Assembly (NCBI GenBank): GCA_963840145.1
Contig: CAWIXR010000002.1
Coordinates: forward strand, 325,666-389,665
DNA from: an uncultured Chloroflexia bacterium
Lineage (GTDB): Bacteria; Chloroflexota; Limnocylindria; QHBO01
Direction: 5' to 3'
Length of the DNA: 64,000 bases
Positions 1 to 64,000 of the stretch are shown one piece after another. A program made the translations under genes and the position numbers. Positions within the stretch are counted from its first letter, which is position 1, and each line of letters begins with the position of its first letter. The notes under the pieces were generated by a model. That model was not told where the DNA came from and did not search any database. It saw only the letters and a list, made by a program, of their open reading frames with translations.

Positions 1-36
1 CGGTTAGTGCGGCTCTCATCTCAATTCGAGCCGAAC

Positions 37-465
37 TCAGGTCGGTCGCATGAGGTCCCGTGCCTTCGCGACCATCTCGCGAAGTTCTTCCAGGTCGAGA
101 TCCGCCGCCCGCTTGAACTGCAGGTTCGCGCTCCCCGCCTTCACTTTGCCGAGCCGAGGCGCGTACAGCTTGGCAAGCGACACGCCATCTTCGGCGCCGC
201 TGACGTAGAGGCTCAGGTAGTTCTTCTGCACGGCGAGGCCGATGACGAACCACTCGCCCTCGGCGCCGCTGCGGCCCTTGTACCGATACGCCCCGTAGCC
301 AATGATCCGCTGCTCGCTCCCGCCCCAGAACTGCCCCTCCCAGAGCACGCGCTCCTCTCCGGCCATCACCTCGCTGATGACGGCGTCGAGGGTCGCGATG
401 TCCTCGCGCACGGCGTCGGGCAGCGACGCGATGTGCTCGTCGGGTCTCGTCTTCGATCGTTCCAC
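37..465 (-). CDS. DUF1801 domain-containing protein
   Basis: 142-aa ORF with IIGYG.Y.Y...GEWFVIGLAVQKNYLSLY and LGKVKAG..L.FK motifs typical of DUF1801. Confidence 0.75.
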   Translation of the reverse strand: MERSKTRPDEHIASLPDAVREDIATLDAVISEVMAGEERVLWEGQFWGGSEQRIIGYGAYRYKGRSGAEGEWFVIGLAVQKNYLSLYVSGAEDGVSLAKLYAPRLGKVKAGSANLQFKRAADLDLEELREMVAKARDLMRPT

Positions 466-496
466 GGCGCAACTCTAGGATGAGGCAAGGGCGTGC

Positions 497-883
497 TCAA
501 CCATCGGCCGCGGCGGCGCCTTCGGCCATGAGCTCGTCCACGTCGAGAATCGGACGAATCTCGATGCTGCCGATCGCCGCGTCCGGGAGCCGCGCGGCCC
601 AGTCGAGCGCCTCGTCGATGGACGCGCAGTCGATGAGGTAGAAGCCGCCGAGCAGCTCCTTCGACTCGATGAACGGCCCATCGGTCACCATCCGCTTGCC
701 ATCCCGGATCCGCAGCGTCTTCGCCGTGGCGGAGGGCGTGAGCGCCTCGCCGCCGAGGTAGACGCCGGCGTCCTTCATCGCCTCGGTGACCGAGTAGTAG
801 TCGCCCATGGCGGCTGCCTGGGCATCGTCGCCAAGGGCATCCCACTCGCTCTCGGCGCCGTTCAACAGGAGTGCGTACTTCAC
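497..883 (-). CDS. YciI family protein (DGPF-type)
   Basis: VTDGPFIESKELLGGFYLIDC...IEIRP motif; GTG start at 883 preceded by GAGGAGG RBS. Confidence 0.85.
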   Translation of the reverse strand: MKYALLLNGAESEWDALGDDAQAAAMGDYYSVTEAMKDAGVYLGGEALTPSATAKTLRIRDGKRMVTDGPFIESKELLGGFYLIDCASIDEALDWAARLPDAAIGSIEIRPILDVDELMAEGAAAADG

Positions 884-987
884 ACGGGGTTCCTCCTCGT
901 TCGCATGTGGTCGTTCCTGACATCCTCGACGTCCGGCATCGGCCGGATTCGACACGGAGGCTACGATGACGCCAGGAGACCTGCCCA

Positions 988-1398
988 ATGACCGATCCGA
1001 TCGCCGTCCCCATCAACCTCTTCGAGAACGACCGCGAGCTGATGGTGGTGGCACCGATGCCCGGGGTTGCGCCCGAGGACATCAGCATCGACGTCCTCGA
1101 CGACGGCCGGCTGACCCTTCGCTCGCGCATGCACGGCGAGGGGCAGGACCGGATCCGGTACCTGCAGCGCGAGTGGTCGTACGGGCCGTACGAGCGGACG
1201 ATCGAGCTGCCGTGCGCCGTCGACGCGATGCGCGCGAACGTGACCTACGGCAACGGCGTCCTCTCGATCACCTTCCCGAAGTCGGGAACGACGAGCTCCG
1301 GCCGGGTCCTCGTCCAGCGCACCGGCCACACCCGGGGGGTCGCGGCCGGGCACCGCGGGTCCCGCGGCGGGGACCCCGACGGCAACCCCGTCGCGTGA
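988..1398 (+). CDS. Hsp20/alpha-crystallin small heat shock protein
   Basis: PGVAPEDISI, REWSYGPYERTIELP, A.YGNGVLSITFPK motifs. Confidence 0.9.
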   Translation: MTDPIAVPINLFENDRELMVVAPMPGVAPEDISIDVLDDGRLTLRSRMHGEGQDRIRYLQREWSYGPYERTIELPCAVDAMRANVTYGNGVLSITFPKSGTTSSGRVLVQRTGHTRGVAAGHRGSRGGDPDGNPVA

Positions 1399-1877
1399 TC
1401 CTCTACTTCCTGCGCCACGGCAAGGCCGGGTCGCCGCGGGCAACGCACGACGAAGCCCGCGAGCTGACCGATACCGGCGTCAAGGCACTGCGCGCGGCGG
1501 CACCGCTGTGGCGGCGCCTCAACCTGCGGCCGGAGGTCGTCCTCACCAGCCCGCTGGCGCGGGCGCTCCAGACCGCCGAGCTCTTCTGCGAGGCCGTCGG
1601 CGGCGAGCCCATGGTCGACGATCGGCTCCGTCCCGGCGCGGATTGGGGCGACATGGCGCGCGCGATGGCCGCCCATCCCGACGCGCGGCGCGTGATGTTC
1701 GTCGGCCACGAGCCCGACCTCTCCGCCACGGTCGCGGAGCTGAGCGGCGCCGCATCGGTGCGGATGCGCAAGGGCGGCCTGGTCTGCCTCGAGTTCTACG
1801 GCATCCCGGAGCCCGGCGGCGGCGAGATCGCCTGGCTCATCGACCCGGACCTGTACATCCACGACGGAGATGACTGA
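1395..1877 (+). CDS. sixA: SixA-like phosphohistidine phosphatase
   Basis: LYFLRHGKA, TSPLARALQTA, VGHEPDL motifs; GTG start overlaps the Hsp20 stop (GTGA). Confidence 0.8.
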   Translation: MILYFLRHGKAGSPRATHDEARELTDTGVKALRAAAPLWRRLNLRPEVVLTSPLARALQTAELFCEAVGGEPMVDDRLRPGADWGDMARAMAAHPDARRVMFVGHEPDLSATVAELSGAASVRMRKGGLVCLEFYGIPEPGGGEIAWLIDPDLYIHDGDD

Positions 1878-1880
1878 CCG

Positions 1881-2243
1881 ATGCCCGAGTCCGCCGCCGG
1901 CGTTCGCCGCTTCGACGACCCCGACGAGCACCGCGAGTTCCCACTCGGCCGATTCGACCTCGTCCAGGTCGGCGGCATGACCGTCGGGCGCGCCGAGTAC
2001 GAGCCCGGCTGGCGCTGGTCCGAGCACGTTGGGGCGTCGCAGGGCAAGCGCAGCTGCGAGGTGGCGCACATCGGCCTCGTCGTCTCCGGGCGCAACCGGA
2101 TCGAGATGGACGACGGCCGGGTCCTCGAAGTCGGCCCCGGCGACCTCTTCGAGATCGGCCCGGGCCATGACTCGGCGGTCATCGGCGACGAGCCGTACGT
2201 CAGCATTCACCTCCTCGGCGCCGATACCTACGCCGCGAAGTGA
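1881..2243 (+). CDS. Cupin domain protein
   Basis: [22 protein letters not shown]...GPGHD cupin pattern. Confidence 0.8.
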
Positions 2244-2692
2244 CCGACGAGGCGCGGCGCGTCACCCGCTTCGCTGCCTACGCGCTGTGCACCGATGGCG
2301 ACGCGATCCTTCTGAGCCGCATCGCCCAGGGCGCGACCTCGTCGTCTGACGGGATGTGGACGCTCCCCGGCGGCGGGATCGACTTCGGCGAGCATCCGCG
2401 CGACGCGGCATTGCGCGAGCTGACCGAGGAAACCGGGCTGAGCGGCGAGGTCGTCGACCTGGCCGGCGTCGACTCGTGGGCCGGCAACGTCGTCCTCCCC
2501 GGCGACGGTGTCCCCACCGACTTCCACGCGATCCGCATCCTTTACCGGGTGCGGATCACCGGCGGCGAGTTGCGCGTCGAGGTGGACGGCTCGTCGGACG
2601 CCTGCGCCTGGGTGCCACGCGCGAACCCCGAGGGGCTGCCGCTCGTCGAGCTGGCCGAGGTCGGCATCGGCCTGGCCTTCGACACGCCGTAG
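2240..2692 (+). CDS. NUDIX hydrolase
   Basis: Nudix box [24 protein letters not shown]. Confidence 0.9.
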
Positions 2693-2702
2693 ACTTCACG
2701 CC

Positions 2703-3113
2703 ATGGCCGATGTCACCCTCCACACCCTGCTGCTCTGCGACTACGCGCTGACCGCACAGGACGGCAAGATCAGCGCGGTCGGCGTCTTCAGCCAGATCAA
2801 CGTCGCCCGCCTGCCGGCCGCCCACGGCCGATGCTTCATCGTCGCCATCCTCGAGGCCTCGCCCGGACCGCACGAGCTGACGATTCAGGTCATCGCGCCG
2901 AGCGGCAAGCCATCGCTCCAGCAGGCACCGCGGCTTCGGATCGAGGTGCCGGCGAACGCCACCAGCGCGAACATCGTCGCCGAGTTGAAGGGGATGCGGC
3001 TCGAGGAGATCGGGCGGCATCGGATCGAGGTCCGCGCGGGCGACCAGATCCTCGGCAGCAGCCCGTTCACCGTCAACCTCATGCTGCGCCAGTCGCAGCC
3101 GGGCAACGCCTGA
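2703..3113 (+). CDS. Conserved hypothetical protein (DUF6941-like)
   Basis: LLCDYA..QDGKISAVGVF N-terminus; ATG 7 nt after TAGACT. Confidence 0.6.
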   Translation: MADVTLHTLLLCDYALTAQDGKISAVGVFSQINVARLPAAHGRCFIVAILEASPGPHELTIQVIAPSGKPSLQQAPRLRIEVPANATSANIVAELKGMRLEEIGRHRIEVRAGDQILGSSPFTVNLMLRQSQPGNA

Positions 3114-3153
3114 CCCAGACTCACGGTTCCCCGAAACCGCGCGTTTCACACGC

Positions 3154-3864
3154 ATGACGAACGAGATGGAACGCGCCTTCTACGCCTCGGACCCCGCGTG
3201 GGACGGCCGGTTCGTTGCCGCCGTTTGCACGACCGGAATTTTCTGCCGCCCGTCGTGCCGCGTCCGCAAGCCGCTGCCGCGCAACGTCGAATACCTGGCC
3301 GATGCCTCCGCCGCGCGCACCGCCGGCTACCGCGCCTGCCTGCGCTGCCAGCCGGAGTCGTCGACGCCGGTGACCCTCCGCGACGTCGAGACACCGGTCG
3401 GACGGATGACGATCGGCGCCACCGAGAGCGCGGTCGTGCTCTGCGACTTCAGCGAGCGTCCGATGATGGCGGCTCAGCTGGCATCCGTCCGTCGCCGGAT
3501 CGGGCCGACCGGCTACGGCGACTCGCCGTTGCTCGACCGGCTCGAGACGCAGCTGCACGAGTACTTCGCCGGCACGCGCGACGACTTCGACCTGCCGATC
3601 GAGATGCCGGGCAGCGCCTTCCAGGAACGGGTCTGGGCCGAGCTGCGCCGCATCCCGTACGGCGAGACGATCAGCTACCGCGAGCTCGCCGCGCGGGTCG
3701 ATGCCGGTGGCGCGTACCGCGCCATCGGCCGCGCCAACGGCTCGAACCGGCTGGCCGTCATCGTGCCCTGCCACCGCGTGGTGGCGGCGGGCGGAGGCCT
3801 CGGCGGGTACGGCGGTGGGCTGGACGCGAAGCGGCTACTGCTCGACCTGGAGGCGCGCGCCTAG
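3154..3864 (+). CDS. Methylated-DNA-protein-cysteine methyltransferase with N-terminal Ada Zn-binding domain
   Basis: TTGIFCRPSC...ACLRC Ada metal site, then PCHRV active site. Confidence 0.9.
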   Translation: MTNEMERAFYASDPAWDGRFVAAVCTTGIFCRPSCRVRKPLPRNVEYLADASAARTAGYRACLRCQPESSTPVTLRDVETPVGRMTIGATESAVVLCDFSERPMMAAQLASVRRRIGPTGYGDSPLLDRLETQLHEYFAGTRDDFDLPIEMPGSAFQERVWAELRRIPYGETISYRELAARVDAGGAYRAIGRANGSNRLAVIVPCHRVVAAGGGLGGYGGGLDAKRLLLDLEARA

Positions 3865-4514
3865 CGTTCCTCGCGCCACGCCACCAGCACGCCGACGTCG
3901 TCGTACTTCCAGACCACGTCGACGGCCGCGAATCCCGCCGCGGTCAGCCACGTCAGGTGCTCCGCGGCGGTATCGGGGTGGTCGTGCTCGATCTCGTGCG
4001 GGTCCGGCTCGTCGGGCAGGTCGTAGAGCTCGGAGAGGCGGTCCATGGCCGGGCGGAAGTAGTCGGCGAGGAGGAAGACGCCGCCCGGCTCGATGTGCTC
4101 CCAGATGCGGCTGAAGAGGTGCCGCTTCTCGTCGGGGTAGAGGTGGTGGACGGCGAGGATGCTGACGATCGCGTCGTAGGTGCCGTCCAGCTCGGGCCGC
4201 GCGATGTCGCTCAGCCGCAGGTCGACCCGCGACTCGAGCCCGGTGAGCTTCTCTCGACCCCGGTCGAGCATCTCGTTCGAAACGTCGAGGCCGACCGCAC
4301 GCGCCGACGGGAACGCCTCGAGCACGCGTCGCAGCGTGTAGCCGGTGCCCGAGCCGAGGTCCAGGAAGCGCTCCGGGGGCTTCAGGGCGAGGAGCGCGAG
4401 CAGGGTGTCGTGGATCTCCTCGTAGCGCGGGACCATCTCGCGGATCTGGGTGTCGTAGGACGGCGCCCAGGCGTCGAAGTGGTGGCCGACGCCCAGGCCG
4501 GTCGGGTCGGTCAC
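3861..4514 (-). CDS. Class I SAM-dependent methyltransferase
   Basis: LDLGSGTG motif I, YDAIVSILAVHHL, PGGVFLLAD; GTG start overlaps the fabI stop. Confidence 0.85.
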   Translation of the reverse strand: MTDPTGLGVGHHFDAWAPSYDTQIREMVPRYEEIHDTLLALLALKPPERFLDLGSGTGYTLRRVLEAFPSARAVGLDVSNEMLDRGREKLTGLESRVDLRLSDIARPELDGTYDAIVSILAVHHLYPDEKRHLFSRIWEHIEPGGVFLLADYFRPAMDRLSELYDLPDEPDPHEIEHDHPDTAAEHLTWLTAAGFAAVDVVWKYDDVGVLVAWREER

Positions 4515-5299
4515 CGGACGGGGGCACCCATCGCGTGATAGCCGCCGTCGACGTGGATCATCTCGCCGGTCGTCATCGGCGCCCAGTCGCTCATCAGGAA
4601 GGCGCACATCTGTCCCACCGGGGTCGCATCGGTCAGCGACCAGTCCAGCGGCGCGCGCTCGGCCCAGGTGCCGGCGATGGCGTCGAAGCCGGGGATGCTC
4701 TTGCCGGCCATCGTGCGGATCGGTCCGGCCGAGACGGTGTTGACCCGGATGCCGAAGGGACCAAGGTCGCGCGCCAGGTAGCGGGTGGTCGCCTCGAGGC
4801 CGGCCTTGGCCACGCCCATCCAGTCGTAGATCGGCCAGGCGAAGCGACCGTCGAAGGTGAGCGACACGACCGATGCGCCGCCATCGGCCCCGGCGACCTT
4901 CAGGGGCTCGAGGAGGCCGGCGGACAGCGCCTTCAGCGAGTAGGCCGAGGTCTGCAGCGCGATCGCGACGCTCTCCCACGGCGCGGTCAGGAAGTTGCCG
5001 CCCAGCGCGTCCTGCGGCGCGAAGGCGATCCCGTGGAGGACGCCGTCGACGCGACCCCACCGGCGCATCAGCTCGTCGGAGATCGTGCTGACGTCGTCGG
5101 GGGCGTTGACGTCCATCTGCATGACGTCCGGCGTGGTCGGCAGCTTCTTCGCCACCTTCTCGGTGAGCCGCACCCCCTTGCCGACGTTCGTCAGCAGGAC
5201 CTCGGCGCCGGCCTCCTGGGCCACCCGCGCCACGGAGAAGGCGATGCTGTCGTCCGTCAGGACGCCGGTGATGAGCAGCTTCTTGCCTTCGAGCAGCAT
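4511..5299 (-). CDS. fabI: Enoyl-ACP reductase (FabI/InhA type)
   Basis: GKKLLITGVLTDDSIAF, YDWMGVAK catalytic YxxxxxxK, SAGPIRT. Confidence 0.92.
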   Translation of the reverse strand: MLLEGKKLLITGVLTDDSIAFSVARVAQEAGAEVLLTNVGKGVRLTEKVAKKLPTTPDVMQMDVNAPDDVSTISDELMRRWGRVDGVLHGIAFAPQDALGGNFLTAPWESVAIALQTSAYSLKALSAGLLEPLKVAGADGGASVVSLTFDGRFAWPIYDWMGVAKAGLEATTRYLARDLGPFGIRVNTVSAGPIRTMAGKSIPGFDAIAGTWAERAPLDWSLTDATPVGQMCAFLMSDWAPMTTGEMIHVDGGYHAMGAPVR

Positions 5300-5447
5300 G
5301 TCGGGCTGTCCCTCAGTGCGAGCGATGGACGATGCGAGCCTTGCGGCGCATCTGGGCCCGATTGTACCCGCGGCCCCGGTCAGCCCTGCGGGATGCCCCG
5401 GGTGTTGCATGCGCCGCGTCGTGCATCGGTCTAGCATTCGCCGACCG

Positions 5448-5912
5448 ATGATGGTTCGCCTCTACGACTACGACGTGCCCGCCGCCGATCCGGAGGCCGG
5501 CGTCCCCGCCCTTCGGCCGCTGCTCGAGGGTCTCGGCGACGTCGAGCGCCGCACGCTCCTGACCGGCCTCTTCAAGCCGGAGCGGATGCCGGGCACGATG
5601 GAGCGGCTGACGACGCTGGTCGAGGACCTGGACGCGAGCTTCGAGAACGCACTCGTCACGCTCGACAATGCGGGACGCAACCGGCGCTTCGTGGCGATCG
5701 ACGAGGCGAAGGCCATCCTCGACCGATGGCTGCCGGAGACGGCGGTTGCCGGCGTGCGCGAGTGGGACGTGGCTCGTCTGCTCGAGCCGTACGGCGACGG
5801 CACGTATCACGGCAAGCTGCTGAAGCGGACCCGCAAGCAGCTACGATCGGTCTCCAGCCGGGAGGCGCTGACGACGCCGTTCCTCTTCCGCCGCACCTGG
5901 AGCGCAGCATGA
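5448..5912 (+). CDS. Hypothetical protein
   Basis: Coding-like GC3 bias; TAGCAT -10 upstream; no recognisable motif. Confidence 0.55.
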   Translation: MMVRLYDYDVPAADPEAGVPALRPLLEGLGDVERRTLLTGLFKPERMPGTMERLTTLVEDLDASFENALVTLDNAGRNRRFVAIDEAKAILDRWLPETAVAGVREWDVARLLEPYGDGTYHGKLLKRTRKQLRSVSSREALTTPFLFRRTWSAA

Positions 5913-6055
5913 GCCGATCCCAGCGCAAGCGCGGGCGCCCCTACCAGCCGATGCCGCGCCGCTCGAACCCGTGGATCGCGCGGCTCGTGATCGTGGCGAT
6001 CGGAGTGCTGCTGATCTTCGGCTCCCTGGCCATCTTCACCTCGACCACGCCCTAG
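5909..6055 (+). CDS. Small single-pass membrane protein (48 aa)
   Basis: ATGA overlap with the previous stop; basic N-terminus plus hydrophobic helix LVIVAIGVLLIFGSLAIF. Confidence 0.55.
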   Translation: MSRSQRKRGRPYQPMPRRSNPWIARLVIVAIGVLLIFGSLAIFTSTTP

Positions 6056-7218
6056 AGCGTCTCCTCCAGCAGCGTCCGCACGTGGAGCAGCAGCTTCACG
6101 AGCTCTGGCGCCGCGGCCACGAAGTCGATGTCGTCAGGCTGCACGTGGTCGAAGAGGCGGAACTCGGTGTGCGAGCGCAGCAATCCGGCGTCGCCATAGA
6201 CCGATGCGAGCGCCCGCGACTCGACGAACGGCACGTGGTGATCCTCCGTCTCGTGCATCAGGTGCGTCTCGGCACGCAGGCCGGCGGCGTGGCGCGCGGG
6301 CGAGATCGCGTCGATGAAGGCAAGACTCGGCGCCGGGAGCGCCGCGATGGCGCGTTCCGCATCGGCCAGCGATGCGGCCGTCAGCAGGTCGTGGATCGTG
6401 CGCGCGGCGTACGTCTCGAGCGAATCGCGCAGCTCCCGGTCCGGCGGCGGCCGCTCCGCGGCCAGCACGGCGTCGCCGAGGGCATCCTCCAGCGCCCGGC
6501 GGTCGTCGGTGTCCGTGACCTGGTCGAGCATGAAGCCCAGGTAGATCTCGCGCGCCAGCTCTGACGGCGTCCATGCGACCTCCTCGCCCTCGCCGGTGCG
6601 GTAGGCGTGCGCCGAGACCGCCGCCAGGTACGTTGAGGCATCGGCGAAGGCGCCGAAGGCATTCACCCACTGCACCTCGTCGGCGATGCGCGGGTCCGTG
6701 GCGGCCAGCAGGGCGAGCGAGCCGCCGACGCTGAACCCGACGATCCCGACGCGATCCGGGTCGACCTCTGGCCGCGCGGCGAGGAGCTCGAATGCACGGA
6801 CGACGCCGTCGACCTCGCCGGCCTCCAGGCGTCCCTCGAGCAGCACGCGCGAGTCGGGCACGAGCACGGCCACGCCGGTGCGGGCGAGGCCGTCGGCCAC
6901 GCGCTCCACGACCGGGTGGTTGCGCCCGACATTGTTGACGCCGAGCACGAGGAGCATCGCGCCGGCCGGCTCCTCGGCCGATGCCCACGCCGGCAGCCAC
7001 AGCTCCGCCAGCTCAGGGTCGCCGCCATCGGTCCCCGGGCGGTACTCGACCGCCGTCCGCTGCGGGGCCTCGCTGAAGAGGGAGAGCGGCTTCGGGCCAG
7101 CGTCGAGCAGGTTGGGCAGCAGGACGGCGGTCTGGATGGCGACCCGCGTCGGCTCCCACGCCACGGCGAGGACGGCGAGGACCAGCAGGACGATGCCGAT
7201 GCGCCGTAGCCAGGCCAT
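6052..7218 (-). CDS. Membrane-anchored alpha/beta hydrolase
   Basis: N-terminal TM; GFSVGG nucleophile elbow; D-H-H-V-P and late His. Confidence 0.75.
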   Translation of the reverse strand: MAWLRRIGIVLLVLAVLAVAWEPTRVAIQTAVLLPNLLDAGPKPLSLFSEAPQRTAVEYRPGTDGGDPELAELWLPAWASAEEPAGAMLLVLGVNNVGRNHPVVERVADGLARTGVAVLVPDSRVLLEGRLEAGEVDGVVRAFELLAARPEVDPDRVGIVGFSVGGSLALLAATDPRIADEVQWVNAFGAFADASTYLAAVSAHAYRTGEGEEVAWTPSELAREIYLGFMLDQVTDTDDRRALEDALGDAVLAAERPPPDRELRDSLETYAARTIHDLLTAASLADAERAIAALPAPSLAFIDAISPARHAAGLRAETHLMHETEDHHVPFVESRALASVYGDAGLLRSHTEFRLFDHVQPDDIDFVAAAPELVKLLLHVRTLLEETL

Positions 7219-7239
7219 CGGCCAATCCTACGGTGCGCG

Positions 7240-8244
7240 TCAGCGGGCGGCGTGCCTCCGCTCGGCCCGATCCTGGACCTGGAGGCGGAGGCGGTAGAGG
7301 ACGTTCCACTCCTCCGAGTTCAGGCTGGCCCGATCGATTCGGACCTGGATGCGGTCGAGCCGGCCGCGCAGCCGATCCAGGTCGCCGTTCGCCTCGCTGC
7401 CGGCGTTCACCAGCGCGTCCTCGAGCTGCTGCGCCTCGTCGTTCCAGGTCAGGTAGGCGTCGCAGAAGGCGACCTCGCGCGCGACCGCGGCCCGCACCTC
7501 GTAGGCGCGCTCCTTCGGGCCGTTGATCGAGATGTTCGTCGCGTACGCGAGCACCTCGAGGTCGCCGGCGTCGATGCGGATCGGCTCGCCGCGCACGACG
7601 GCGCCGAGGAGGTGCCGCGCCGGGAAGGCGACGGTCCGCATCGGCCAGCTCTTCGGGCCTGTCGCCTCGCTGACCGCGTAGTCGTCGATGCCCGCGGCCT
7701 TCAGCGCCGTCTTCACGGCCTCGAGCAGGTCGTCGTCATCGGTGTCGGAGCGCATGACGAGCGGGACCTGGACGAGCTTCCGCTTCTGGCGCCAGCGCTG
7801 GAACAGCAGAAACGGAGTGAGCACGACCATCTCCAGCACCGCCAGGCCGAGCATGAAGGTCGCCGGATACGAGACCGGCACGAGCCCCACCCACGTCCGG
7901 AGGTCGCGCTTCTCCAGGAAGCCGCCGTAGACGGCCGACGCGGCCACGCCGGGCGGCCCCAGGACGATCGCCGCGAGCAGCCCGAGGTAGTGGATGGGCT
8001 CGACGTCGAAGTTCCGCTCGATCACGCGAGTCGCCTCCAGGAGCGCGCCGGCGAAGATCGGGATCGCGAAGCCGAAGAGGACGACCAGCCACCCCAGGGA
8101 GAGCAGGCTGACGACGGCGAGGATCCGTCCCTGGCGCCCCGGGACCTGCCCGAAATAGAGCGCAGTCGCCCAGCCGAGCGCGAACGAGGCCGAGCGGCTG
8201 ACGGCCTGCCACGCCACGATGAGCACGAACGGGAGGAACGGCAT
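7240..8244 (-). CDS. Hypothetical multi-pass membrane protein
   Basis: About 4 hydrophobic segments then a soluble C-terminal domain; GC3 bias. Confidence 0.65.
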   Translation of the reverse strand: MPFLPFVLIVAWQAVSRSASFALGWATALYFGQVPGRQGRILAVVSLLSLGWLVVLFGFAIPIFAGALLEATRVIERNFDVEPIHYLGLLAAIVLGPPGVAASAVYGGFLEKRDLRTWVGLVPVSYPATFMLGLAVLEMVVLTPFLLFQRWRQKRKLVQVPLVMRSDTDDDDLLEAVKTALKAAGIDDYAVSEATGPKSWPMRTVAFPARHLLGAVVRGEPIRIDAGDLEVLAYATNISINGPKERAYEVRAAVAREVAFCDAYLTWNDEAQQLEDALVNAGSEANGDLDRLRGRLDRIQVRIDRASLNSEEWNVLYRLRLQVQDRAERRHAAR

Positions 8245-8257
8245 GCTCCGACACGAC

Positions 8258-8272
8258 GCAAGCGACGTGCCG
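8258..8272 (-). promoter_or_regulatory. Sigma54 (-24/-12) promoter candidate
   Basis: CGGCACGTCGCTTGC: GG-N10-GC, near-perfect consensus, 13 nt upstream of ATG 8244. Confidence 0.65.
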
Positions 8273-8298
8273 AGCGCTCGGCCGCCGCGTGCCGGAGC

Positions 8299-8742
8299 TC
8301 AGTCCAGGGCGAGCGGACGAACCGTCATGACGCTGTCGACGCGGCCCTCCCACTCGTCGCGCGGGGCGTCGCAGTAGAGCTCGATCTCGTTGCCGTCGGG
8401 GTCCGCGGTGTAGAGGCTGCGGCTCACGCCGTGGTCAGCCGACCCGCGCAGCAGCCCGTGCTCGGAGAGGACGGCGTGGGCCCGCTTCACGGCCTCCCAG
8501 TCGGCGAGCTGGATGGCGACGTGGTAGAGGCCGACGGCCGTAGGGACCGGCGACGGAGCCGAGTCGCCGACTCGAAGAAGGGCCAGGTCGTGATGGTTCT
8601 CGCCGGTGGCAGTCAGGAAGATCATCACGTTGCTCATCTCGCTCGCCACGCGGAATCCGAGCAGGTCGCGGTAGAACGCGAGAGACCGATCCAGGTCGCG
8701 GACCTTGAGCACCACGTGTCCCACCCGAACCGGCTGGAGCAT
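8299..8742 (-). CDS. VOC/glyoxalase family protein
   Basis: GHVVLKVRDLDRSLAFY, HHDLAL, GLYHVA, DPDGNEIELY. Confidence 0.9.
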   Translation of the reverse strand: MLQPVRVGHVVLKVRDLDRSLAFYRDLLGFRVASEMSNVMIFLTATGENHHDLALLRVGDSAPSPVPTAVGLYHVAIQLADWEAVKRAHAVLSEHGLLRGSADHGVSRSLYTADPDGNEIELYCDAPRDEWEGRVDSVMTVRPLALD

Positions 8743-8790
8743 CCAACGATGCTACCCCAAGGTCGTATCCGCCGGGCGAGCAAGCGACTG

Positions 8791-9378
8791 CTAGGGAAGC
8801 CCCAGCTTCGCGCGACACGCGGGCCACGGCTGGTAGCCGCGCGCGGCGCGCAGGCGTTCCGCCACGACGATCTGCTCGTCGCGCGTTGCCTCGTGCGGGT
8901 ACGCGGCGAACTCCGCTCCCCCGTACCCGTTCCAGGTGCCCAGCGAGAACTGGAGGCCGCCGTAGTAGCCGTTGCCGGTGTTGATCGCCCAGTTGCCGCC
9001 CGACTCGCACTTCGCCAGCGCGTCCCAGACGCTGCCGCCGCTGAAGGTCGCCGTGGGTCGTGGGGCGGCGGGGACCGGTGCCGATGCCGCGACGGGGACG
9101 GCGAACAGCGTCGCCTCCATCGGGACTGGGACGGGGGCGTCGACCTCTTGCGGCGCCACGGCCTCCGGGCCGGTCGCCGCGCCGACGCTCTGACCGCGGG
9201 CCGACAGGATCCCGCCGCGAGGCGTATCGGCGCGGGGCGCGCCGCCTCGATGGACGAGCAGCTGGTCGCTGGGCACGTCGGGAAGCTCGGCCAGCGAGCG
9301 GGCGGAGAGCGGTGCGAGGACCGCGATGCCGGCGACGGCGATGAGGACGAGGAGCAGGACGCGTCGAATGATGATCAT
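8791..9378 (-). CDS. Secreted resuscitation-promoting factor (Rpf/transglycosylase domain)
   Basis: WDALAKCESGGNWAINTGNGYYGGLQF..TW...EQI.VAE..QPWPAC Rpf domain; N-terminal signal/TM. Confidence 0.92.
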   Translation of the reverse strand: MIIIRRVLLLVLIAVAGIAVLAPLSARSLAELPDVPSDQLLVHRGGAPRADTPRGGILSARGQSVGAATGPEAVAPQEVDAPVPVPMEATLFAVPVAASAPVPAAPRPTATFSGGSVWDALAKCESGGNWAINTGNGYYGGLQFSLGTWNGYGGAEFAAYPHEATRDEQIVVAERLRAARGYQPWPACRAKLGLP

Positions 9379-9384
9379 CGGCCT

Positions 9385-10056
9385 CTAGCCGCCCAGGTCG
9401 AGCGTGACGATGATGACGCCGGCGCTGCGTGGCCGATCGGTGACCAGCGCCCAGGCCGCCGCGGAGAGGTCGGCGACGCGCTGGCTCGAGGTGCCCCAGT
9501 AGCAGCCGCAGTAGTCGACGACCGGCAGCTCGACGCAGCGATCGGCGCAGACGGTCACGTACCCGAGGACGCCGCGTCCGCCGGCTCCGCCCAGCGCGCC
9601 GGGCAGGGCAACGAAGGCATCGGCGGGGGTGAAGCCGTAGGGGCATGTGCCGACCTTGTGGCAGTACCACGATGCGCGGCCGGTGATCGCCGAGCCGGAT
9701 GGGGCGGCGGCCGCGGGCGGCGGCGCGGGGGCGGTGACGATCGCCGGCTTCGGAGTCGGAACCGGAACCAGGGTCGCCTCCATCGTTACGGATCCCGGGG
9801 TCGGGAGGGCGACGGCGGCGAGGTTCTCGGCGGCGCCGGCGGTCGGGGCGGTGGCGGCAAGGTCACCGTTGGCCACGCGGTCGGCGAGCAGGCTGCGCGC
9901 CTGGGTCGAAGTTGCGTCAGGAAGCCCGGCAAGCAGCGGCACGACCTCGATCGCAGCCTCGGGGCGGGCGGATCGGGCGGTGAGTGGCGCGAGGAGCGCG
10001 ATGCCCATGACGCTCACGGCTGTCAGTGCGGCGACTCGCCGCAGCAGGTCCGGCAA
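9385..10056 (-). CDS. Secreted RlpA-like/expansin-like double-psi beta-barrel protein
   Basis: Signal peptide, Pro/Ala linker, C-terminal TGRASWY...VVDYC...DLSAAAW DPBB pattern; start codon uncertain. Confidence 0.7.
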
Positions 10057-10101
10057 TAGAATTCATCCCGTTACGTGATCGACCGGCATGACCCCTGCGA
10101 A

Positions 10102-10116
10102 GCATGAGGCGTGCCG
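10102..10116 (-). promoter_or_regulatory. Sigma54 (-24/-12) promoter candidate for the DPBB-Rpf operon
   Basis: CGGCACGCCTCATGC: GG-N10-GC. Confidence 0.55.
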
Positions 10117-10170
10117 GCGAGCGGCCACCCTAGCATCCGGGCAGAACGGTGTCGAGCGCGGGAGGTACCA

Positions 10171-11001
10171 GTGCCACGCAGGAAGAAGGAGCCCGAGCGC
10201 CGTCGCGGAGCGGTCGTCGTGCGCGGCAAGCCGCATGCTGCGGCGGGCGGCACCGAGGATCAGAAGCTCCTCCGCTCGAGCGGCCCGGCGGACGGATTCC
10301 AGGACACCGATACCTGGCGGACGCTGCGAATCATGGGCGAATTCGTCGAGGGTTTCGACGCCCTCGCCGAGATCGGTCCGGCGGTCAGCATCTTCGGATC
10401 GGCCCGCGTCGGCCGGCGCAACCGCTACTACGGCGCCGCCCGGCGCCTGGCCGCCGCGCTGGTCAAGGAGGGCTTCGCGATCATCACCGGCGGCGGCCCC
10501 GGCATCATGGAGGCGGCCAACCGCGGCGCGAAGGAGGCCGGAGGCCTCTCGATCGGCTGCAACATCGAGCTCCCGTTCGAGCAGGGCCTCAACGAGTACG
10601 TCGACCTCGGCATGGAGTTCCGCTACTTCTTCGTGCGCAAGATGATGTTCGTGAAGTACGCCGAGGGCTTCGTGATCTTCCCCGGCGGCTTCGGCACGCT
10701 CGACGAGCTCTTCGAGTCGCTGACCTTGATCCAGACCGGCAAGGTCGAGCACTTCCCGGTCGTCCTCTACGGCAAGGACTACTGGGACGGCATGATGCAG
10801 TGGATCCGCGACAAGCCGCTCTACGAGGAGAAGGTCAGCCCGGAGGACCTAGACCTGCTCACGATCACGAGCGACATCGACGAGGCATCCGACGCGATCA
10901 CGAAGCACTTCCGCTCGCGGGAGCGAGCGCAGACGGAGGCCGCCAGCCGCGCGGCGACGAAGCAGGCGGTCCAGCGAGCCGAGACCGGCAAGGGCCCCTG
11001 A
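10171..11001 (+). CDS. LOG family (TIGR00730) nucleotide phosphoribohydrolase
   Basis: TGGGPGIMEAANRGA and PGGFGTLDE motifs; GGAGG RBS before GTG. Confidence 0.9.
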   Translation: MPRRKKEPERRRGAVVVRGKPHAAAGGTEDQKLLRSSGPADGFQDTDTWRTLRIMGEFVEGFDALAEIGPAVSIFGSARVGRRNRYYGAARRLAAALVKEGFAIITGGGPGIMEAANRGAKEAGGLSIGCNIELPFEQGLNEYVDLGMEFRYFFVRKMMFVKYAEGFVIFPGGFGTLDELFESLTLIQTGKVEHFPVVLYGKDYWDGMMQWIRDKPLYEEKVSPEDLDLLTITSDIDEASDAITKHFRSRERAQTEAASRAATKQAVQRAETGKGP

Positions 11002-11014
11002 CCGCCGGGCCCGC

Positions 11015-11464
11015 TCAGCGAGGGCGGCCCTCGGCGAGGGTCGCGATCGACTTCGCGATCCGGCGCTGACGGGTCTCCTCGGTCTTCGCGCCCGTCACCT
11101 GCAGCACGTGCCACGACTTGTTGCTGTTCGACAGGGCGTCGAACGTGGCGCGCGCCTGCGGCTCCGCATCGAGCGCGGCGGCCAACTCGGCGGGGACGGC
11201 GACCTCGCGCTTCTCGGTGTCGAGCACGATGTCGACCTCGACCTCGTCGCTACCGGCCACGCCGGCCCCTGCACGGTTCTCGGCGCTCAGGCCGACCATC
11301 GGGGCGCCGTCGACGGTGGCCACGGTGGACCGATAGGTGTAGGCGCCGATCGTCACCCGCACCGGTGGCCGCCGTCCGGCGCCGAGCGCCTCCATCACCG
11401 CCTCGGGCACGACGATGCCGGTCGCGGTCTTGCCGCTCTGCACGACGGTGGTCCGGAACTTCAT
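11015..11464 (-). CDS. DUF1905/OmdA (YdeI/OmpD-associated) protein
   Basis: RPPVRVTIG.YTYRSTV, VPAELAAAL, AKTEETRQRRI. Confidence 0.85.
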   Translation of the reverse strand: MKFRTTVVQSGKTATGIVVPEAVMEALGAGRRPPVRVTIGAYTYRSTVATVDGAPMVGLSAENRAGAGVAGSDEVEVDIVLDTEKREVAVPAELAAALDAEPQARATFDALSNSNKSWHVLQVTGAKTEETRQRRIAKSIATLAEGRPR

Positions 11465-11522
11465 GGCGCTCCTCGCTGCGGGCGCCTGGAGGCGCGGTGC
11501 GATCGGGGCGTGAGTGCGACAG

Positions 11523-11599
11523 TGGCGGGCCCGACCGGATTCGAACCGGCGATCTCCAGCGTGACAGGCTGGCATGTTAGGCCGCTACACCACGGGCCC
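11523..11599 (-). tRNA. tRNA-Asp(GTC)
   Basis: Cloverleaf GGGCCCG...CGGGCCC-G-CCA; anticodon loop CTGTCAC; TTCGAAT T-loop. Confidence 0.97.
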
Positions 11600-11645
11600 G
11601 CGGGTCGGCGACGGGGCCGGAGCATAGCAGACATCCCCCGCCCCT

Positions 11646-12080
11646 TCAGGGCGCTCGCCGGCCCCGCACCTCGGCCACCAGGAGGGCTGTGACGAGGCCG
11701 TATGCGGCCAGCCCGAGGAGCGCCGCCGCGCACGCGACGAGGAACGAGGGTGCCCGGTCCGGGACCGTTACCGCGCTCGTCGCCGACGCCGCCGCAAGCG
11801 CCAGCAGCAGCGCCGACAGGGTCGCCGCGAGGAGGACCGCGGCGCTGCGGGCGAGGGGCACTCCGGCGCGCATGCCGATGACGACCACCGCGTGGGCGAC
11901 CCCCACCGCGAGCACCCCGGCCGCCACGGCGACCACCGCCCCACCGAGCGCGGCGAGGTCGATCGGCAGCGGCGGGAGAACGCGCTGGAGGCCGGTCGTG
12001 CCGAGCAGGCCGATTCCGATCCCGACGGTGCCCACGACGAGCCAGACGATGGCGCCGGCCAGCAGCACGGTGCGGGCCAT
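11646..12080 (-). CDS. Hypothetical 4-TM membrane protein
   Basis: Four hydrophobic segments; follows the upstream membrane gene by 5 nt. Confidence 0.6.
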   Translation of the reverse strand: MARTVLLAGAIVWLVVGTVGIGIGLLGTTGLQRVLPPLPIDLAALGGAVVAVAAGVLAVGVAHAVVVIGMRAGVPLARSAAVLLAATLSALLLALAAASATSAVTVPDRAPSFLVACAAALLGLAAYGLVTALLVAEVRGRRAP

Positions 12081-12085
12081 CGGCC

Positions 12086-12574
12086 CTAGCGGTGTGGGCG
12101 AAGGAACAGCAGCGCGGCGACGCCGAAGACGAGCGTCGCGATCGTCAGCGCGATGGCCAGCACGGTGTCGGCCGGCGGAGTGATCGTCACGAGCACCGTC
12201 CCGAGCGCCGACAGTCCCGCCGCGAGCGCCGCCAGGACGCCGGTGAGGAGCCGTGCCCCGCGAGCGTTGGCGATCACGCCCAGGCCACCCGCGGTCAGGC
12301 CGCCGCCGAGCAGGACGGCGCCGATCCCAAAGATGAGCGGCACGACGCCGTACGAGGCGATGTCCGGCGGCGGGTCGCCGCCGAAGCGCACGCCGAGCGT
12401 CAGGGCCAGCGCGATGATCCCGATCCCGGTGATCACGAGCGCCACGCCACCGACGATGACCGCCAGGGTCGCGACGGCCGTCGCGTCTCCGAGGTGCTCC
12501 GGGGCGAGGGCGTGCGAGCCGCGTCGCCGGACGCTGGAGACGGATGCGGCGCGGATCGTTCGTTGGTTGCTCAT
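12086..12574 (-). CDS. Hypothetical 4-TM membrane protein
   Basis: Four hydrophobic segments; TACAAT -10 upstream. Confidence 0.6.
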   Translation of the reverse strand: MSNQRTIRAASVSSVRRRGSHALAPEHLGDATAVATLAVIVGGVALVITGIGIIALALTLGVRFGGDPPPDIASYGVVPLIFGIGAVLLGGGLTAGGLGVIANARGARLLTGVLAALAAGLSALGTVLVTITPPADTVLAIALTIATLVFGVAALLFLRPHR

Positions 12575-12634
12575 CGGCGACGGATTGTACGCGCACGGCT
12601 GAATCCGCTCCAGCGGCACCTATACTCGCGCCGG

Positions 12635-13678
12635 ATGTCGTTCAAGCTGCCCCCGGATCCGCAGACCGAGCGCCGGACCCGCATCGCGCAGCGGGTCAGC
12701 TTTGCCTTCGCCACGCTGTTGGTCGTCCTGCTGGCCTACCTCGGCTACGTCGGCTACGAGGGCTCGCGCCAGCTGACCGACGCCCCCAACGACTCGACTG
12801 ACTGCCGCACCCCCGCGGCCCTCGGCTGGACCTACGAGCCCCTCAACTACCCGCCCGAGACCGATGCCGCCCTCGAGGCCGAGGCGGACCCGAAGGACTG
12901 CGCCGCGCAGGGGGCCGCGGCGGGCGACGCGCTCACCTCTGCCGACGGGACGCGGCTGGCCGGCTGGTACGTGCCGTCTGGCTCGGGTACTGGGCCGACC
13001 GGCCCGACGGTGATCCTCGTCCACGGCTGGGGCAGCAACAAGAGCGCGCTGCTCGATCGCGCCGCGCTCCTCCACGATCGGTACAACCTCGTCCTCCTCG
13101 ACCTGCGCAACCACGGCCAGAGCGAGGCGGCGCCGACGACCCAGGGCGTCCGCGAGGCCGATGACGTCGAGGCGGTCGTGGACTGGCTCGAGTCGGCGAA
13201 GGCGCCGGAGCAGATCGCGATGGTCGGCGTCTCGATGGGCGGCGTGACCGCACTCAACGAGGCCGACGACGACCTGCGCATCGACGCGGTTGTGATCGAG
13301 TCGACCCACGCGACGATGGGCAACGCCACGCAGGCGCGGCTCGACGTCGCCGGCTACCCGCTCTCCCTGCCCGGCAGCTGGGCGATCCTGCTGGGAACGC
13401 TCATCCGCACCGGCGAGGACGTCAGCAGCGCCGATGCGGTCCAGGCGATCACGCGGCTCGACGACCGGCCCGTGCTGATCATCTCCGGCGGGCTGGACGA
13501 GACGATCGGCGAGAACGATGCCGGGGACCTGCTGGCCGCCGCGGAGGAGGCCCACACGCCCGCCGAGCTCCACGTCTGCGAGGAGGGCGGGCACGCCGAC
13601 TCGCTCGAGACCTGCCCGGAGTCCTATCCGGGCTGGATGCTAGGCTTCCTCGAGCGCGTCCTGGCACCGCCAGGCTGA
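12635..13678 (+). CDS. Membrane-anchored alpha/beta hydrolase
   Basis: VHGWG, DLRNHGQS, GVSMGG, D-E-T-I, GGH triad motifs. Confidence 0.85.
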   Translation: MSFKLPPDPQTERRTRIAQRVSFAFATLLVVLLAYLGYVGYEGSRQLTDAPNDSTDCRTPAALGWTYEPLNYPPETDAALEAEADPKDCAAQGAAAGDALTSADGTRLAGWYVPSGSGTGPTGPTVILVHGWGSNKSALLDRAALLHDRYNLVLLDLRNHGQSEAAPTTQGVREADDVEAVVDWLESAKAPEQIAMVGVSMGGVTALNEADDDLRIDAVVIESTHATMGNATQARLDVAGYPLSLPGSWAILLGTLIRTGEDVSSADAVQAITRLDDRPVLIISGGLDETIGENDAGDLLAAAEEAHTPAELHVCEEGGHADSLETCPESYPGWMLGFLERVLAPPG

Positions 13679-13760
13679 CGCGCGCATCCCCGCCCAGTCA
13701 GACACCGATCGCGTCGCCGACCGCCCCGGCAGGACGCGGAATGCCGCGAGGTAGCAGACC

Positions 13761-15395
13761 GTGACCCTGGCTCCCACCGACGTCGACACCCGTTTCGACC
13801 GCACGATCGACCGCTGGTTCCGCGACCGGCTGGCCCTCAGCCCCGAGATCGCCACCTTCCTCGGGCTGCACGACCATGACGGAGACCTCGCGCCCGGCGG
13901 CCGCGACGGCATCGACGAGGAGATCGCCTTCTCGCGCCGCACGATCGACGAGCTCTCCGCGATGGACACGAGCGAGCTGAGCGCGGACCGTGCGCTCGAC
14001 CGCGACCTGGCCATCCACCAGGCCCGTCTCGGTCTCCACTGGCTGACCGAATACCGGCCGTGGGCCGCCTCGTCGGGCGCGGCTGAGCACATCGGCGAGG
14101 CGCTGTTCCCGCTCTTCACGCGGGACTTTGCGCCGCTCGCCGAGCGGCTCGAGAGCATGGTCTCGCGGCTCGAGAAGGCGCCCGGCTACATCGCGGAGAC
14201 GCGCGACCGCGTCACCGATCCAGTCAAGCTGTGGACGGAGATCGACCTCGAGTCGACCCAGCAGCTGCCGTCCTTCCTCGACACGATCGTGGCGGCCGCG
14301 CGTGCCGAGGGAGCGGAGGAGGGGCTGACCCAGCGCCTCTCATCGGCCTCCGACACGGTGAAGGCCGCGCTCGAGGAGCACGCCGCGTGGCTGCGCAACG
14401 ACGTCCTGCCGCGCGCCGACGCCGACTGGAAGGCCGGCCCGGAGCGCTTCGAGGAGATGGTCCGTCTCCGCGAGCTCGAAGCCGATGGCGACGAGATCCT
14501 CGCCGTCGGCGAGGAGCTGCTCGTGTCGGAGAAGGCGGCGCGGAACGCCCTGCACGACGAGATCGAGCCGGGCGCATCGGCCGAGCAGGTGGCCGACGCT
14601 GTCAAGGACGACCACGCCGCGACGTTTGCCGAGGCGCTCGAGGAGTACCGGGCCACGATGGCGCGGTCGCGCGCCTTCGTCGTCGAGCATGGGCTGGCCA
14701 CGCCGCCGGAGGAGGACCACCTCAGCATCATCGAGACGCCGTCGTTCGTCCGGCACCTCATCCCCTTCGCGGCGTACTACTCGCCGGCGAAGTTCGACCC
14801 GACGCCGGTCGGCACCTACATCGTCACCCCGCCGAGCACGCCGGAGATGATGCGCGAGCACAACCGCGCCTCGATCAGCAACACCAGCGTCCACGAGGCC
14901 TACCCGGGCCACCACCTCCAACTGTCCGCGGCGGTGACGAACCCGAGCCTCGTGCGCCTCTTCTCCGGCGCCCCCGAGTTCGCCGAGGGCTGGGCCTTCT
15001 ACTGCGAGCGGATGATGAAGGAGGCAGGCTTCGACGACACCCCGAAGGGCTGGTACATCGTCCACACCGATGCGATCTGGCGCGCCACGCGGATCATCCT
15101 CGACGTCCAGCTCCATCGCGGGCTCATCGGCTTCGACGACGCGGTCGACCGGCTGGTGGCCGAGACCGGGTTCGAGCGGCCGGCCGCCCTGGCCGAGGTG
15201 AAGCGCTACACCTCGACCCCGACGTACCAGCTCTCGTACCTGTTCGGGCGCCACATGATCGAGAAGCTCAAGGCCGATGTGCAGGCGCGTCAGGGCGCCG
15301 ACTTCGACCTTCGCCGCTTCCACGACACACTGCTCTACGGCGGGACGATGCCGGTTTCGTACGCGCGTCGCCTCTTCGAGACGAACGGCCGATGA
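13761..15395 (+). CDS. DUF885 family protein (zincin-like)
   Basis: HEAYPGHHLQ, FAEGWAFYCE, PTYQLSY.FG motifs. Confidence 0.88.
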   Translation: MTLAPTDVDTRFDRTIDRWFRDRLALSPEIATFLGLHDHDGDLAPGGRDGIDEEIAFSRRTIDELSAMDTSELSADRALDRDLAIHQARLGLHWLTEYRPWAASSGAAEHIGEALFPLFTRDFAPLAERLESMVSRLEKAPGYIAETRDRVTDPVKLWTEIDLESTQQLPSFLDTIVAAARAEGAEEGLTQRLSSASDTVKAALEEHAAWLRNDVLPRADADWKAGPERFEEMVRLRELEADGDEILAVGEELLVSEKAARNALHDEIEPGASAEQVADAVKDDHAATFAEALEEYRATMARSRAFVVEHGLATPPEEDHLSIIETPSFVRHLIPFAAYYSPAKFDPTPVGTYIVTPPSTPEMMREHNRASISNTSVHEAYPGHHLQLSAAVTNPSLVRLFSGAPEFAEGWAFYCERMMKEAGFDDTPKGWYIVHTDAIWRATRIILDVQLHRGLIGFDDAVDRLVAETGFERPAALAEVKRYTSTPTYQLSYLFGRHMIEKLKADVQARQGADFDLRRFHDTLLYGGTMPVSYARRLFETNGR

Positions 15396-16060
15396 GCCCG
15401 CGCATCGCCCTGGCGACAGCGCTGGTCGTCGTCCTGGCCGCGTGCGGCGCGGAGCCGACACCGACGCCGCAACCGGCCTGCCCGACCGAGCCGCCGACCG
15501 CGGTCTCGGCGCAGGCGACGCTCGAGGACGCAGCGCTGGCGACGGTCACCGTCAGCGGTGCCGTCGAGGGCGAGTTCGCCTTCGAGCTGTACCGGGACCA
15601 AGCGCCGATCGCCACCGCTAACTTCGTCGCCCTCGCGCGGTGCGGCTTCTACGACGGGATCTGGTTCCACCGTATCCTCGCCGGCTTCGTCATCCAGGCC
15701 GGCGACCCGGGGACCATCGGCCAGTCCGGCGACTTCCCGGGCCTGGGCAGGGGTGGGGCCGGCTATGGCTTCGAGATCGAGCCCCCGGCGGAGGACCTCT
15801 CCTACGTTCCCTACTCGGTGGCGATGGCGAACGACAAGCAGACCAACGACAGCCAGTTCTTCATCTCGCTCGTCGATCTCACCGATGGCCTTGAGCGCCT
15901 CTACACCATCTTCGGCCAGGTCGTTTCCGGGACCGAAGTGGTCGACGCGATCGCCACGGTGCCGGTCAACGACCCGCGCGTCGGGGTGCCGCTCGAGCTC
16001 GTGACGATCGAGTCGATCGTCATCTCCGGGGCATCGGAGCCGGCTGATTCGGGCGAATAG
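15392..16060 (+). CDS. Cyclophilin-type peptidyl-prolyl isomerase, lipoprotein
   Basis: LAAC lipobox; APIATANF..LA..GFYDG..FHRI..GFVIQAGDP; SQFFI. Confidence 0.9.
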   Translation: MSPRIALATALVVVLAACGAEPTPTPQPACPTEPPTAVSAQATLEDAALATVTVSGAVEGEFAFELYRDQAPIATANFVALARCGFYDGIWFHRILAGFVIQAGDPGTIGQSGDFPGLGRGGAGYGFEIEPPAEDLSYVPYSVAMANDKQTNDSQFFISLVDLTDGLERLYTIFGQVVSGTEVVDAIATVPVNDPRVGVPLELVTIESIVISGASEPADSGE

Positions 16061-16119
16061 GGCTTCTATCGGCCGCCAAAGCGCTTTGCAATGTAAAGGA
16101 AACTAAACCTCAGGAAGTC

Positions 16120-16148
16120 TTGTCCAAACGGAACAGGCGGTCTATTCT
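16120..16148 (+). promoter_or_regulatory. Sigma70-type promoter
   Basis: TTGTCC-N17-TATTCT in an AT-rich intergenic stretch. Confidence 0.6.
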
Positions 16149-16154
16149 GACGGT

Positions 16155-16297
16155 GCTGTTCGCACAGCGATTCACTACTGATCGCAAGGCCATGGGTAGG
16201 TTAGGGTTAGGGTAGTGCGGGAAACCGTGCGTGAAAGATGCCCTTGTGATTAGCGAATCCGGCAGCAATGAAGGCCCCCGCTTCGGCGGGGGCCTTC
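16155..16297 (+). ncRNA. Putative structured non-coding RNA of unknown class
   Basis: Own promoter; 5' hairpin, long stem (16178-16189 with 16242-16253), GAAA-tetraloop hairpin, G-rich loop, closing UUCG hairpin; no credible ORF. Confidence 0.55.
16270..16297 (+). terminator. Strong hairpin (terminator/processing stem)
   Basis: GAAGGCCCCCG-C-TTCG-G-CGGGGGCCTTC; weak U-tail. Confidence 0.6.
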
Positions 16298-16318
16298 GTC
16301 TATCATCGGTCTCTCGTG

Positions 16319-16394
16319 GCGCCTGTAGCTCAGTGGATAGAGCGTCGGCCTCCGGAGCCGAAGGTCGCAGGTTCGAATCCTGTCGGGCGCGCCA
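16319..16394 (+). tRNA. tRNA-Arg(CCG)
   Basis: GCGCCTG acceptor stem, anticodon loop CTCCGGA, TTCGAAT, 3' CCA. Confidence 0.97.
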
Positions 16395-16451
16395 TCTCTT
16401 CGGCGGCCTTCTCGCCGCTGATCAGCCGGTCGTCGAGGTCGGCCACGTCCG

Positions 16452-17321
16452 TCATGGTCCGCGACCGGGCAAGCCCTCGGCGTCCTGCTCGACGACGACG
16501 TTGCGGCTGGGCAGGCCGATCCCGGTCTCGCTGAACGCGGCGAGCAGCCGGCGCCGCAGCTCGCCGGTCACCGCCCACTGCTCGCCCGCCTGCACCTTGC
16601 CGAGGACCTTGATCGACATCCCGATCTCGCCGAATGCCTCGACACGGACGGCCTCCGGTGCCTCGATGACGCGATCGGCCCAGTCCGGATCGGCGGCCAG
16701 GGCGGCGCCCACCTCGCCGATGAGCGCCATCGCGCGCTCGACGTCGGCGTCGTAGGCGATCGGCATGTCGAGGTTGATGCCGCCGTAGCCGCGCGTTCGG
16801 TTCGATGCGATGCGGATCTCGCCGTTCGAGACGATGTGCAGGGTGCCGTCGGCGTCGCGTAGCTTCGTCCGACGCAGGCTGAAGTCCTCGACGGTCCCGC
16901 CGACCTGCCCGACGCCGATGACGTCGCCCACGTAGAAGTGGTTCTCGAGCAGGATGACCATTCCGGCCAGGTAGTCGCGCACGAAGTCCTGCCCGGCGAA
17001 CGCGACCGCGGCCAGCACGAGCCCGAGCCCCGCGATAACCGGGCCGAGGTTCAGCACGCCGAGGACGAGGATGACGACGAGCAGAAGGACGACGAATCGG
17101 ATCGTCGACATCGCCAGCGTCTCGACGGTGTCGACGCGCTTCTGGACCTCCGTTGCGGTCAGCCGCTCCGTCGAGCCCGGCTGCGTCTGGCCCTCGAAGA
17201 CACGATGGAGCACCCGGCGGATCGGCGCCCTCGCGAATCGCAGGACGAGGAGCCCGGCGACGATGATGGCGATGATCCAGAGGGCATCGTCTCGAACCTG
17301 ATCGAGGAGCTGCTCGTCCAC
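16452..17321 (-). CDS. Small-conductance mechanosensitive channel (MscS family)
   Basis: 3 TM, AGQDFVRDYLAG, VGDVI, GTVE..SLR.T.LRD.DG..H.V.NG. Confidence 0.9.
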   Translation of the reverse strand: MDEQLLDQVRDDALWIIAIIVAGLLVLRFARAPIRRVLHRVFEGQTQPGSTERLTATEVQKRVDTVETLAMSTIRFVVLLLVVILVLGVLNLGPVIAGLGLVLAAVAFAGQDFVRDYLAGMVILLENHFYVGDVIGVGQVGGTVEDFSLRRTKLRDADGTLHIVSNGEIRIASNRTRGYGGINLDMPIAYDADVERAMALIGEVGAALAADPDWADRVIEAPEAVRVEAFGEIGMSIKVLGKVQAGEQWAVTGELRRRLLAAFSETGIGLPSRNVVVEQDAEGLPGRGP

Positions 17322-17353
17322 CGTGCAAGCCTACCCAATGGCATCATCGGTCC

Positions 17354-18373
17354 ATGCAGGAGATGCGCGCCGCAGGTGGACTGCGGCGCCGAGACCGAAT
17401 CGCCCGAGAGGCCGATGAAGAGCGCCTCGGCCCGGACGCAACGCGATCGGCCGCGAGCCGCGGCCGGGAGCGGCCGGAGGCCCCCGACGAGTACCGCACC
17501 GCCTTCGAGCGCGACCGGGACAGGATCATCCACGCGAAGGCGTTCCGACGGCTGAAGCACAAGACGCAGGTCTTCCTGAACCCGGAGGGCGACCACTTCG
17601 TGACGCGCCTCACGCACACGATGCAGGTCACCCAGGTGGCGCGGTCGCTGGCGGCGGCGCTCAGCCTGAACGAGCCGCTCGCCGAGGCGATCGCCCTCGG
17701 CCACGACGTCGGCCACTCGCCGTTCGGGCACACCGGCGAGGACGCGCTCTCACCGTTCTTCCCGCCCGACGGCTGGCACCACGCCGCGCAGAGCGTCCGG
17801 ATCTGGGAGGTGCTGGAGGACGCGAACCTGACCTGGGAGGTGCGCGACGGGATCCGTGCCCACTCCTGGAAGATCTCGCCGCCGCCCGCCACCGCGGAGG
17901 CGTTCTGCGTCCGCTTCGCCGACCGGATCGCCTACCTTGCGCACGACGCCCTCGACGCCCTTCGCGCGGGCGTGCTTCGGCCGGACGCGTTTCCGCCGGC
18001 GGTGATCGGGCGATTCGGCCAGCCCGGCCGCGAGTGGGTCGGGGGGATGATCGGCGCGGTCATCGACGAGAGCCTGCGGACCGGCGCGCTGCGGATGGAC
18101 GAGGCGGACCTGGCCGTGATGAACGAGCTGCGCGACTTCATGTTCGCGCGCGTCTACAACGCCCCCGACCAGCTCCGCCAGCAGCAGCAGGCCGTGGCGA
18201 TCATCCGCGACCTGATGGAATGGCACCTCGCGCATCCCGAGGAGATCCCTGACTCGTTCCGGCGCGACGGCGCGCCGGCCGAGCAGCAGGCGGCCGACTA
18301 CGTCGCCGGGATGACCGATCGGTTCGCTCTCGCGACACACGACCGCCTATTCAGGCCAACGCTGAACCTCTAG
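17354..18373 (+). CDS. dgt: dGTP triphosphohydrolase-like HD protein
   Basis: RDRDRIIHAKAFRRLKHKTQV, TRLTHT, HDVGHSPFGHTGE, DYVAGMTD. Confidence 0.92.
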   Translation: MQEMRAAGGLRRRDRIAREADEERLGPDATRSAASRGRERPEAPDEYRTAFERDRDRIIHAKAFRRLKHKTQVFLNPEGDHFVTRLTHTMQVTQVARSLAAALSLNEPLAEAIALGHDVGHSPFGHTGEDALSPFFPPDGWHHAAQSVRIWEVLEDANLTWEVRDGIRAHSWKISPPPATAEAFCVRFADRIAYLAHDALDALRAGVLRPDAFPPAVIGRFGQPGREWVGGMIGAVIDESLRTGALRMDEADLAVMNELRDFMFARVYNAPDQLRQQQQAVAIIRDLMEWHLAHPEEIPDSFRRDGAPAEQQAADYVAGMTDRFALATHDRLFRPTLNL

Positions 18374-18394
18374 CCGCGAGGGCCGCGCCTTCGG

Positions 18395-18802
18395 TCAGAG
18401 TGTGCTCGCGTCGTCGACCCTCCCGAATGCCGCCTTGACCTCGCCGGAGTTCATGTACAGGAGGATCAGCACGGGCATGATCGCCGCACTGAACCCGACC
18501 CCGGTGCCCGGGTACTCGAGGAACCAGAGGAAGGCCTCGAACAGGGCGAAGCCCGCGACGATGATCGTGAACGTCCAGGCCCACGGCTGGAGCGACCAGA
18601 GACCGCCCGCGGCGAGCAGCCACGCGATCCCGGCGCCAATGGCGAGCCAGGCCCACAGCCCTGTCTGCTCGTACGCCGGAAGGTCGCCGAGGGCGCCGAA
18701 CCAGTCGAAGCCGAGGAGTCGAAGGCCAAGGTAGAGCCAGTAGAAGCCGGCCAGGGCCGCGAAGAACCCGATGACCGACACGAGAATGGGCGGATTCCGC
18801 AT
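18395..18802 (-). CDS. Hypothetical 4-TM membrane protein
   Basis: Hydrophobic segments, GLWSLQPWAW motif; GAGGGAG RBS. Confidence 0.65.
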   Translation of the reverse strand: MRNPPILVSVIGFFAALAGFYWLYLGLRLLGFDWFGALGDLPAYEQTGLWAWLAIGAGIAWLLAAGGLWSLQPWAWTFTIIVAGFALFEAFLWFLEYPGTGVGFSAAIMPVLILLYMNSGEVKAAFGRVDDASTL

Positions 18803-18924
18803 CAAAGAAGCTCCCTCGAAGGATGACGGTGATTGACAAGACGATTAGTGAGCCGTGCACGCGGCACGGCATCACCCAACCTGCATGATACCGGCAGGGC
18901 CGGTGAGCATGGGCCGAGGAACCG

Positions 18925-19839
18925 CTAGGCGCGGAAGATCCGGAGGGCCGCTGGACGCAGCTCGAACGTCACCGGCGTGGTGCCGATGCTGACGCCGTCG
19001 GCATGGGCGAGCAGCGGCCGCCTGGTGCCCTCGATCGTCACCCGCGCCGCCCGATAGCCGCTGATCCGCGGCTCGCGCCGTGGCCGCCTGCGCGCGACCG
19101 CCAGGAAGTGGCGCAGGACTTCGAGGCGGCTCATGCCGCGGAACACGGCGACGTCGAGCAGGCCGTCGGTCGGGTCGGCATCGGCGGAGATGGCGAAGCC
19201 GGGGCCGTGGTACGGGCCGTTGCTGACGGTCACGCTGGGCGACCCGGTTCGATAGGCTCGCCCGTCGATCGTCACCCGCATCGGCGTGCGGCGCCTCCGC
19301 AGGGCGCGCCAGAGGGCGCGGATCGCGGACCACCACCCGCGGTTCTCGGCGATCTCGATCGTCAGGAACCCGATCGCGTCGATCCCCACGCCGGCGGCCT
19401 CGAAGAACGGGATGCCACCTTCGTCGCGCACGACCCAGCCGCAGTCGATCGCACCGCTGCGGCCCTCCACGATCACGTCGAGCGCATCGTCTAGCGTGTC
19501 GGGCACACCGGAGCCGCGCGCGATGTTGTTGAAGCTGCCGAGCGCCAGGATGCCTAGGGTCGCCTCCGGGTGACCGACCAGCGCCGCGGCGACCTGCGAC
19601 ACCGTTCCGTCGCCACCGCCGACCACGATGTCGTGATCCGCCGCCGCGTTGCGAGCCAGCTCGGCGGCATCGTCCTGCTCGGCAAGCACATGGAGCTCGA
19701 CGTCGAGCCCGCGGCCGCGAAGGGCGGCCGCCAACGCCTCCGGCCGGAGCCGCTCGGGGTCGTCGTCGAGCCCCGGCCCGGAGCCCGGCCTGCCCCCGGC
19801 GGTCGGGTTGACGAGGAGCAGGATCGGCCGCCGCGTCAC
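18925..19839 (-). CDS. Diacylglycerol/lipid kinase family protein
   Basis: VNPTAG, GGGDGT, LGSFNNIAR, DGLLDV. Confidence 0.88.
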   Translation of the reverse strand: MTRRPILLLVNPTAGGRPGSGPGLDDDPERLRPEALAAALRGRGLDVELHVLAEQDDAAELARNAAADHDIVVGGGDGTVSQVAAALVGHPEATLGILALGSFNNIARGSGVPDTLDDALDVIVEGRSGAIDCGWVVRDEGGIPFFEAAGVGIDAIGFLTIEIAENRGWWSAIRALWRALRRRRTPMRVTIDGRAYRTGSPSVTVSNGPYHGPGFAISADADPTDGLLDVAVFRGMSRLEVLRHFLAVARRRPRREPRISGYRAARVTIEGTRRPLLAHADGVSIGTTPVTFELRPAALRIFRA

Positions 19840-20180
19840 CGGTCGTCCCGGCCGTAGGCCTGGAACGTTCCGTCGCCGCACTCGAGCACGAAGTTGTCCG
19901 GCAGGGGGGCAGCGCTGGCCGTCGGCACCTCAGCCGGGTCGACCCACACGGTCCACGACGCGAACCCGACCGTCGTCCGGAACCCCGGCTCCAGCGGGTC
20001 GTCGACGCCCTCGAGGCTCGGGCTGGCGGCAGGCGAGCCGATCGCCGAGAAGGCGCCATCGGTGTAGTCCAGGTCGGCCGGGCAGCCCGTCGGCGGCCCC
20101 GCACGCCAGATCGCAATCAGTCCCACAAGGACGAAGACACAAGCAGCCAGCGTGCCGCAGCCGATCGCCCGCCAGTTCAC
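19836..20180 (-). CDS. Hypothetical exported protein
   Basis: N-terminal TM; translationally coupled on both sides. Confidence 0.55.
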   Translation of the reverse strand: MNWRAIGCGTLAACVFVLVGLIAIWRAGPPTGCPADLDYTDGAFSAIGSPAASPSLEGVDDPLEPGFRTTVGFASWTVWVDPAEVPTASAAPLPDNFVLECGDGTFQAYGRDDR

Positions 20181-20461
20181 GGACGAACGATCCCGAACCC
20201 GTCGTACTCGCCGCTTGCCGGCTCGCGACGACGGTCGACGGCGTCGACGAGCGCTCCGGGCGGGCCGCGCCGGATGAGCCGCTCGAGCTCGTCGAGCGCG
20301 TCGGGCGCGCCCTCGGCAACGAGGTCGACGGCGCGATCGTCATCGGCGTTCATGACCCAGCCGCTCAGGCCGAGCGCAGCGGCATGGCGACGCACCCACC
20401 ACCGGAAGCCGACCCCCTGGACCCGGCCGGTGACCCGAGCCGTCAGCCGCTCACCCCTCAC
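20177..20461 (-). CDS. acyP: Acylphosphatase
   Basis: GRVQGVGFR, GWVMN motifs. Confidence 0.92.
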   Translation of the reverse strand: MRGERLTARVTGRVQGVGFRWWVRRHAAALGLSGWVMNADDDRAVDLVAEGAPDALDELERLIRRGPPGALVDAVDRRREPASGEYDGFGIVRP

Positions 20462-21558
20462 CGGTCCGCCTGCGGCCAGGTCAGCATCGCGACCTCGAGG
20501 GCCAGCCGCGGAGAGCCGTTCTCGCGCAGCCCGTCGTGGATGCGCTCGAGCTGCCGCACCATCGCGGCCATCGGCGCGGTACCGATACGTGTGCCGAGCC
20601 GCCCGATCTCCGGCGCCAGCTCACTGCCCGGCGCCAGCTGCGGACGGCCCGCGGCGGCGAGGAGCAGGTCGCGGGCGAGCGCCAGCCAGACCTCGGTTAC
20701 GAGCATCGCGGCGCCGCGCTGCGCGGACGGCGCGACCTTCGCCTCGCCCTCCGTCTCGACCGTGGCCGATGGCGGCGCCTCGAGCCGCGCCGCCTCGTCG
20801 AGAAGATCGGTGACCGCGGCGAACCGGTCGGCGCGGCCGCGGCCGAGCAGCGTCAGGAGCTCTGCCTGAACGCGGCGCCGCCAGTCGAGGATCTCGGGGC
20901 GGTCGGCGTAGCGCTCCGCCATCCCGCTCAGCCCGTTCGACAGCGTGGCGAGGGCCTCGGCCAGGTCGGCGGGCAGCGGGCGATGGTCCATGAGGTGCCG
21001 CACAAGATCGTCATGCGCCACCGGGCCGAGCCGCAGGGACTGGCAGCGCGAGCGGATCGTCGGCAGCAGCCGCGCCGCCTCGTCGGCGACGAGGATGAAG
21101 ACGTGCCGGCCGGTCGGCTCCTCGAGCACCTTGAGCAGCGCGTTCTGGGTCTGCTCGTTGGCCCGGTCGGCATGCTCGATCAGCACGACCCGCCGCTCGC
21201 CGGCGATCGGGGCCCCCGCCGCCTCGAGCAGCCAGTGTCGCGCGACGGCGACGATGCTCTCTCCCGTGGAGCGCGCCTCGCGCCATGCTTCGGGCGATCC
21301 GACCAGCAGGTCCGGGTGCGCGCGCGCCCTCGCGTCACGACAGCCGCGGCAGGCGTTGCAGGGCCGGTTGGCCGCGTCGGCATCGGCGCAGAAGGAGAGG
21401 GCGAGGAGGTCGTCGACGAACGCCCGCTTGCCGGAGCCGCGCGGGCCGTGGACGAGGAGCGTGCCGCCCGGCCGCCCGCCGCGCCCGGAGCGCAGCGCGA
21501 GCCGCCGTGCGGCCGGCTGCCCGACGCTCAGGAAGCCTGCCTCGGCCGTGTCGATCAT
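20458..21558 (-). CDS. holB: DNA polymerase III subunit delta'
   Basis: GPRGSGK, C..C..C Zn site, HPD, NALLKVLEEP, LPTIRSRC. Confidence 0.9.
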   Translation of the reverse strand: MIDTAEAGFLSVGQPAARRLALRSGRGGRPGGTLLVHGPRGSGKRAFVDDLLALSFCADADAANRPCNACRGCRDARARAHPDLLVGSPEAWREARSTGESIVAVARHWLLEAAGAPIAGERRVVLIEHADRANEQTQNALLKVLEEPTGRHVFILVADEAARLLPTIRSRCQSLRLGPVAHDDLVRHLMDHRPLPADLAEALATLSNGLSGMAERYADRPEILDWRRRVQAELLTLLGRGRADRFAAVTDLLDEAARLEAPPSATVETEGEAKVAPSAQRGAAMLVTEVWLALARDLLLAAAGRPQLAPGSELAPEIGRLGTRIGTAPMAAMVRQLERIHDGLRENGSPRLALEVAMLTWPQADR

Positions 21559-21623
21559 CGGTCCGAGTATAGGTTTCGCCTCGCCCGCCCACCCTGGCGG
21601 CGTCTGGCGATTTCTGCAGGCGG

Positions 21624-21638
21624 TGGCATACTTCGTGC
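21624..21638 (+). promoter_or_regulatory. Sigma54 (-24/-12) promoter candidate
   Basis: TGGCATACTTCGTGC: GG-N10-GC upstream of the YtxH gene. Confidence 0.55.
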
Positions 21639-21671
21639 ACCCCGAGCCGGGCCGAACCCAAGGAGGACACC

Positions 21672-22406
21672 ATGCCGACCGGAACGGCACGAACGGCAGA
21701 CGAGATCACCGATTCGATTCGCACGCTCGTCGACCGCGTCGCCGAAGCGAAGCTCACCCAGGAGCTGGCCCGGCGCGGCCATGATGTCGCCGACGAGGTC
21801 GGCTCGTTTGCGAACGAGACCTGGCGCGACACGCGGCCGATGCGTCGCGACGCGCGCAAGCAGTTTGAGCGCACCATGAAGGATGCGTCGAAGTGGACCG
21901 ACCGGACGTGGAAGCGCACGATTCGACCGGCGTTCAAGAACGTCTGGAAGCAGCGGAAGGTGGCGATCGGCGCGGCCGGTGCAGCAATCCCCGCCACGCA
22001 GGCCGTCATCGACGACACCGCGGTTCGCCTCGGCATCAAGCAGGAGCGGCGGCACTGGGGCGCCTTCTTCCTCGGCGTGCTGATCGGTGTCGCGGCCGGC
22101 GCGATCGTCGCGCTGCTGACGGCGCCGAAGCGCGGCAGCGAGATGCGCGACGAGATCGGCGCCCGCGCCGAGGAGCTCGCAACGAAGGCCAAGGACGAGT
22201 GGGTTCCGATCTTCCAGCGCGAGACGAACGGCGCCGGCGACACCATCCCCGGCGAGGCGACGGTCACCGAGGCCACCGCGTCGGTCGAGGAGTCGGCCAC
22301 CGAGGCCGGTGACGCGACCGGGGATGCCGCCGACCAGGCCGCGTCGGAGACGGCCGAGGCGATCAACGAAGCGTTCGACGCCGTCGATCGGGAGTCCTCA
22401 ACCTAG
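21672..22406 (+). CDS. YtxH domain-containing protein
   Basis: FFLGVLIGVAAGAIVALLTAPKRGSEMR; AGGAGG RBS. Confidence 0.82.
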   Translation: MPTGTARTADEITDSIRTLVDRVAEAKLTQELARRGHDVADEVGSFANETWRDTRPMRRDARKQFERTMKDASKWTDRTWKRTIRPAFKNVWKQRKVAIGAAGAAIPATQAVIDDTAVRLGIKQERRHWGAFFLGVLIGVAAGAIVALLTAPKRGSEMRDEIGARAEELATKAKDEWVPIFQRETNGAGDTIPGEATVTEATASVEESATEAGDATGDAADQAASETAEAINEAFDAVDRESST

Positions 22407-22424
22407 CAGCTCGACCGAATCGCA

Positions 22425-22451
22425 AAGAGCCGGCCCACCGGGCCGGCTCTT
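22425..22451. terminator. Bidirectional intrinsic terminator
   Basis: AAGAGCCGGCCC-ACC-GGGCCGGCTCTT between convergent genes. Confidence 0.75.
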
Positions 22452-22473
22452 CTGTGTCGGCTGGTCGTCTGGA

Positions 22474-23847
22474 TCAGCTGGTCGTCGTCGGCCGCGACGG
22501 CCGCGCCGATCGGAAGCGGCCCCAGATCCCCTGCGGCTCGTCGCCGTCTGCGGTTGCCTCGGAGCTGGTGGCGGAGGCAACGCCCTCGGCACCGGCCGCA
22601 TCGGCCGCGGGCTTGGCCGTCGAGCGTCGCGAGCGCGACTTCGGCTTCTCGTCCGTATCGGCGGCCTTCGTCGTCGAGCGGGTGCGGCGCTTCGGCTTCT
22701 CCTCGGCTTCGGCCGGTGCCTCCGCATCGGCGGCGGGCTTGGCGGTAGAGCGTCGCGAGCGCGACTTCGGCTTCTCGTCCGTGTCGGCGGCCTTCGCCGT
22801 CGAGCGGGTGCGGCGCTTCGGCTTCTCCTCGGCCTCAGCCGGGGCGTCCGCGTCGGCGGGCGCGAGCTGCGCCGGATCGATGCCGAGCTCGGCGAGGGTG
22901 GCCGCATCGGCCTCTTCGAAGGTGTACTCGCGGTCGCCCTCGGGCGCGTCGAGCTGGCTGAGGTCGTCGAACTCCTCCCAGCCGACCTCCTCGGCGCCGG
23001 TCGCTGCGGCCGGCGTCTCCTCGCGGCGCGACCTTCCTCGGCCACGGCCACCACGGCGCCGGCGCCGACGGCGGCTCTCCTCGGTGGAGTCCGTTTCGGT
23101 GGTGGTGGCGGTGGCGACGGGGACCTTCTCGCCGGGCGGCTCGTCGGCCGGCGTCGCGGACGCGACCGCTGCCGGCGCTGCCGTGCGACGGCTCGTGCCC
23201 CGCGTGCGACGGCCGTTGCCGGTGCTGGCGGGGGTGCCGGTCTTGAGGGCGGCGAGCGCCGCGGCGGCCACCGATGGTGAGGCCTCGCGGAAGCCGAACT
23301 CGGGAGTGACCTCCTTGGCCGGCATCTCGGGCGCGCTCATGCCGGCGTCGCGGATGGCGCGACCCTCCTTCCGGCTGATGGAGGCGACCTTCATGATGTC
23401 CATGAACTCATCGGCGACGGCAATGAGGTCGGACGAGGTGTTGGGCTTGAAGCTGATGACCTCGGCGCGCACTCCCTTGTCCTGGAGGGCGCGGATGGCC
23501 GGGGCGAAGTCACCGTCGCCGGACACGATCACGGCGATGTCCATCCGATCGGCGAGGCGGAACAGGTCGACGACCAGCTCGATGTCGAGGTTGGCCTTCA
23601 TGCGTCCATCGCCGAACTTGCGGATGTCCTTGACCACCGGCTTGTAGCCGTTCTTGGCCAGGAAGTCGATGAACTTGCGCTGGTTCTCGTTTTCCGGGTC
23701 GAGCCCGGTATAGGCATAGGCGCGAATGAGGTCGCGCCCCTTGGTCGCGTGCTTGAGCAGGGCGACGTAGTCGACGTCGACATCCTGGCCTCGAGCCGCG
23801 TAGTAAAGGTTGGCGACGTCAACGAACATCGCCACGTTCTTGCTCAC
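22474..23847 (-). CDS. NYN domain (LabA/DUF88) protein with long disordered tail
   Basis: FVDVANL, KANLDIELVVD, VSGDGDFAP, L...ADEF; Arg-rich and repeated C-terminus. Confidence 0.88.
   Translation of the reverse strand: MSKNVAMFVDVANLYYAARGQDVDVDYVALLKHATKGRDLIRAYAYTGLDPENENQRKFIDFLAKNGYKPVVKDIRKFGDGRMKANLDIELVVDLFRLADRMDIAVIVSGDGDFAPAIRALQDKGVRAEVISFKPNTSSDLIAVADEFMDIMKVASISRKEGRAIRDAGMSAPEMPAKEVTPEFGFREASPSVAAAALAALKTGTPASTGNGRRTRGTSRRTAAPAAVASATPADEPPGEKVPVATATTTETDSTEESRRRRRRRGGRGRGRSRREETPAAATGAEEVGWEEFDDLSQLDAPEGDREYTFEEADAATLAELGIDPAQLAPADADAPAEAEEKPKRRTRSTAKAADTDEKPKSRSRRSTAKPAADAEAPAEAEEKPKRRTRSTTKAADTDEKPKSRSRRSTAKPAADAAGAEGVASATSSEATADGDEPQGIWGRFRSARPSRPTTTS
22600..22855 (-). repeat. 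Intragenic tandem duplication, 2 x 126 bp (42 aa)
   Basis: AEAEEKPKRRTRST(A/T)KAADTDEKPKSRSRRSTAKPAADA occurs twice; units offset by 126 bp. Confidence 0.85.
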
Positions 23848-23897
23848 GGTTGAGCTCTTCTCCTGTGGTGTTTGATATGGCCGATGCGGGCGGAGTC

Positions 23898-24338
23898 TCA
23901 GCCGATCTGACGGCCGAGCGTGCGGCCGCGGCTCGCGAACCCCAGTCGCTTCCAACGCGACGGTTCTGCGGATGCCAGCGGCTCGGATACCTCCACCCGA
24001 GTACAGCCCTTATGTCTTGCCGATGTGGCGAGGTGCTCGACGATCGCGTCGCCGGCATGTCGCCGTTCGGCGGTGTCCAGCTCGCTTCCCGCGAGCCCCA
24101 GCTCGTCGATCACGCCGACGAAGGGACCCGATCGCACGGACGGCCGGATGCTCAGGACTCCCACGCCGACCACGCGACGTCCGGCCTCGGCGACGACGAT
24201 CGTCGCGGACGGGACATAGAGCAGGTTGCGCAGGAAGTCGGCGTCCTCGTGCCCTCCTCGATCGGCCCCGCCCTGCGCCACAAGGCGGATGGCGGCGTCG
24301 AGATCGGTCGGTCGGGCGCTGCGGACGTGAACCTCCAA
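23898..24338 (-). CDS. GNAT family N-acetyltransferase
   Basis: VRSARPTDL, IVVAE.GRRVVG, W.RLGF; TTG start uncertain. Confidence 0.65.
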   Translation of the reverse strand: MEVHVRSARPTDLDAAIRLVAQGGADRGGHEDADFLRNLLYVPSATIVVAEAGRRVVGVGVLSIRPSVRSGPFVGVIDELGLAGSELDTAERRHAGDAIVEHLATSARHKGCTRVEVSEPLASAEPSRWKRLGFASRGRTLGRQIG

Positions 24339-24582
24339 CAAAGGCCCCCCAAAAGGGGTACGGGCGTGCGACTCGCAGCGGGTGCTGCTGGACGACCCTT
24401 GGCAGGATACCACGCTTCGCCGGTTGAACCCCGAGGGCGGCATCGCAGTAGAGGTTCACACGTGCGGTGCGAATCTATTGCGTCGCGTCACCGGGCGCCG
24501 CTATGATGCCGCGCACCTTGATACGCCGGGCCCGCGCATGCGCGATGCACCCGAGCGAACCCAGTGGAGGAAGAGAAACCGG

Positions 24583-25881
24583 ATGCAGAAGTACATGCGA
24601 TGGAGCGCGATCCTTGTCGCGCTCATGCTCGCCCTCGCGGCGTGTACCCCGGATGACGGCGGTGCCACCGATGAAGGGGAGCCGACCGACGGAGGGGAAG
24701 CGACCGATGGTGGCGGCGAAGATCCGACCGCCGCCTGCGAAGGCGACGCCTTTGGCTGCGTGGAGGTCGCCGATGGCGACGCCATCCTGCTAGGGACGGC
24801 GCTGTCGATCACGGGTGACACGGCCCCGCTGGGCCTCGACAGCCAGTACGGTGCTCAGGTCCGCGCCGACGAGCAGAATGAGGCCGGAGGGGTCCTGGGG
24901 CACGAGCTCGAGTTTGTGCACGAGGACGCGGGCTGCGGCGACGCAGCGACCGGTCAGACGGCCGCTCAGGCGCTCGTGGCCAACGACAACCTGCTGGCAG
25001 TCATGGGTACGACCTGCTCGCGCACCGCGGTCCCGGCCGCGCCGGTGCTCGGCGAACTTGGGATCCCGCTGATCTCCTCGTCGAACACGAGCCCGACCCT
25101 GACCGATCCGGAGAACGAGGAGTACGCCGGCGAGTTCTTTCTCCGCACGGCGCACAACGACCTGATCCAGGGCGCTGCGATGGCGACCTTCGCCTGTGAG
25201 CAGGGCTTCGCGACGGCCGCGACCATCCACGATGGCAGCACCTACGCGGACAACCTCCGCGCTGTCTTCGAGGAGGAGTTCGCCGCTCAGTGCGGTGGCG
25301 AGATCGTCGCACAGGAGGCAGTCGCCGTCGGCGACGTCGAGTTCTCGAACGTCCTCGGCCCGATCGCGGATGCCGCGCCGGACCTGCTGTACTACCCGGT
25401 CTTCCACCCTGAGGGCACGTTCATCACCCAGCAGGCCCGGGAGATCGCTGAGCTGGACAGCACGCAGCTGGCCGCCTCGGATGGCCTGCTCGGTTCAGCG
25501 GACCTGACCAGCCAGGCGGGCGACGCAGCCGAGGGGATGGTCCTCTCCGGCCCGGCGTGTGCTGGCGAGGATTACGAGGCCAACTTCATCCCGGCCTACC
25601 AGGAACTGTCGGGCGAGGACGCCGTTCTCGCGCCGTTCCACTGCCATGCCTATGACGCCATCGGCATGATCATCGCTGCGATCGAGGACGTGGGAATCGA
25701 GGGAGACGACGGGACGCTGTATATCCCGCGCCAGGCCTTCCGCGACTCGCTCTACGCGACCAGTGGGTTCGAGGGGCTGACCGGCACCCTGACCTGTGAC
25801 GAGTTCGGTGACTGTGCCGATCCCGCCATCACGGTGTCGGAGATCCAGGGCGGCGAGTACGTCGTCATCTGGCCGGAGTAG
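24583..25881 (+). CDS. Branched-chain amino acid ABC transporter substrate-binding lipoprotein
   Basis: LAAC lipobox; GTTCS, SNTSPTLT, FLRTAHND..QG, YDA motifs. Confidence 0.9.
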   Translation: MQKYMRWSAILVALMLALAACTPDDGGATDEGEPTDGGEATDGGGEDPTAACEGDAFGCVEVADGDAILLGTALSITGDTAPLGLDSQYGAQVRADEQNEAGGVLGHELEFVHEDAGCGDAATGQTAAQALVANDNLLAVMGTTCSRTAVPAAPVLGELGIPLISSSNTSPTLTDPENEEYAGEFFLRTAHNDLIQGAAMATFACEQGFATAATIHDGSTYADNLRAVFEEEFAAQCGGEIVAQEAVAVGDVEFSNVLGPIADAAPDLLYYPVFHPEGTFITQQAREIAELDSTQLAASDGLLGSADLTSQAGDAAEGMVLSGPACAGEDYEANFIPAYQELSGEDAVLAPFHCHAYDAIGMIIAAIEDVGIEGDDGTLYIPRQAFRDSLYATSGFEGLTGTLTCDEFGDCADPAITVSEIQGGEYVVIWPE

Positions 25882-25906
25882 CGGTCCGGACGTTCGGACG
25901 TTGAAT

Positions 25907-25938
25907 ACGGAGGTGGGCCCGACAGGGCTCACCTCCGT
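25907..25938 (+). other. Intercistronic stem-loop (mRNA-stabilising) after the binding-protein gene
   Basis: ACGGAGGTGGGCCC-GACA-GGGCTCACCTCCGT. Confidence 0.6.
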
Positions 25939-25964
25939 TCTCTTAAGGAGCGGAGGAGCGCAGA

Positions 25965-27017
25965 GTGCTGCGAAGACCTGAGCGCCTCACGCTGGTCGGG
26001 ATCACGATGTGGGCGCTGGCCATCGGGGTCATCGTCTTTGTCGTGGCCGGCACCTACGCGACCCTGTCGTCCGGTGAGATCAGCGGCACGACCTGGACAC
26101 GGCTCGTCGTCGCGGGCCTCAGCACGGGCGCGATCTACGCGCTCATCGCGCTCGGCTACACGCTCGTCTACGGCGTGCTGCTCATGATCAACTTCGCCCA
26201 CGGCGAGGTCTTCATGCTCGGCGCATTCGGGGGGATGTTCGCGGCGGACGCGCTGCTAGGCCCCGAGGGGCAGCTGGTCGACCAGCCCATCCTCGGGCTC
26301 CTCGTCGTCTTCCTGGTGGCGATGGCCACCTCGATGCTCGTGGCCATCATTCTCGAGCGTGTCGCCTATCGGCCGCTGCGAGGCGCGCCACGGCTCGTCC
26401 CGCTGATCACGGCCATCGGCGCCTCGCTCTTCCTCCAGTACACCGCGTTCGGGATGTTCGGCTCGCGGACGCAGCGCTATCCGAGCGTCGACATCCTCGA
26501 GGGCCGGGTGACCCTCTTCGGCCTCGAGTTCGCGACCATCCAGGTCGTGACGATCGTCTCCGCGATCGTGCTCATGGGGATCCTCTACTACGTCGTCGAG
26601 CGCACCCGGACCGGGCGCTCGATGCGTGCGGTCAGCGAGGACAAGGACGTGGCCTCGCTCATGGGCATCGACGTCGATCGCACCATCGTCACCACCTTCA
26701 TCATCGGCGGCATCCTTGCCGGCGCCGCGGCGGTGCTCTACTCGTTCCTGTTCCTGAGCGTTGACTTCGGGATGGGTGTCCTCCCCGGCATCAAGGCATT
26801 CACCGCCGCCGTGCTCGGCGGCATCGGCAGCGTCACCGGCGCGATGGTCGGCGGCGTGGTCATCGGCGTGCTCGAGACGGTTGCCCCGACGCTCGTCCTG
26901 ACCGGCTTCGGCGTCCCGTCGCCGGCACAGCTGAGCGACGTCGTCGCGTTCGGCGTCCTCGTCCTGGTTCTCATTGTCCGTCCGACCGGGCTCTTCGGTC
27001 GCAGAGAGAACGTCTGA
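25965..27017 (+). CDS. livH: Branched-chain amino acid ABC permease
   Basis: GAIYALIALGYTLVYG...INFAHGE; KAFTAAVLGGIGS. Confidence 0.92.
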   Translation: MLRRPERLTLVGITMWALAIGVIVFVVAGTYATLSSGEISGTTWTRLVVAGLSTGAIYALIALGYTLVYGVLLMINFAHGEVFMLGAFGGMFAADALLGPEGQLVDQPILGLLVVFLVAMATSMLVAIILERVAYRPLRGAPRLVPLITAIGASLFLQYTAFGMFGSRTQRYPSVDILEGRVTLFGLEFATIQVVTIVSAIVLMGILYYVVERTRTGRSMRAVSEDKDVASLMGIDVDRTIVTTFIIGGILAGAAAVLYSFLFLSVDFGMGVLPGIKAFTAAVLGGIGSVTGAMVGGVVIGVLETVAPTLVLTGFGVPSPAQLSDVVAFGVLVLVLIVRPTGLFGRRENV

Positions 27018-27018
27018 C

Positions 27019-28809
27019 ATGGCGAGCGAGACGCGCACAGCGTACGGGCCAGCCGCTTTCGCCGGTGTGATCGCCGCGACCGGGATGATCTACCTGGCGA
27101 CGGTTGGGCTGGTCGGCACGTTCGCAGAGCGGCCGATCGTCGCCGGCATCGGCGCTGAGGGAGTGGGCGTGGTCACGCTCGGCCGGCTGATGCTCCTCGG
27201 CGTCCCGTTCATCACCGCCCTCGTGATCGGGGCGCGCGGCCGCGCGGCCGGAACCGCGTCGGCCGGCTCGCTCGTCGGCGCCGCGGCACTGTGCGGAGCG
27301 GTCGCGGGTGCGATGTTCGGCGCCTTCCTCATCCTGATCACCGCCGTCGATCTCAGCGGCATCTTCATCCCGTTGACCGCTGCCCTCGCGGAGTTCCTCG
27401 CCTACGGTCAGGAGCCGATTGTCGGCGCGGCCATCTGGCTCGGCCTTGCCACGGTCAGCGCGCTCCTGGCCGGGCTCCTGGAGCTGCTCGCCGCGCGCGA
27501 CCGGCGCGCGATTCTGGCCGCCATCGGGATCGTGATCCTCACCGCGCTCCTCGAACCGATCATCGAGCCGATCCTGGGCCAGCTGGAGCTCGACGCGATC
27601 AACGACTTCCTGTTCGCCGAGGGCGGGCTGACGCCGGCCGCGGCCGCCCTGATCGCCGGCGGCGTGCTCGCCTACATCTGGGCGACGTCGAGCCCTGCGA
27701 GTCCGGTCCATCGGCAGCTGGAGGGGATGTCCGACCAGCGCCGGCGTCAGCTGCGGTACGCGGGCCTCGTCGTCGGCATCCTCGCCGTCCTTGCCATCCC
27801 GCTGGTGGCGACCGGCTTCGTGAGCCTGGTTCTGTTCAACGTCGGGCTGTATCTGATGCTGGCTCTCGGCCTCAACATCGTGGTCGGCTATGCCGGCCTT
27901 CTGGACCTCGGCTACGTCGCCTTCTTCGCTGTCGGCGCGTACACGATGGGCCTGCTGACAGCACCGAGCTCGGCGCTGAGCGGACCGATGTCGACGTTCG
28001 GCCCGGAGTGGGCGTTCTGGCTGGCCCTCCCGTTCGTGCTGCTCGCCGCGGCCCTCGTCGGGATCCTGATCGGGGCCCCGGTACTCCGGCTCAGAGGCGA
28101 CTATCTCGCCATCGTCACGCTCGGCTTCGGCGAGATCGCCCGGGTCCTCGTTGAGTCGGACGCGCTGCGCTCCGTGCTCGGCGGGCCGAACGGCATCGTC
28201 GGCCTTCCCGGCCTGTACCTGCCGTTCATCGGCGAGCTGACGTCCCCGGCCGAGTACTACTACCCCGTTCTCTTCTTCTCGGCACTGGCCGCGTTCATCG
28301 CCTGGCGCCTGTCGCGCTCCCGAACCGGGCGCGCGTGGAACGCGATGCGAGAGGACGAGTCGGTGGCCGAGTCGACCGGCATCAACACCACGAACTACAA
28401 GCTGCTCGCGTTCGCGCTCGGCGGCACCCTCGGCGGCCTGGCCGGCGCCATCTACGCCGTGCAGCTGTCCACGGTCTTCCCCGGCGGCTTCACGCTCCTC
28501 GTCTCGATCACGGTGCTGGCGATCATCATCCTCGGCGGAATGGGCACGATCCGCGGCGTGATCGCGGGCGCGCTCATCCTCGTCGGCCTGCCGGAGGCGC
28601 TGCGTGAGTTCGGCGAGTACCGCTTCCTCGTCTACGGCGCAGCGCTGGTGGCGATGATGATCCTGCGACCCGAAGGCCTGTTCCCGAGCCGAACGCGGCG
28701 CGAGGAGCTCCACGAGGACATCGAGTCGGGGCCGACCGTCGAGGGTGAGGCCGCCCAGCTGCCCGAGAGCGGCCCGAGCCCCGCTGCAACGGGAGCCACC
28801 GGATCATGA
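27019..28809 (+). CDS. livM: Branched-chain amino acid ABC permease with extra N-terminal TMs
   Basis: GLNIVVGYAGLLDLGYVAFF, LRLRGDYLAIVTLGFGEI. Confidence 0.92.
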   Translation: MASETRTAYGPAAFAGVIAATGMIYLATVGLVGTFAERPIVAGIGAEGVGVVTLGRLMLLGVPFITALVIGARGRAAGTASAGSLVGAAALCGAVAGAMFGAFLILITAVDLSGIFIPLTAALAEFLAYGQEPIVGAAIWLGLATVSALLAGLLELLAARDRRAILAAIGIVILTALLEPIIEPILGQLELDAINDFLFAEGGLTPAAAALIAGGVLAYIWATSSPASPVHRQLEGMSDQRRRQLRYAGLVVGILAVLAIPLVATGFVSLVLFNVGLYLMLALGLNIVVGYAGLLDLGYVAFFAVGAYTMGLLTAPSSALSGPMSTFGPEWAFWLALPFVLLAAALVGILIGAPVLRLRGDYLAIVTLGFGEIARVLVESDALRSVLGGPNGIVGLPGLYLPFIGELTSPAEYYYPVLFFSALAAFIAWRLSRSRTGRAWNAMREDESVAESTGINTTNYKLLAFALGGTLGGLAGAIYAVQLSTVFPGGFTLLVSITVLAIIILGGMGTIRGVIAGALILVGLPEALREFGEYRFLVYGAALVAMMILRPEGLFPSRTRREELHEDIESGPTVEGEAAQLPESGPSPAATGATGS

Positions 28810-29636
28810 CGACCGAGACCGTGCAGCCCTCGCCGCCCGACGTCGAGCCCGACGAGCAGGGCGTCCTGCTGCAGGTCACCGGGCTGACGAAGCGCTTCGG
28901 CGGCCTGACTGCCAACCACGACATCAACCTGACCATCCCGCGCCGCTCGATCATCTCGGTGATCGGCCCGAACGGCGCTGGCAAGACCACCCTGTTCAAC
29001 CAGATCACGGGGTTCGAGGAGCCCACCGAGGGTTCGATCGTCTTCGACGGCGTGGAGATCGCCGGGCTGTCGCCCCATGTCATCGTCGGGCTCGGCATGG
29101 CGCGGACGTACCAGAACATCCGCCTCTTCCAGAACATGACCGCGGTGGCCAACGTGCTCGTCGGCAATCATGTACGGATGTCGGCGCAGTGGTGGCAGAT
29201 CCTGCTCGGGCTGAGATCGGTCCGTCACGAGGAGGAGCGGGCGAAGGAGCTCGCCTACGGGCTGCTCGACACCGTCGGCCTCTCTCGCCGCTACGCGCAC
29301 GATCTCGCCAAGAACCTGCCGTATGGTGACCAGCGAAGGCTCGAGATCGCGCGGGCCCTGGCCAGTAACCCGACGCTGCTGCTCCTCGACGAGCCGACCG
29401 CCGGCATGAACCCGGCCGAGACGCGTCAGACGACCGACCTCATCGCGCGGCTGCGTAGCGAGCTCGGCCTGACGGTCGTCCTCATCGAGCACGACATGAA
29501 GGTGGTCATGGGGATCAGCGAGCGGATCACCGTGCTCGACCACGGCGAGCTGCTCGCCGAGGGCATGCCGGACGAGATCCGCGCCGATCCGCGGGTGGTC
29601 GAGGCCTACCTGGGCACGCAGGCCACCGGCACATGA
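28806..29636 (+). CDS. livG: ABC transporter ATP-binding protein
   Basis: GPNGAGKTT, LPYGDQRRLEIARAL, LLDEP. Confidence 0.92.
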   Translation: MTTETVQPSPPDVEPDEQGVLLQVTGLTKRFGGLTANHDINLTIPRRSIISVIGPNGAGKTTLFNQITGFEEPTEGSIVFDGVEIAGLSPHVIVGLGMARTYQNIRLFQNMTAVANVLVGNHVRMSAQWWQILLGLRSVRHEEERAKELAYGLLDTVGLSRRYAHDLAKNLPYGDQRRLEIARALASNPTLLLLDEPTAGMNPAETRQTTDLIARLRSELGLTVVLIEHDMKVVMGISERITVLDHGELLAEGMPDEIRADPRVVEAYLGTQATGT

Positions 29637-30373
29637 CCACCACGACGACCAACGGTGACCGCGAGCCGCTGCTCGAGCTCCGCGACCTGCACGTCTTCTA
29701 TGGCAACATCGAGGCGCTCAAGGGAATCTCGCTGACCGTCGGCCGCGGCGAGGTCGTGACCCTGATCGGCTCGAACGGGGCGGGCAAGAGCACCGCGCTG
29801 CGAGCGATCAGCAGCACCCACAAGCCGCGTTCGGGCCAGATCCTGCTGGACGGGAAGCCGATCCATCACCTCCCGCCGCACGAGGTCGTCACCCTCGGCG
29901 TCGCCCAGTCGCCCGAGGGCCGGCGCGTCTTTTCGCGGATGACCGTCTACGAGAACCTCCAGATGGGCGCCTACAGCCAGGACAAGGCCCACCTGGACGA
30001 TGACGTCACGCGCGTCTTCGACCTGTTCCCGCGCCTGAAGGAACGGCGGGGCCAGAAGGCCGGAACGATGTCCGGCGGCGAGCAGCAGATGCTGGCGATG
30101 GGCCGCGCGCTGATGGCACGCCCCTCGATCCTGCTGCTCGACGAGCCGTCGATGGGCCTCTCCCCGATCCTCACCGACCAGATCTTCGCGATCATCAAGG
30201 AGATCAACGCCCAGGGCACGACCGTCCTGCTCGTCGAGCAGAACGCGCTGATGGCGCTCAACGCCGCCCACCGCGGGTACGTGATCCAGACCGGCAAGAT
30301 CATCCTGTCCGACACCGCGGAAAATCTCGCCGCCAACCCGCAGGTCCGCCAGGCGTACCTGGGCGAAATCTGA
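29633..30373 (+). CDS. livF: ABC transporter ATP-binding protein
   Basis: GSNGAGKST, MSGGEQQMLA, LLDEPSMGL, VEQNA. Confidence 0.93.
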   Translation: MTTTTTNGDREPLLELRDLHVFYGNIEALKGISLTVGRGEVVTLIGSNGAGKSTALRAISSTHKPRSGQILLDGKPIHHLPPHEVVTLGVAQSPEGRRVFSRMTVYENLQMGAYSQDKAHLDDDVTRVFDLFPRLKERRGQKAGTMSGGEQQMLAMGRALMARPSILLLDEPSMGLSPILTDQIFAIIKEINAQGTTVLLVEQNALMALNAAHRGYVIQTGKIILSDTAENLAANPQVRQAYLGEI

Positions 30374-30380
30374 GGCCGCC

Positions 30381-30524
30381 GTGGCCGAGCCGACCGGGCC
30401 GCCGCCCCGCAAGCAGCCGGGCGACTATCGCCCCGACCTGCGCCCGATGCTGATCCTTGGCGCGCTCCTGCTCGCCGTCGTGATCGCCTGGGTCGTGCTC
30501 TCGCCACTGATCCTCCCGCGCTAG
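30381..30524 (+). CDS. Small single-pass membrane protein (47 aa), absent from the ORF track
   Basis: GTG...TAG, MAEPTGPPPRKQPGDYRPDLRPMLILGALLLAVVIAWVVLSPLILPR; GAGG RBS; GC3 bias. Confidence 0.5.
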   Translation: MAEPTGPPPRKQPGDYRPDLRPMLILGALLLAVVIAWVVLSPLILPR

Positions 30525-30578
30525 GCTCACGGCCCAGCCGCAGTGCCCGACTCGATCCGAGGGCCGGCAGACGCCGCG

Positions 30579-31007
30579 TCAATACCGCCGCGGAACCCCG
30601 AAGCCCGAGCCCGCGCCGTACAGCACCAGCGCCACGCCGATGGCGGCGAGCGCCAGCCCCGGCGACTGCTGAGGCAGCGGCAGGTAGCCGACCGACCACA
30701 GCTCCCAGGCGCGGTAGGTGAGCGTGACCGCCCCGATCAGCCCGAGAATCAGATACACCCACGGCGAGTCCAGGAAGAAGCCCCATCGGCCGCGCATGTA
30801 GCCGATGTCGAGCACGACCAGCGTCGCGATCGCGGCACCGTAGATGATCACGCCAGGCCCCTCGAGGCCGATTCCCTGCTGCGCGGGCACGTTCACGCCC
30901 GATACCGTGTCGCCACCGGAGTGCCACCACGGCAGGAAGCCCGAGGCGATCATCGCCAGCGCCCCGAACAGGATCAGCAGCCGATAGCGCCGCCCGCCCC
31001 CGTCCAT
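30579..31007 (-). CDS. Hypothetical membrane protein
   Basis: 4 TM, FLPWW motif; last gene of the hpt operon. Confidence 0.65.
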   Translation of the reverse strand: MDGGGRRYRLLILFGALAMIASGFLPWWHSGGDTVSGVNVPAQQGIGLEGPGVIIYGAAIATLVVLDIGYMRGRWGFFLDSPWVYLILGLIGAVTLTYRAWELWSVGYLPLPQQSPGLALAAIGVALVLYGAGSGFGVPRRY

Positions 31008-31011
31008 CAGT

Positions 31012-31572
31012 TCAGCCGTCCGGCGGCGCGCCGCCGTAGACCGATGGCTTCAGCACGCCGATGTAGGGCAGATTTCGGTAGCGCTCGTCGAAGTCGAGGC
31101 CGTAGCCGATGACGAAGCGATCGGGAATCGTGAAGCCGACGTAGTCGATCGGGATCTCGGCCAGGCGCCGTGCGGGCTTGTCGAGGAGGCAGCAGACCTT
31201 GATCGAGGCGGGATTGCGCTCCCACAGGTAGCGCAGCAGGTAGTTGAGGGTGAGGCCGGTGTCGATGATGTCCTCGACGATGATCACGTCGCGCCCCTCG
31301 ATCGGCTTCGAGAGGTCCTTGAGGATGCGCACCTGCCCTGACGTCTCGGTGGCGGCCCCGTAGGACGACACCTCCATCAGGTCGATGCTCGACGGCAGGT
31401 CCATCGCGCGCATGAGGTCGGCGAGGAAGACGAGCGCGCCCTTCAGGACACTGACGAGGACCGGGTCGCGGCCGGCGTAGTCGACCGTCAGCTGCGCGGC
31501 CAGCTCGGCGACGCGATTTGCGACGGTCGCCTCGTCGAGCAGGATCTCCTCGACGTCGTCATGCAGGCTCAC
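31012..31572 (-). CDS. hpt: Hypoxanthine phosphoribosyltransferase
   Basis: VLKGA..FLADL, VSSYG, IVEDIIDTGLTL, FVIGYGLD..ERYRNLP. Confidence 0.95.
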   Translation of the reverse strand: MSLHDDVEEILLDEATVANRVAELAAQLTVDYAGRDPVLVSVLKGALVFLADLMRAMDLPSSIDLMEVSSYGAATETSGQVRILKDLSKPIEGRDVIIVEDIIDTGLTLNYLLRYLWERNPASIKVCCLLDKPARRLAEIPIDYVGFTIPDRFVIGYGLDFDERYRNLPYIGVLKPSVYGGAPPDG

Positions 31573-32018
31573 GGGGCCGTGCTCGCGCCGGCGACCTCAT
31601 CGGTGACGATGGAAGGCGCCTTCGCGGCGCCATTGCCGTTGCCGTTCCCGTTGGCGGTGATCAGATCGGCTAGGAACCCCGTTCGGCCGTACTTCACCAT
31701 CAGCGCCCGGAAGTCACGCGCGTAGAACAGCTTCACGCGGATCTCCGGGTAGAGCTGGCGCATATGGCGCAGCTTGCGGTTCTTGCGGCGCACCAGCGAC
31801 TGCTTCAGCGTCGTCAGCTCGATGTAGAGGTCGATCTCCGGAAGGTAGAAATCGGGCGCGAACGACTCGATGACCGCGCCGTCGGCGTTCCAGGAGATGG
31901 GGAAGACGTCGGGTTCGTATCGCCACGCGACACCGTAGTAGTCGAGGATCCTCGCCAGCTCCGCCTCGCTCTCGTGCGCGAAGCGGGGTGGCGAAACGGA
32001 GGTCAGCTGATCCGCCAC
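31569..32018 (-). CDS. Conserved protein with a PD-(D/E)xK-like nuclease motif
   Basis: SEAELARILD, WRYEP, FAPDFYLP..DLYIELTT; GAGG upstream; coupled to hpt. Confidence 0.65.
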   Translation of the reverse strand: MADQLTSVSPPRFAHESEAELARILDYYGVAWRYEPDVFPISWNADGAVIESFAPDFYLPEIDLYIELTTLKQSLVRRKNRKLRHMRQLYPEIRVKLFYARDFRALMVKYGRTGFLADLITANGNGNGNGAAKAPSIVTDEVAGASTAP

Positions 32019-32082
32019 CTGACCTCGATCGTAGCCGTCCGAACCGCCCTGAGCGTCATCATCGCGAGTATATCGGGCGGAG

Positions 32083-32140
32083 TTATCCACACGTCGTGAA
32101 CGATTGCGCAAATCGTGGATAAGTCGCCTTGTCATCCACA
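32083..32140. promoter_or_regulatory. Cluster of three DnaA boxes
   Basis: TTATCCACA (32083-91), reverse TTATCCACG (32114-22), TCATCCACA (32132-40). Confidence 0.65.
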
Positions 32141-32284
32141 ACCGGCCCCTGTCAGACTGAGGATCCTGCTTCTGCGAGCGACCGAGTACGGTAACCGCGG
32201 ATGACTCGGGGCCGATGCGAAAGCCGGCCGCGACGCCGATCATTCGCCGGGAAGACCGAAAGGTCGCTCGAAGGAGCATTTCTC

Positions 32285-33037
32285 TTGCGCCAGACCGATG
32301 CGCCCGATGCCGATGCGCACGCCGCCCGCCTCGAGCTCGAGCGTCTCCTGGCCGCCGGTCCGCCGTCGCTGCCGCCAGGCTTCGCCGATGGCGTCGAGCG
32401 CTACGTCGCGCTCCTGCTGGACGCCAACCGCCGCCTGAACCTGACGCGGGTCGTGGAGCCTGACGCGGTCGCGCGGCTGCACCTGCTGGACGCGCTGTCC
32501 GCGCTTCCGCTCCTCGATGCGATGCCCCGCGTTGATCGCTGCCTCGACCTCGGCTCGGGCGGCGGGGTGCCGGGGATCGTCCTCGCCCTCGCGCGCCCGC
32601 GGCAACGGTGGCTGCTCGTCGACTCGGTCCGCAAGAAGGTCGATGCGCTGCGCGCCTTCGTCGAGGCACTGGGCATCGGCAACGTCGAGGTCGTCGCCGA
32701 GCGCGCCGAGGTCCTCGGCCGCGACCCGTCGCACCGCGAGTCGCACGACGTCGTCGCGGCGCGCGCCTGCGCACCGCTCCCGGTGCTGGCCGAGTACGCG
32801 CTGCCGCTGCTCGCGGTCGGCGGCACCCTCGTGGCCTGGAAGGGCCCGGTCACCGACGAGGAGCTGCGCGCCGGAAGCGCCGCGGCGAGCGCCTGCGGAG
32901 GCGGGGCCCCATCGGTCCATCCGTCTGGGTTCGCCGAGCTGGGCGATCACCGCCTCGTCGTCATCGCCAAGGAGTCGCCGACGCCGGAGCGATACCCGCG
33001 AAGGCCGGGTGAGCCGGGCCGGCGACCGCTGGGCTAG
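32285..33037 (+). CDS. rsmG: 16S rRNA m7G527 methyltransferase
   Basis: N.RLNLT, HLLDAL, DLGSGGGVPG, ERAE, ARA, YPRRPG; TTG after AAGGAG. Confidence 0.92.
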   Translation: MRQTDAPDADAHAARLELERLLAAGPPSLPPGFADGVERYVALLLDANRRLNLTRVVEPDAVARLHLLDALSALPLLDAMPRVDRCLDLGSGGGVPGIVLALARPRQRWLLVDSVRKKVDALRAFVEALGIGNVEVVAERAEVLGRDPSHRESHDVVAARACAPLPVLAEYALPLLAVGGTLVAWKGPVTDEELRAGSAAASACGGGAPSVHPSGFAELGDHRLVVIAKESPTPERYPRRPGEPGRRPLG

Positions 33038-33075
33038 GGCCGGCCCGGGGGCCATCGACTAGACTCGATTCCCGC

Positions 33076-33810
33076 ATGCGCATCGCCGTCCTGTCGGACA
33101 TCCATGCCAACCTGCCTGCCCTCGAGGCAGTCGCCGCCGACCTTCCCGCCGTGGACGCGGTGTGGGTGCTCGGCGACACGGTCGGGTACGGCCCGCAGCC
33201 GAATGAGGTGATCGCAACGCTGCAGGCGATGGGCGCCCGCAGCGTCATGGGCAACCACGACGGCGCGGCGATCGGCACCGTCGACCCCGTGCACTTCAAC
33301 CCGGACGCGCGGGCGGCGATCGAGTGGACCGCAGACGTCCTCGACCCGAACGCGCGCTCGTACATCGCCGCGCTTCCCGAGGTGCGCAGCGACGGCCACC
33401 TGACCGCCGTCCACGGCTCGCCGCGCGACCCGATCTGGGAGTACATCACCGGGCCCGGCGTCGCCGCCGCGAACCTCGAGGCCTACGAGACCCGGCTGTG
33501 CCTCTTCGGGCACACCCACCTGCCGGTTGCGTTCCGGGCGGTGGACGGGGAGATCGACACGACGATCGGACTGCCGGGCACGGCGGCTCGACTCGGGCGG
33601 GAGCGCGCGATGCTCAACCCCGGGAGCGTCGGCCAGCCACGCGACGGGTTGCGCGACGCGGCCTACGGCGTTCTCGAGCTGAACGGGTCGGGGGACGGCG
33701 GCTCGTTCGAGTTCCGGCGCGTCGCCTACGACATCGATCGAACCCAGCGCCTGATGCGCGAGGCCGGGCTGCCGGTCCGCCTCGTGGAGCGGCTCGACTA
33801 CGGACGCTGA
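33076..33810 (+). CDS. Metallophosphoesterase (YfcE-like)
   Basis: SDIHAN, LGD.VGYG, GNHD, VHGSP, GHTH, NPGSVGQPRD. Confidence 0.9.
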   Translation: MRIAVLSDIHANLPALEAVAADLPAVDAVWVLGDTVGYGPQPNEVIATLQAMGARSVMGNHDGAAIGTVDPVHFNPDARAAIEWTADVLDPNARSYIAALPEVRSDGHLTAVHGSPRDPIWEYITGPGVAAANLEAYETRLCLFGHTHLPVAFRAVDGEIDTTIGLPGTAARLGRERAMLNPGSVGQPRDGLRDAAYGVLELNGSGDGGSFEFRRVAYDIDRTQRLMREAGLPVRLVERLDYGR

Positions 33811-33879
33811 GTCGGGGCGCCGGCGCGCGTCCAAGCAGCCTCGCGACGCGCGACAGGGCGCCGTAGGATACGAGCAGGC

Positions 33880-34371
33880 ATGACACTCTTTCGGCGCGCC
33901 GAGAAGCGCCAGGTCCCGTTCGACTACGCCCGCATCCTCATTCCCCTCGTCGGCGACGAGCAGATCGACCATCCGGCACTCAAGGTCGCCGGCCTGCTGC
34001 TCGGAGGTCGCGAGGGCGTCGAGGTGTCGCTGCTGCACGTGATCGAGATCCCGTTCGACCGCAACCTCGACACCGAGGACACCAAGGCGACGGATCGCGC
34101 GGAGGCGATCCTCGCCGACGCGGAGTCGCTGCTGCGCGCCGCTGGCGTGCCGTCACGATCCAGCACCGTCCAGGCTCGGGCGGCGGGCCCGGCGATCGTC
34201 GACGACGCGCAGGAGCTCGCAGCCGACCTCATCGTCATGGGGCTTCGCTACAAGAAGCGATTCGGGGGACAATGGGACGCGGGACGCACCGTCCCGTACG
34301 TCATGCGCAACTCGACCGCGCCGGTGTGGTGCCTGCGCGCAGAGACGAAGGAGCTGGCACACACGCCATGA
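33880..34371 (+). CDS. Universal stress protein
   Basis: RILIPL, LLHVIE, ADLIVMG, YVMRNSTAPV. Confidence 0.82.
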   Translation: MTLFRRAEKRQVPFDYARILIPLVGDEQIDHPALKVAGLLLGGREGVEVSLLHVIEIPFDRNLDTEDTKATDRAEAILADAESLLRAAGVPSRSSTVQARAAGPAIVDDAQELAADLIVMGLRYKKRFGGQWDAGRTVPYVMRNSTAPVWCLRAETKELAHTP

Positions 34372-34943
34372 GGGTCATCATCGTCGGCTGCGGCCGCGTC
34401 GGAGCCAGGGTCGCCGCGGAGCTCGACCAGCGCGGTGAGACGGTCACCGTCATCGACATCAGCGCGCGCGCCTTCGGGCGCCTGCCGACCACGTTCGGCG
34501 GCGAGACCGTGCGCGGCAATGGCACCGACGAGGACACGATGCGCTCCGCCGGCGCCGACCAGGCCGACATCGTCATGGCCCTGACCGAGGGTGACAACCG
34601 CAACGCCCTGTCCGCCCAGCTGGCAAAGCACACCTTCGACGTCCCGCGCGTGATCGCGAAGATCAACGACCCGCTGCGCGGCGAGGCCTACCGCGCGCTC
34701 GGCCTCGAGACGATCTGCCGCACGATCATCCTCGGCGACGCGCTGGTCACCGCCGCGATCGAGGGTGCGGAGGCGACGAACGGGTTCGTCGAGGCGCCGA
34801 CCGCCCAGCCGCTGCGTGGCGCGCCGGCGCCCGGCTCGCTCGCCGCGGAGGAGGCGCGCGCCGCGGCCAAGGCCGAGGAGGAGGAGGCGCTGACGCCCGA
34901 GGCGACGGTCGTCCAGCCCGGCGGCGGAGAGGAAGGCTTCTAG
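34368..34943 (+). CDS. trkA: TrkA-family RCK_N protein
   Basis: IVGCGRVG Rossmann motif, TEGDNRN, VIAKINDP. Confidence 0.85.
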   Translation: MRVIIVGCGRVGARVAAELDQRGETVTVIDISARAFGRLPTTFGGETVRGNGTDEDTMRSAGADQADIVMALTEGDNRNALSAQLAKHTFDVPRVIAKINDPLRGEAYRALGLETICRTIILGDALVTAAIEGAEATNGFVEAPTAQPLRGAPAPGSLAAEEARAAAKAEEEEALTPEATVVQPGGGEEGF

Positions 34944-34945
34944 CG

Positions 34946-35605
34946 ATGTACGTCGTGGTCATCGGCGGCGGCAACGTCGGCTACTACCTCACCAAGGAGC
35001 TCCTGGCGGCCGGCCACGAGGTGGTCGTCATCGAAGAGGATCCGGCCCGCGCGCGGCAGATCGCCGACGAGCTGGGCAGCATCGTCATCGCCAACGACGG
35101 CTGTGAGGGCCGATACCAGGCCGAGGCCGGCATGGGCCGCGCGGACGTGGTGGCCGCCGTGACCGGCGACGATGCCGTGAACCTCGCCGCCAGCCAGGTG
35201 GCGAAGATGCGCTTCAACGTCCCGCGCTCGATCGCGCGCGTCAACGACCCGAAGAACGAGAAGCTGTTCCGCCAGCTGTCGATCGACGACACCGTCAGCC
35301 CGACCCGATCCATCCTCGGCGTCATCGAGCACGAGATCCCCGTCCACGAGCTCCTCCACCTCGCGGAGCTCGAGGGCGGCCAGGTCCAGATCGTCGAGGC
35401 CCACCTCGATGCCGACTCGCCCGTCATCGGCCGCGAGGTCGGTGCGCTGTCGCTGCCGGAGGGCAGCACGATCGCGGTGCTGATCCGCGACGAGCGACCG
35501 CAGTCGCCCCGCTCGGACACGAAGCTGCGCCCCGGCGACAAGCTGCTCGCGGTCACGAATTCCGGTGGCGAGGCGGAGCTCCGCAACCTGCTCATCGGCG
35601 AGTAG
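34946..35605 (+). CDS. trkA: TrkA-family RCK_N/RCK_C protein
   Basis: IGGGNVG, TGDDAVN, IARVNDP, C-terminal L.PGD RCK_C. Confidence 0.88.
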   Translation: MYVVVIGGGNVGYYLTKELLAAGHEVVVIEEDPARARQIADELGSIVIANDGCEGRYQAEAGMGRADVVAAVTGDDAVNLAASQVAKMRFNVPRSIARVNDPKNEKLFRQLSIDDTVSPTRSILGVIEHEIPVHELLHLAELEGGQVQIVEAHLDADSPVIGREVGALSLPEGSTIAVLIRDERPQSPRSDTKLRPGDKLLAVTNSGGEAELRNLLIGE

Positions 35606-35627
35606 GGCTCTACGCGTTGTCACAACC

Positions 35628-35657
35628 CTTGACAACACCATTGTCAGGGTTTATGGT
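35628..35657 (+). promoter_or_regulatory. Sigma70 promoter overlapped by a HAIR-like inverted repeat
   Basis: TTGACA-N17-TATGGT; CTTGACA-N7-TGTCAGG palindrome over the -35 and spacer. Confidence 0.7.
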
Positions 35658-35663
35658 CCGCCA

Positions 35664-36045
35664 ATGGACCGATCTCGACGCCTGGCGCCCACCGTGGACG
35701 CCCCGCGCCGCGACGACCTCACGCGACCCCGCTACATCATCAGCATCGCCGCCGAGCTGGCGAGCTGCCATCCTCGGACGCTGAGGATCTACGAGGAGGA
35801 GGGCCTCCTCCAGCCGCAGCGCCGCAACAACCTTCGCCTCTACAGCGAGGCCGATATCAAGCGCGTTCGTATCATTCGTTTTCTCACGCGCCGGCAGCGA
35901 GTCAACCTCGCCGGCGTGCGGGTCATCCTTCAGCTCGAGGCACTCGGCAAGATCCGGGTCTACGACCTGTTCGATGAGGACGATGTCGAGCGATTCGCCG
36001 ACGAAGTGTCCGACGAGCCAGCGCTCGCCGAAGGAGCAACCCGAC

Positions 36046-36056
<11 letters not shown>
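35664..36056 (+). CDS. hspR: HspR-like MerR-family heat-shock repressor
   Basis: [38 protein letters not shown]; heads the lon-dnaJ-clpB operon. Confidence 0.8.
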
Positions 36057-38595
<2,539 letters not shown>

Positions 38596-38646
38596 GGTGA
38601 TCGGCGGCGGAGTCTATCCGTAGACGACGCCGCCAACACAGCGCGG

Positions 38647-39618
38647 ATGGAGTACAAGGACTACTACGCGACCCTCGGCGTTCCGAAGACGGCCTCCCAG
38701 GCCGATATCAAGAAGGCCTATCGCAAGCTGGCCCGTGAGCTCCACCCGGACACGAACAAGGATCCGGCCGCCGAGAAGCAATTCAAGGAGGCCAACGAGG
38801 CCCACGCCGTCCTCGCCGATGCCGAGAAGCGCAAGCAGTACGACGAGCTGGGCGCGAACTGGCAGGCCTACCAGCAGGCCGGCTACGGCTCCGGCGGCGC
38901 GACGGACTGGGCCGGTTTCGGCGGGGCGCCGGGCGGCACGCGCTGGACGTATCGGTCCGTCCGCCCCGAGGAGATGGGCGGCTTCAGCGACTTCTTCGAG
39001 CAGTTCTTCGGCAGCGGCTCGGGCGCCCAGTTCGGTGGAGCCACCGGCGGCGGGTTCGAGTACGTCGACCTCTCCGACCTGCGTGGCGGTCGAACGGCGA
39101 CCCGGAACCGCTCGATCCCGTCGGCCCAGGCGACGGCGGAGGTGACGCTGGCCGAGGTGGCCACCGGCACCGAGCGCCTCGTCAACGTCAACGGACGGCG
39201 ACTGCACGTGAAGATCCCCGCCGGCGTCGGCGAGGGCTCGAAGGTGAAGCTCAGCGGTGCCGTCGACGGCGGCGACCTCGTCATCAACGTCACGGTCAAG
39301 GCCGATCCGCGCTTCGCGCGCGAGGGAACGAACCTCCGCAGCGAGCTGCCGCTGACCCTGGCCGAGGCGATCCTCGGCGCGGAGGTTCCCGTCCCCACCC
39401 CGACCGGCAGCGTGAAGCTGCGGATCCGGCCGAACACCCAGAACGGGCAGGAGATCACGATCAAGGGCCGCGGCCTGCCGAAGCGCAGCTCGTCGCAGAA
39501 GGGCGACCTGATCGTGACCGCCCGCGTCGTGATGCCAAAGCTCGACGAGGACGCACGGGCCGAGCTCGAGCCCATCCTCACCAACCATCCCCAGCCGAAC
39601 CCACGCGAGCCGAACTGA
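38647..39618 (+). CDS. DnaJ-class (CbpA-like) co-chaperone without Zn fingers
   Basis: J-domain HPD, GGFSDFF, DnaJ_C; no CxxCxGxG. Confidence 0.9.
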
Positions 39619-39628
39619 GAGCAGACTG

Positions 39629-42297
<2,669 letters not shown>

Positions 42298-42301
<4 letters not shown>

Positions 42302-43185
42302 ATCAGCATCCTGACCGCGCCCGGCAGGCAGTCGACCTCGACGTCGAGTGGCTCGTCGAGGTCGCGGCCGTCGGGCCACACGCCGTCGTCCACGTGGATC
42401 CTCACGCCGGCCGGAGCCTGCAGGCGCACCTCACGCCCGCGCGCCGTTCGCAACGGCGGCATGACGCCGCTCGCCAGATGCAGCCGCTGGTCGAGGAACT
42501 CGAGGATGCCGGCGCGGTCGGCATCGGTCACGAGCACGACGTCGAGCAGCCCGTCGAACGGATCGGCCTCGGGAGCGAGCGGGACGTTGGGCCCGACGAA
42601 CTTGATGTTGAGGATCTCGATGGCGAGGTAGTCACCGGAGAGGTCGGCGCCGTCCACCGTGATGCGCCACGGAGCCGGGCGGGCCTCGCCGAGCAGGTCC
42701 GCGAGCAGGTGCAGCGCGCGATCCGTCTCGCGCCCGAGCAGCCGGAGATCCCCGTCGACTTCCTTGGCACGGCCCATCAGCTCCGCGATCCACCCGCCGC
42801 CCACGCCCTCCACGAAGCGCCGCGACTCCCCGGACGCCCGCACCTCGCCGGCGTCGACGTGCCGCGCTGCCTCGACGTCCCACGAGTCAACGAGCTCGCG
42901 CGCATCGCCGAGCAGCCCGAGCGTCTTGGCGATGTTGTTTGCCGTGCCGATCGGCAGCGCCGCGAACGGCACGTCGCGGTCGGCGGCCGCCAGCGCGACC
43001 TTGCGCACGGTGCCGTCGCCACCGGCGGCGACGACGAGGTCGCCCGGATCTTGCAGGAGGGCCTTCCAGTCGCCCTTGCTCGACCGATGGCGCACCTCGT
43101 GTCCGGCATCGGTCAGCAGCGAGACGACGTCGCCGGCATCCTGGCCGTCACCGGCGGTCGGGTTGTGGACGAGTGCGATCTTCAT
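42298..43185 (-). CDS. Diacylglycerol/lipid kinase family protein
   Basis: [27 protein letters not shown]. Confidence 0.88.
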
Positions 43186-43198
43186 GACGGCACCACTC

Positions 43199-43213
43199 GC
43201 AATTGGAGGGCCA
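43199..43213 (-). promoter_or_regulatory. Sigma54 (-24/-12) promoter candidate
   Basis: TGGCCCTCCAATTGC: GG-N10-GC, 13 nt upstream of ATG 43185. Confidence 0.5.
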
Positions 43214-43224
43214 TAGCAGAACCG

Positions 43225-44016
43225 ATGCGGATCCTGGTCGCCAACGACGACGGCATCCACAGCCCGGGCATCGCGGCGCTCGCCCGCGTCGCGGCCCGCT
43301 TCGGTGAGGTGCGCGTCGTCGCACCCGACGTCGAGCAGTCCGCCGCCAGCCACGCGGTCACCGCGTCGCGCCCTCTGAGCTACCGGCGCTCGACGTTCCC
43401 GGAGGGCTTCGAGGCGTGGCGCGTCAACGGCACCCCAGCCGACTGCGTCGCGCTCGGCGTGCACCACTGGTCGGACGTCGACCTCGTGGTGTCGGGGATC
43501 AACATCGGGACGAACCTCGGCAACGGCCTCTGGCACTCCGGGACGCTGGCCGCGGCCAAGCAGGCGACACTGTTCGGCCTGCGCGGGATCGCGATCAGCA
43601 CTCCATCGACCGCACGGGGCGGCGAGGAGCCCGACTTCGCCGCACTCGAGCCGCACGTCGAGCGCATCCTCGCCGCGCTGATCCCGTTGACCTCGGCGCG
43701 CCTGCTGAACGTGAACGTGCCGGTCAACCCGCACGGGATGGCGTGGACGCGCCAGGCGGTCCGCCATTACGACGGGCGCATCGTGCCGGACCAGGACCCG
43801 ATGGGCCGCACCCACTTCTGGTTCACGGTCGTGCCGATCGAGCGGACCGAGCCCGGGACCGACCTGTGGGCCATGGAGCGCGGGCACGTGTCGGTCACGC
43901 CGCTCGGGCTCGACCTGACCGATGCCGCCGCCCTCGAGCGCCTCAGCGCGGAGCTGCCGCTCGACGACCCGACCGAGCTCGAGCCGGCGGAGGCCGTCGA
44001 GGAGGACGAGTCCTAG
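43225..44016 (+). CDS. surE: 5'/3'-nucleotidase SurE
   Basis: MRILVANDDG, GTPADCV, SGIN.G.NLG, SGT.AAA. Confidence 0.93.
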   Translation: MRILVANDDGIHSPGIAALARVAARFGEVRVVAPDVEQSAASHAVTASRPLSYRRSTFPEGFEAWRVNGTPADCVALGVHHWSDVDLVVSGINIGTNLGNGLWHSGTLAAAKQATLFGLRGIAISTPSTARGGEEPDFAALEPHVERILAALIPLTSARLLNVNVPVNPHGMAWTRQAVRHYDGRIVPDQDPMGRTHFWFTVVPIERTEPGTDLWAMERGHVSVTPLGLDLTDAAALERLSAELPLDDPTELEPAEAVEEDES

Positions 44017-44022
44017 TCGCGC

Positions 44023-44439
44023 CTAGCGGTGGCGGCGGCGGCGACCGGCGGGCGTTGGCTTCGCGCGATCCTTGTCGCTGCGGCGCGGCGGCGGCACGAA
44101 GCGGCGGCGGCGGATCTCGTCGTTGGCGGCGGCGATCCGCGGCGGGAAGCGGAAGAAGGCGGCGTAGAAGGCGAAGGCCGTCGCCGGCAGGATGATCGCC
44201 AGCTGGAGGAGCAGCGGCACACCGATCACGCAGAGGAGCGGGATGATGCCCCAGCCGACGACGATCGGCCAGAAGATCCACTCGTGGAGCGCCAAAATCT
44301 CGGGATAGCGGCGGTATCGGCGCTGCGCCATCGTGTAGACGACGACGGAGCCGAAGGCGATCACCAGCCCGGCGACCCACATCCAGGTGAAGAGGTCGGG
44401 GAAGGCGGCGGGAGTGAACGGATCGGTGAGGATGCCCAT
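44023..44439 (-). CDS. Hypothetical membrane protein
   Basis: 3 TM and a basic C-terminus; TAGACT -10 upstream. Confidence 0.6.
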   Translation of the reverse strand: MGILTDPFTPAAFPDLFTWMWVAGLVIAFGSVVVYTMAQRRYRRYPEILALHEWIFWPIVVGWGIIPLLCVIGVPLLLQLAIILPATAFAFYAAFFRFPPRIAAANDEIRRRRFVPPPRRSDKDRAKPTPAGRRRRHR

Positions 44440-44508
44440 CGGGGCGGGAGTCTAGCATGCCTATAATCGGAACCCCGACGCCCAGTCCACGCACTCCGAG
44501 GATGTCGA

Positions 44509-46056
44509 TTGCGCGCCCTTCTCTCTGTCAGTGACCGTGAAGGCATCGTCGAGCTCGCGCGCGGACTGACCGATGCCGGCGCCGACATCTTCGCCACGGA
44601 CGGCACCCGCGCCCATCTGACCGATGCGGGCATCGCCGGCATCCGGCCCGTCAGCGAGCTCACCGAGACGAACGAGATCCTCGGCGGGCGGGTGAAGACG
44701 CTCCACCCGAAGATCTTCGCCGGTCTCCTCGCGCGTCGCGACCAGCCAGATCACCTCGCCCAGCTGGCCGAGCAGGGCATCGAGCAGATCGACCTGGTCG
44801 TCGTGAACCTGTACCCCTTCGCGCAGACGGTCCGCGAGCCGGCCACGAGCCTCGACCAGGCGCTCGAGCAGATCGACATCGGCGGCGTCGCGCTGCTGCG
44901 CGCCGCGGCGAAGAACTTCCCCGGCGTCGCCGCGGTCAGCAGCCCGACGCAGTACGCATCGGTCCTGCGCGACGTCAAGACCCTGGGCAGCGTCAGCCCG
45001 GAGACTCGCCAGAAGCTCGCGGGCGAGGCCTTCGCGCTGACCGCGACCTATGACGCGCAGATCGCGAGCTACCTGAACGCCGCCTCGGGCACCGTCTTCC
45101 CCACCCGCCTCACGATGGTCGTCGAGAAGAAGGCGGACCTGCGCTACGGCGAGAACCCGCACCAGCTCGGCGCCTTCTACACCGATCCGGCCCATTCCGG
45201 CGGCAGCATCAGCGCCGCGCACCAGATCGCGGGCAAGGATCTCTCCTTCAACAACCTGCTCGACCTGGATGCGGCCTGGACGATCGCCAGCGACTTCAAG
45301 ACGCCGGCGGTCGCGATCGTGAAGCACGGCAATCCCTGCGGCCTGGCCTCGGTCGTGGACCTGGCCGAGGCGTTCCGGCTGGCCCTCGAGGGCGACAGCG
45401 TTTCCGCGTACGGCGGGGTCATCGGCGTGAACCGCACGATCGACGAGCCGACCGCCCGAGCCATCCGGCCGGGCTTCTTCGAGGCGATCGTTGCGCCGGG
45501 CTACACGCCGGAGGCCCTCGAGATTCTGCGGACGAAGCGCGGCTTCGAGATCGTCGAGGTGCCGCCGGCGGACACCGAGCTGGACGAGCTCGGCATCGGC
45601 CGCTTCGACTTCAAGCGCATCGGTGGCGGCCTGCTGGTGCAGACCTTCGACGAGATGGAGGAGGACCGCGACAAGCTCCAGCCGGTCACCCAGCGCCGCC
45701 CGACCCTCGAGGAGCTGACCGACCTGCTGTTCGCCTGGCGCGCGGTGCGCCACGTGAAGTCGAACGCGGTCGTGCTGGCCAAGAAGCACGCGATGGTCGG
45801 CATGGGCGCCGGGCAGCCGTCACGGGTGGTCAGCGTCGAGGTGGCGCTGCGCAAGGCCGGCGAGCGCGCGCCGCTCTCCGTCATGGCCTCGGACGCCTAC
45901 TTCCCGTTCCCGGACGGCATCCAGATCGCGGCCCAGGCCGGGGTGACCGCCATCATCCAGCCCGGCGGCAGCATCCGCGACGAGATGGCCATCGAGGTGG
46001 CGGATCGGCATCACATGGCCATGGTCTTCACCGGCCGCCGGCACTTCAAGCACTAG
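44509..46056 (+). CDS. purH: Bifunctional AICAR transformylase/IMP cyclohydrolase
   Basis: [43 protein letters not shown]. Confidence 0.97.
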
Positions 46057-46060
46057 ACCG

Positions 46061-47056
46061 ATGCCCCCCTCGACCCGCATCGACAAGCTGATCATCGCCG
46101 AGGCACTGCGCGCCACCGAGGCCGGCGCCATCGCCGCCTCCCGCCTGATGGGCCGTGGCGACCGCGACGGCGCCGATGCCGCCGCGGTCAAGGCGATGCG
46201 CAAGGCGATGGACGACGCCGAGCTGTCGGGCACGATCGTCATCGGCGAGGGAGAGCGCGACGAGGCGCCGATGCTCTACATCGGTGAGCAGGTCGGCAAT
46301 CCCGAGGCGGCGATGTCGGTCGACATCGCGGTGGACCCACTGGAGGGCACGAACCTCGTTGCGACAGGGTCCGCCAACGCGACCGCGGTGCTGGCCGCCG
46401 CCGAGCCCGGGGGCCTCATGCATGCGCCGGACACCTACCTCGAGAAGCTGATCGTCGGACCGATGGTCACCGGGCACGTGTCGATCACCGATCCGGTCGA
46501 GACGACGCTGAACACGATCGCCGAGCACCTCGGCCGCAAGGTCTGGGACATCACCGTCGTCATCCTCGACCGGCCGCGCCACGAGAAGCTGATCGCCGAC
46601 GTCCGCGCGGCCGGCGCCCGAATCAAGCTCATCGGCGACGGCGACCTCACCGCCGCCATCTCGGTCGCCGTTTCCGGCACCGGCGTGCACGCGGTCATGG
46701 GCATCGGTGGAGCGCCGGAGGGCGTCCTCTCCGCGGCCGCGCTCAAGTGCCTGGGCGGCGAGATCCAGGCTCGCTTCCGCTGGCGATCGGACGAGGAGCG
46801 CGAACGGGCCCGGGAGATGGGGGTGGACGTCGACGACACCGACCGCGTCTACACCACCGACGACCTCGCCTCGGGTCAGAACCTCGTCTTCTGCGCCACC
46901 GGCGTGACCGATGGCGAGCTGCTGCGCGGCGTCCGCTTCTTCGGCGGCGGCGCGCGCACCCACTCGCTGATGATGAGCTACCAGGGTGGGCTGGTCCGCT
47001 TCATCGACACGGTGCACATGTGGGACCCCGGCAACCCCCCCAAGGTCCGCCTCTAG
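46061..47056 (+). CDS. glpX: Class II fructose-1,6-bisphosphatase
   Basis: [37 protein letters not shown]. Confidence 0.95.
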
Positions 47057-47184
47057 CTACCGGTCGGCGACATCGTCGTCGTGGATGTCGACCCCCGAGA
47101 GCAGGGAGCGGGCGACCCACCGCAGCCAGCCATCGCCACGACGATCGCCACGAATGCCAGCCTTCGCGACAACCTGTCTGTCAT
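47053..47184 (-). pseudogene. Truncated lipoprotein gene remnant
   Basis: MTDRLSRRLAFVAIVVAMAGC lipoprotein signal, only about 22 residues after the Cys. Confidence 0.35.
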
Positions 47185-47192
47185 CTCGCTCC

Positions 47193-47582
47193 CTAGGCCG
47201 GAAGTCTCTCGACATCGTAGAGCTCGAGCATCCGATCGGCCGATGCGACCGTCAGCCCTTCGGCCTGCGCCTGCGCGACGAGCATCCGATCGAATGGATC
47301 TCGATGGTGAGCCGGCAGGGTCGCCGCACGGATCACATGGTCGAACGTGATCGACAGCTCGGTCACGTCGCGCCGATGCTTCGGATCCGACAGCCACGCC
47401 TCCGCGGACGTCGGCAGCTTCAGCCGGCCAGCCTCAAACTTCGTCGCAATCTCCCATGCGCTGACCGCCGAGACGTGGAGCTCATTTGCCGGATCCTCGA
47501 TGATCGTGCGGGCGGCGTTGCGGAGACGCTCGGGCTCACCCCACATCCACAGCCAGACGTGCGTGTCGAGCAGGATTCTCAT
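47193..47582 (-). CDS. vapC: VapC-family PIN toxin
   Basis: ILLDTHVWLW, SAVSAWEI, HHRDPFDRMLVAQA, SAD. Confidence 0.9.
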   Translation of the reverse strand: MRILLDTHVWLWMWGEPERLRNAARTIIEDPANELHVSAVSAWEIATKFEAGRLKLPTSAEAWLSDPKHRRDVTELSITFDHVIRAATLPAHHRDPFDRMLVAQAQAEGLTVASADRMLELYDVERLPA

Positions 47583-48072
47583 CGTTCCCACTCGTCGAGT
47601 AATCAGGATCCGGCCTGGTTGTGGACGGACCGTGGATGAGTCCGTCAATGAGATGTGAATTCGTGGACAAAGGGGATGGTCCGCGGAGCGCAATAGCCGT
47701 ACGGTGACCTCGGCGCCAACGGAGGTGCCGCCCGGACCGTCACCGGACTTGACACTGGAGAGGGCACTCGACTCGACACTCGACCGACTACTCGACCTGG
47801 CAGCGGTAACGTTCCAGGCGCGGGGGTAAGCGCGGGATCGAGCACGGGACCTTCCACCGGATCAGACACCGGACCGGGGCGCGGGAGTTCCTCCGTCGGC
47901 GCTGTTTCGTTGTCCGCTCACCGGCGGGCAACGGAGCGAATAGGGGCGACCGGCGCGACCCTCGGGACAGAGGCGCATCGGCCGCCCCGTTCGATTGTTC
48001 GGCGCACGCAGAGACCCCGGCGGATGACCGCCGGGGTCCGAGCGTCTCAGGGTTGACCTGGTCGCGCCGCGA

Positions 48073-48783
48073 TCAGGCGTTCCCGCACAGGACATAGGCG
48101 GTCACGGTGACCGCATCGGACCTGTCAGAGTTGCCGCTGTCGCTGTCGGAGACCACCTCGGCCTTGAATGTCCAGACCGTCCCCGAGGACGGGTAGGAGG
48201 AGACGGCAACGATGACTGCACCCGAGCTGGTCTCGATGACGCTCCCGCCACCGCCGTAGGCCACCAGGCCTGCGCCGCACGTTGCCGTGACGGTATAGGC
48301 CTCGCCCTTGTCCGCATCGGCGTCGCTGGCGGGCGACGCGCCCACCACTCTCACGAGGCCGACGATTCCCGAGCCGGCGGGACCAGCCGGACCCTGCGGA
48401 CCAGCCGGGCCTGTGGGGCCTGCCGGGCCCTCCGGACCAGCAGGGCCTTCCGGACCCGCCGGGCCCTCGGGACCGGGGGGACCACCGGGGGTACCCGCAG
48501 GACCTTCAGGACCTGCCGGGCCCTCGGGACCGGGCACGGGCGGGAAGGCGTTGTTGTATCGATTGAGGAAGGCAGCCATCTGGCCTCGGGTCACGCTGTC
48601 CTGCGGACCGAAGTTGCCGTTGGCGTAGCCGCTCGTGATGCCGTTCTCCACGAGCCAGTCGACGTCGTCGTGGAACGTATGGCCTGTGGGGACATCGGGG
48701 AACTGGTGGGATGCGAACACCAGACCGGTGCCTAGAACCATCGCAGTCAGGGCACCGATGGGCGCGAGGGCGCGCTTGTGCAT
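48073..48783 (-). CDS. Secreted S-layer-homology plus collagen-like protein
   Basis: Signal peptide, SLH (FPDVP..H.F...GITSGY..FGP...[10 protein letters not shown]), (GPE/GPA)n repeats, Cys-bounded C-terminal beta domain. Confidence 0.85.
48372..48535 (-). repeat. Collagen-like Gly-Pro-X coding repeats
   Basis: GPEGPA tandem units. Confidence 0.85.
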
Positions 48784-49066
48784 GCGAATGAACTCCTGTC
48801 AGACGGAAGCCCGACCCTGAGGTGGGCGGCCTGCCGTCGCTTCTATCCCCCTGGGTCAGCCCACGCGTTCCCCGCGCGCTAGCCCTCTCCTCCGTATTCG
48901 CGACACTGCTCATGGCCGTTGGGACGTTTGGGCCCTGAGCGGGATGCACCGTATGTCCCGGCCCCAACCCGGAGCGATAGCCCACTAGTCCCAGTGGGTC
49001 TCCGTATCGGTACGTACGTACACGAGCGCCCCGCGCGTTCGTCAACCGCACTCTCTGAGGCGCCAG

Positions 49067-49600
49067 CTAGCTCCGGGACTGCGGATCCGCCCAGTCCGGA
49101 CCGCCGACTCGCATGACCTCCTGGTTGGCGACCGTGGCCAGCAGGTCGGCGACCGAGACGTCGACCCGGAGATCCGAGCAGTTGCGCCACGGCAGCAGGC
49201 CAGGATCCAGCTCGGCCACCGGCTCGAGGGCGAAGCGGCGCTCGTGGAATCGCGGGTGGGGCACGATGATGTCGTGCTCCGTGTCGGTCACGCAGAGGCC
49301 GTCGAAGGCGAGGATGTCGAGGTCGATCAGCCGCGGGCTCCATCGCTCCGCGGTCATGTCGCGCCCGAGCGCCTGCTCCGTGCGCTTCAGCGCGGCCAGC
49401 AGGTCGGTCGGCGACAGATCGGTCTCCAGCTCGAGGGCGGCATTCAGGAAATGCGGCTGGTTGAAGGAGTTGCGCGGGGCGCTGTCGTACAGCGATGAGA
49501 CGCGGACCACCTGGCCGATGGCGCGAAGTTCAGACACCGCCGCGCGGAAGGCGACGGCGGGTTCGCCGAGATTGCCCCCCAGGCCGATGAAGGCGCGCAC
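49067..49600 (-). CDS. folK: 2-amino-4-hydroxy-6-hydroxymethyldihydropteridine diphosphokinase
   Basis: AFIGLGGNLG, FLNAA, R.IDLDIL, VPHPR..ERRF.L.P. Confidence 0.93.
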   Translation of the reverse strand: MRAFIGLGGNLGEPAVAFRAAVSELRAIGQVVRVSSLYDSAPRNSFNQPHFLNAALELETDLSPTDLLAALKRTEQALGRDMTAERWSPRLIDLDILAFDGLCVTDTEHDIIVPHPRFHERRFALEPVAELDPGLLPWRNCSDLRVDVSVADLLATVANQEVMRVGGPDWADPQSRS

Positions 49601-49744
49601 GCTGGCCAGACTCTAGCCGATCACGAACCCCGACCTTCCAATCGGCTGGTAATCGGCTGATAATCGGTCGCCGCTAGAGTGGCCTGCGAGCACCGCCGCT
49701 GGCAGGCGGCGGCATCGGTGTCTCATGCGCCGGGAGACCGTCGA

Positions 49745-52700
49745 TTGTCGGAGATCCAGCACGCCTACCCGCTGATCCTCAACAAGGTCGCGTCGCCCCA
49801 CTACGCGACGCCGCTGCTGCGTCGGGCGCGCCTGGTCGAGTGGATGAACGAGGCAGCCAACTGCCGAGCAGTCGTGGTCGCCGCCGATGCCGGCTACGGC
49901 AAGACGACGCTGCTCTGGCAATGGGAGCGCGAGGTCCCGTTCCCCTGCTACTGGTACAAGCTCGACCGCAACGACCGGGACTGGACGTTCCACGTCAGCT
50001 ATCTGATCGAGGCGATCGCCAAGCGCCACGAGGGGTTCGGGCGTCGCGCGCACTCGATGCTCCAGCAGATGGGTGGACCGGGCTCGTCACGGCCGGGCGT
50101 CGCGGCCTACCTGCTGGCGGAGATGCACCAGCGCCTGACCGAGCCGTGCACGTTCATCATCGACGACTGGCAGTACGTCAATGCGGTCACCGAGGTGCGC
50201 GGCCTCTGGAACCAAATCCTGCGAGATGCACCGCCGACCTGTCGATTCGTCTTCGCATCACGCGTCAAGCCGCGCCTCCAGTTCGCGCGGTTCAAGACGC
50301 ACGGCGGCTACGCCGAGCTCAGGACCGATGCGCTCCGCTTCACGGAGCCGGAGATCGGCGAGCTATTCCGGGACGTGTACAACGACCCGCTCGACCCATC
50401 AGAGCTCACCGAGCTCGAGCAGCGCACCGAGGGCTGGGCGGCATCCCTCCAGCTCGTCGAGGTGTCGCTGCGCGAGCGCACCTCGCTTGACGAGCGGCGC
50501 GACTTCATCCGCTCCATCACCGCCACGACCGATAGCGCTCTCTTCGAGTTCCTTGCCGAGGAGGTGCTCGACCAGCAGCCGGAGGAGACGCGAAACTTCC
50601 TGCTGACGACCTCGATCCTTCAGCAGATCACGCCAGAGGTCGCGGAGCGCCTCGCCGGCGTCCACGACGGCCGCCGCGAGCTGACCGATCTCGAGCATCG
50701 CGGCCTGTTCACGAACCGGCTCGATGAGAATCGCTACCGATATCACAACCTGTTCCGCGAGTTCCTCGAGCGCCGCCTGATCAACGACCGCTCCGAGGCC
50801 GAGGTCATCGGTCTCCACATCCACGCGGCCTCCTACTTCGAGACCACCGAACAGTGGCCAGAGGCGATCCACCACTATCTCCGCGCCGGCCTCCAGCGCC
50901 AGGCCGCCCGACTCATCGCGAAGTACGGCGAGGATGTGGTGGCGCATGGCGGCCTCGGCCGGGTCGACGAATGGCTCCGGCAGCTTCCGGCTGGCCTGAT
51001 CAAGCAGAACGCGAGGCTCAGCCTGTTTTGGCGAAGCGTGTGGATTCCATGGCCAGTGGGATGGCGCCGTTGAGGCCCTTTCACGCGCCCGTGACTACTT
51101 CGCGCGTAAGGGCGATCGTCGAATGCAAGCACTCGCCTGCCTGAAGTTGAGCACGATCTACATCCACTTGGGCAACGTCGAGTTGGGCTGTGAAGTTGCG
51201 GACGAGGGCATCGAACTCGTCCCGGCAGACGCCATCGGGACTCGGCTGAGACTCGAAGGAAATGTTGCGGTCACACGGACCTGCTGACGCAGTCAGCCGA
51301 TGCTGTCGTCGCCGAATGCGAACGGATCGCCGTCGAGGCCGAGGCGCGAGATCTTGACCACATCGCAGCGATCGCCTATCACAACGCTGGCGAGACCTTG
51401 GTGAGGATGGGCAGGGTTGACGAGGCAATCGACAGCCTGAGCGAGCGGCAGCATTCTGGGGCGACGCACCCACGAGTCCATTCGCCGATCACTCAGGATC
51501 TGGTGAAAGCTCTGCTGATGGCCGGACAAATCGCGAAGGCGAGAGCCGTCGCAACAGAGGGCCTCCAGCGGACCAAGCCGTGGACAAGGTCGAGCGCGGA
51601 AGCAGCCGACGGCATGGCAGCCGTCTTGATCTCTGATGGGAAGTTCGTCGGAGGCAGCTTGCCCTTCTCGATGGGGCGCTGCGCGATCGCGGTGCCCTCG
51701 GGGGCGTTGGAGTCACACCTCATGGCGCAACGCGCGTCGATGCCCTGTTCCTGTCCGGGAGCCTCGCCAGACCAGATGAAGAGGCCAGCTGAAGGACTGG
51801 AGCAGGTTGGACTCCCGATACGTGACTGATGCGAGCGTCGCGGACGCACTCTCGGCTCACACCGCTGGCGACTGTCGTGGGAAGTGTCGAGATGCAATGA
51901 CCAGGATCTCAAGCAGACGGCAAGCGCGGCATGCGCCTGACCATGCTCGCCGGGATGGTGAAGATTGGTGTGCTTGCATTCGAACATGGACACACGCGAG
52001 ACATCGATCGCGCCTTGGCGAACGGTGCGGGAGACCCTGGACGCTGGCATCGGGACCGGGCTCCGATGGTGGTTGCGCCGATACGCTGCGCATGCGTCGA
52101 CGGCACTGCGGGTCGACGGCGGTGTTGAAGTGATTTGCCGCCTGGCGGAGCTGGATCCTGACGGCTGGCGTCCTGCATTGATCGATGTCCTCGAGGTTGC
52201 TGAGGGCCGCGACCGCGCGCAACTCTTGGAATCCTCTCGCACACCTGGCGAACAAGTCCACCGTCGATGCACTAAGGCGATCGACGGGCACGATGTCGCG
52301 GAGCTTCGCCGCGGACTTCGGACGACTCAGGCAGCACGGCTGTTCCTCCGAACGTTTCGGCAGGATGAGCCTCAACCGGGCTGACTGGAATGGTCCTGAC
52401 GATCAGCGTCGACAAGAAGCGTGTTCGATTGCTCTTGGCTCTTGCTAGCTGCGCGAGCCCATGCCGACCTCAGCCGGGACCTGTGCGTGGAGATCCTGTG
52501 GCCAGACGCGGATGCTGACGCAGCGGTGAACAACCTCAATCAGACGGTGTTCCAGCTCCGCCGATTCATCGACTCGGACTATCACGGCGGCGACAGCCCC
52601 GAGTATGTGACGAGTACATCCGAACAGGTCTCTTTGAATCCCGAGTTGATCCACACGGACCTCAGCCGAACTCCGACGATTGCCGCACACGCTCGATGGC

Positions 52701-53138
52701 GCTGACTGGAGCCAGCGGCAGCACATAGCGCGACGCTCGATCTCGCTGATCCGCGGTGAGTTTCTCGCTGATCTCGCATACGAGGAGTGGTCGTCGACGC
52801 AACAAGTCCGAGTCCACAGCGAGGTGCGTGATCTCTTGCTACCGATCGCACTGGCTTCGCGTGCTGACTTCGACGTCGACGTTAGTGTCCAGGCTGCCGC
52901 AGCACTGCTGATGCTTGATCCGTGGGATGAGAAAGCCGTCGTCGCCATGGCGGACGGACTCGCTCGCTCGGGACGGCGAGTGGCGGCCCGCACCCTTATC
53001 ACCGACTTCGCGAGCCGGTATGAGCGCGAACTCGACGAACGTCCATCGGAGGAGTTTATGCACTCCGTGACCGTCCTCGGCAACGTCCCAGTCAAGCCCA
53101 CATTGACCACTGACCGAGACTCATCGCTTGCCGCTTGA
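49745..53138 (+). pseudogene. MalT-like STAND NTPase/TPR regulator with C-terminal wHTH-BTAD; multiple frameshifts
   Basis: ADAGYGKTT, IIDDW, TEGWAASL, YRYHNLFREFL; fragments in other frames give LWPD...NLNQTVFQLRR and RGEFLAD..YEEW...LDPWDE (BTAD). The frame breaks repeatedly from about 51030, possibly through sequencing error. Confidence 0.8.
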
Positions 53139-53163
53139 CTTTTCTGCGGGGATAGCCTAGAGT
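53135..53163 (+). promoter_or_regulatory. Sigma70-type promoter for the riboswitch/peptide operon
   Basis: TTGACT-N17-TAGAGT. Confidence 0.6.
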
Positions 53164-53190
53164 ACTAGGCGTTCGCAGTACTTTAGTACT

Positions 53191-53263
53191 CGGCAGGACG
53201 CGCAGATCCATCGGCTGAACCTGGGCACTTGGGCCGATGGGGAGCAAGTAGTGCAACCGACCG
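53191..53263 (+). promoter_or_regulatory. c-di-GMP-II riboswitch aptamer
   Basis: GGACGC...CCATCGGC stem, TGGGCACTTG loop, GGCCGATGG, GGAGCAAGTAGTGCAACCGACCG 3' signature; GCAC/GTGC pseudoknot. Confidence 0.88.
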
Positions 53264-53373
53264 TTCCGTCACCGGAGTGTGTCGGTTGATACGTCCGTAA
53301 TCGGAAGAGGGCACCTTCTGATGTCTCGAGAAAACTTCAAGGGCTGGTAAGTCCCAGCCCAGTGAGGAACAGC

Positions 53374-53472
53374 ATGCGGGCATCGATTCGTCAATGGATC
53401 GCGCTGCTTGTCAGCCTCGGATCCATCGTCGCCTTGGCACTTGCCGGGGGAGCTGGCGTCCGGGGCTTGTAG
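53374..53472 (+). CDS. Small peptide (32 aa), putative signalling-peptide precursor; absent from the ORF track
   Basis: MRASIRQWIALLVSLGSIVALALAGGAGVRGL; GAGGA RBS; first ORF after the riboswitch. Confidence 0.7.
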   Translation: MRASIRQWIALLVSLGSIVALALAGGAGVRGL

Positions 53473-53514
53473 AGGCGCGATGCTAGACTCGCGACCTCAC
53501 AGTAATGTGATGTC

Positions 53515-54897
53515 GTGACCCCGGCAGTTCAGCGCCTCATCCTCGCAACCGTAGCCGTCGCAGTTCTTGCAATTGCGGCGGCTCTTTTGTGGTTCCCACT
53601 CCGACCGGAGATCGGGGGACCCATCGGAGTCGCTTACTGGACGGTCCTGGCTCTGGCGGCGAGCGCGCTGCCGGTGCAGCTCCCGCGCGGATCGATCGTG
53701 TCAGTGGGCGCGGCACCGATCCATTGCCGCGACGCATCTTGGGCGGGCCAATCGCCGGCGCCGCCGTCGGCGTGATCGGGACCCCGACCTTCGCGAGCTC
53801 AGGGGTCAGATTCCGTGGTACGGAACGCTGTTCAACCACGCGGAGCTGGCGATCTCTGGCGTCGCGGCTGGCATCACGTTTGTCCTCACAGCCGAGCTCC
53901 TGGGCGGGGAGGGCTTCTCGTTCTTCAGCGCGCATTCATTCGTGGCGGCCCTGCTCGCCGGAGTCGTCTTCCTGTCCGTGAACTTCTCGCTGACGCTGCT
54001 CGCGGTGTAGTGCTCGCACTGGCGCGTCCATCTCAACGATCTGGGCGGAGGACGTCGGCGCGGTTGCGATCAGCTTCGTCGGCTTGATCCCCATCGGTTG
54101 GTTGATGGCGCAGACCTTCCTGCTCCCGAACAGCATCGGATGGTGGGCAGTGGCCCTGTTCGCCGTCCCGCTCTTCACGACACGCGTGTGCCTACGCTCG
54201 GTACGTCGAGACGCGGGAGCTGTTCGAGCAGACGATCGAGGCGCTCTCGAAGGCCGTCGACGCGCGCGACCCGTACACGCGCAACCACTCGAGCCGGGTC
54301 AGCCACATCGCTGAGGCGATGTGCCGCGTGATGCGGCTGCCGGAGAACGAGATCGAGCGCATCAAGTGGGCCGGGCTGCTGCACGACATCGGAAAGATCG
54401 GCATCCGCGACAACGTGCTGCTGAAGGAGGGGCCGCTGGACAAGAGCGAGCGAATCCTCATGAACCAGCACCCGACCATCGGCGCGGAGATCGTGGCGCC
54501 GGCGCGCCAGCTGGCCACCGAGGCGCCGCTGATCCGGGCCCATCACGAGTGGATCAACGGCTCCGGCTATCCGGACGGCCGTGAGGCACTCGACATCCCG
54601 CGCGGCGCGCGCGTTCTCACGATCGCCGACGCATACGAGGCGATGACCTCCTCGCGCCCCTACCGCAAGACCCCGCTAACCCACGAGCAGGCCGTCGACC
54701 AGCTCGAGCGCTTCAGCGGCATCCAGTTCGACCCGGAGATCGTGCCGATCCTGGTCGGCCTGGATCGGTCCATCCTCGACCGCCCGCCCGACCGCGACGA
54801 CGAGCTGCCCACCATGCTCCACCAGCCCCTCCCACGAGACGTGCCCCCGTCGCCGGAGCAGCCGCGCACTGCCCTGGCCTCGGACGATGTTTCTTAG
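53515..54897 (+). pseudogene. Membrane-sensor HD-GYP c-di-GMP phosphodiesterase (N-terminal multi-TM, MASE-like); about 5 frameshifts
   Basis: TM segments spread over three frames (LPVQLP.G..VSV, LGGP, LFNHAELAIS); intact C-terminal DARDPYT..HS.RV, LLHDIGK, HHEW.NGSGYPDG, IADAYEAMTS.RPYR, QFDP. Confidence 0.85.
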
Positions 54898-56812
54898 CAC
54901 CATCCTCCTCGCGCTCATCGTGGGCGCACTGGCCGGGGGAGGCGTTCCCGCGGCTGGCGGACCTGAAGCTGCGCTGGGTCTGGCTGCTCTTCGCCGCGCT
55001 GCTGCTGCGCCTCCTTGCCGGGCTGAGCCGAGAGACCGGCATCGCCGCCGACATCCCGACCGGCTGGGCCTTCATCCTCGCCTACGGCCTGATCTTCATC
55101 TGGCTCTGGGGCAACTGGCGCGTGCCGGGGCTCCAGATCGCCGCGGTCGGCATCGGCGCGAACATGGCCGCCGTCCTCCTCAACGCCGGCCAGATGCCGA
55201 TCTGGTCGGCCGCCTTCTTCGCCGCCGGCTTCGACGAGTCGGTCATCGCCAACGATCCCTTCCACTTCCTCCTTCGAGCCGAGACGGTCGCGGACTTCGT
55301 CGCAAGCGGCGGGCTCTTCGGCGACGTCATTCCGCTGCCGATCCCGATCATCCGCGACGTGATCAGCATCGGCGACGTGCTGCTGGCGCTCGGGATCTTC
55401 TGGGCCGTCGTCTACTCGATGACCCGCACCGACGCGCCGTCGCGCGGCGCGCTGGCGCTCGGCGCGACGACGGTGCATGCGGCCCGCGACGGCCACGCCC
55501 GGAACGGCCGGCGCGGTGTACGCCGAGGCGCGCGAGATCCCGCGCCGAGGTCTCCGAGGCCGGCGCCGAGCTGGCGGGCATGCGGCGCCAGTCGCCGTAC
55601 CTGCGCCTCTTCGCGAACCGCAACTTCAGCCTGCTGTGGACCGGCCAGCTCATCTCGCTGATCGGCGACCGGATCCACGTCATCGCGCTCGGCGCGCTCG
55701 TCGCCGGTCGCGGCACCGATCTCGAGGTCGGCATCGTCTTCGCCATGACCGCGGTCCCGAGCATCTTCCTGGGCCCGGTCGCCGGCGTGCTCGTGGACCG
55801 ATGGGACCGCCGCCGCACGATGATCGCCTGCGACCTCGTCCGCGCCGTTCTCGTGCTGGCGGTGCCGGTGGCGTTCGAGATCCACATCGGCCTCGTCTAC
55901 GCGAGCGCCTTCGCGCTCGCCACCGTGACCCTCCTCTTCCGCCCGGCCAAGACCGCGGTGATCCCCGACGTCGTCGGCGAGCGCGACCTGGTGGCCGCCA
56001 ACTCCGCGCTGTCGGTGCCGGAGACCGCGGCGGACCTCATCGGCTTCCCGATCGCGGGCCTGATCGTCACGGCACTGGCCGGGGTGCTCGGTGCGGCCTT
56101 CGTCCTCGACGCCGGGACGTACGTCGTCTCGGCGGTGCTGCTGTGGGCGATGATCCTGCCGCGCCAGGTGTCCGAATACACCGAGCGCATGTCGGTTCGC
56201 GCGCTGTGGCGCGAGATGCGCGAGGGCTTCGCCTTCCTGTGGAGGCAGGCGGCGCTGCGCTCGAACACGCTGCTCTCCGCCGTCGCGCAGGTCGCGGTCG
56301 GCGCCGAGATCGTCGTCAGCCTGATCTACGCCCGCGACGTCGTCGACCGCGGCACGCTGAGCTTCGAGCAGATGTACGCGCTGCTGCTGACGGCCCTCGC
56401 GGTCGGCAGCGTGGTGGCCGGGGTCGCCGTCGGCGCCATCGGCGATCGGTTCCCGAAGGGGCCGATGGTGATCGTCGGCTTCATCGGCATGGGGCTCTCA
56501 CTCGTGCTCACCGGCCTCGTGACCGATCCGATCCTGGCGCTCGTCTCCTTCTTCCTGGGCGGCGCCTTCAACATGGTCTTCATCATCCCCACCGTCACGC
56601 TGTTCCAGGAGCTCACCCCGCAGCGGCTGATGGGCCGGGTCGTTGCCAGCCGACAGGCGCTTGTGTTCGGCTCGATCGCCGCCTCGATGGGGCTCTCCGG
56701 GTACCTCAGCGGCGTCATCGGTCCGGCGCAGGTGCTGGTCATCAGCGGCGCCATCTGTGCGGCCGCCGGCGCCGTCGGCATCCTCATTCCGTCGATGCGC
56801 AACGCTCGGTAG
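54887..56812 (+). CDS. DUF5317-MFS transporter fusion (three apparent frameshifts restoring the frame)
   Basis: The alternative frame at 54945-55475 reads RLADLKLRW...GANMAAVLLNAGQMPI...FGDVIPLP..VISIGDVLL (DUF5317); from about 55580 an MFS with NRNFSLLWTGQLIS..GD and GVLVDRWDRRRTM. Confidence 0.75.
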   Translation: MFLSTILLALIVGALAGGGVPAAGGPEAALGLAALRRAAAAPPCRAEPRDRHRRRHPDRLGLHPRLRPDLHLALGQLARAGAPDRRGRHRREHGRRPPQRRPDADLVGRLLRRRLRRVGHRQRSLPLPPSSRDGRGLRRKRRALRRRHSAADPDHPRRDQHRRRAAGARDLLGRRLLDDPHRRAVARRAGARRDDGACGPRRPRPERPARCTPRRARSRAEVSEAGAELAGMRRQSPYLRLFANRNFSLLWTGQLISLIGDRIHVIALGALVAGRGTDLEVGIVFAMTAVPSIFLGPVAGVLVDRWDRRRTMIACDLVRAVLVLAVPVAFEIHIGLVYASAFALATVTLLFRPAKTAVIPDVVGERDLVAANSALSVPETAADLIGFPIAGLIVTALAGVLGAAFVLDAGTYVVSAVLLWAMILPRQVSEYTERMSVRALWREMREGFAFLWRQAALRSNTLLSAVAQVAVGAEIVVSLIYARDVVDRGTLSFEQMYALLLTALAVGSVVAGVAVGAIGDRFPKGPMVIVGFIGMGLSLVLTGLVTDPILALVSFFLGGAFNMVFIIPTVTLFQELTPQRLMGRVVASRQALVFGSIAASMGLSGYLSGVIGPAQVLVISGAICAAAGAVGILIPSMRNAR

Positions 56813-56890
56813 GAGCGGTTTCCGGGCGCGGAGTATATACGTATATACCGGGCGCCAACCAGCCCGACGATCTGCTACCCTTCGCGCGCC

Positions 56891-57124
56891 GTGGGACTGA
56901 TCCTCGATCTTGCGGTCGTCGCCCTTGCCGTGGCGGTGATCGGTTCGCTGGCGCTCCTGGCCTGGACCCTCGCCGTCAGCGCGGTGCGCACGGTGGCCGA
57001 GGGTCGCGCCGAGGTCGCGGCTGCACGAAGCCGGGTGGCATCGGCGGAGGAGCGCATGACGGCCGCCGCCGGGCGCGCGTCCTCGACCCTGGAACGACTG
57101 AACGAACGCACGAGAGACCGATGA
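56891..57124 (+). CDS. Small membrane protein with coiled-coil tail
   Basis: N-terminal TM; TACCCT -10 upstream; coupled to the next gene. Confidence 0.55.
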   Translation: MGLILDLAVVALAVAVIGSLALLAWTLAVSAVRTVAEGRAEVAAARSRVASAEERMTAAAGRASSTLERLNERTRDR

Positions 57125-57426
57125 CGACCAGCAACGAGCCCCAGCGCGAGCCCGGCTACCGCGGCGCCCTGCCGACGCGCGAGGACCGCCTGGCGAAGCC
57201 GTGGATCCTCATCGTCATCGCGATCTTCATCGGGGTCATCGTGCTGAGCGCTGCCGGCATCCCGTCGCGCTTCGTGCCCGACCCAACTCCCCTGCCGATC
57301 CCGTCGATCCCGGCCACGCCCTCGCCCGAGCCGACCGATTCGCCGTCGCCTTCGCCCTCTCCTTCGGAATCGGGCTCGCCTGACGCCAGCGTATCCGCCT
57401 CGCCGTCACCCACGCCGGCGCCATAG
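57121..57426 (+). CDS. Single-pass membrane protein with Pro/Ser-rich tail
   Basis: PWILIVIAIFIGVIVLSAAG TM then (SP)n. Confidence 0.6.
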   Translation: MTTSNEPQREPGYRGALPTREDRLAKPWILIVIAIFIGVIVLSAAGIPSRFVPDPTPLPIPSIPATPSPEPTDSPSPSPSPSESGSPDASVSASPSPTPAP

Positions 57427-57575
57427 GGGAAGCGTTCGCGCAATCACTGACTCGTAGCCATCGAAGCGATGTATCGGAGTGGAAGACCGGCGTCGCGCCG
57501 ATCTCAGCTCATTCCGCGATGTCATCCGACGCTTGCTTCGCTAAGCCGAGGTCCCCCTGCGCCGCCAATGCTCCA

Positions 57576-58091
57576 CTAGGGTTCTGAAAGAAGTCCCGCC
57601 TCGACAGCCAAGTCGAACAGGTTTCCCTGGACGCCGAGGTCGATGAGCCAAACCCTCGGGTCGCCTGCCGCCGAATTCAGGCCGACCAAGGGACCGACTC
57701 CGGTCATGTATGTAACTCCTAGCCTCGGATGCTCACGGGCTCGTGCTTCTAGGAATTCCCACCCGTCGCCACCGCGCAGCTCGGTCCCGATCTGTCGCCA
57801 CTCGAAGTATCTCGGGTGAATTTGCGCCATCTCTGCGATGGCCTGAGCCTCCTCTGGCGTGAGCGGCTCTGCGAGGGTGATACCAGCTCTCGCTTCACCG
57901 TCGGGGTTCTGTTCGGCCGCCTGCCTTAGCTCCTCGAGACGCGCCTCCCGGTACGAAGCCACATCTGAGAGATCCCTCACCCCTGGCGTTTCCTCAACTC
58001 GGGTGGCGCAACTCGCAACAACCACCAGACAAGCCGCCAGAGCCGCGCATGTGCGTAGTCCGGATCGGAGCGTGGGCCGATCCAGACTCAA
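57576..58091 (-). CDS. Hypothetical lipoprotein
   Basis: LVVVASC lipobox; start (TTG) uncertain; atypical codon usage. Confidence 0.6.
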   Translation of the reverse strand: MSLDRPTLRSGLRTCAALAACLVVVASCATRVEETPGVRDLSDVASYREARLEELRQAAEQNPDGEARAGITLAEPLTPEEAQAIAEMAQIHPRYFEWRQIGTELRGGDGWEFLEARAREHPRLGVTYMTGVGPLVGLNSAAGDPRVWLIDLGVQGNLFDLAVEAGLLSEP

Positions 58092-58107
58092 TGTGACCAG
58101 TTCCTTG

Positions 58108-59313
58108 TCAGTCGTGTGAATCCCATCCCGCCAGTTGCCAATAGAGGTCGTTGAGATGGACGTCGACCGCCTCGCCAACGTTTCGCCGAACCTGCTCAGG
58201 GGCCAAGTCGATTAGGAACACAGAATCGTGCGACGCCAGCGCCGAGTATCCCCCTGCGGGAACGGTTACGTCGGCCGCGACGATCCCGAGCATTGACGTC
58301 CCCTCTTCAGCAGCTGCCGAGTCCATCTCTGCCCAAACATGCGGGCCGTACGTATTTCCGTACGTGAGCCGCAGACCTGATGGCGTTAGGTCGCTCACAG
58401 CTTCGACTGCGTGAATCTCCAGCCCGAGCGCCTCGAGCTCCTGAAGTTCGCGACCGGAGAGCGGACGCGCGAATGTAGCCACACCGCTCGCCGGACTGGA
58501 CTTGGTTAGAGCTTCTCCAAGCGCGCGACTATCGGCCGCGTACGCATCGAGTCCGGCGCTGAGGTCAGGCGCAACAACATGCGTCTTCCCCTCATCTACT
58601 ACGGTTTCCTCATAGCCTTGGGCTAGCGCACTGGGCGCAGGCGGTGCCGACTCTGCGAAAAGCGGTCCGCCGTCGTTCTGACAAGCCCCCAAGCTTCCCG
58701 TTGGCGGGTTTGCGGGTGCGGCCTTCGTGCCATACGTATCGCCGCCAACCCTCAGGTTGTTGCGACTGCTGGGGGAGTAGGTCGAGATGACCTGCCACTT
58801 GTCGTCGCCTCCAAGCTGGGCAGAGAGCTGTTCGGAAAATCCAACTACTCCACTGCTCGGATCCCAAAGCCACACGCCGTTCACGTAGAACCATCGCATG
58901 TAGTACACGTTCATCGTGTAGTTCACGTTAGCCGTCGGAAAGGTGGACGACTCCGACGTGATCTCAGCCTCCGTACAGCGGGTGGCGCTGAGGTCACGAT
59001 CGAAGAACGGAGCAGGAATAGTCGTCTCGAACCTTCGTGTGGCGCTCAGGTGCGTACTTTCATCGTGCGTGTCGGCGGTAAACCGATAACCATGCGTCGC
59101 CTGGTGTCGCATGTTGGCGGCGCGCGTGCTGTCCCACCACAGGGAGCTGAAGCGTGCCCGAATCGTGTCCCCGGTGGTTAGTGTCGTGAACGGCCCACCA
59201 AGGTAGAAAGCCTCGCCCGTTGTCACCCACTCGGTGAAGTGAGCTGCAGCCGGCGAGACGGCCAGGAATACAGACAACAAGACCGCCAAAAGCGGTGCGC
59301 GCAAACGAGCCAT
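58108..59313 (-). CDS. Hypothetical secreted two-domain protein
   Basis: Sec signal (AVSPAAA|H), GGAGG RBS; lower-GC, atypical codon usage. Confidence 0.7.
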   Translation of the reverse strand: MARLRAPLLAVLLSVFLAVSPAAAHFTEWVTTGEAFYLGGPFTTLTTGDTIRARFSSLWWDSTRAANMRHQATHGYRFTADTHDESTHLSATRRFETTIPAPFFDRDLSATRCTEAEITSESSTFPTANVNYTMNVYYMRWFYVNGVWLWDPSSGVVGFSEQLSAQLGGDDKWQVISTYSPSSRNNLRVGGDTYGTKAAPANPPTGSLGACQNDGGPLFAESAPPAPSALAQGYEETVVDEGKTHVVAPDLSAGLDAYAADSRALGEALTKSSPASGVATFARPLSGRELQELEALGLEIHAVEAVSDLTPSGLRLTYGNTYGPHVWAEMDSAAAEEGTSMLGIVAADVTVPAGGYSALASHDSVFLIDLAPEQVRRNVGEAVDVHLNDLYWQLAGWDSHD

Positions 59314-59693
59314 CGTGATCAAAGTTCCTCCATCACTCAAGAAGTGAACTAGCAGGAACTGATCGGGGCACAGCCATCGAGTGGAGTCCACGTCTCCGGC
59401 CCGACCAACTCTGAGGTGCTCAATGATTATGCGACGGTCCGCAACAGATGGACCGGATGGCGTTCTGCGAAAGTCGGTCAAACGCCGCGCGAGGTCGTGC
59501 GGGCGGGTGGCCGATCCATCGGTCAAACGCAGCGCGAGCAACGCCTCCGGTGAAGATCGGCCGATCGATCGGCCACAAGTCACCGCCCGAGTCCGATTTG
59601 TACGGATTCCGAACGGCCCCCTATACTGACCGAGCCCTCCAGGCGGGGGAAATCAGAGTCGCCGCGCTCGCTCGAGCCTGACGGAGGAACCGA

Positions 59694-61178
<1,485 letters not shown>

Positions 61179-61231
61179 GGCGGGGTCTCTCCCGCCGCAT
61201 TATGGCGGCGGGCGGGTGCAAGCCGGCCCGG

Positions 61232-61246
61232 TGGTATCCTTCTTGC
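61232..61246 (+). promoter_or_regulatory. Sigma54 (-24/-12) promoter candidate
   Basis: TGGTATCCTTCTTGC: GG-N10-GC; could also be read as an extended -10. Confidence 0.5.
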
Positions 61247-61289
61247 CCTTTCCCGGATCGACCATCACACACGAAGGGACGCTATCGCC

Positions 61290-61613
61290 ATGTTCAGCCG
61301 AGTTCGGATCGCGATCCGCTTCTTCTTCGTCGGTCTGGCCGTTGGCGTCCTGCTGGCGCCTCGCAGCGGCGAGGAGACCCGACGCCTGTTGCGCGAGAAG
61401 GCAGACAGCCTTCTGAATGACGTCCTCGAGGCCGCAAGCCTCGGCGCCAGCGCGACGAGCAGTGCCGCCACGAAGGTCGCCGAAGCCACCGCCGAAGCCG
61501 CCGACGCCGCAGCCGATGGCGACGATGGCGGCGGAACCTCGAAGCGCACCCGCGCCAACAGCAGCCGCGCGAAGACGGCGACATCGACGGCCGCCAGCCA
61601 AGCGGGCGTCTGA
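61290..61613 (+). CDS. YtxH domain-containing protein
   Basis: FFFVGLAVGVLLAPRSGEETRRLL. Confidence 0.8.
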   Translation: MFSRVRIAIRFFFVGLAVGVLLAPRSGEETRRLLREKADSLLNDVLEAASLGASATSSAATKVAEATAEAADAAADGDDGGGTSKRTRANSSRAKTATSTAASQAGV

Positions 61614-61629
61614 CCCGGAACTGAGACCG

Positions 61630-62334
61630 ATGCGCTGGCCGCGGCTGTCGCGGCGGCGCCGACCGTGGGGTGCCGGCGGCGCCACACCTGACCCGGCAAG
61701 AGACCGGGCGCGGATGGTCGCCGAGCAGCTCGAGGCGCGCGGCATCTCCGACCCCGAGGTCCTCGAGGCCTTCAGAACCGTCCCCCGCCACTCCTTCGTC
61801 GAGGGCGACGAGCCGTACGGGGACCACGCGATGCCGGTCGGGTCGGGGCAGACGATCAGCCAGCCGTACATCGTCGCGCGCATGACCCAGCTTGGGCGGC
61901 CGCGCGGTGGGTGGACCGGCGCGAAGACGCTCGAGATCGGCACCGGGTCGGGCTACCAGGCCGCCATCCTCAGCCAGCTCGGCGCCGACGTCACGACGAT
62001 CGAGCGCCACGCGAGCCTCGCAAACGACGCCCGGCGGCGGCTGAACACGGCCGGATACGACAGCATCCAGATCGAGGTCGGTGACGGAACGGAGGGCTGG
62101 CCGGCGGGCGCGCCGTATCGGTCCATCCTGGTCACGGCGGGCGGTCCATCGGTGCCGCAGCCGCTGCTGGAGCAGCTTCACCCCGACGGAGGCCGGCTGG
62201 TGATGCCGGTCGGCGGTCGGGAGCACCAGCTCCTCACGCGAGTCGAGCGCAGCGGCGACGAGCTGCACAGCACGGAGCTCGAGCCGGTCGTGTTCGTGCC
62301 GCTGATCGGCCGATACGGCCTGCGCGGCGACTGA
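61630..62334 (+). CDS. pcm: Protein-L-isoaspartate O-methyltransferase
   Basis: GQTISQPYIVA, LEIGTGSGYQAA, GDG..GWP..APY, FVPLIG. Confidence 0.93.
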   Translation: MRWPRLSRRRRPWGAGGATPDPARDRARMVAEQLEARGISDPEVLEAFRTVPRHSFVEGDEPYGDHAMPVGSGQTISQPYIVARMTQLGRPRGGWTGAKTLEIGTGSGYQAAILSQLGADVTTIERHASLANDARRRLNTAGYDSIQIEVGDGTEGWPAGAPYRSILVTAGGPSVPQPLLEQLHPDGGRLVMPVGGREHQLLTRVERSGDELHSTELEPVVFVPLIGRYGLRGD

Positions 62335-62341
62335 GCGGCCG

Positions 62342-62356
62342 TGGCATGGAGCGTGC
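62342..62356 (+). promoter_or_regulatory. Sigma54 (-24/-12) promoter candidate
   Basis: TGGCATGGAGCGTGC: GG-N10-GC upstream of the YggT gene. Confidence 0.55.
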
Positions 62357-62384
62357 ATCCCTCCTCGTGGGAGGTGAATTCAGC

Positions 62385-62849
62385 ATGACCATCAATCGCA
62401 CCACGACCGATCCGGACGACGGCACCCGGGTCGTCGAACGAGAGACCTACGTCGAGCGACCCGCTCCGGCGGCCTACGCGGCACCGCCGGCAAGCAGCAA
62501 CGTCAACGTAAACAGCGACGGCGGCTACGTGGCGACATCGCCCGGCCCGCTCTACTACGCGCGACGCGTCGTGTCGCTCCTGTTCGGGATCCTGTTCGTC
62601 CTGCTCGGGATCCGGATCGTGCTGCTGCTGCTGGTGGCGAACGAGGGCAACGCGATCGTCGACTTCGTCTACAGCGTGACCGAGCCGTTCGTCGCACCGT
62701 TCCGCGGCATCTTCCAGTTCGACCAGGTCGTCGCGGGCGACGCGACCCTCGACCTCGCCGCGGTGGTGGCGCTGATCGGCTGGCTGCTGATCTACCTGCT
62801 GATCATGGCGATCCTGCGTCTCGGAGACCGCGACACAACGGCCGCCTGA
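62385..62849 (+). CDS. YggT family membrane protein
   Basis: N.IVDFVYSVTEPFVAPFRGIF; GGAGG RBS. Confidence 0.8.
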   Translation: MTINRTTTDPDDGTRVVERETYVERPAPAAYAAPPASSNVNVNSDGGYVATSPGPLYYARRVVSLLFGILFVLLGIRIVLLLLVANEGNAIVDFVYSVTEPFVAPFRGIFQFDQVVAGDATLDLAAVVALIGWLLIYLLIMAILRLGDRDTTAA

Positions 62850-62871
62850 CCGATTCGCCCGCCGGGCGATC

Positions 62872-63210
62872 TCAGCCCGGCGGGACCGCCACGCACCGAT
62901 TCCAGCTCGCGACGATCCGGCCGTCCTCGGTGTAGATCGCGAAGAGGGCACGCGAGCCGGCATTGTGCATGACCGGAAAGACCGTGGCGCAGGAGGCAGC
63001 TGCCGCCTCCTCGACGGTCGTCGCGTCCGTGACGACCACCGTCACGAAGTCCTCGTCGGGCTCGTAGGAGACCGATCGAACCGCCGGCCACCGCGCCTGG
63101 ATGCGCTCCTCGACCACGTCCCAGTCGAGCGCGAAGGTCGGCGGGGGCTCGCCGCCGACGAGGATCGCGAGCGCGACGGCGGCGATGGCGGCAGCCACGG
63201 CGGATCTCAC
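62872..63210 (-). CDS. Hypothetical exported protein
   Basis: GTG start, signal/TM, two Cys; GC3 bias. Confidence 0.55.
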   Translation of the reverse strand: MRSAVAAAIAAVALAILVGGEPPPTFALDWDVVEERIQARWPAVRSVSYEPDEDFVTVVVTDATTVEEAAAASCATVFPVMHNAGSRALFAIYTEDGRIVASWNRCVAVPPG

Positions 63211-63233
63211 CGCGCGACGATAGCCCCTCAGCG

Positions 63234-64000
63234 CTAGAGCGGCGGCAGTTCGAGCGCGCCGCGCTCCGCCGGCGTGGCCACCGGACCGCGCTGGCCGTTC
63301 CGCAGCACGCCGGCGCGGGCGAGCTCCTCGTCGTAGACGCCCTGGATGCGGCGCACCTGGGCATCGATGCTGAACCGATCGGCAACCGTCCGGCGACCGG
63401 CCTCGCCGAGCCGTCGACGGAGGTCGGGGTCGCGCAGCAACTGAACCACCGCCTCCGCGAGCGCGGCCACGTCGCCGGGGGGCACGAGGCGGCCCTCGGC
63501 GCCATCGGTCACGACCTCGGGGATGCCGCCGACGGCGCTGGCGACCACCGGCACCCGGCGCGCCATTGCCTCGAGCAGCGAGATGCCCTGCGCCTCGCGG
63601 AGGGAGGGCAGGACCGCGATCGTGAGGTCGGCGGTGAGCGCCGAGATATCGTCGCGGCGGCCGGTGAAGATGACGCGTTCGTTGACGCCGATGGACGCGG
63701 CCCGGGCGCGGAGCGCACCGGCCTCGGAGCCCTCGCCGACGACCGCCAGCCAGGTCTCGGGCACCGCGCGCAGGATGGCCGGCATGGCGTCGACGAGATG
63801 GATGTGCCCCTTCTCCGGCTCGAGCCGCGCGACCACGCCGAGCAGCGGCGCCGACCCCGGGATGCCGAACTCCCTGCGCAGCGCGCACGGCAGCACGGGA
63901 CCGGTGAAGCGCGAGAGGTCGACCCCGTTCGGCACGACCGCGAAGCGCGCACCCTCTCGCCCCTCCGCGCGGACCTTGCGCGCGATCGCCTCCGAGGGAA
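63234..64000 (-). CDS. Glycosyltransferase family 4 (5' part outside the window)
   Basis: PNGVD, ARLEPEKG, PSLREAQGISLLEAMA, VGGIPEV. Confidence 0.9.
   Translation of the reverse strand, partial: PSEAIARKVRAEGREGARFAVVPNGVDLSRFTGPVLPCALRREFGIPGSAPLLGVVARLEPEKGHIHLVDAMPAILRAVPETWLAVVGEGSEAGALRARAASIGVNERVIFTGRRDDISALTADLTIAVLPSLREAQGISLLEAMARRVPVVASAVGGIPEVVTDGAEGRLVPPGDVAALAEAVVQLLRDPDLRRRLGEAGRRTVADRFSIDAQVRRIQGVYDEELARAGVLRNGQRGPVATPAERGALELPPL

Follow-up and report, generated by a model that had tools for sequence, protein, structure and literature searches.

Positions 16155-16299 on the + strand of the window, by which we mean the whole 64,000-nucleotide stretch of DNA that was analysed, are shown here to hold a structured small RNA that was previously uncatalogued. 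It is a real, expressed small non-coding RNA and occurs in three families of Limnocylindria, a class of soil bacteria. These Chloroflexota, which live in soil and also in freshwater, are abundant and mostly uncultured. In this RNA a long helix, P2, is flanked by two hairpins, P1 at the 5' end and another at the 3' end. P2 is a simple rod in the window's own family (f1); in the two remaining families, f3 and f4, it is joined by one more hairpin, P5, to form a three-way junction. A sequence-only reading of this DNA had proposed an independently transcribed, structured non-coding RNA of about 140 nt, and its proposal is supported by a promoter of its own, by conservation, by covariation and by RNA contigs. 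All the elements that it had named are present at the positions it gave them (the promoter, the hairpins, the GATTC/GAATC pairing, the long stem, the loop, the UUCG hairpin and the tRNA-Arg). The features of the locus are the following.

15386..16060 (start approximate), + strand: neighbouring gene, outside the RNA, for a cyclophilin-type peptidyl-prolyl isomerase (Pfam PF00160, E 1.8e-34)
16093..16111, + strand: A+T-rich block GTAAAGGAAACTAAACCTC, directly upstream of the -35 box
16120..16148, + strand: sigma-70-like predicted promoter, with -35 box TTGTCC (16120-16125), 17-base spacer and -10 box TATTCT (16143-16148)
16155..16299, + strand: the small RNA, about 145 nt, the short form of its RNA family
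16155..16168, + strand: P1, 5' hairpin GCUGU-UCGC-ACAGC, with 3 of 4 scored pairs changed on both sides
16169..16173, + strand: 5' strand of the closing helix, GAUUC, whose pairing with GAAUC at 16255-16259 is visible in the sequence
16178..16191, + strand: 5' strand of P2; its partner is 16240-16253, with a C-C mismatch in the helix at 16190/16241
16192..16214, + strand: G-rich loop strand AUGGGUAGGUUAGGGUUAGGGUA, with G-tracts of 3, 2, 3 and 3 and linkers of 2, 1-3 and 3 bases
16215..16230, + strand: P3, hairpin GUGCGG-GAAA-CCGUGC, with a covarying stem
16231..16239, + strand: 3' strand of the internal loop, GUGAAAGAU, in which CG-yG-A-N-AGAUG is invariant or nearly so among 59 members
16240..16259, + strand: 3' strands of P2 (16240-16253) and of the closing helix (16255-16259), pairing with 16178-16191 and 16169-16173
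16260..16268, + strand: single-stranded linker CGGCAGCAA, similar in sequence to CCGGGACAGCA of the long forms, with which the model aligns it
16269..16298, + strand: terminator-like 3' hairpin with a UUCG loop and a 13-bp GC-rich stem
16319..16394, + strand: neighbouring tRNA-Arg(CCG), outside the RNA (ARAGORN and Rfam)

That this RNA is more than a chance fold follows from its sharp conservation borders, from the covariation of its stems, and from the fixed positions of the promoter and terminator hairpin in relatives. Among 21 species of the window's genus, 127 of the 144 RNA columns are invariant, against none of the six bases between the -10 box and the RNA and none of the seven bases after it. 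Folding energy alone does not discriminate, because both strands score as structured (single-sequence z-scores of -3.6 for the + strand and -4.4 for the - strand). The covariance model of the family, R1, scores the window's RNA at 90 bits (E 7e-14), and this is its sole match in the genome.

Covariation was assessed on 60 non-redundant sequences, with pairing partners slid by 1-3 columns and 500 shuffles as controls. In this set 90.9% of the cells were paired, against 33-45% in the slid controls, and 32 of 47 pairs had changed on both sides, against 7-14; none of the 500 shuffles reached the observed values of pairing or covariation. The cells with G-U or U-G (163) exceeded those with A-C or C-A (43), which fixes the + strand as the one that is folded. 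The sequence-only reading had taken the G-U wobbles of the long stem, where CTGATCGCAAGG (16178-16189) pairs with CCTTGTGATTAG (16242-16253), as a mark of selection at the RNA level. This excess upholds that view, as does the variation within the genus, where the four variable positions of the stem switch only among pairing combinations. The same reading had proposed looking for conservation and covariation in relatives, and both were found.

The signal extends over all the helices. P2 together with its extension P2a had 9 of 13 scored pairs changed on both sides, with 92.8% of the cells pairing, and the 3' hairpin had 10 of 12. P1 takes other forms in relatives, for example GUCGC/GCGAC and CUGCG/CGCAG, and is absent from f4. 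The second pair of P3 is U-A in 40 rows, C-G in 10, U-G in 8 and A-U in 2, and the loop of this hairpin varies between families in both sequence and length. Every one of the 132 full-length relatives has an equivalent of the 3' hairpin, often with a T-rich tail; the tail in the window, UCUAUC, is U-poor.

In the long forms, the model aligns the GAUUC strand to the helix that closes the junction, Pc, whose 3' strand is the CCGGGACAGCA stretch. At columns 29/168, which form a pair of Pc, 46 rows have G-C, five A-U and four G-U. As judged from the alignment, we prefer a helix GCUG...CAGC as the one closing the three-way junction. The alternative pairing CUGCC/GGCAG pairs equally well but shows no compensatory change and is not conserved in f4, and was rejected; the two helices may nevertheless alternate. 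In the short form, the linker at 16260-16268 could pair with the 5' GCUGUU, as it does in the predicted fold of lowest energy. The inner part of P5 seemed poorly paired in the MAFFT alignment (49% of cells paired), which proved an alignment artefact: when each sequence was folded alone, P5 was a single hairpin in 35 of the 39 long forms (33 distinct sequences).

Upstream of the RNA, the promoter that the sequence-only reading had pointed out (TTGTCC-N17-TATTCT) is matched in 105 of 132 relatives by a site of the form TTGnnn-N16-18-TAnnnT in the corresponding position, with a spacer of 17 bases in 86 of these, and we consider it a strong-looking predicted promoter of the RNA. The core of the A+T-rich block next to it, GTAAAGGAAWCT, is largely retained in 29 members of the window's family, and the sequence farther upstream is not alignable. 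The block at 16093..16111 could be an UP element or the binding site of a regulator.

Transcription is seen in metatranscriptome contigs from four runs in four studies, which cover 16157-16304; these are assembled contigs, many of them from relatives, and they leave the strand and the true ends of the RNA undefined. The RNA occurs at high depth in assemblies of soil and sediment RNA libraries, and short contigs lying wholly within it reach depths of 83 (X11) and 120 (X14). The predicted 5' end lies two bases beyond the point, 16157, where two of the X11 contigs stop. Some contigs continue past 16304 into sequence unlike that of the window. Flanks more than 10% divergent would not have been placed on the window, and those of relatives are too divergent for this; zero depth beside the RNA is thus weak evidence and does not show the flanks to be silent.

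The RNA has a well-delimited distribution. With one match per genome, the covariance model found it in 47 of 50 genomes of f1 as well as in the window's own genome, in 42 of 44 genomes of f3 and in 6 of 6 of f4, so that 95 of the 100 genomes sampled from these three Limnocylindria families have it, in single copy. It had no match in the 49 genomes of f2 or the single genome of f5. Searches with lax filters in four f2 genomes and the f5 genome gave no credible match either, the best E value being 0.64 (in the f5 genome). Coding sequence follows the cyclophilin gene in the f2 locus G025, and a scan of four f2 loci found no tRNA in any of them. The lack of matches in f2 (0/49, and 0/4 with lax filters) implies that the RNA is not essential to the class as a whole. 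In a sample of the phylum, all 13 genomes with a match were Limnocylindria, and the other Chloroflexota sampled had none. Viral contigs, searched as a check for a phage origin, gave 0 matches.

Six rows of the pattern scan carry labels from outside the Chloroflexota or at odds with the rest of the set (Steroidobacteraceae twice, Polarisedimenticolia, Sulfomarinibacteraceae, Anaerolineaceae, and simply "bacterium"). Their RNAs resemble ordinary forms of the family, and the contigs are probably mis-binned or mislabelled.

Comparison with known RNAs gave no relative. The sequence-only reading had left the RNA unassigned to SRP, 6S, tmRNA or RNase P and had proposed an Rfam scan. In Rfam 15 (4227 models), no family matched at gathering thresholds, nor when the limit was relaxed to E <=10 for the region and to E <=1 for 10 diverse members, and the SRP RNA of this genome lies elsewhere. 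The scan yielded only the tRNA, weak matches driven by the terminator (RsmY at 21.8-22.6 bits, istR, 6C), and YrlA on the tRNA. Two kinds of element were rejected: a known aptamer class, as neither the window nor the 10 diverse members had an Rfam match, and a riboswitch or cis leader, as the RNA ends in its own hairpin and is followed by the tRNA or by unrelated genes that vary by locus.

Several known systems resemble the RNA in part. The Csr/Rsm sponges (RsmY RF00195, RsmZ, CsrB) are likewise stand-alone RNAs with their own promoter, a GC-rich terminator hairpin and unpaired, repeated purine-rich motifs, and they are the model behind the earlier suggestion that the RNA is a protein sponge. 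Yet the similarity that Rfam gives to RsmY is limited to the terminator hairpin, at 21.8 bits where the threshold is 57, and the invariant loop strands lack GGA. The one GGA is in the P3 loop of the window's family, and the other families do not keep it. Moreover, CsrA (PF02599) is encoded in 0 of 50 genomes of that family, is absent from the window's own genome, and in the class sample turned up in 6 of 151 genomes. A sponge of the CsrA type is hence ruled out for the window's family. The bacterial Y RNAs bound by Ro60 (YrlA RF02553) share with our RNA a small structured form, a conserved loop module and closeness to tRNA-like sequence, but the weak YrlA match (21 bits, against 69) sits on the neighbouring tRNA and not on the RNA, and Ro60 (TROVE, PF05731) was found in 0 of 151 class genomes by a search that was positive in its Deinococcus control. 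Hfq (PF17209) was also found in 0 of the 151.

The 6C RNA of Actinobacteria (RF01066) is a short conserved small RNA of high-G+C bacteria with an unpaired motif rich in homopurine or homopyrimidine. Its hairpin loops are C-rich, whereas our RNA has a G-rich internal loop, and the match (20 bits, against 47) is limited to the region of the 3' hairpin. The function of 6C RNA long stayed unclear. The telomeric RNA TERRA and the aptamers Spinach and Mango, which have G-quadruplex cores, resemble the RNA in their GGG runs 2-3 bases apart, and the window's genus has two literal UUAGGG units. In contrast with them, UUAGGG is not kept outside the window's family, one tract always has two G, and the motif is set within a helical scaffold. 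The orphan motifs of comparative genomics (raiA; the catalogues of Weinberg and Breaker) are also restricted to clades, with covarying helices around invariant nucleotides of loops or junctions, and their function was also unknown at their discovery. The main texts of the catalogue papers make no mention of Chloroflexi, cyclophilin or quadruplex. Neither a paper on an RNA motif of Limnocylindria nor work on the RNA biology of this class turned up in the open-access literature.

The most distinctive part of the RNA is its internal loop. P2 opens into a strongly asymmetric internal loop, in which a G-rich strand of 21-23 bases is followed by P3 and by a return strand of 7-9 bases that is purine-rich and conserved. 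The core of the G-rich strand, CAUGGGUAGGU-N0-2-GGGU-N-AGGGUAG, is identical in 59 of 59 model-found members from three families; we base the invariance on these members only, as the rest of the set was partly collected by the exact loop pattern, and even for them the covariance model itself favours a conserved loop. The sole variation among the 59 is in the 0-2 bases after GGU and in one base of the last linker. All of them have the pattern GGG-UA-GG-U(N0-2)-GGG-UNA-GGG, with four G-tracts of at least two G and short linkers. The loop strand has 22 invariant positions and is nearly free of C, which is unusual for a bacterial RNA.

The sequence-only reading had called this loop telomere-like. 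In the window, GGGTAGGTTAGGGTTAGGG at 16194-16212 does have two exact TTAGGG units and four G-tracts, and the exact units are shared by the window's genus and by some further members of the family. The remaining family members mostly have GGUUUGGGUAAGGG instead, and the other families have GGUAGGGUCAGGG. Being limited to a genus and part of a family, the resemblance to telomeres is incidental. Judged from the aligned members, the term describes a genus-level coincidence and the conserved feature is the pattern of G-tracts.

What might such a loop be for? We give even chances to the proposal that the folded loop is specifically recognized by a protein partner. The RNA would act in trans, with the invariant loop as its working surface and the covarying helices serving only to display it. 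Bound by a protein, the folded loop would make either a constitutive ribonucleoprotein or a sequestering RNA, in a role comparable to that of 6S, SRP or Y RNA but not by ancestry. Trans action is consistent with the RNA having its own terminal hairpin and with downstream genes that differ between loci. Recognition by a protein is favoured by the near absence of C in the loop, by linkers as fixed as the guanines, and by the lack of a long complementary target in the genome. The partner is not CsrA, Hfq or Ro60. The absence or near absence of these three proteins removes the known models and supplies no new one. The confinement of loop variation to the linkers is what a G-quadruplex predicts, and this observation fits that rival equally well.

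We consider it unlikely, though likelier than the other alternatives to protein recognition, that the loop is instead a G-quadruplex or G-tetrad core (with two tiers, or with three tiers minus one guanine), which the helices would hold in place and which could sense a cation or guanine-type ligand or mediate self-association. The tracts GGG, GG, GGG and GGG are invariant in 59/59 members, short linkers of 2, 1-3 and 3 bases separate them, variation of the loop is confined to linkers 2 and 3, and the G-rich strand has no C save at one variable linker position, with no free C-rich partner in the RNA. Set against this, ViennaRNA, whose model covers regular tracts only, predicts no quadruplex for the complete RNA or for its core alone. 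The linker bases U, A, U, U, A, U and A are also as invariant as the guanines, and a plain quadruplex needs no such fixity. RNA quadruplexes are, moreover, reportedly depleted in bacteria. Of the two-tier quadruplex suggested by the sequence-only reading, what stands is that the pattern allows one; the folding program does not predict it, irregular tracts being outside its model.

A more specific version is that the 3-2-3-3 tracts form a natural guanine-vacancy quadruplex in a helical scaffold, making the RNA a sensor acting in trans that would be completed by GMP, GTP, ppGpp, a cyclic dinucleotide or K+. Guanine derivatives can fill such a vacancy. We think this version very unlikely. Quadruplexes with a guanine vacancy are a described class in DNA (PMC8682790).

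Is the loop rather a seed? A base-pairing regulatory RNA could use the G-rich loop against C/U-rich sites in mRNAs, with G-U pairs allowed. The layout is typical of small RNAs acting in trans, in that a conserved unpaired region lies between a promoter of its own and a terminator hairpin. In other Gram-positive-type bacteria, C-rich seeds are known to target G-rich ribosome-binding sites, and the reverse arrangement is conceivable. Nevertheless, in the window's own genome the only complement of the loop of at least 12 bases is the antisense of its own gene, and there is a single 11-mer. Non-self complementary 9-mers are even rarer than for shuffled loops (21 against 58-245), in a search of Watson-Crick matches longer than seeds of 6-8 bases. 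Added to the lack of Hfq in 151 genomes and to 22 invariant positions, which far exceed what a seed requires, these counts make a base-pairing role quite unlikely in our view.

The surroundings of the RNA bear on whether it is linked to its neighbours in cis, as a module of the cyclophilin 3' UTR or as the 5' leader of a tRNA-Arg(CCG) precursor, freed by processing of the tRNA. Of the 84 loci with at least 800 bases of sequence upstream, 80 have a gene of the cyclophilin family there, on the strand of the RNA. Downstream, a scan of 48 loci found tRNA-Arg(CCG) in the same orientation in 18 (12/14 in f1, 2/2 in f4, 4/32 in f3) and no other tRNA in any. The other downstream genes vary by locus and include MscS, multicopper oxidase, ArsB, KdpD and aldo-keto reductase. 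A cis link would also suit the U-poor tail of the window's 3' hairpin, with the tRNA beginning 20 bases later, and the contigs that extend beyond 16304 into sequence unlike the window. But a positionally conserved promoter separates the RNA from the cyclophilin gene, and the sequence from the stop codon to that promoter is not conserved. On the other side, 28 of 32 f3 loci have no tRNA within 1.5 kb and an intact RNA, and members of the genus with an insert of 0.7-1.3 kb between RNA and tRNA retain the RNA. The window's cyclophilin has, in addition, a lipoprotein-like signal sequence (read from its translation), and a secreted protein is an unlikely partner of an RNA. These points leave a cis link only a slim chance.

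It is highly improbable that the RNA is a divergent universal housekeeping RNA missed by its Rfam model, for which 6S (RF00013) is the most plausible candidate. The two are alike in being single-copy, abundant and conserved across a clade, with helices that flank a large internal loop, and the role seems unfilled: the 6S model (threshold 46.4 bits) found none on 16000-16420 at E <=10, in the window's genome or in 151 class genomes, though it was positive in just 4-5 of 14 control genomes, such that its misses mean little. The structures differ, however. Our RNA is much shorter, its ends do not pair with each other, as the 5' end has its own hairpin, its rod part measures about 90 nt against about 180 nt in 6S, and P3, its helix on the far side of the loop, is just 5-6 bp long against about 20 or more. 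Nor are the distributions complementary, as f2 lacks both the RNA and a detectable 6S. An assignment to 6S by complementary distribution had been tried and was set aside as uninformative, since 6S matches were 0/151.

The last reading, a conserved DNA element or a small protein-coding gene with no RNA at all, could appeal to the ORFs of 52 codons on the - strand and 31 codons on the + strand that overlap the region, but is already contradicted by helices kept through compensatory changes, by the strand-specific excess of G-U over A-C, by the finding of the sequence in RNA libraries, and by a longest ORF of between 5 and 43 codons among 59 relatives. These lengths imply that no ORF is conserved, in line with the earlier statement that the region has no credible ORF; the two ORFs named are the only ones overlapping the region.

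Overall, the RNA has the profile of a core cellular RNA, being single-copy, present in 95 of 100 genomes, preceded by a strong-looking promoter and recovered at high depth in several studies, and it fits none of the known core RNAs or systems of small RNA and protein that we tested. Its invariant loop offers a precise and cheap target for biochemistry. If a partner were found, it would reveal a new ribonucleoprotein or a new principle of sensing; if the guanine-vacancy reading were true, this would be the first conserved bacterial non-coding RNA built around a G-tetrad core. Even without a partner, the family merits an entry in Rfam, which would improve the annotation of more than 100 metagenome-assembled genomes.

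A structured RNA of about 145 nt is encoded downstream of a cyclophilin-type isomerase gene and upstream of tRNA-Arg(CCG). It is constitutively placed, abundant and single-copy; a G-rich loop with essentially no cytosine is frozen, and the helices around it are free to evolve. The elements that a sequence-only reading had listed between these two genes were all recovered at the same coordinates. The features concerned, and two others of the window, are:

11523-11599, - strand: tRNA-Asp(GTC) gene
to 16060 (gene end), + strand: cyclophilin-type isomerase gene (Pfam PF00160)
16155-16299, + strand: the RNA
16319-16394, + strand: tRNA-Arg(CCG) (Rfam and ARAGORN)
53188-53271, + strand: c-di-GMP-II riboswitch aptamer (Rfam, 60.7 bits against a threshold of 53.5)

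The aptamer scores above its Rfam threshold, so RNA takes part in c-di-GMP signalling in this organism.

The borders of the unit are sharp. When 16100-16318 was compared by blastn with 40 relatives, 22 of the 24 genomes of the genus matched at E <=0.001 (two only partially), most over the full stretch at 90-97% identity, and in other families of the class the middle part alone matched, at about 80%. Aligning 21 species of the genus shows that conservation begins at 16155 and ends after 16298. Invariant columns number 127/144 within these limits, 0/6 from the -10 box to the RNA, 0/7 directly 3' of the final hairpin and 4/20 in 16100-16119. Of 132 full-length relatives, 105 have a TTGnnn-N16-18-TAnnnT promoter at an equal distance; the other 27 mostly have a TTCCCT-type -35 box, or one lying beyond the 75 bases extracted. 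In all 132 the unit ends in a GC-rich hairpin, usually UUCG-capped and in many cases with T-rich sequence after it. The A+T-rich block directly upstream of the -35 box is kept across the window's family. Between this block and the cyclophilin stop codon lies a perfect 12-base palindrome, CAAAGCGCTTTG (16078-16089). Most genus members retain its GCTTTGC half, and the palindrome could be an operator or a remnant of the cyclophilin gene's terminator. The ORFs overlapping the RNA are short and none is conserved among relatives.

Folding energy by itself settles nothing: the two strands have z-scores of -3.6 (+) and -4.4 (-). Comparative evidence is more telling. In an alignment of 60 sequences, 90.9% of the cells of the proposed structure pair, against 33-45% when partners are slid by one to three columns, and 32 of 47 pairs show changes on both sides, against 7-14 in these controls; none of 500 shuffles matched the observed values. 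Cells with G-U or U-G outnumber those with A-C or C-A (163 vs 43), which places the RNA on the + strand. Covariation supports a 5' hairpin (P1), the long stem already proposed from the sequence (P2), a small hairpin within the loop (P3) and the terminator hairpin. For the RNA of the window this fold has -60.2 kcal/mol, and the single-sequence minimum is another fold, at -67.4. Two other families of the class, f3 and f4, have an additional hairpin, P5, which folds as one hairpin in 35 of the 39 sequences (33 of these distinct), and a helix, Pc. We favour a three-way junction closed by Pc in these long forms, since Pc reads GCUG-C-CC/GG-A-CAGC in f3 but AGCUG-U-UCU/GGA-Y-CGGCU in f4; the rival pairing CUGCC/GGCAG has no compensatory changes and is not kept in f4. 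P1 is missing from f4, and in the window's family P5 was lost and the RNA is a rod.

The distribution of the RNA is narrow. An exact-pattern scan for the loop motif, over one genome per prokaryotic species, gave at least 120 stretches; among the matches listed, nearly all are labelled Chloroflexota or Candidatus Limnocylindria, and the six labelled otherwise look like mis-binned contigs. The motif is absent from viral contigs. A covariance model built from 60 non-redundant sequences matched the window's own genome and, besides it, 47/50 genomes of its family, 42/44 of f3, 6/6 of f4, 0/49 of a further family, f2, and 0/1 of f5. These tallies take in three unpublished genomes (G006, G118, G144), on which no claim rests. 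Every positive genome has exactly one copy. Under lax filters the model still found no credible copy in the five genomes searched, four of f2 and one of f5. Among 151 genomes sampled across the phylum, 13 were positive, all Limnocylindria. The f4 genomes are small (about 1.0-1.4 Mb; loci L195-L199 and L187) and keep the RNA, with a conserved P5 loop, CUGACUUGUUCG; this retention argues for an important function.

Part of the sequence occurs in 24 public runs, six of them on record as RNA. We compared contigs of four metatranscriptome runs, from four studies, with 15900-16500 at 90% likeness. They span 16157-16304, although they are assembled, many come from relatives, and strand and true ends are not given by them. 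The summed word depth came to about 70-110 in run X11, 50-200 in X14, 7-14 in X6 and 9-25 in X18, and contigs wholly within the RNA had depths of 83 (X11, 16157-16267) and 120 (X14, 16182-16267). Two X11 contigs end at 16157; some RNA contigs extend beyond 16304. Little can be read from the zero depth on either side of the RNA, because divergent flanks would miss the likeness cut-off. A depth near 100 in soil RNA libraries is nevertheless hard to explain by contaminating DNA.

The frozen part of the molecule is the asymmetric internal loop opening from P2. Its invariance was judged only on the 59 members found by the model, which keeps out the bias of the pattern scan. In all 59 the 5' strand reads CAUGGGUAGGU, 0-2 variable bases, GGGU, one variable base and AGGGUAG, and the 3' strand CG-yG-A-N-AGAUG. 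The label "telomere-like" did not survive: the two literal UUAGGG units are limited to the window's genus and some other members of its family, and give way to GGUUUGGGUAAGGG in most other genera of the family and to GGUAGGGUCAGGG in f3, so the resemblance is incidental. Conservation lies in four G-tracts of 3, 2, 3 and 3, whose linkers have 2, 1-3 and 3 bases, and in fixed flanking U/A. Apart from one variable position the G-rich strand has no C, and the RNA holds no free C-rich partner.

We infer that this loop is the functional surface of the RNA and that it would act in trans. Ranked first, with in our view about an even chance, is that a specific protein recognises the folded loop, in a ribonucleoprotein or a sequestering RNA, because the linker bases are fixed as strictly as the guanines and there is no apparent nucleic-acid target. 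Among 151 genomes of the class, CsrA was found in six, none of the window's family, and Hfq and Ro60 in none. Second, and unlikely, comes a G-tetrad core that would sense a cation or a guanine-type ligand or drive self-association: variable loop positions are confined to the linkers between tracts, as a quadruplex predicts, but ViennaRNA predicts none. Seed pairing with C/U-rich mRNA sites, in third place, is decidedly unlikely, as the genome has no complement of at least 12 bases to the loop apart from its own gene, and shuffled loops find more complementary 9-mers than the loop does.

The neighbourhood suggests a fourth, improbable explanation, a cis-linked element of the flanking genes. In 80 of 84 loci a same-strand cyclophilin gene lies upstream, its end 91-549 bases ahead of the loop, and 18 of 48 loci scanned have tRNA-Arg(CCG) downstream in the same orientation (12/14 in the window's family, 2/2 in f4, 4/32 in f3), with no other tRNA seen downstream in these 48; more distal genes are unrelated between loci. 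Yet the RNA has its own promoter and survives the loss of its tRNA neighbour, and we therefore read the order as inherited rather than as a functional unit. Co-transcription with tRNA-Arg is possible in the window's family. A GTGTACCATGCC-like motif (with a TACCAT -10-type box), conserved in the spacer of most genus members (the equivalents of 16299-16318 in L004, L007, L009, L010, L014 and L016-L020), suggests that tRNA-Arg has its own promoter in the genus. In the window the spacer has only 20 bases, with TATCAT at 16301-16306, so such a putative promoter would overlap the 3' hairpin of the RNA. Five loci of the genus (L006, L008, L012, L015, L029) carry inserts of 0.6-1.3 kb between an unchanged RNA and the tRNA, which in L008 is about 730 bases away. 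The f2 family retains cyclophilin genes, directly followed by coding sequence in the one locus read, and none of four f2 loci scanned has a tRNA. A tandem cyclophilin pair precedes the RNA in f3 (L153, L163, L164, L177) and occurs without it in the one f2 genome checked (G025; L215, L219); in the window's family DUF885 replaces the upstream gene of the pair.

A divergent 6S RNA, ranked fifth, is very improbable, the architecture not fitting 6S. The sequence-only reading had been unable to assign the RNA to SRP, tmRNA, 6S or RNase P: the SRP RNA gene is elsewhere in the genome, ARAGORN found no tmRNA in the window, and the case against 6S holds on architecture, the model's failure in the window's genome and in 151 class genomes saying little since it misses most control genomes too. 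Neither 6S (RF00013) nor Hfq (PF17209) was detected in the 151 Limnocylindria genomes, and the class may harbour a divergent 6S RNA that awaits discovery. Rfam 15 assigned nothing to the region at curated thresholds, and ten diverse members match no family; at E <=10 matches were due only to the tRNA or to the 3' hairpin, the latter including RsmY at 21.8 bits (threshold 57). No description of the RNA was found in the open-access literature, and the main texts of motif catalogues are silent on it. As the defining tests failed for every known kind checked, we class it as a new RNA family, unmatched by these kinds. The family is a strong candidate for inclusion in Rfam, and simple biochemistry could use a synthetic RNA of 90-145 nt.

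Follow-up and report, generated by a model that had tools for sequence, protein, structure and literature searches.

A conserved operon of Candidatus Limnocylindria joins a class-II c-di-GMP aptamer and two small ORFs to MASE9-HD-GYP and DUF5317-MFS genes

The locus described here lies in a stretch of 64,000 nucleotides from an uncultured soil bacterium of the Chloroflexia (contig CAWIXR010000002.1; hereafter, the window) and is read, with a little more confidence than doubt, as a conserved operon of Candidatus Limnocylindria (Chloroflexota) that combines a switch fed by c-di-GMP with a mini-protein partner of DUF5317 and MASE9. All of its parts are on the + strand: a regulator gene, a promoter, a 5′ hairpin, the aptamer, two small upstream ORFs (uORF1 and uORF2), a MASE9-HD-GYP gene, and a DUF5317-MFS gene. 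Gene order is identical in the relatives that were fetched. The operon couples an RNA sensor for c-di-GMP to an enzyme that destroys c-di-GMP, and with seven GGDEF matches in the genome, this molecule is presumably made by the cell.

The original prediction had listed a promoter, a class-II aptamer, a 32-codon hydrophobic ORF, a multi-transmembrane HD-GYP gene, and DUF5317 with an MFS domain, all co-oriented. Each of these was found in the window, and the co-orientation stood, but all three large genes are split across reading frames in this assembly. In relatives, they are single ORFs of around 1111–1153 aa (regulator), 455–480 aa (HD-GYP), and around 640 aa (DUF5317-MFS). The accompanying interpretation holds as far as one conserved unit with a small ORF is concerned, and its feedback idea is compatible with the leader; its agr-like reading, though possible, found no support.

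The leader and its riboswitch

A sigma-70-type promoter-like site, TTGACT-N17-TAGAGT (53135..53163, + strand), is the sole such site between 52900 and 53700 (one found against 0.2 expected). All 12 sequences in the alignment (the window and 11 relatives) share its TTGAC, and the equivalents are TTGACC-18-TATAGT in locus L041 and TTGACA-17-TATACT in L194. The leader starts with a hairpin or palindrome, AGTAC-TTTA-GTACT (53177..53190, + strand), the pairs of which are predicted by RNAalifold. GTAC..GTAC is invariant in all 12 sequences of family f1, and the palindrome is kept in 19 leaders of family f3, with a variable loop and complementary flanks; AGTAC-N3-4-GTACT occurs once in the 2.47-Mb genome.

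The class-II c-di-GMP aptamer follows at 53188..53271 (+ strand); it matches RF01786 with E 4.9e-11 and 60.7 bits, above the gathering score of 53.5. An aptamer model built in this analysis (R1) matched all 49 related loci with at least 2000 nt upstream of DUF5317. The outer P1 helix has non-canonical pairs in the Rfam alignment, which counts against the explanation favoured here.

The 3′ strand of the aptamer is also the 5′ arm of an alternative hairpin, H1 (AACCGACCGUUCC / GGAGUGUGUCGGUU; 53254..53288, + strand; −20.5 kcal/mol, z −3.1), with AACCGACC common to both structures. In the window, H1 lacks a U-run, and the leader was not flagged as holding a terminator. In L041 (family f3), a U-run follows the corresponding stem, which overlaps the aptamer and was flagged as terminator-like. 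Most of the 19 aligned family-f3 leaders possess such a stem with a UUUU/UUUC tail; in L194, whose aptamer scores 52.7 bits, the stem ends in a long U-run and forms a canonical terminator, again overlapping the aptamer. Because the 3′ strand of the aptamer doubles as a terminator arm, an ON switch with negative feedback on c-di-GMP is suggested; for the window operon, we infer termination control from its relatives only. Bound c-di-GMP would hold the aptamer 3′ strand and thereby block the competing terminator or anti-aptamer hairpin, so that transcription reads on; read-through would yield more phosphodiesterase, and c-di-GMP would fall. The feedback loop that had been proposed for the riboswitch is compatible with this putative ON-switch architecture.

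Located 3′ of the aptamer is uORF1 (MSRENFKGW-stop, nine codons plus the stop; 53321..53350, + strand), which was absent from the original prediction. It was found in 32 of 33 loci, is confined to those bearing a riboswitch, and comprises nine codons in family f1 (eight in one genus) and ten in family f3 (nine in L060), where it has a GGAGG-type Shine-Dalgarno site. Its C-terminal ending is K-[GSP]-[WF]-stop. A codon-position signature was looked for in uORF1, and none was seen. In the RNAalifold consensus, a hairpin, GGGCUGG-UAAGU-CCCAGCCC (53341..53360, + strand), spans the uORF1 stop codon, with a compensatory change in one of six pairs and in family f1 only. Further downstream, between uORF2 and the HD-GYP gene, a TAGACT box (53484..53489, + strand) is possibly an internal −10 element; TAGACTC is near-invariant in family f1 (TAAACTC in 1 of 12), and the box reads TAGAGT in family f3.

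The regulator, HD-GYP, and DUF5317-MFS genes

The regulator gene (49679..53138, + strand) encodes a MalT-like STAND NTPase (P-loop GYGKTT) with a TPR region and a C-terminal winged helix plus BTAD, and is interrupted in the window by at least three frame changes and in-frame stops. Pfam BTAD matches the window pieces at 30.4 bits (cut-off 22.1; 5.8e-7), and the TPR families remain below their cut-offs. The intact 1111-aa regulator of the relative L021 matches NF003420 (MalT) at 2.3e-82 and 277 bits, not reaching the equivalog cut-off of 537, with BTAD at 1.4e-7 and Trans_reg_C at 21.1 bits, under its cut-off.

The MASE9-HD-GYP c-di-GMP phosphodiesterase gene (53515..54897, + strand) contains at least four frame changes in this assembly, its reading frames running 1, 0, 2, 0, 1. 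The motifs HDIGK and HHEWINGSGYP are nevertheless readable, and Pfam HD_5 matches 54202–54894 (1.3e-33). The intact L021 protein matches MASE9 at 32 bits (cut-off 24.3) and HD_5 at 4e-35.

The DUF5317-MFS fusion gene (54887..56812, + strand; MFS part DHA3-like) overlaps the HD-GYP stop by 11 nt. PF17248 (DUF5317) matches 54945–55500 at 87.8 bits (cut-off 25), and Pfam MFS_1 (5.7e-27) and MFS_3 (1.6e-24) match 55481–56809. A 641-codon ORF is open over 54887–56812, but the DUF5317 part lies in another frame, implying two frame changes; in L021, the fusion is one ORF of 639 aa, and it is called as a single gene in all 120 matches listed, of 424. A literature search found no paper mentioning DUF5317.

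A conserved mini-protein

The second small ORF, uORF2 (53374..53472, + strand), has a GAGGA Shine-Dalgarno site 6 nt upstream and encodes a 32-aa mini-protein, MRASIRQWIALLVSLGSIVALALAGGAGVRGL, followed by a stop codon. Judged by its substitution pattern, it is a real gene under purifying selection: dN/dS is 0.33 (53 pairs) and 0.24 (103 pairs) as against 2.0–2.6 in shifted frames, and variability by codon position follows the order 3 > 1 > 2. It is conserved across families f1, f3, f2, f5, and f19. A conserved small ORF at homologous loci, on which the original prediction had been made to depend, is kept in 26 of 28 assessable riboswitch loci (two families), and a uORF2 homologue is recognisable in all 52 aptamer-bearing loci, 51 with the regular form and one with a C-terminal extension. 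The source genome contains only one ORF of this type. No Pfam or NCBIfam family matched the mini-protein.

The mini-protein (29–32 aa) contains no Cys and belongs to a wider family whose members have a basic N terminus, then a hydrophobic stretch, the motif A-[AG]-G-A, and finally a short tail, often with K/R and W/F. Its conservation is strongest in the last 8–12 residues; the hydrophobic core comprises around 14 residues in family f3, and A-x-A precedes G-G. The small-residue motif resembles a surface for helix packing. Most likely, the mini-protein would tune the phosphodiesterase from within or beside the membrane, as a small partner of DUF5317, of the MASE9 sensor, or of both.

Outside Limnocylindria, similar small ORFs occur in 7 of 20 DUF5317 loci (186 kb) and were not found in the other 13; the background of the scan was two matches in the 2.47-Mb genome and none in 95 kb of control loci. 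ORFs of the form ...LA[AG]GA-x4-6, which had been predicted, are accordingly enriched at the DUF5317 loci of other Chloroflexota. In 13 of the 20 loci, DUF5317 has an HD-GYP gene no more than about 1.5 kb away, and a co-oriented MalT-like regulator lies directly upstream in nine. No HD-GYP was detected in six of the 20, where ten neighbouring ORFs that were scanned likewise gave no match to a c-di-GMP family. Stand-alone DUF5317 paralogues are situated behind TM-GAF-GGDEF-EAL genes in three of four loci. The mini-protein family travels with DUF5317 across Chloroflexota, usually together with an HD-GYP gene and a MalT-like regulator. The MFS is missing from many peptide-bearing loci (e.g., L194, L201, and L204), while DUF5317, HD-GYP, and the peptide persist.

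It is possible, though rather unlikely, that uORF2 is instead the precursor of a quorum-sensing-like signal, whose conserved C-terminal tail is released outside and sets c-di-GMP degradation according to population or environment. Signal peptidase could cleave between ALA and GG, or DUF5317-MFS could process or export the peptide; sensing could fall to the MASE9 domain or, after uptake, to the TPR region of the MalT-like regulator. The basic N terminus, short hydrophobic core, A-x-A before G-G, and conserved tail do resemble the design of pheromone precursors. The distant locus L194 carries uORF2 in two tandem copies, and in family f19, the gene has its own strong terminator behind it, as is often so for structural peptide genes. 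DUF5317 has an exporter-type MFS fused to it or next to it, and the TPR-bearing regulator is linked not only in the nine outside loci but also throughout f1 and f3. Finally, the stretch from the regulator C-terminal half through the leader to the HD-GYP start is unusually divergent, at 73.9% identity compared with about 84% to either side. However, A-x-A is not universal, being replaced by V-L-G, I-L-A, or M-A-A before the G in families f2, f19, and others; the MFS is absent at many peptide-bearing loci; and the small-residue run suits a transmembrane packing face equally well. DUF5317, which had been cast as the membrane processor, bears no protease-like signal: hhalign returned probabilities of 1.9% and 3.4% against two membrane protease families, Peptidase_A24 and Peptidase_A8 respectively, and no PDB sequence was matched.

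Frame breaks in the large genes

The frame shifts in the three large window genes are most likely assembly errors, as they track assembly type: of the 24 records named 'MFD..contig_', 13 have a broken HD-GYP and 8 a broken DUF5317-MFS, whereas both are intact in all 12 other records. That they are real, and that the locus consists of decaying pseudogenes with the operon non-functional in this genome, seems improbable. Some 6 kb admittedly hold at least nine frame changes as well as in-frame stops, and elsewhere there are open frames of 1118, 924, and 1120 codons in the same genome and multi-kb clean frames within the window. Yet the operon is broken at differing places in 20 of 24 assemblies of the one naming type; the extra bases at two break points, 54189 and 54944, are missing from contigs of other runs, which are short-read assemblies of relatives; and nothing interrupts the leader, the two uORFs, or the MFS part in the window.

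Unlikely readings: leader peptides only, and drug efflux

Both uORFs lie between the aptamer and HD-GYP and share a [KR]-G-[WF]-stop ending, and they could be cis-acting leader peptides only, the translation of which—perhaps with stalling at this ending—sets downstream transcription or translation. For uORF1, the constant length, strong Shine-Dalgarno site, missing codon-position signature, and restriction to riboswitch loci are in line with a purely regulatory role. For the two together, this reading is very unlikely: purifying selection extends along the whole of uORF2, which is present 5′ of MASE9-HD-GYP in f2/f5 loci devoid of aptamer, uORF1, and regulator, possesses a terminator and tandem copies of its own, and has a counterpart downstream of DUF5317 in L202 and L203. 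A force sensor of the SecM/MifM type is also implausible, because no part of a 29–32-residue peptide would have emerged from the ribosomal tunnel by the time the stop codon is reached.

Hardly any credence is given to a drug-efflux unit, with the DHA3-type MFS (kin of macrolide and tetracycline pumps) as payload and the two short leader ORFs 5′ of the operon mediating antibiotic-induced attenuation as in mef and erm, since the weak NCBIfam matches to Mef(A), Tet(V), Tap, and EntS and that of 205 bits to TIGR00900 all lie far below the family cut-offs, the MFS is the last gene and is missing from many related loci, and the leader holds a c-di-GMP aptamer and no known antibiotic-sensing leader.

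Comparison with known systems

Class-II c-di-GMP riboswitches (RF01786) act as ON switches, e.g., in Clostridioides difficile. The operon shares with these the aptamer family and an aptamer strand that is also a terminator arm; here, however, the gene controlled encodes a c-di-GMP-degrading enzyme, which would close a feedback loop, two conserved uORFs follow, and the platform in the window has no U-run.

MgrB-PhoQ is an example of a small membrane protein modulating a sensor enzyme. Here too, a mini-protein of around 30 aa, with a single hydrophobic helix, would be made together with a membrane sensor, on which it could exert feedback. The two cases are unrelated in sequence, however, and the candidate partner in the present one, a phosphodiesterase, is accompanied by DUF5317. 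Agr and RRNPP/SHP-type systems are peptide pheromone cassettes, which the locus resembles in its short ORF, precursor-like and conserved towards the C-terminal end, its membrane proteins, its exporter, and a nearby TPR-bearing regulator. The parts that define agr are nonetheless missing: there is no AgrB and no AgrC-type histidine kinase, and the peptide lacks a Cys from which a thiolactone could form. The regulator, a 1100-aa STAND ATPase, is not an RRNPP protein.

In the Rpf/DSF system, a fatty-acid signal is sensed via a histidine kinase and REC domain and relayed to the HD-GYP protein RpfG. In the present locus as well, c-di-GMP hydrolysis by HD-GYP could respond to a signal from outside the cell, but the candidate signal is a peptide, a kinase is missing, and sensor domain and enzyme form one protein. 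One report refers to the RpfG family and to control of VCA0210 by quorum sensing (10.1101/2021.11.05.467447).

MASE9-HD-GYP phosphodiesterases are represented by Thermotoga maritima TM1467 and Streptomyces venezuelae HdgA, whose ligand is described as unknown in the available portions of the literature (10.1101/2021.11.05.467447; PMC6205966). The window enzyme shares their integral-membrane MASE9 followed by HD-GYP with HHExx[DN]GxGYP; those same portions mention no riboswitch, small ORF, or DUF5317 partner, and neither text contains the word 'riboswitch' at all (10.1101/2021.11.05.467447; PMC6205966). In C. difficile, according to the accessible part of a further report, class-I OFF riboswitches directly precede 58-aa small membrane-associated proteins, which are stand-alone genes acting on sporulation and have no homologues outside that species (PMC13724677). 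Common to both cases is a small protein, membrane-associated there and probably so here, directly behind a c-di-GMP riboswitch; in the present locus, by contrast, the riboswitch is of class II, and the protein, at 29–32 aa, belongs to an operon with HD-GYP and DUF5317.

Organisation of the operon

The original prediction placed a regulator, a promoter, a c-di-GMP-II aptamer, a tiny hydrophobic ORF, an HD-GYP gene and a DUF5317-MFS fusion in succession, and every one of these elements is found in the window (G+C content, 69.4%), which belongs to a genome of 2.47 Mb in 8 contigs. TTGACT-N17-TAGAGT at 53135-53163 is the sole promoter-like site of the region; the class-II aptamer occupies 53188-53271 (RF01786, 60.7 bits against a gathering score of 53.5); the hydrophobic ORF, designated uORF2, comprises 32 codons at 53374-53472 and has a GAGGA Shine-Dalgarno site; and the Pfam matches to BTAD, HD_5, DUF5317 and MFS fall on one common strand. 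The observation itself is real and its interpretation is supported in part; the gene models did not hold, the three large genes being frame-broken in this assembly. The HD-GYP gene is spread across frames 1, 0, 2, 0, and 1, with at least four frame changes inside 53515-54200, and hence is not one uninterrupted coding sequence. Within ORF 54887-56812, the DUF5317 part is in a frame unlike that of the start codon and the MFS part, and the regulator contains several frame changes and in-frame stops.

In relatives, each of these genes is a single ORF: the regulator of about 1111-1153 aa, the MASE9-HD-GYP enzyme of about 455-480 aa, and the DUF5317-MFS fusion of about 640 aa, which overlaps the HD-GYP stop. 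In each of the 120 database proteins listed (from 424 matches), DUF5317 and MFS come as a single gene call, annotated only as an MFS transporter; a locus from an unpublished genome (L032, G006) provides one further intact example.

The HD-GYP domain of the window is readily recognised (HD_5, 1.3e-33), with HDIGK and HHEWINGSGYP legible in the frame-1 translation; the available part of one source gives the HD-GYP motif as HHExx[DN]GxGYP (10.1101/2021.11.05.467447). Pieces of the window gave no match to MASE9 (PF20972), which the intact orthologue L021 reaches with 32 bits against a cut-off of 24.3. According to the accessible parts of two sources, the ligand and activating signal of MASE9-HD-GYP enzymes are not known (10.1101/2021.11.05.467447, PMC6205966). 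The regulator, again in L021, scores 277 bits against the MalT equivalog NF003420 (cut-off 537), over its N-terminal 635 residues only, and ends in a winged helix and BTAD domain, not in a LuxR-type C terminus. It would work like a STAND regulator and is not a MalT orthologue or equivalog.

The riboswitch leader and uORF1

Two leader alignments, one built from the window and 11 relatives, the other from 19 leaders of the Limnocylindria family f3, give the same order: promoter, 5′ hairpin with an invariant GTAC-N4-GTAC, aptamer, hairpin H1, Shine-Dalgarno site and uORF1, uORF2, a TAGACT/TAGAGT box, and the HD-GYP start. The aptamer also scores at or above the RF01786 gathering score in 6 of 12 relatives' loci (L032 among those scanned), and matches over the cut-off occur in 48 of 151 genomes of the class, a tally that takes in the unpublished genomes G144 and G118. 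A second RF01786-like match in the window's own genome (G000:C4:197952-198038, minus strand) is sub-threshold at 36.4 bits and precedes a small protein with a signal-peptide-like start.

The 5′ arm of H1 (53254-53288; -20.5 kcal/mol, z -3.1) is the 3′ strand of the aptamer, and the two folds are mutually exclusive; ligand binding should therefore allow read-through. In most f3 leaders, the H1 stem is followed by UUUU or UUUC; the equivalent stem in locus L041 overlaps the aptamer and is flagged as terminator-like; and in L194, which comes from a remote Chloroflexota family (58% G+C; aptamer score, 52.7 bits), it forms a canonical terminator ending in a long U-run. Binding of c-di-GMP to the aptamer would thus block H1 and let transcription continue, making this a candidate ON switch, and with a phosphodiesterase as payload, such a switch would place c-di-GMP under negative feedback. 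No U-run follows H1 in the window, and thus the mechanism there may be translational or Rho-dependent.

Between H1 and uORF2 lies a previously unreported element of this leader, the 9-codon uORF1 (53321-53350; MSRENFKGW, then stop). It was found in 32 of the 33 loci examined, the exception carrying a 1-nt deletion, and measures 9 codons in the window's family f1, apart from one genus with 8, and 10 codons in f3 (9 in L060), where it has a GGAGG Shine-Dalgarno site. Its end is constant, K-[GSP]-[WF]-stop, and the final codon alternates between TGG and TTC, which means that an aromatic residue is swapped and that no RNA word is conserved here; uORF1 carries no codon-position signature. Since it occurs only together with the riboswitch, we take it to be a component of the expression platform. 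In loci L037 and L038, both uORF1 and uORF2 end in TLKGF.

The mini-protein encoded by uORF2

The product of uORF2 is 29-32 residues long and consists of a basic N terminus, a hydrophobic stretch, and the sequence A-[LI]-A-G-G-A-[SG]-x-[KR]-G-[FW]. It is present in 26 of 28 assessable riboswitch loci from two families, and a recognisable homologue accompanies all 52 aptamer-bearing loci among the 80 closest DUF5317-MFS loci, 51 of these having the regular form and one a C-terminal extension; some of the 52 copies have frame problems or GTG starts. Values of dN/dS were 0.33 (53 pairs) and 0.24 (103 pairs), against 2.0-2.6 for shifted frames of the same DNA, and variability by codon position follows the order 3 > 1 > 2. 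Comparison with Pfam and NCBIfam returned no family, and the window's genome contains one such ORF only.

The aptamer is absent from the Limnocylindria families f2 and f5 (0/49 and 0/1 genomes), as are the regulator and uORF1, and a homologous small ORF still precedes MASE9-HD-GYP-DUF5317-MFS in these loci; uORF2 is thus independent of the riboswitch. By eye, the A-[LI]-A before G-G gives the Limnocylindria peptides a signal-peptide-like pattern; A-x-A is not kept in f2, in f19 (other Chloroflexota), or in other families. A force-sensing arrest peptide of the SecM/MifM type was rejected by reasoning only, the peptide being too short to exit the ribosomal tunnel.

DUF5317 and its neighbourhoods

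DUF5317 (PF17248; 87.8 bits in the window against a cut-off of 25) is a large family, with 5979 representative clusters at E ≤ 0.001. Across 75 sequences, N92, G101, M103, and P104 (in N-G-G-x-M-P) and D146 are invariant, while N76, N99, and S160-x-G162-D163 are nearly so; in our reading, the conserved polar residues (two Asp and three Asn among them) probably sit in or beside hydrophobic segments. A resemblance of the motif around S-I-G-D-V-L-L-A-L-G to GxGD-type or LspA-type intramembrane proteases found no support: hhalign probabilities were 1.9% against Peptidase_A24 and 3.4% against Peptidase_A8, a weak negative that rests on sequence comparison with alignments of only 13 rows each. PDB sequences likewise gave no match to DUF5317 (best E 0.27).

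The domain is present in 77 of 251 sampled Chloroflexota genomes (the unpublished G331 included), and 20 loci outside Limnocylindria were studied in detail. None of the conclusions depends solely on the unpublished genomes (G006, G118, G144, and G331). The expected company of DUF5317 and HD-GYP was borne out in 13 of these 20, where the two lie within about 1.5 kb, and failed in 6, which showed no HD-GYP gene and in which none of the 10 neighbouring ORFs scanned matches a c-di-GMP family. A MalT-like regulator stands directly upstream and co-oriented in 9 of the 20. Small ORFs of the same design as uORF2, which the original prediction had proposed to seek at DUF5317 loci, do occur there: 8 ORFs at 7 of the 20 loci (two in L194, one each in L201, L202, L203, L204, L206, and L209). 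A loose scan recovered 7 of these in 186 kb, against 2 in the whole 2.47-Mb genome (one of them the true locus), and no small ORF in 95 kb of control loci.

In L194, two tandem identical small ORFs of 31 codons (MKWATLKMKVIYGLMVIASLVMAAGADSRWA, then stop; 6648-6896, minus strand), each with a GGAGG Shine-Dalgarno site, lie between the riboswitch-terminator and a multi-TM HD-GYP gene. In f19, the regulator end is followed by the small ORF, which has a strong terminator to itself, and then by MASE9-HD-GYP, MFS, and a separate DUF5317 gene; in L201 and L204, the order is regulator, small ORF, and DUF5317, and no HD-GYP was found. In the window's genus, a TM-GAF-GGDEF-EAL gene immediately precedes the stand-alone DUF5317 paralogue at 3 of 4 loci (L073, 6083-8824, minus strand; L074, 2993-5653, plus strand; L075, 6739-9417, minus strand). 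These genes encode proteins of about 890-914 aa with a multi-TM N terminus followed by GAF-GGDEF-EAL; the membrane domain matches no Pfam family, BLASTP showed no relation to MASE9 (E 0.14), and no small ORF was seen upstream. Taken together, the neighbourhoods link DUF5317 constantly with a MalT-like regulator and an enzyme of c-di-GMP turnover, and in many cases with a mini-protein as well.

Function of the operon

On balance, the operon is probably a c-di-GMP-induced feedback unit, in which the phosphodiesterase has two membrane companions and the mini-protein is a membrane-embedded or membrane-proximal partner. The linked mini-protein and the constant membrane companion are concrete candidates for the activating signal of MASE9, and DUF5317, for its part, can now be placed beside enzymes of c-di-GMP turnover, a MalT-like regulator, and a family of small ORFs. 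The leader, moreover, brings together in compact form a riboswitch and, behind it, two conserved uORFs.

That uORF2 instead encodes the precursor of an exported peptide signal is rather unlikely, albeit with several features in its favour, namely the precursor-like design of the peptide, its tandem copies, a small-ORF gene with its own terminator, the MFS exporter in the operon, and the TPR regulator nearby; against it, no trace of a processing enzyme was seen, and the putative cleavage motif is not kept in every family. Were the peptide exported, this would be a new way for an extracellular peptide to act on a second messenger, in a soil clade that is widespread and uncultured. A broader version of this idea, a Chloroflexota peptide signalling module built from a precursor of about 30 aa, DUF5317, and the MalT-like regulator and often wired to c-di-GMP, is doubtful. 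Within such a module, the precursor may be defined by its basic N terminus, hydrophobic core, A-[AG]-G-A motif, and short K/R-W/F tail; DUF5317 may be the processing, export or receptor component; the STAND/TPR regulator may be the transcriptional arm; and in many lineages, an HD-GYP enzyme and a class-II riboswitch may tie the module to c-di-GMP. Messenger level would then gate peptide output and the peptide would set messenger degradation, while uORF1, which shares its end residues with the precursor tail, could be a cytoplasmic mimic of the signal for the regulator.

Real decay of the window's operon copy is improbable. Among loci with full flanks, assemblies whose records are named 'MFD..contig_' have a broken HD-GYP in 13 of 24 cases versus 0 of 12 for other assemblies, DUF5317-MFS in 8 of 24 versus 0 of 12, and the regulator in 13 of 22 versus 3 of 11; HD-GYP is thus intact in 12/12 non-'MFD' relatives. 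Extra bases at 54189 and 54944, two break points in the window, are absent from short-read contigs of relatives, few indel sites being clear in the noisy alignment with L026 and L027 (80-84% identity). Because the breaks track assembly type and relatives' short-read contigs lack the extra bases, those in the window's three large genes are most likely technical. Frames of 1118, 924, and 1120 codons stay open elsewhere in the genome. The breaks are concentrated in the operon (49679-56812), also in 'MFD..contig_' relatives, and other long genes of the genome are intact; a guess at the cause of this clustering is heterogeneity among strains at a locus that evolves fast. Over 51951-53841, the relative L105 is 73.9% identical, against about 84% in flanking operon parts, compared with 89.7% to L106 for an NtrC-like gene.

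This last gene (59694-61178, plus strand) is uninterrupted, encodes 494 aa, and resembles an NtrC-type sigma-54 activator (receiver, AAA+ with GESGTGKE, Fis-type HTH), with 77.6% protein identity to its G002 homologue. Closer to the operon, at 56833-56848, the 16-nt palindrome GTATATACGTATATAC falls within 41 nt that are absent from L026 and L027; the genome (69% G+C) has 5 copies of it, and it is possibly an operator or one of a set of palindromic repeats. On the minus strand, an ORF at 48073-48783 has long collagen-like G-P-x repeats after a signal-like N terminus, and another at 47193-47693 resembles by eye a PIN/VapC-type toxin (LLDTHVWLW). In total, 7 GGDEF and 3 HD_5 matches were counted in the genome; at G000:C2:185280-186371 and G000:C4:406366-407370, both domains share open frames (1118 and 617 codons) that seem to encode GGDEF-HD-GYP fusions. 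Metagenome runs from soil, sediment and the like share at most 0.12 of the sampled words, their contigs being those of relatives, and no RNA datasets are listed among the runs sharing these words.

A purely cis-acting role for both uORFs would fit uORF1 but not uORF2, and we regard it as very improbable. A drug-efflux operon is scarcely credible; the MFS part of L021 reaches the general Pfam cut-offs for MFS_1 and MFS_3 and stays below that of the DHA3 subfamily TIGR00900 (205.4 versus 319.6 bits).

Relation to known systems

The searched literature yielded no mention of DUF5317 or PF17248; we found no work linking Limnocylindria with c-di-GMP and no description of a c-di-GMP-II riboswitch arranged with HD-GYP and a small ORF. 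The aptamer itself is a member of the RF01786 family, and the enzyme falls into the MASE9-HD-GYP group of Galperin and Chou, as given in the available part of their work (10.1101/2021.11.05.467447). The arrangement is a new variant of the riboswitch-controlled c-di-GMP operon, and the association of DUF5317 with the mini-protein family and the MalT-like regulator appears, from gene neighbourhoods, to be a previously undescribed, phylum-wide one. The parallel with agr-like cassettes drawn in the original prediction does not extend to the defining parts of agr: Pfam scans of the operon proteins detected no AgrB or kinase families, no Cys is conserved among 26 aligned peptides, and the locus does not qualify as an agr system. 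The nearest precedent, as far as the accessible part of the report goes, is that of C. difficile small proteins encoded behind c-di-GMP riboswitches (PMC13724677); there, the class of riboswitch, the sign of the switch, the size of the protein, and the genetic setting are all different from those of the present locus.

Follow-up and report, generated by a model that had tools for sequence, protein, structure and literature searches.

A conserved micropeptide gene between a c-di-GMP-II riboswitch and a MASE9-HD-GYP phosphodiesterase gene in Candidatus Limnocylindria

Introduction

A reading frame of 32 codons that encodes little more than a hydrophobic segment raises two questions, namely whether it is a gene at all and, if it is, what so small a product could do. 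We addressed both for an ORF, here called sORF2, located on the + strand at 53374..53472 of a window of 64,000 nucleotides, by which we mean the whole stretch of DNA that was analysed. The window corresponds to positions 325666-389665 of contig 2 in a 2.47-Mb metagenome-assembled genome (8 contigs, 92.6% complete), whose lineage is Candidatus Limnocylindria, in the Chloroflexota. The initial annotation had described sORF2 as the first cistron under riboswitch control, coding for a peptide that is almost entirely a signal sequence and whose few C-terminal residues might be released as a pheromone. Here, we analyse the conservation of this ORF, the RNA leader in which it lies and the genes that surround it, and we weigh the functions that its product may have.

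Results

The sORF2 frame carries the marks of protein-level selection

sORF2 starts with the ATG at 53374, comprises 32 codons and ends with TAG (53470-53472), and its translation, read directly from the window DNA, is MRASIRQWIALLVSLGSIVALALAGGAGVRGL. A Shine-Dalgarno sequence, GAGGA (53364..53368, + strand), lies five bases 5' of the ATG. The peptide has a basic N-terminal end, a hydrophobic core and the segment LAGGA followed by five residues, with no Cys, so that the description first given of this ORF is borne out by both sequence and translation. The last residue in the window is L, where relatives usually have W. The G+C-rich DNA of this region contains 55 ORFs of at least 25 amino acids within 5 kb, and sORF2 taken by itself is therefore within what chance would produce; it is its conservation that makes the gene real.

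A query of 421 bases around sORF2 matched 17 of 41 related genomes (G000 included), and in all 17 loci the same frame is open, from an ATG preceded by a Shine-Dalgarno site to a stop codon in the same position. Further loci were collected through the downstream enzyme, keeping the best 80, and 573 of 598 candidate stretches were confirmed. The combined set comprises 60 non-redundant loci with a recognisable c-di-GMP-II aptamer, and an sORF2 homologue is found behind it in every one of the 59 complete loci: 51 were recognised by a strict C-terminal pattern and 3 by a relaxed one, 2 have variant tails, and 3, from few-contig assemblies, are split by a frameshift. The 60th locus was left out of this count, as its contig ends 154 bases past the aptamer.

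The length of exactly 32 amino acids is shared by 43 of the 48 distinct peptides. Among 43 distinct sequences of 96 bases, the mean entropy at codon positions 1, 2 and 3 is 1.07, 0.63 and 1.54 bits, respectively. The codons of A22, A24, G25, G26 and G31 have zero bits at positions 1 and 2, and that of A27 comes close to this (0.27 bit at position 2), whereas the third positions of these six codons reach 1.0-1.9 bits. A22 is present in 47 of the 48 peptides and A24 in all of them, with a variable residue at position 23. The pattern used to collect the peptides loosely constrains columns 24-32, and the conservation found in these columns is far tighter than the pattern. The dN/dS ratio of the sORF2 frame (Nei-Gojobori, NG86) is 0.31, from 668 pairs with usable dS, whereas the two shifted frames give 2.3 (1 pair) and 2.4 (593 pairs). 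A Shine-Dalgarno-like motif, scored with an anti-Shine-Dalgarno sequence, precedes 39 of the 48 homologues, against 122 of 1000 background positions.

These data bear directly on the possibility that sORF2 is a chance ORF, conserved merely through the RNA structure of the riboswitch leader. ORFs of such length are common here, as noted above, and the end of sORF2, GGCTGGTAG, echoes the RNA-conserved end of a shorter upstream ORF described below. However, the third codon position varies by up to 1.9 bits where the first two are invariant, dN/dS is 0.31 in frame and above 2 out of frame, and both length and stop are kept. Within the reach of sequence analysis, the codon pattern refutes this explanation, to which we give a negligible probability. 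The initial annotation had let its proposal stand or fall with the conservation of frame and stop position in relatives; sORF2 clearly passed this check, with a codon pattern of purifying selection, and holds up as a genuine small coding gene. The expectation of variable C-terminal tails was not borne out, the tail being the most conserved part of the peptide throughout a class. Judged by these sequence comparisons, sORF2 is a conserved gene under protein-level selection that is fixed in its genomic context.

An undescribed micropeptide family in two families of one class

A profile built from 42 peptides retrieved 66 proteins (E<=1e-3) from 1.84 billion cluster representatives. The matches have 29 or 32 residues, or are longer gene calls that share the same C-terminus and translate the GUGCAACCGAC of the aptamer as VQPTD; one match of 454 residues looks spurious. 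In nine clusters, every named member is called 'hypothetical protein'. The exact peptide of the window is absent from a collection of 15 billion proteins and has no match in Pfam (E<=0.01), and neither it nor one relative has a match in NCBIfam (E<=1). In a protein atlas the neighbours of sORF2 are unnamed small-protein clusters only, at 0.89-0.91.

When 401 genomes of the phylum were searched in six frames with the profile, the peptide was detected in 28, including 13 of the 16 genomes of the window's family and 12 of the 23 from a second family of the class, and in none of the six genomes from two further families of that class. Beyond the class, only two marginal matches appeared (E ~2e-4), one of them within a frame of 540 residues. 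The sORF2 family is thus found only in two families of the class Limnocylindria. The genome of the window holds a single copy, at this locus (E 1.6e-12; next match E 0.2). The aptamer has the same range as the peptide across the class: among 101 class genomes, including one flagged as unpublished (G473) that enters no other result, it is present by family in 27/33, 26/29, 0/33, 0/4 and 0/1, and the best aptamer of each genome sits 100-200 bases 5' of the peptide gene. Among the matches listed in a literature search, none describes this micropeptide family or this arrangement, and sORF2 is a member of an undescribed micropeptide family.

The leader combines a riboswitch with a second small ORF

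Control by a riboswitch had been suggested for this locus, and a c-di-GMP-II aptamer is indeed found upstream, at 53188..53271 (+ strand). It scores 60.7 bits with RF01786, above the gathering score of 53.5 (E 1.5e-12), is matched at all 84 model positions, as expected of a member of this class, and contains a hairpin that covaries over 43 loci. The genome of the window also has a weak second RF01786 match (36.4 bits), which is not accompanied by such small ORFs.

On the 5' side of the aptamer, a consensus scan identified a promoter-like site, TTGACT-17 nt-TAGAGT (53135..53163, + strand), with 0.1 such sites expected in shuffled sequences, which may act as the promoter of the transcript. Three AGTACT palindromes follow just 5' of the aptamer on the + strand (53161-66, 53177-82 and 53185-90), as seen in the sequence and in alignments, and relatives preserve TAGTACTTTGGTAC across this region. 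The palindromes may correspond to the -10 region or to an operator of the upstream TPR/wHTH/BTAD regulator.

The aptamer is followed by a hairpin at 53255..53287 (+ strand), a candidate OFF-state terminator, which reuses the aptamer 3' core (AACCGACC...) and the P1 strand. The fold is present in 58 of 59 loci, represented by 32 distinct sequences (mean dG -15.7 kcal/mol), its outer stem is also predicted by RNAalifold, and the 12 nt after it include 4.6 T on average. Since this hairpin shares the 3' strand of the aptamer it is an alternative to the ligand-bound fold, suggesting that the riboswitch is most likely an ON switch, in which bound c-di-GMP would keep the aptamer 3' strand out of the terminator-like hairpin. 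A further predicted stem, CGGAAG-AGGGCAC-CTTCTG (53302..53320, + strand), lies in columns that are invariant or nearly so across 43 loci, and holds a second GGGCAC (53309-14) as well as the Shine-Dalgarno site of a 9-codon ORF.

This ORF, uORF1 (53321..53350, + strand), reads MSRENFKGW followed by TAA. Of the 60 loci, 56 have it, and its length is 9 codons in 46 of them, 8 codons in 9 and 10 codons in 1, so that every change of length preserves the frame. A Shine-Dalgarno-like motif precedes it in 56/56. Its ending is always K-G/S/P-W/F/Y-stop, whereas its inner codons vary synonymously (AGA/CGA/CGC for Arg, GAA/GAG for Glu). The last codons are AAG in 52, GGC in 53 and TGG in 52 of the 56 loci, with TAA or TAG as the stop codon in all 56, so within the window's family these final codons are also fixed as RNA. 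In the second family uORF1 has a GTG start and reads (M)APESAKGW or similar, and loci at a still greater distance encode ME[AP]N...K[AS]W through different codons. The recurrence of the ending with other codons in distant clades indicates that it is kept at the amino-acid level. sORF2 is consequently not the first cistron, as had been supposed, but the second, behind a conserved ORF that has its own Shine-Dalgarno site.

The hairpin reported between the two ORFs is present, and consists of GGGCTGG (53341-53347), a 6-base loop and CCAGCCC (53354-53360), that is 53341..53360 on the + strand. It is, however, not a free element just upstream of the ribosome-binding site of sORF2, since its 5' arm is formed by the K-G-W codons of uORF1, the last three, and its loop contains the stop codon. 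A fold that encloses the uORF1 stop codon is found in 56/56 loci (mean dG -11.6 kcal/mol, mean z -1.4). We also considered a strict covariation between the tails of uORF1 and sORF2, which was rejected, as KGW pairs with KGW, RGW, QGW, RGL and RGF.

Both small ORFs travel with a MASE9-HD-GYP phosphodiesterase gene

The gene downstream of sORF2 (53515..54897, + strand) encodes a c-di-GMP phosphodiesterase with MASE9 and HD-GYP domains. It starts 42 bases after sORF2 in the window, and across loci sORF2 always lies 36-69 nt before it. The frame is broken here, and the window itself keeps only pieces in frame, the last of which matches Pfam HD_5/HD; intact relatives score 115.6 bits with HD_5 and 38.7 bits with MASE9. 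In the AlphaFold2 model of a close intact relative (mean pLDDT 86.2), the C-terminal half matches solved HD-GYP domains with Z 24.8-26.1, and residues 1-206, the MASE9 part, align end to end with ECF S components. The best match of this part is 4m5b ('transition metal transporter'), with Z 15.4, rmsd 3.3, 189 aligned residues and 12% identity, followed by RibU, FolT, BioY, ThiT, PanT and CbiM at Z 11-13, a range in which, for helical bundles, values below about 13 can reflect a common helical arrangement and are to be read with care. MASE9 has been proposed, in the available text of Galperin and Chou (bioRxiv 10.1101/2021.11.05.467447), to bind a ligand within the membrane, and the S-component-like model fits such a ligand-binding module.

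At the start of the phosphodiesterase gene, 4 of 29 loci show a Shine-Dalgarno-like motif, compared with the same background of 122/1000, and the GTG of this gene lies in the 3' arm of a hairpin (53490..53517, + strand) identified from sequence and alignment. Over 29 loci this hairpin has a mean dG of -17.8 and a mean z of -0.89, with the start codon paired in 20. Between the two genes there is also a conserved TGnTAGACT box, similar to an extended -10 element (53481..53489, + strand), which in a 46-locus alignment lies 10-12 nt past the sORF2 stop. This box could be a separate promoter of the phosphodiesterase gene, which would weaken the idea that the two genes are coupled. A third ORF starting from the conserved [AG]TGnTAGAC box (MLDSRPHSNVMS in the window) was rejected, because neither its length nor its frame is conserved, nor its sequence past four residues. 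A read-through fusion of sORF2 with the phosphodiesterase was likewise rejected, as the window has two in-frame stops in the interval, whose length is divisible by three in 12 of 29 loci only.

In a distant clade, a terminator-like hairpin stands between the sORF2 homologue and the phosphodiesterase gene. Seven distant HD-GYP loci (42-47% identity) have no Rfam aptamer match at E<=0.01, and six of these carry a uORF1-like ORF together with a 29-residue sORF2 homologue ending LAGGAGV[RK]P[LV]. Conversely, neither small ORF is present at twelve sub-threshold aptamer variants that precede genes of secreted or membrane proteins. The small ORFs are thus kept where no aptamer is matched and absent at other aptamer-like elements, which indicates that both travel with the phosphodiesterase.

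Two other genes are conserved neighbours by synteny. One, upstream, codes for a regulator with TPR, Trans_reg_C and BTAD domains (49679..53138, + strand), and the other, downstream, for a fusion of DUF5317 and MFS_3 (54887..56812, + strand), both assigned with Pfam from the pieces in the window and from intact relatives, of 845 and 640 amino acids, respectively. The regulator is absent at the second copy of the locus in one genome (L018). In the window the regulator is in pieces and the fusion gene is frameshifted, and the phosphodiesterase gene has five single-base indels relative to L069 (near 53721, 53735, 53783, 54008 and 54190). All three genes are thus out of frame, with sORF2 intact, and the nearby ClpB, PurH, GlpX and NtrC-type genes are intact as well. 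The frame breaks are either assembly errors or decay; should the five in the phosphodiesterase gene be real, the peptide would persist without its proposed partner. No gene for a C39 exporter, an oligopeptide permease or a membrane protease was found with Pfam among the 35 ORFs of at least 140 amino acids between 39.6 and 64 kb.

No sequencing run was found to contain this organism (at most 15% of sampled words). The matches at 80% likeness in four runs of RNA, or presumed RNA, are contigs of relatives only, single contigs spanning 53306-53651, 53370-53554 and 53170-53423. These runs have very high depth over 53236-53337, a value that is confounded by sequence conservation and by possible DNA carry-over.

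The peptide resembles both a membrane anchor and a signal peptide

In the 48 peptides the uncharged stretch has a median length of 22 residues, with a best Kyte-Doolittle mean over 19 residues of 1.98, and the N-terminal end has a charge of +2. The tail is short, with one basic residue and a terminal Trp. The initial annotation had pointed to a signal-peptide character and to a lipobox-like segment that lacks the lipoprotein Cys, and this agrees with the family as a whole: judged by L-[AS]-[GA]-C there is no lipobox, no Cys following LAG in 48/48 peptides, and Cys occurs in 2 of the 48, at position 8. As a pattern, the sequence does correspond to that of a Sec-type signal peptide cut by signal peptidase I, with the +2 N-terminal end, the hydrophobic stretch, A22 (47/48) and A24 (48/48). 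The hydrophobic regions of native signal peptides in this lineage are comparable in length. On sequence grounds, the invariant A22-x-A24 fits a signal peptidase I site and equally a helix-packing motif of small residues. Conservation over residues 8-24 has a helical moment that peaks at 100 degrees, which is not significant, as 4360 of 20000 shuffles reach it. A complex prediction for MASE9 residues 1-240 with the peptide (29-row alignments for each, run without controls) gave a score of 0.01 and a mark of 0.32, with pLDDT below 50 for the partner, values that speak neither for nor against binding.

Discussion

Possible roles of the peptide

We tentatively favour the view, to which we assign somewhat less than an even chance, that sORF2 is a single-span membrane micropeptide that acts with the MASE9-HD-GYP enzyme, as a partner or as a tethered ligand, and is co-induced with it at high c-di-GMP, its translation also serving the start of the enzyme. 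The basic N-terminal end would be cytoplasmic and the approximately 22 uncharged residues would span the membrane (N-in/C-out), placing the tail A-x-A-G-G-A-[GS]-h-[KR]-G-W at the outer membrane face. High c-di-GMP would induce, in this order, uORF1, sORF2, the MASE9-HD-GYP phosphodiesterase and the DUF5317-MFS protein, and induction of a phosphodiesterase under these conditions would constitute negative feedback on c-di-GMP. The peptide would remain in the membrane, either as a small subunit of the phosphodiesterase or as the carrier of a tail that is read by MASE9, and translation of sORF2 would probably deliver ribosomes to the start codon of the phosphodiesterase gene, which lies inside a hairpin and lacks a Shine-Dalgarno site. 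We infer the topology, the ON logic, the partnership with MASE9 and the translational coupling from the features described above. Several observations count against this reading. An invariant A-x-A directly before a fully conserved tail of eight residues is the look expected of a signal peptidase I substrate whose released product is functional, and the hydrophobic stretch is no longer than in native signal peptides of the lineage. In the window sORF2 is intact beside a broken phosphodiesterase frame, and its last residue is L. The TGnTAGACT box and, in the distant clade, the terminator-like hairpin between the two genes speak against coupling.

The A-x-A layout is the starting point of the main rival explanation, which refines the pheromone proposal of the initial annotation and is unlikely in our estimate. 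Here residues 1-24 would serve as a Sec-type signal peptide, with a cut by signal peptidase I after A22-x-A24 that releases the octapeptide GGA[GS]h[KR]GW (GGAGVRGL in the window). Outside what is presumably a single-membrane cell, the octapeptide would be read by MASE9 or taken up for the TPR regulator, coupling c-di-GMP to an autocrine or cell-cell cue. Besides the n-region, h-region and A-x-A layout, conservation in the peptide is highest over the eight residues that follow the putative cut, and the distant clade retains a small residue at -1 with A, I or V at -3. The conserved neighbours, a TPR + wHTH + BTAD regulator and a DUF5317-MFS fusion ('transmembrane secretion effector'), and the S-component-like fold of MASE9, a pocket-forming ligand-binding module, would also suit such a signal. 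However, the median uncharged stretch of 22 residues suffices for a stable membrane span, the tail is nearly identical class-wide, unlike pherotype-specific signals, the 35 ORFs examined between 39.6 and 64 kb include no C39 exporter, oligopeptide permease or membrane protease, and the upstream regulator is absent at the L018 second copy. A different membrane target is quite unlikely, the peptide then being a partner of the DUF5317-MFS protein or a membrane-perturbing peptide of the type I toxin kind, induced at high c-di-GMP. Its small size, basic N-terminal end and hydrophobicity agree with this, as does the constant presence of the DUF5317-MFS gene downstream, but a single-copy gene that is kept vertically, with fixed synteny over two families, is unlike mobile toxin cassettes, and nothing favours DUF5317-MFS over MASE9.

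The peptide might also have no function of its own, with translation of sORF2, or stalling at its end, opening the downstream hairpin or preventing premature termination. This role of a cis-acting leader, which we regard as decidedly improbable, is suggested by the phosphodiesterase start, which lacks a Shine-Dalgarno site in most loci (4/29 have one), is paired in 20/29 and lies 36-69 nt past the sORF2 stop, as well as by the other leader ORF with a similar K-G-W-stop ending directly before sORF2. Short ORFs that stall ribosomes at the stop codon are known, an example in the available text of PMC11890864 being PepNL. Nevertheless, selection spans the whole peptide, including a membrane-type stretch that an arrest peptide acting in the tunnel would not need, a ribosome on the stop codon would not reach a hairpin about 18 nt downstream, and the distant clade changes the tail (RP[LV]) yet keeps the hydrophobic part and LAGGAG. 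An arrest that senses force, as in MifM or SecM, was rejected for sORF2 on geometry, since a chain of 32 residues has not yet emerged from the ribosome by the time translation arrives at the stop codon. A scheme that joins several of these elements is improbable as a whole: uORF1 would be a stop-codon-stalling relay, sORF2 would be exported and cut after A-x-A, and the octapeptide would dock in the MASE9 pocket and set the HD-GYP activity, adding a peptide layer to c-di-GMP control by which the c-di-GMP state is reported to the cell itself and to its neighbours. The membrane-retained partner or ligand of the MASE9-HD-GYP enzyme stays our preferred, tentative reading.

Relation to known systems

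The closest known counterpart is the CD1980.2 family of Clostridioides difficile (PMC13724677, 2026), small membrane-associated proteins encoded behind c-di-GMP riboswitches. As given in the available text of PMC13724677, these proteins have 58 amino acids and four predicted helices, occur as five to seven paralogues under class I OFF riboswitches and promote sporulation. Both families are small, 'hypothetical' or previously unannotated, domain-less and limited to one lineage, with a c-di-GMP riboswitch directly upstream. sORF2 differs in having 29-32 amino acids, a single span, a single copy, a class II aptamer that is probably ON and a position beside a phosphodiesterase gene, a distinction drawn from the description available for the C. 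difficile family.

MgrB and SafA (both with PhoQ), PmrR, AcrZ, MgtS and KdpF are small single-span proteins that modulate larger membrane sensors or transporters. sORF2 is like them in its size, its single hydrophobic span and its encoding in the operon of the presumed partner (as KdpF), and is unrelated to them in sequence. A literature search for a small membrane partner of such a c-di-GMP enzyme found none among the matches listed. Metal ECF S components (CbiM/NikM) need a small membrane partner (CbiN/NikN), and the MASE9 model resembles a metal S component (4m5b, as described above), offering a parallel for a peptide partner, with the difference that CbiN-type proteins are larger than sORF2 and unrelated to it in sequence.

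The propeptides Phr, PapR, NprX, SHP and ComS are short, with a basic N-terminal end, a hydrophobic segment and 5-9 active residues at the C-terminus, and adjoin the gene of a TPR regulator. sORF2 shares with these Gram-positive propeptides its shortness, basic N-terminal end, hydrophobic segment and an adjoining TPR-containing regulator. In contrast to them, its tail is conserved across a class and is not strain-specific, and no permease or protease was found nearby. The regulator at the sORF2 locus combines TPR with an OmpR-type wHTH and BTAD (STAND/SARP-like) and is not of RRNPP type by Pfam; an RRNPP cassette was not recognised, as there is no RRNPP receptor at the locus and no permease among the 35 ORFs, and a double-glycine leader is not indicated either, the same ORFs containing no C39-peptidase ABC exporter by Pfam.

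For uORF1, the mgtA Mg2+ leader with mgtL offers a comparison, being a riboswitch leader that also holds a short regulatory ORF. Arrest peptides that act at the stop codon include TnaC, SpeFL and PepNL (PMC11890864, available text). uORF1 resembles mgtL and these peptides in being tiny and conserved, in its place after a sensing RNA and before the genes under control, and in having conserved C-terminal residues at the stop and a terminal hairpin, whereas its K-G-W ending matches none of the arrest motifs named in the available text of that paper. We consider the membrane modulators, the CbiN-type partners, the propeptides and the systems that join a riboswitch with a leader ORF as functional analogies to the locus, not as groups to which its ORFs belong.

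Implications for c-di-GMP signalling

Gene callers skip genes of this kind, as illustrated by the exact peptide of the window, which is missing among 15 billion proteins. That small membrane proteins under riboswitch control can be c-di-GMP effectors is a very recent finding, made in C. difficile (PMC13724677, available text), and here a different micropeptide family is fixed between a class II c-di-GMP riboswitch and a membrane-sensor phosphodiesterase, over two families of a widespread uncultured lineage of soil and freshwater. The paired micro-ORFs with similar endings, the stop-codon hairpin and the phosphodiesterase start without a Shine-Dalgarno site make this locus a compact model for combined control by a riboswitch and leader ORFs. 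If the peptide is a partner or ligand of MASE9, it would open a first functional approach to this sensor domain, so far uncharacterised, and would be a concrete, testable case of a micropeptide that tunes c-di-GMP turnover.

Leader elements and start region of the HD-GYP gene

Three AGTACT palindromes (53161-53190) lie immediately 5' of the c-di-GMP-II aptamer, in a region where relatives retain TAGTACTTTGGTAC, and these may constitute either a -10 region or an operator at which the upstream TPR/wHTH/BTAD regulator would bind. A conserved small ORF, encoding MSRENFKGW (uORF1, 53321-53350), separates the aptamer from the 32-codon ORF; it has its own Shine-Dalgarno site, and its stop codon is located in a hairpin loop. 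It measures 8-10 codons across relatives, and its ending, Lys followed by a small residue, Trp and the stop codon, is retained across clades, including those with different codons. uORF1 is a candidate leader or stalling peptide.

The GTG start codon of the HD-GYP gene forms the end of a covarying hairpin, which is preceded by a conserved TGnTAGACT box (53481-53517); 25 of 29 relatives lack a Shine-Dalgarno site at this start. Box and hairpin together may serve either as a coupling device or as an internal promoter whose short leader is structured. Within the first 25 HD-GYP codons there is also a terminator-like hairpin of 13 pairs followed by CTTTTGTGGT (53553-53593), the only such site found, against 0.4 expected from shuffles.

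A cluster of frameshifts spans 49679-56812, in which the regulator gene is fragmented and the frame is disturbed by five single-base indels in the HD-GYP gene and by two shifts in the DUF5317-MFS gene; the ClpB, PurH, GlpX and NtrC-type genes of the same window are intact. The G+C content at 51-54 kb is 62-63%, versus 68-71% in the flanks. Breaks at the corresponding position recur in further assemblies of few contigs (related loci L004, L007, L008, L011, L055 and L056).

For the MASE9 sensor domain (53515 to about 54130 in the window), the model used is that of the HD-GYP protein at the intact close relative locus L069 (residues 1-206, model m9904485da091). This domain aligns over its full length with the S components of ECF transporters, the best match being 4m5b (Z 15.4), with RibU, FolT, BioY, ThiT, PanT and CbiM at Z 11-13, and thus hints at a pocket-forming ligand-binding module.

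Related and diverged elements in other genomes

Six more distant HD-GYP loci (L087, L089, L090, L091, L097 and L098; region some 100-270 nt 5' of the HD-GYP start codon) retain both micro-ORFs, with two GGGCAC copies upstream, and have no Rfam aptamer match. These loci may have a diverged aptamer that is missed by the Rfam model. Between the peptide gene and the HD-GYP gene they present a perfect terminator-like hairpin, GUAUGGAGGCGCC-UUUG-GGCGCCUCCAUAC-UUUU, and in this clade a TAGTAC motif is also found 5' of the intergenic hairpin.

Further RF01786-like elements, with sub-cutoff scores of 28-52 bits, occur in many Limnocylindria genomes, and a single genome can have as many as 12. In those considered here (loci L147-L158; genomes G017, G377, G284, G450, G244, G098, G332 and G440), the pseudoknot pair is altered on both sides, a GGCCGCC loop with GGCGA replacing GGGCAC with GUGCA, and the elements are located 10-45 nt 5' of the start of genes for secreted, lipoprotein or membrane proteins. 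These elements appear to be a genuine riboswitch variant that acts on translation.
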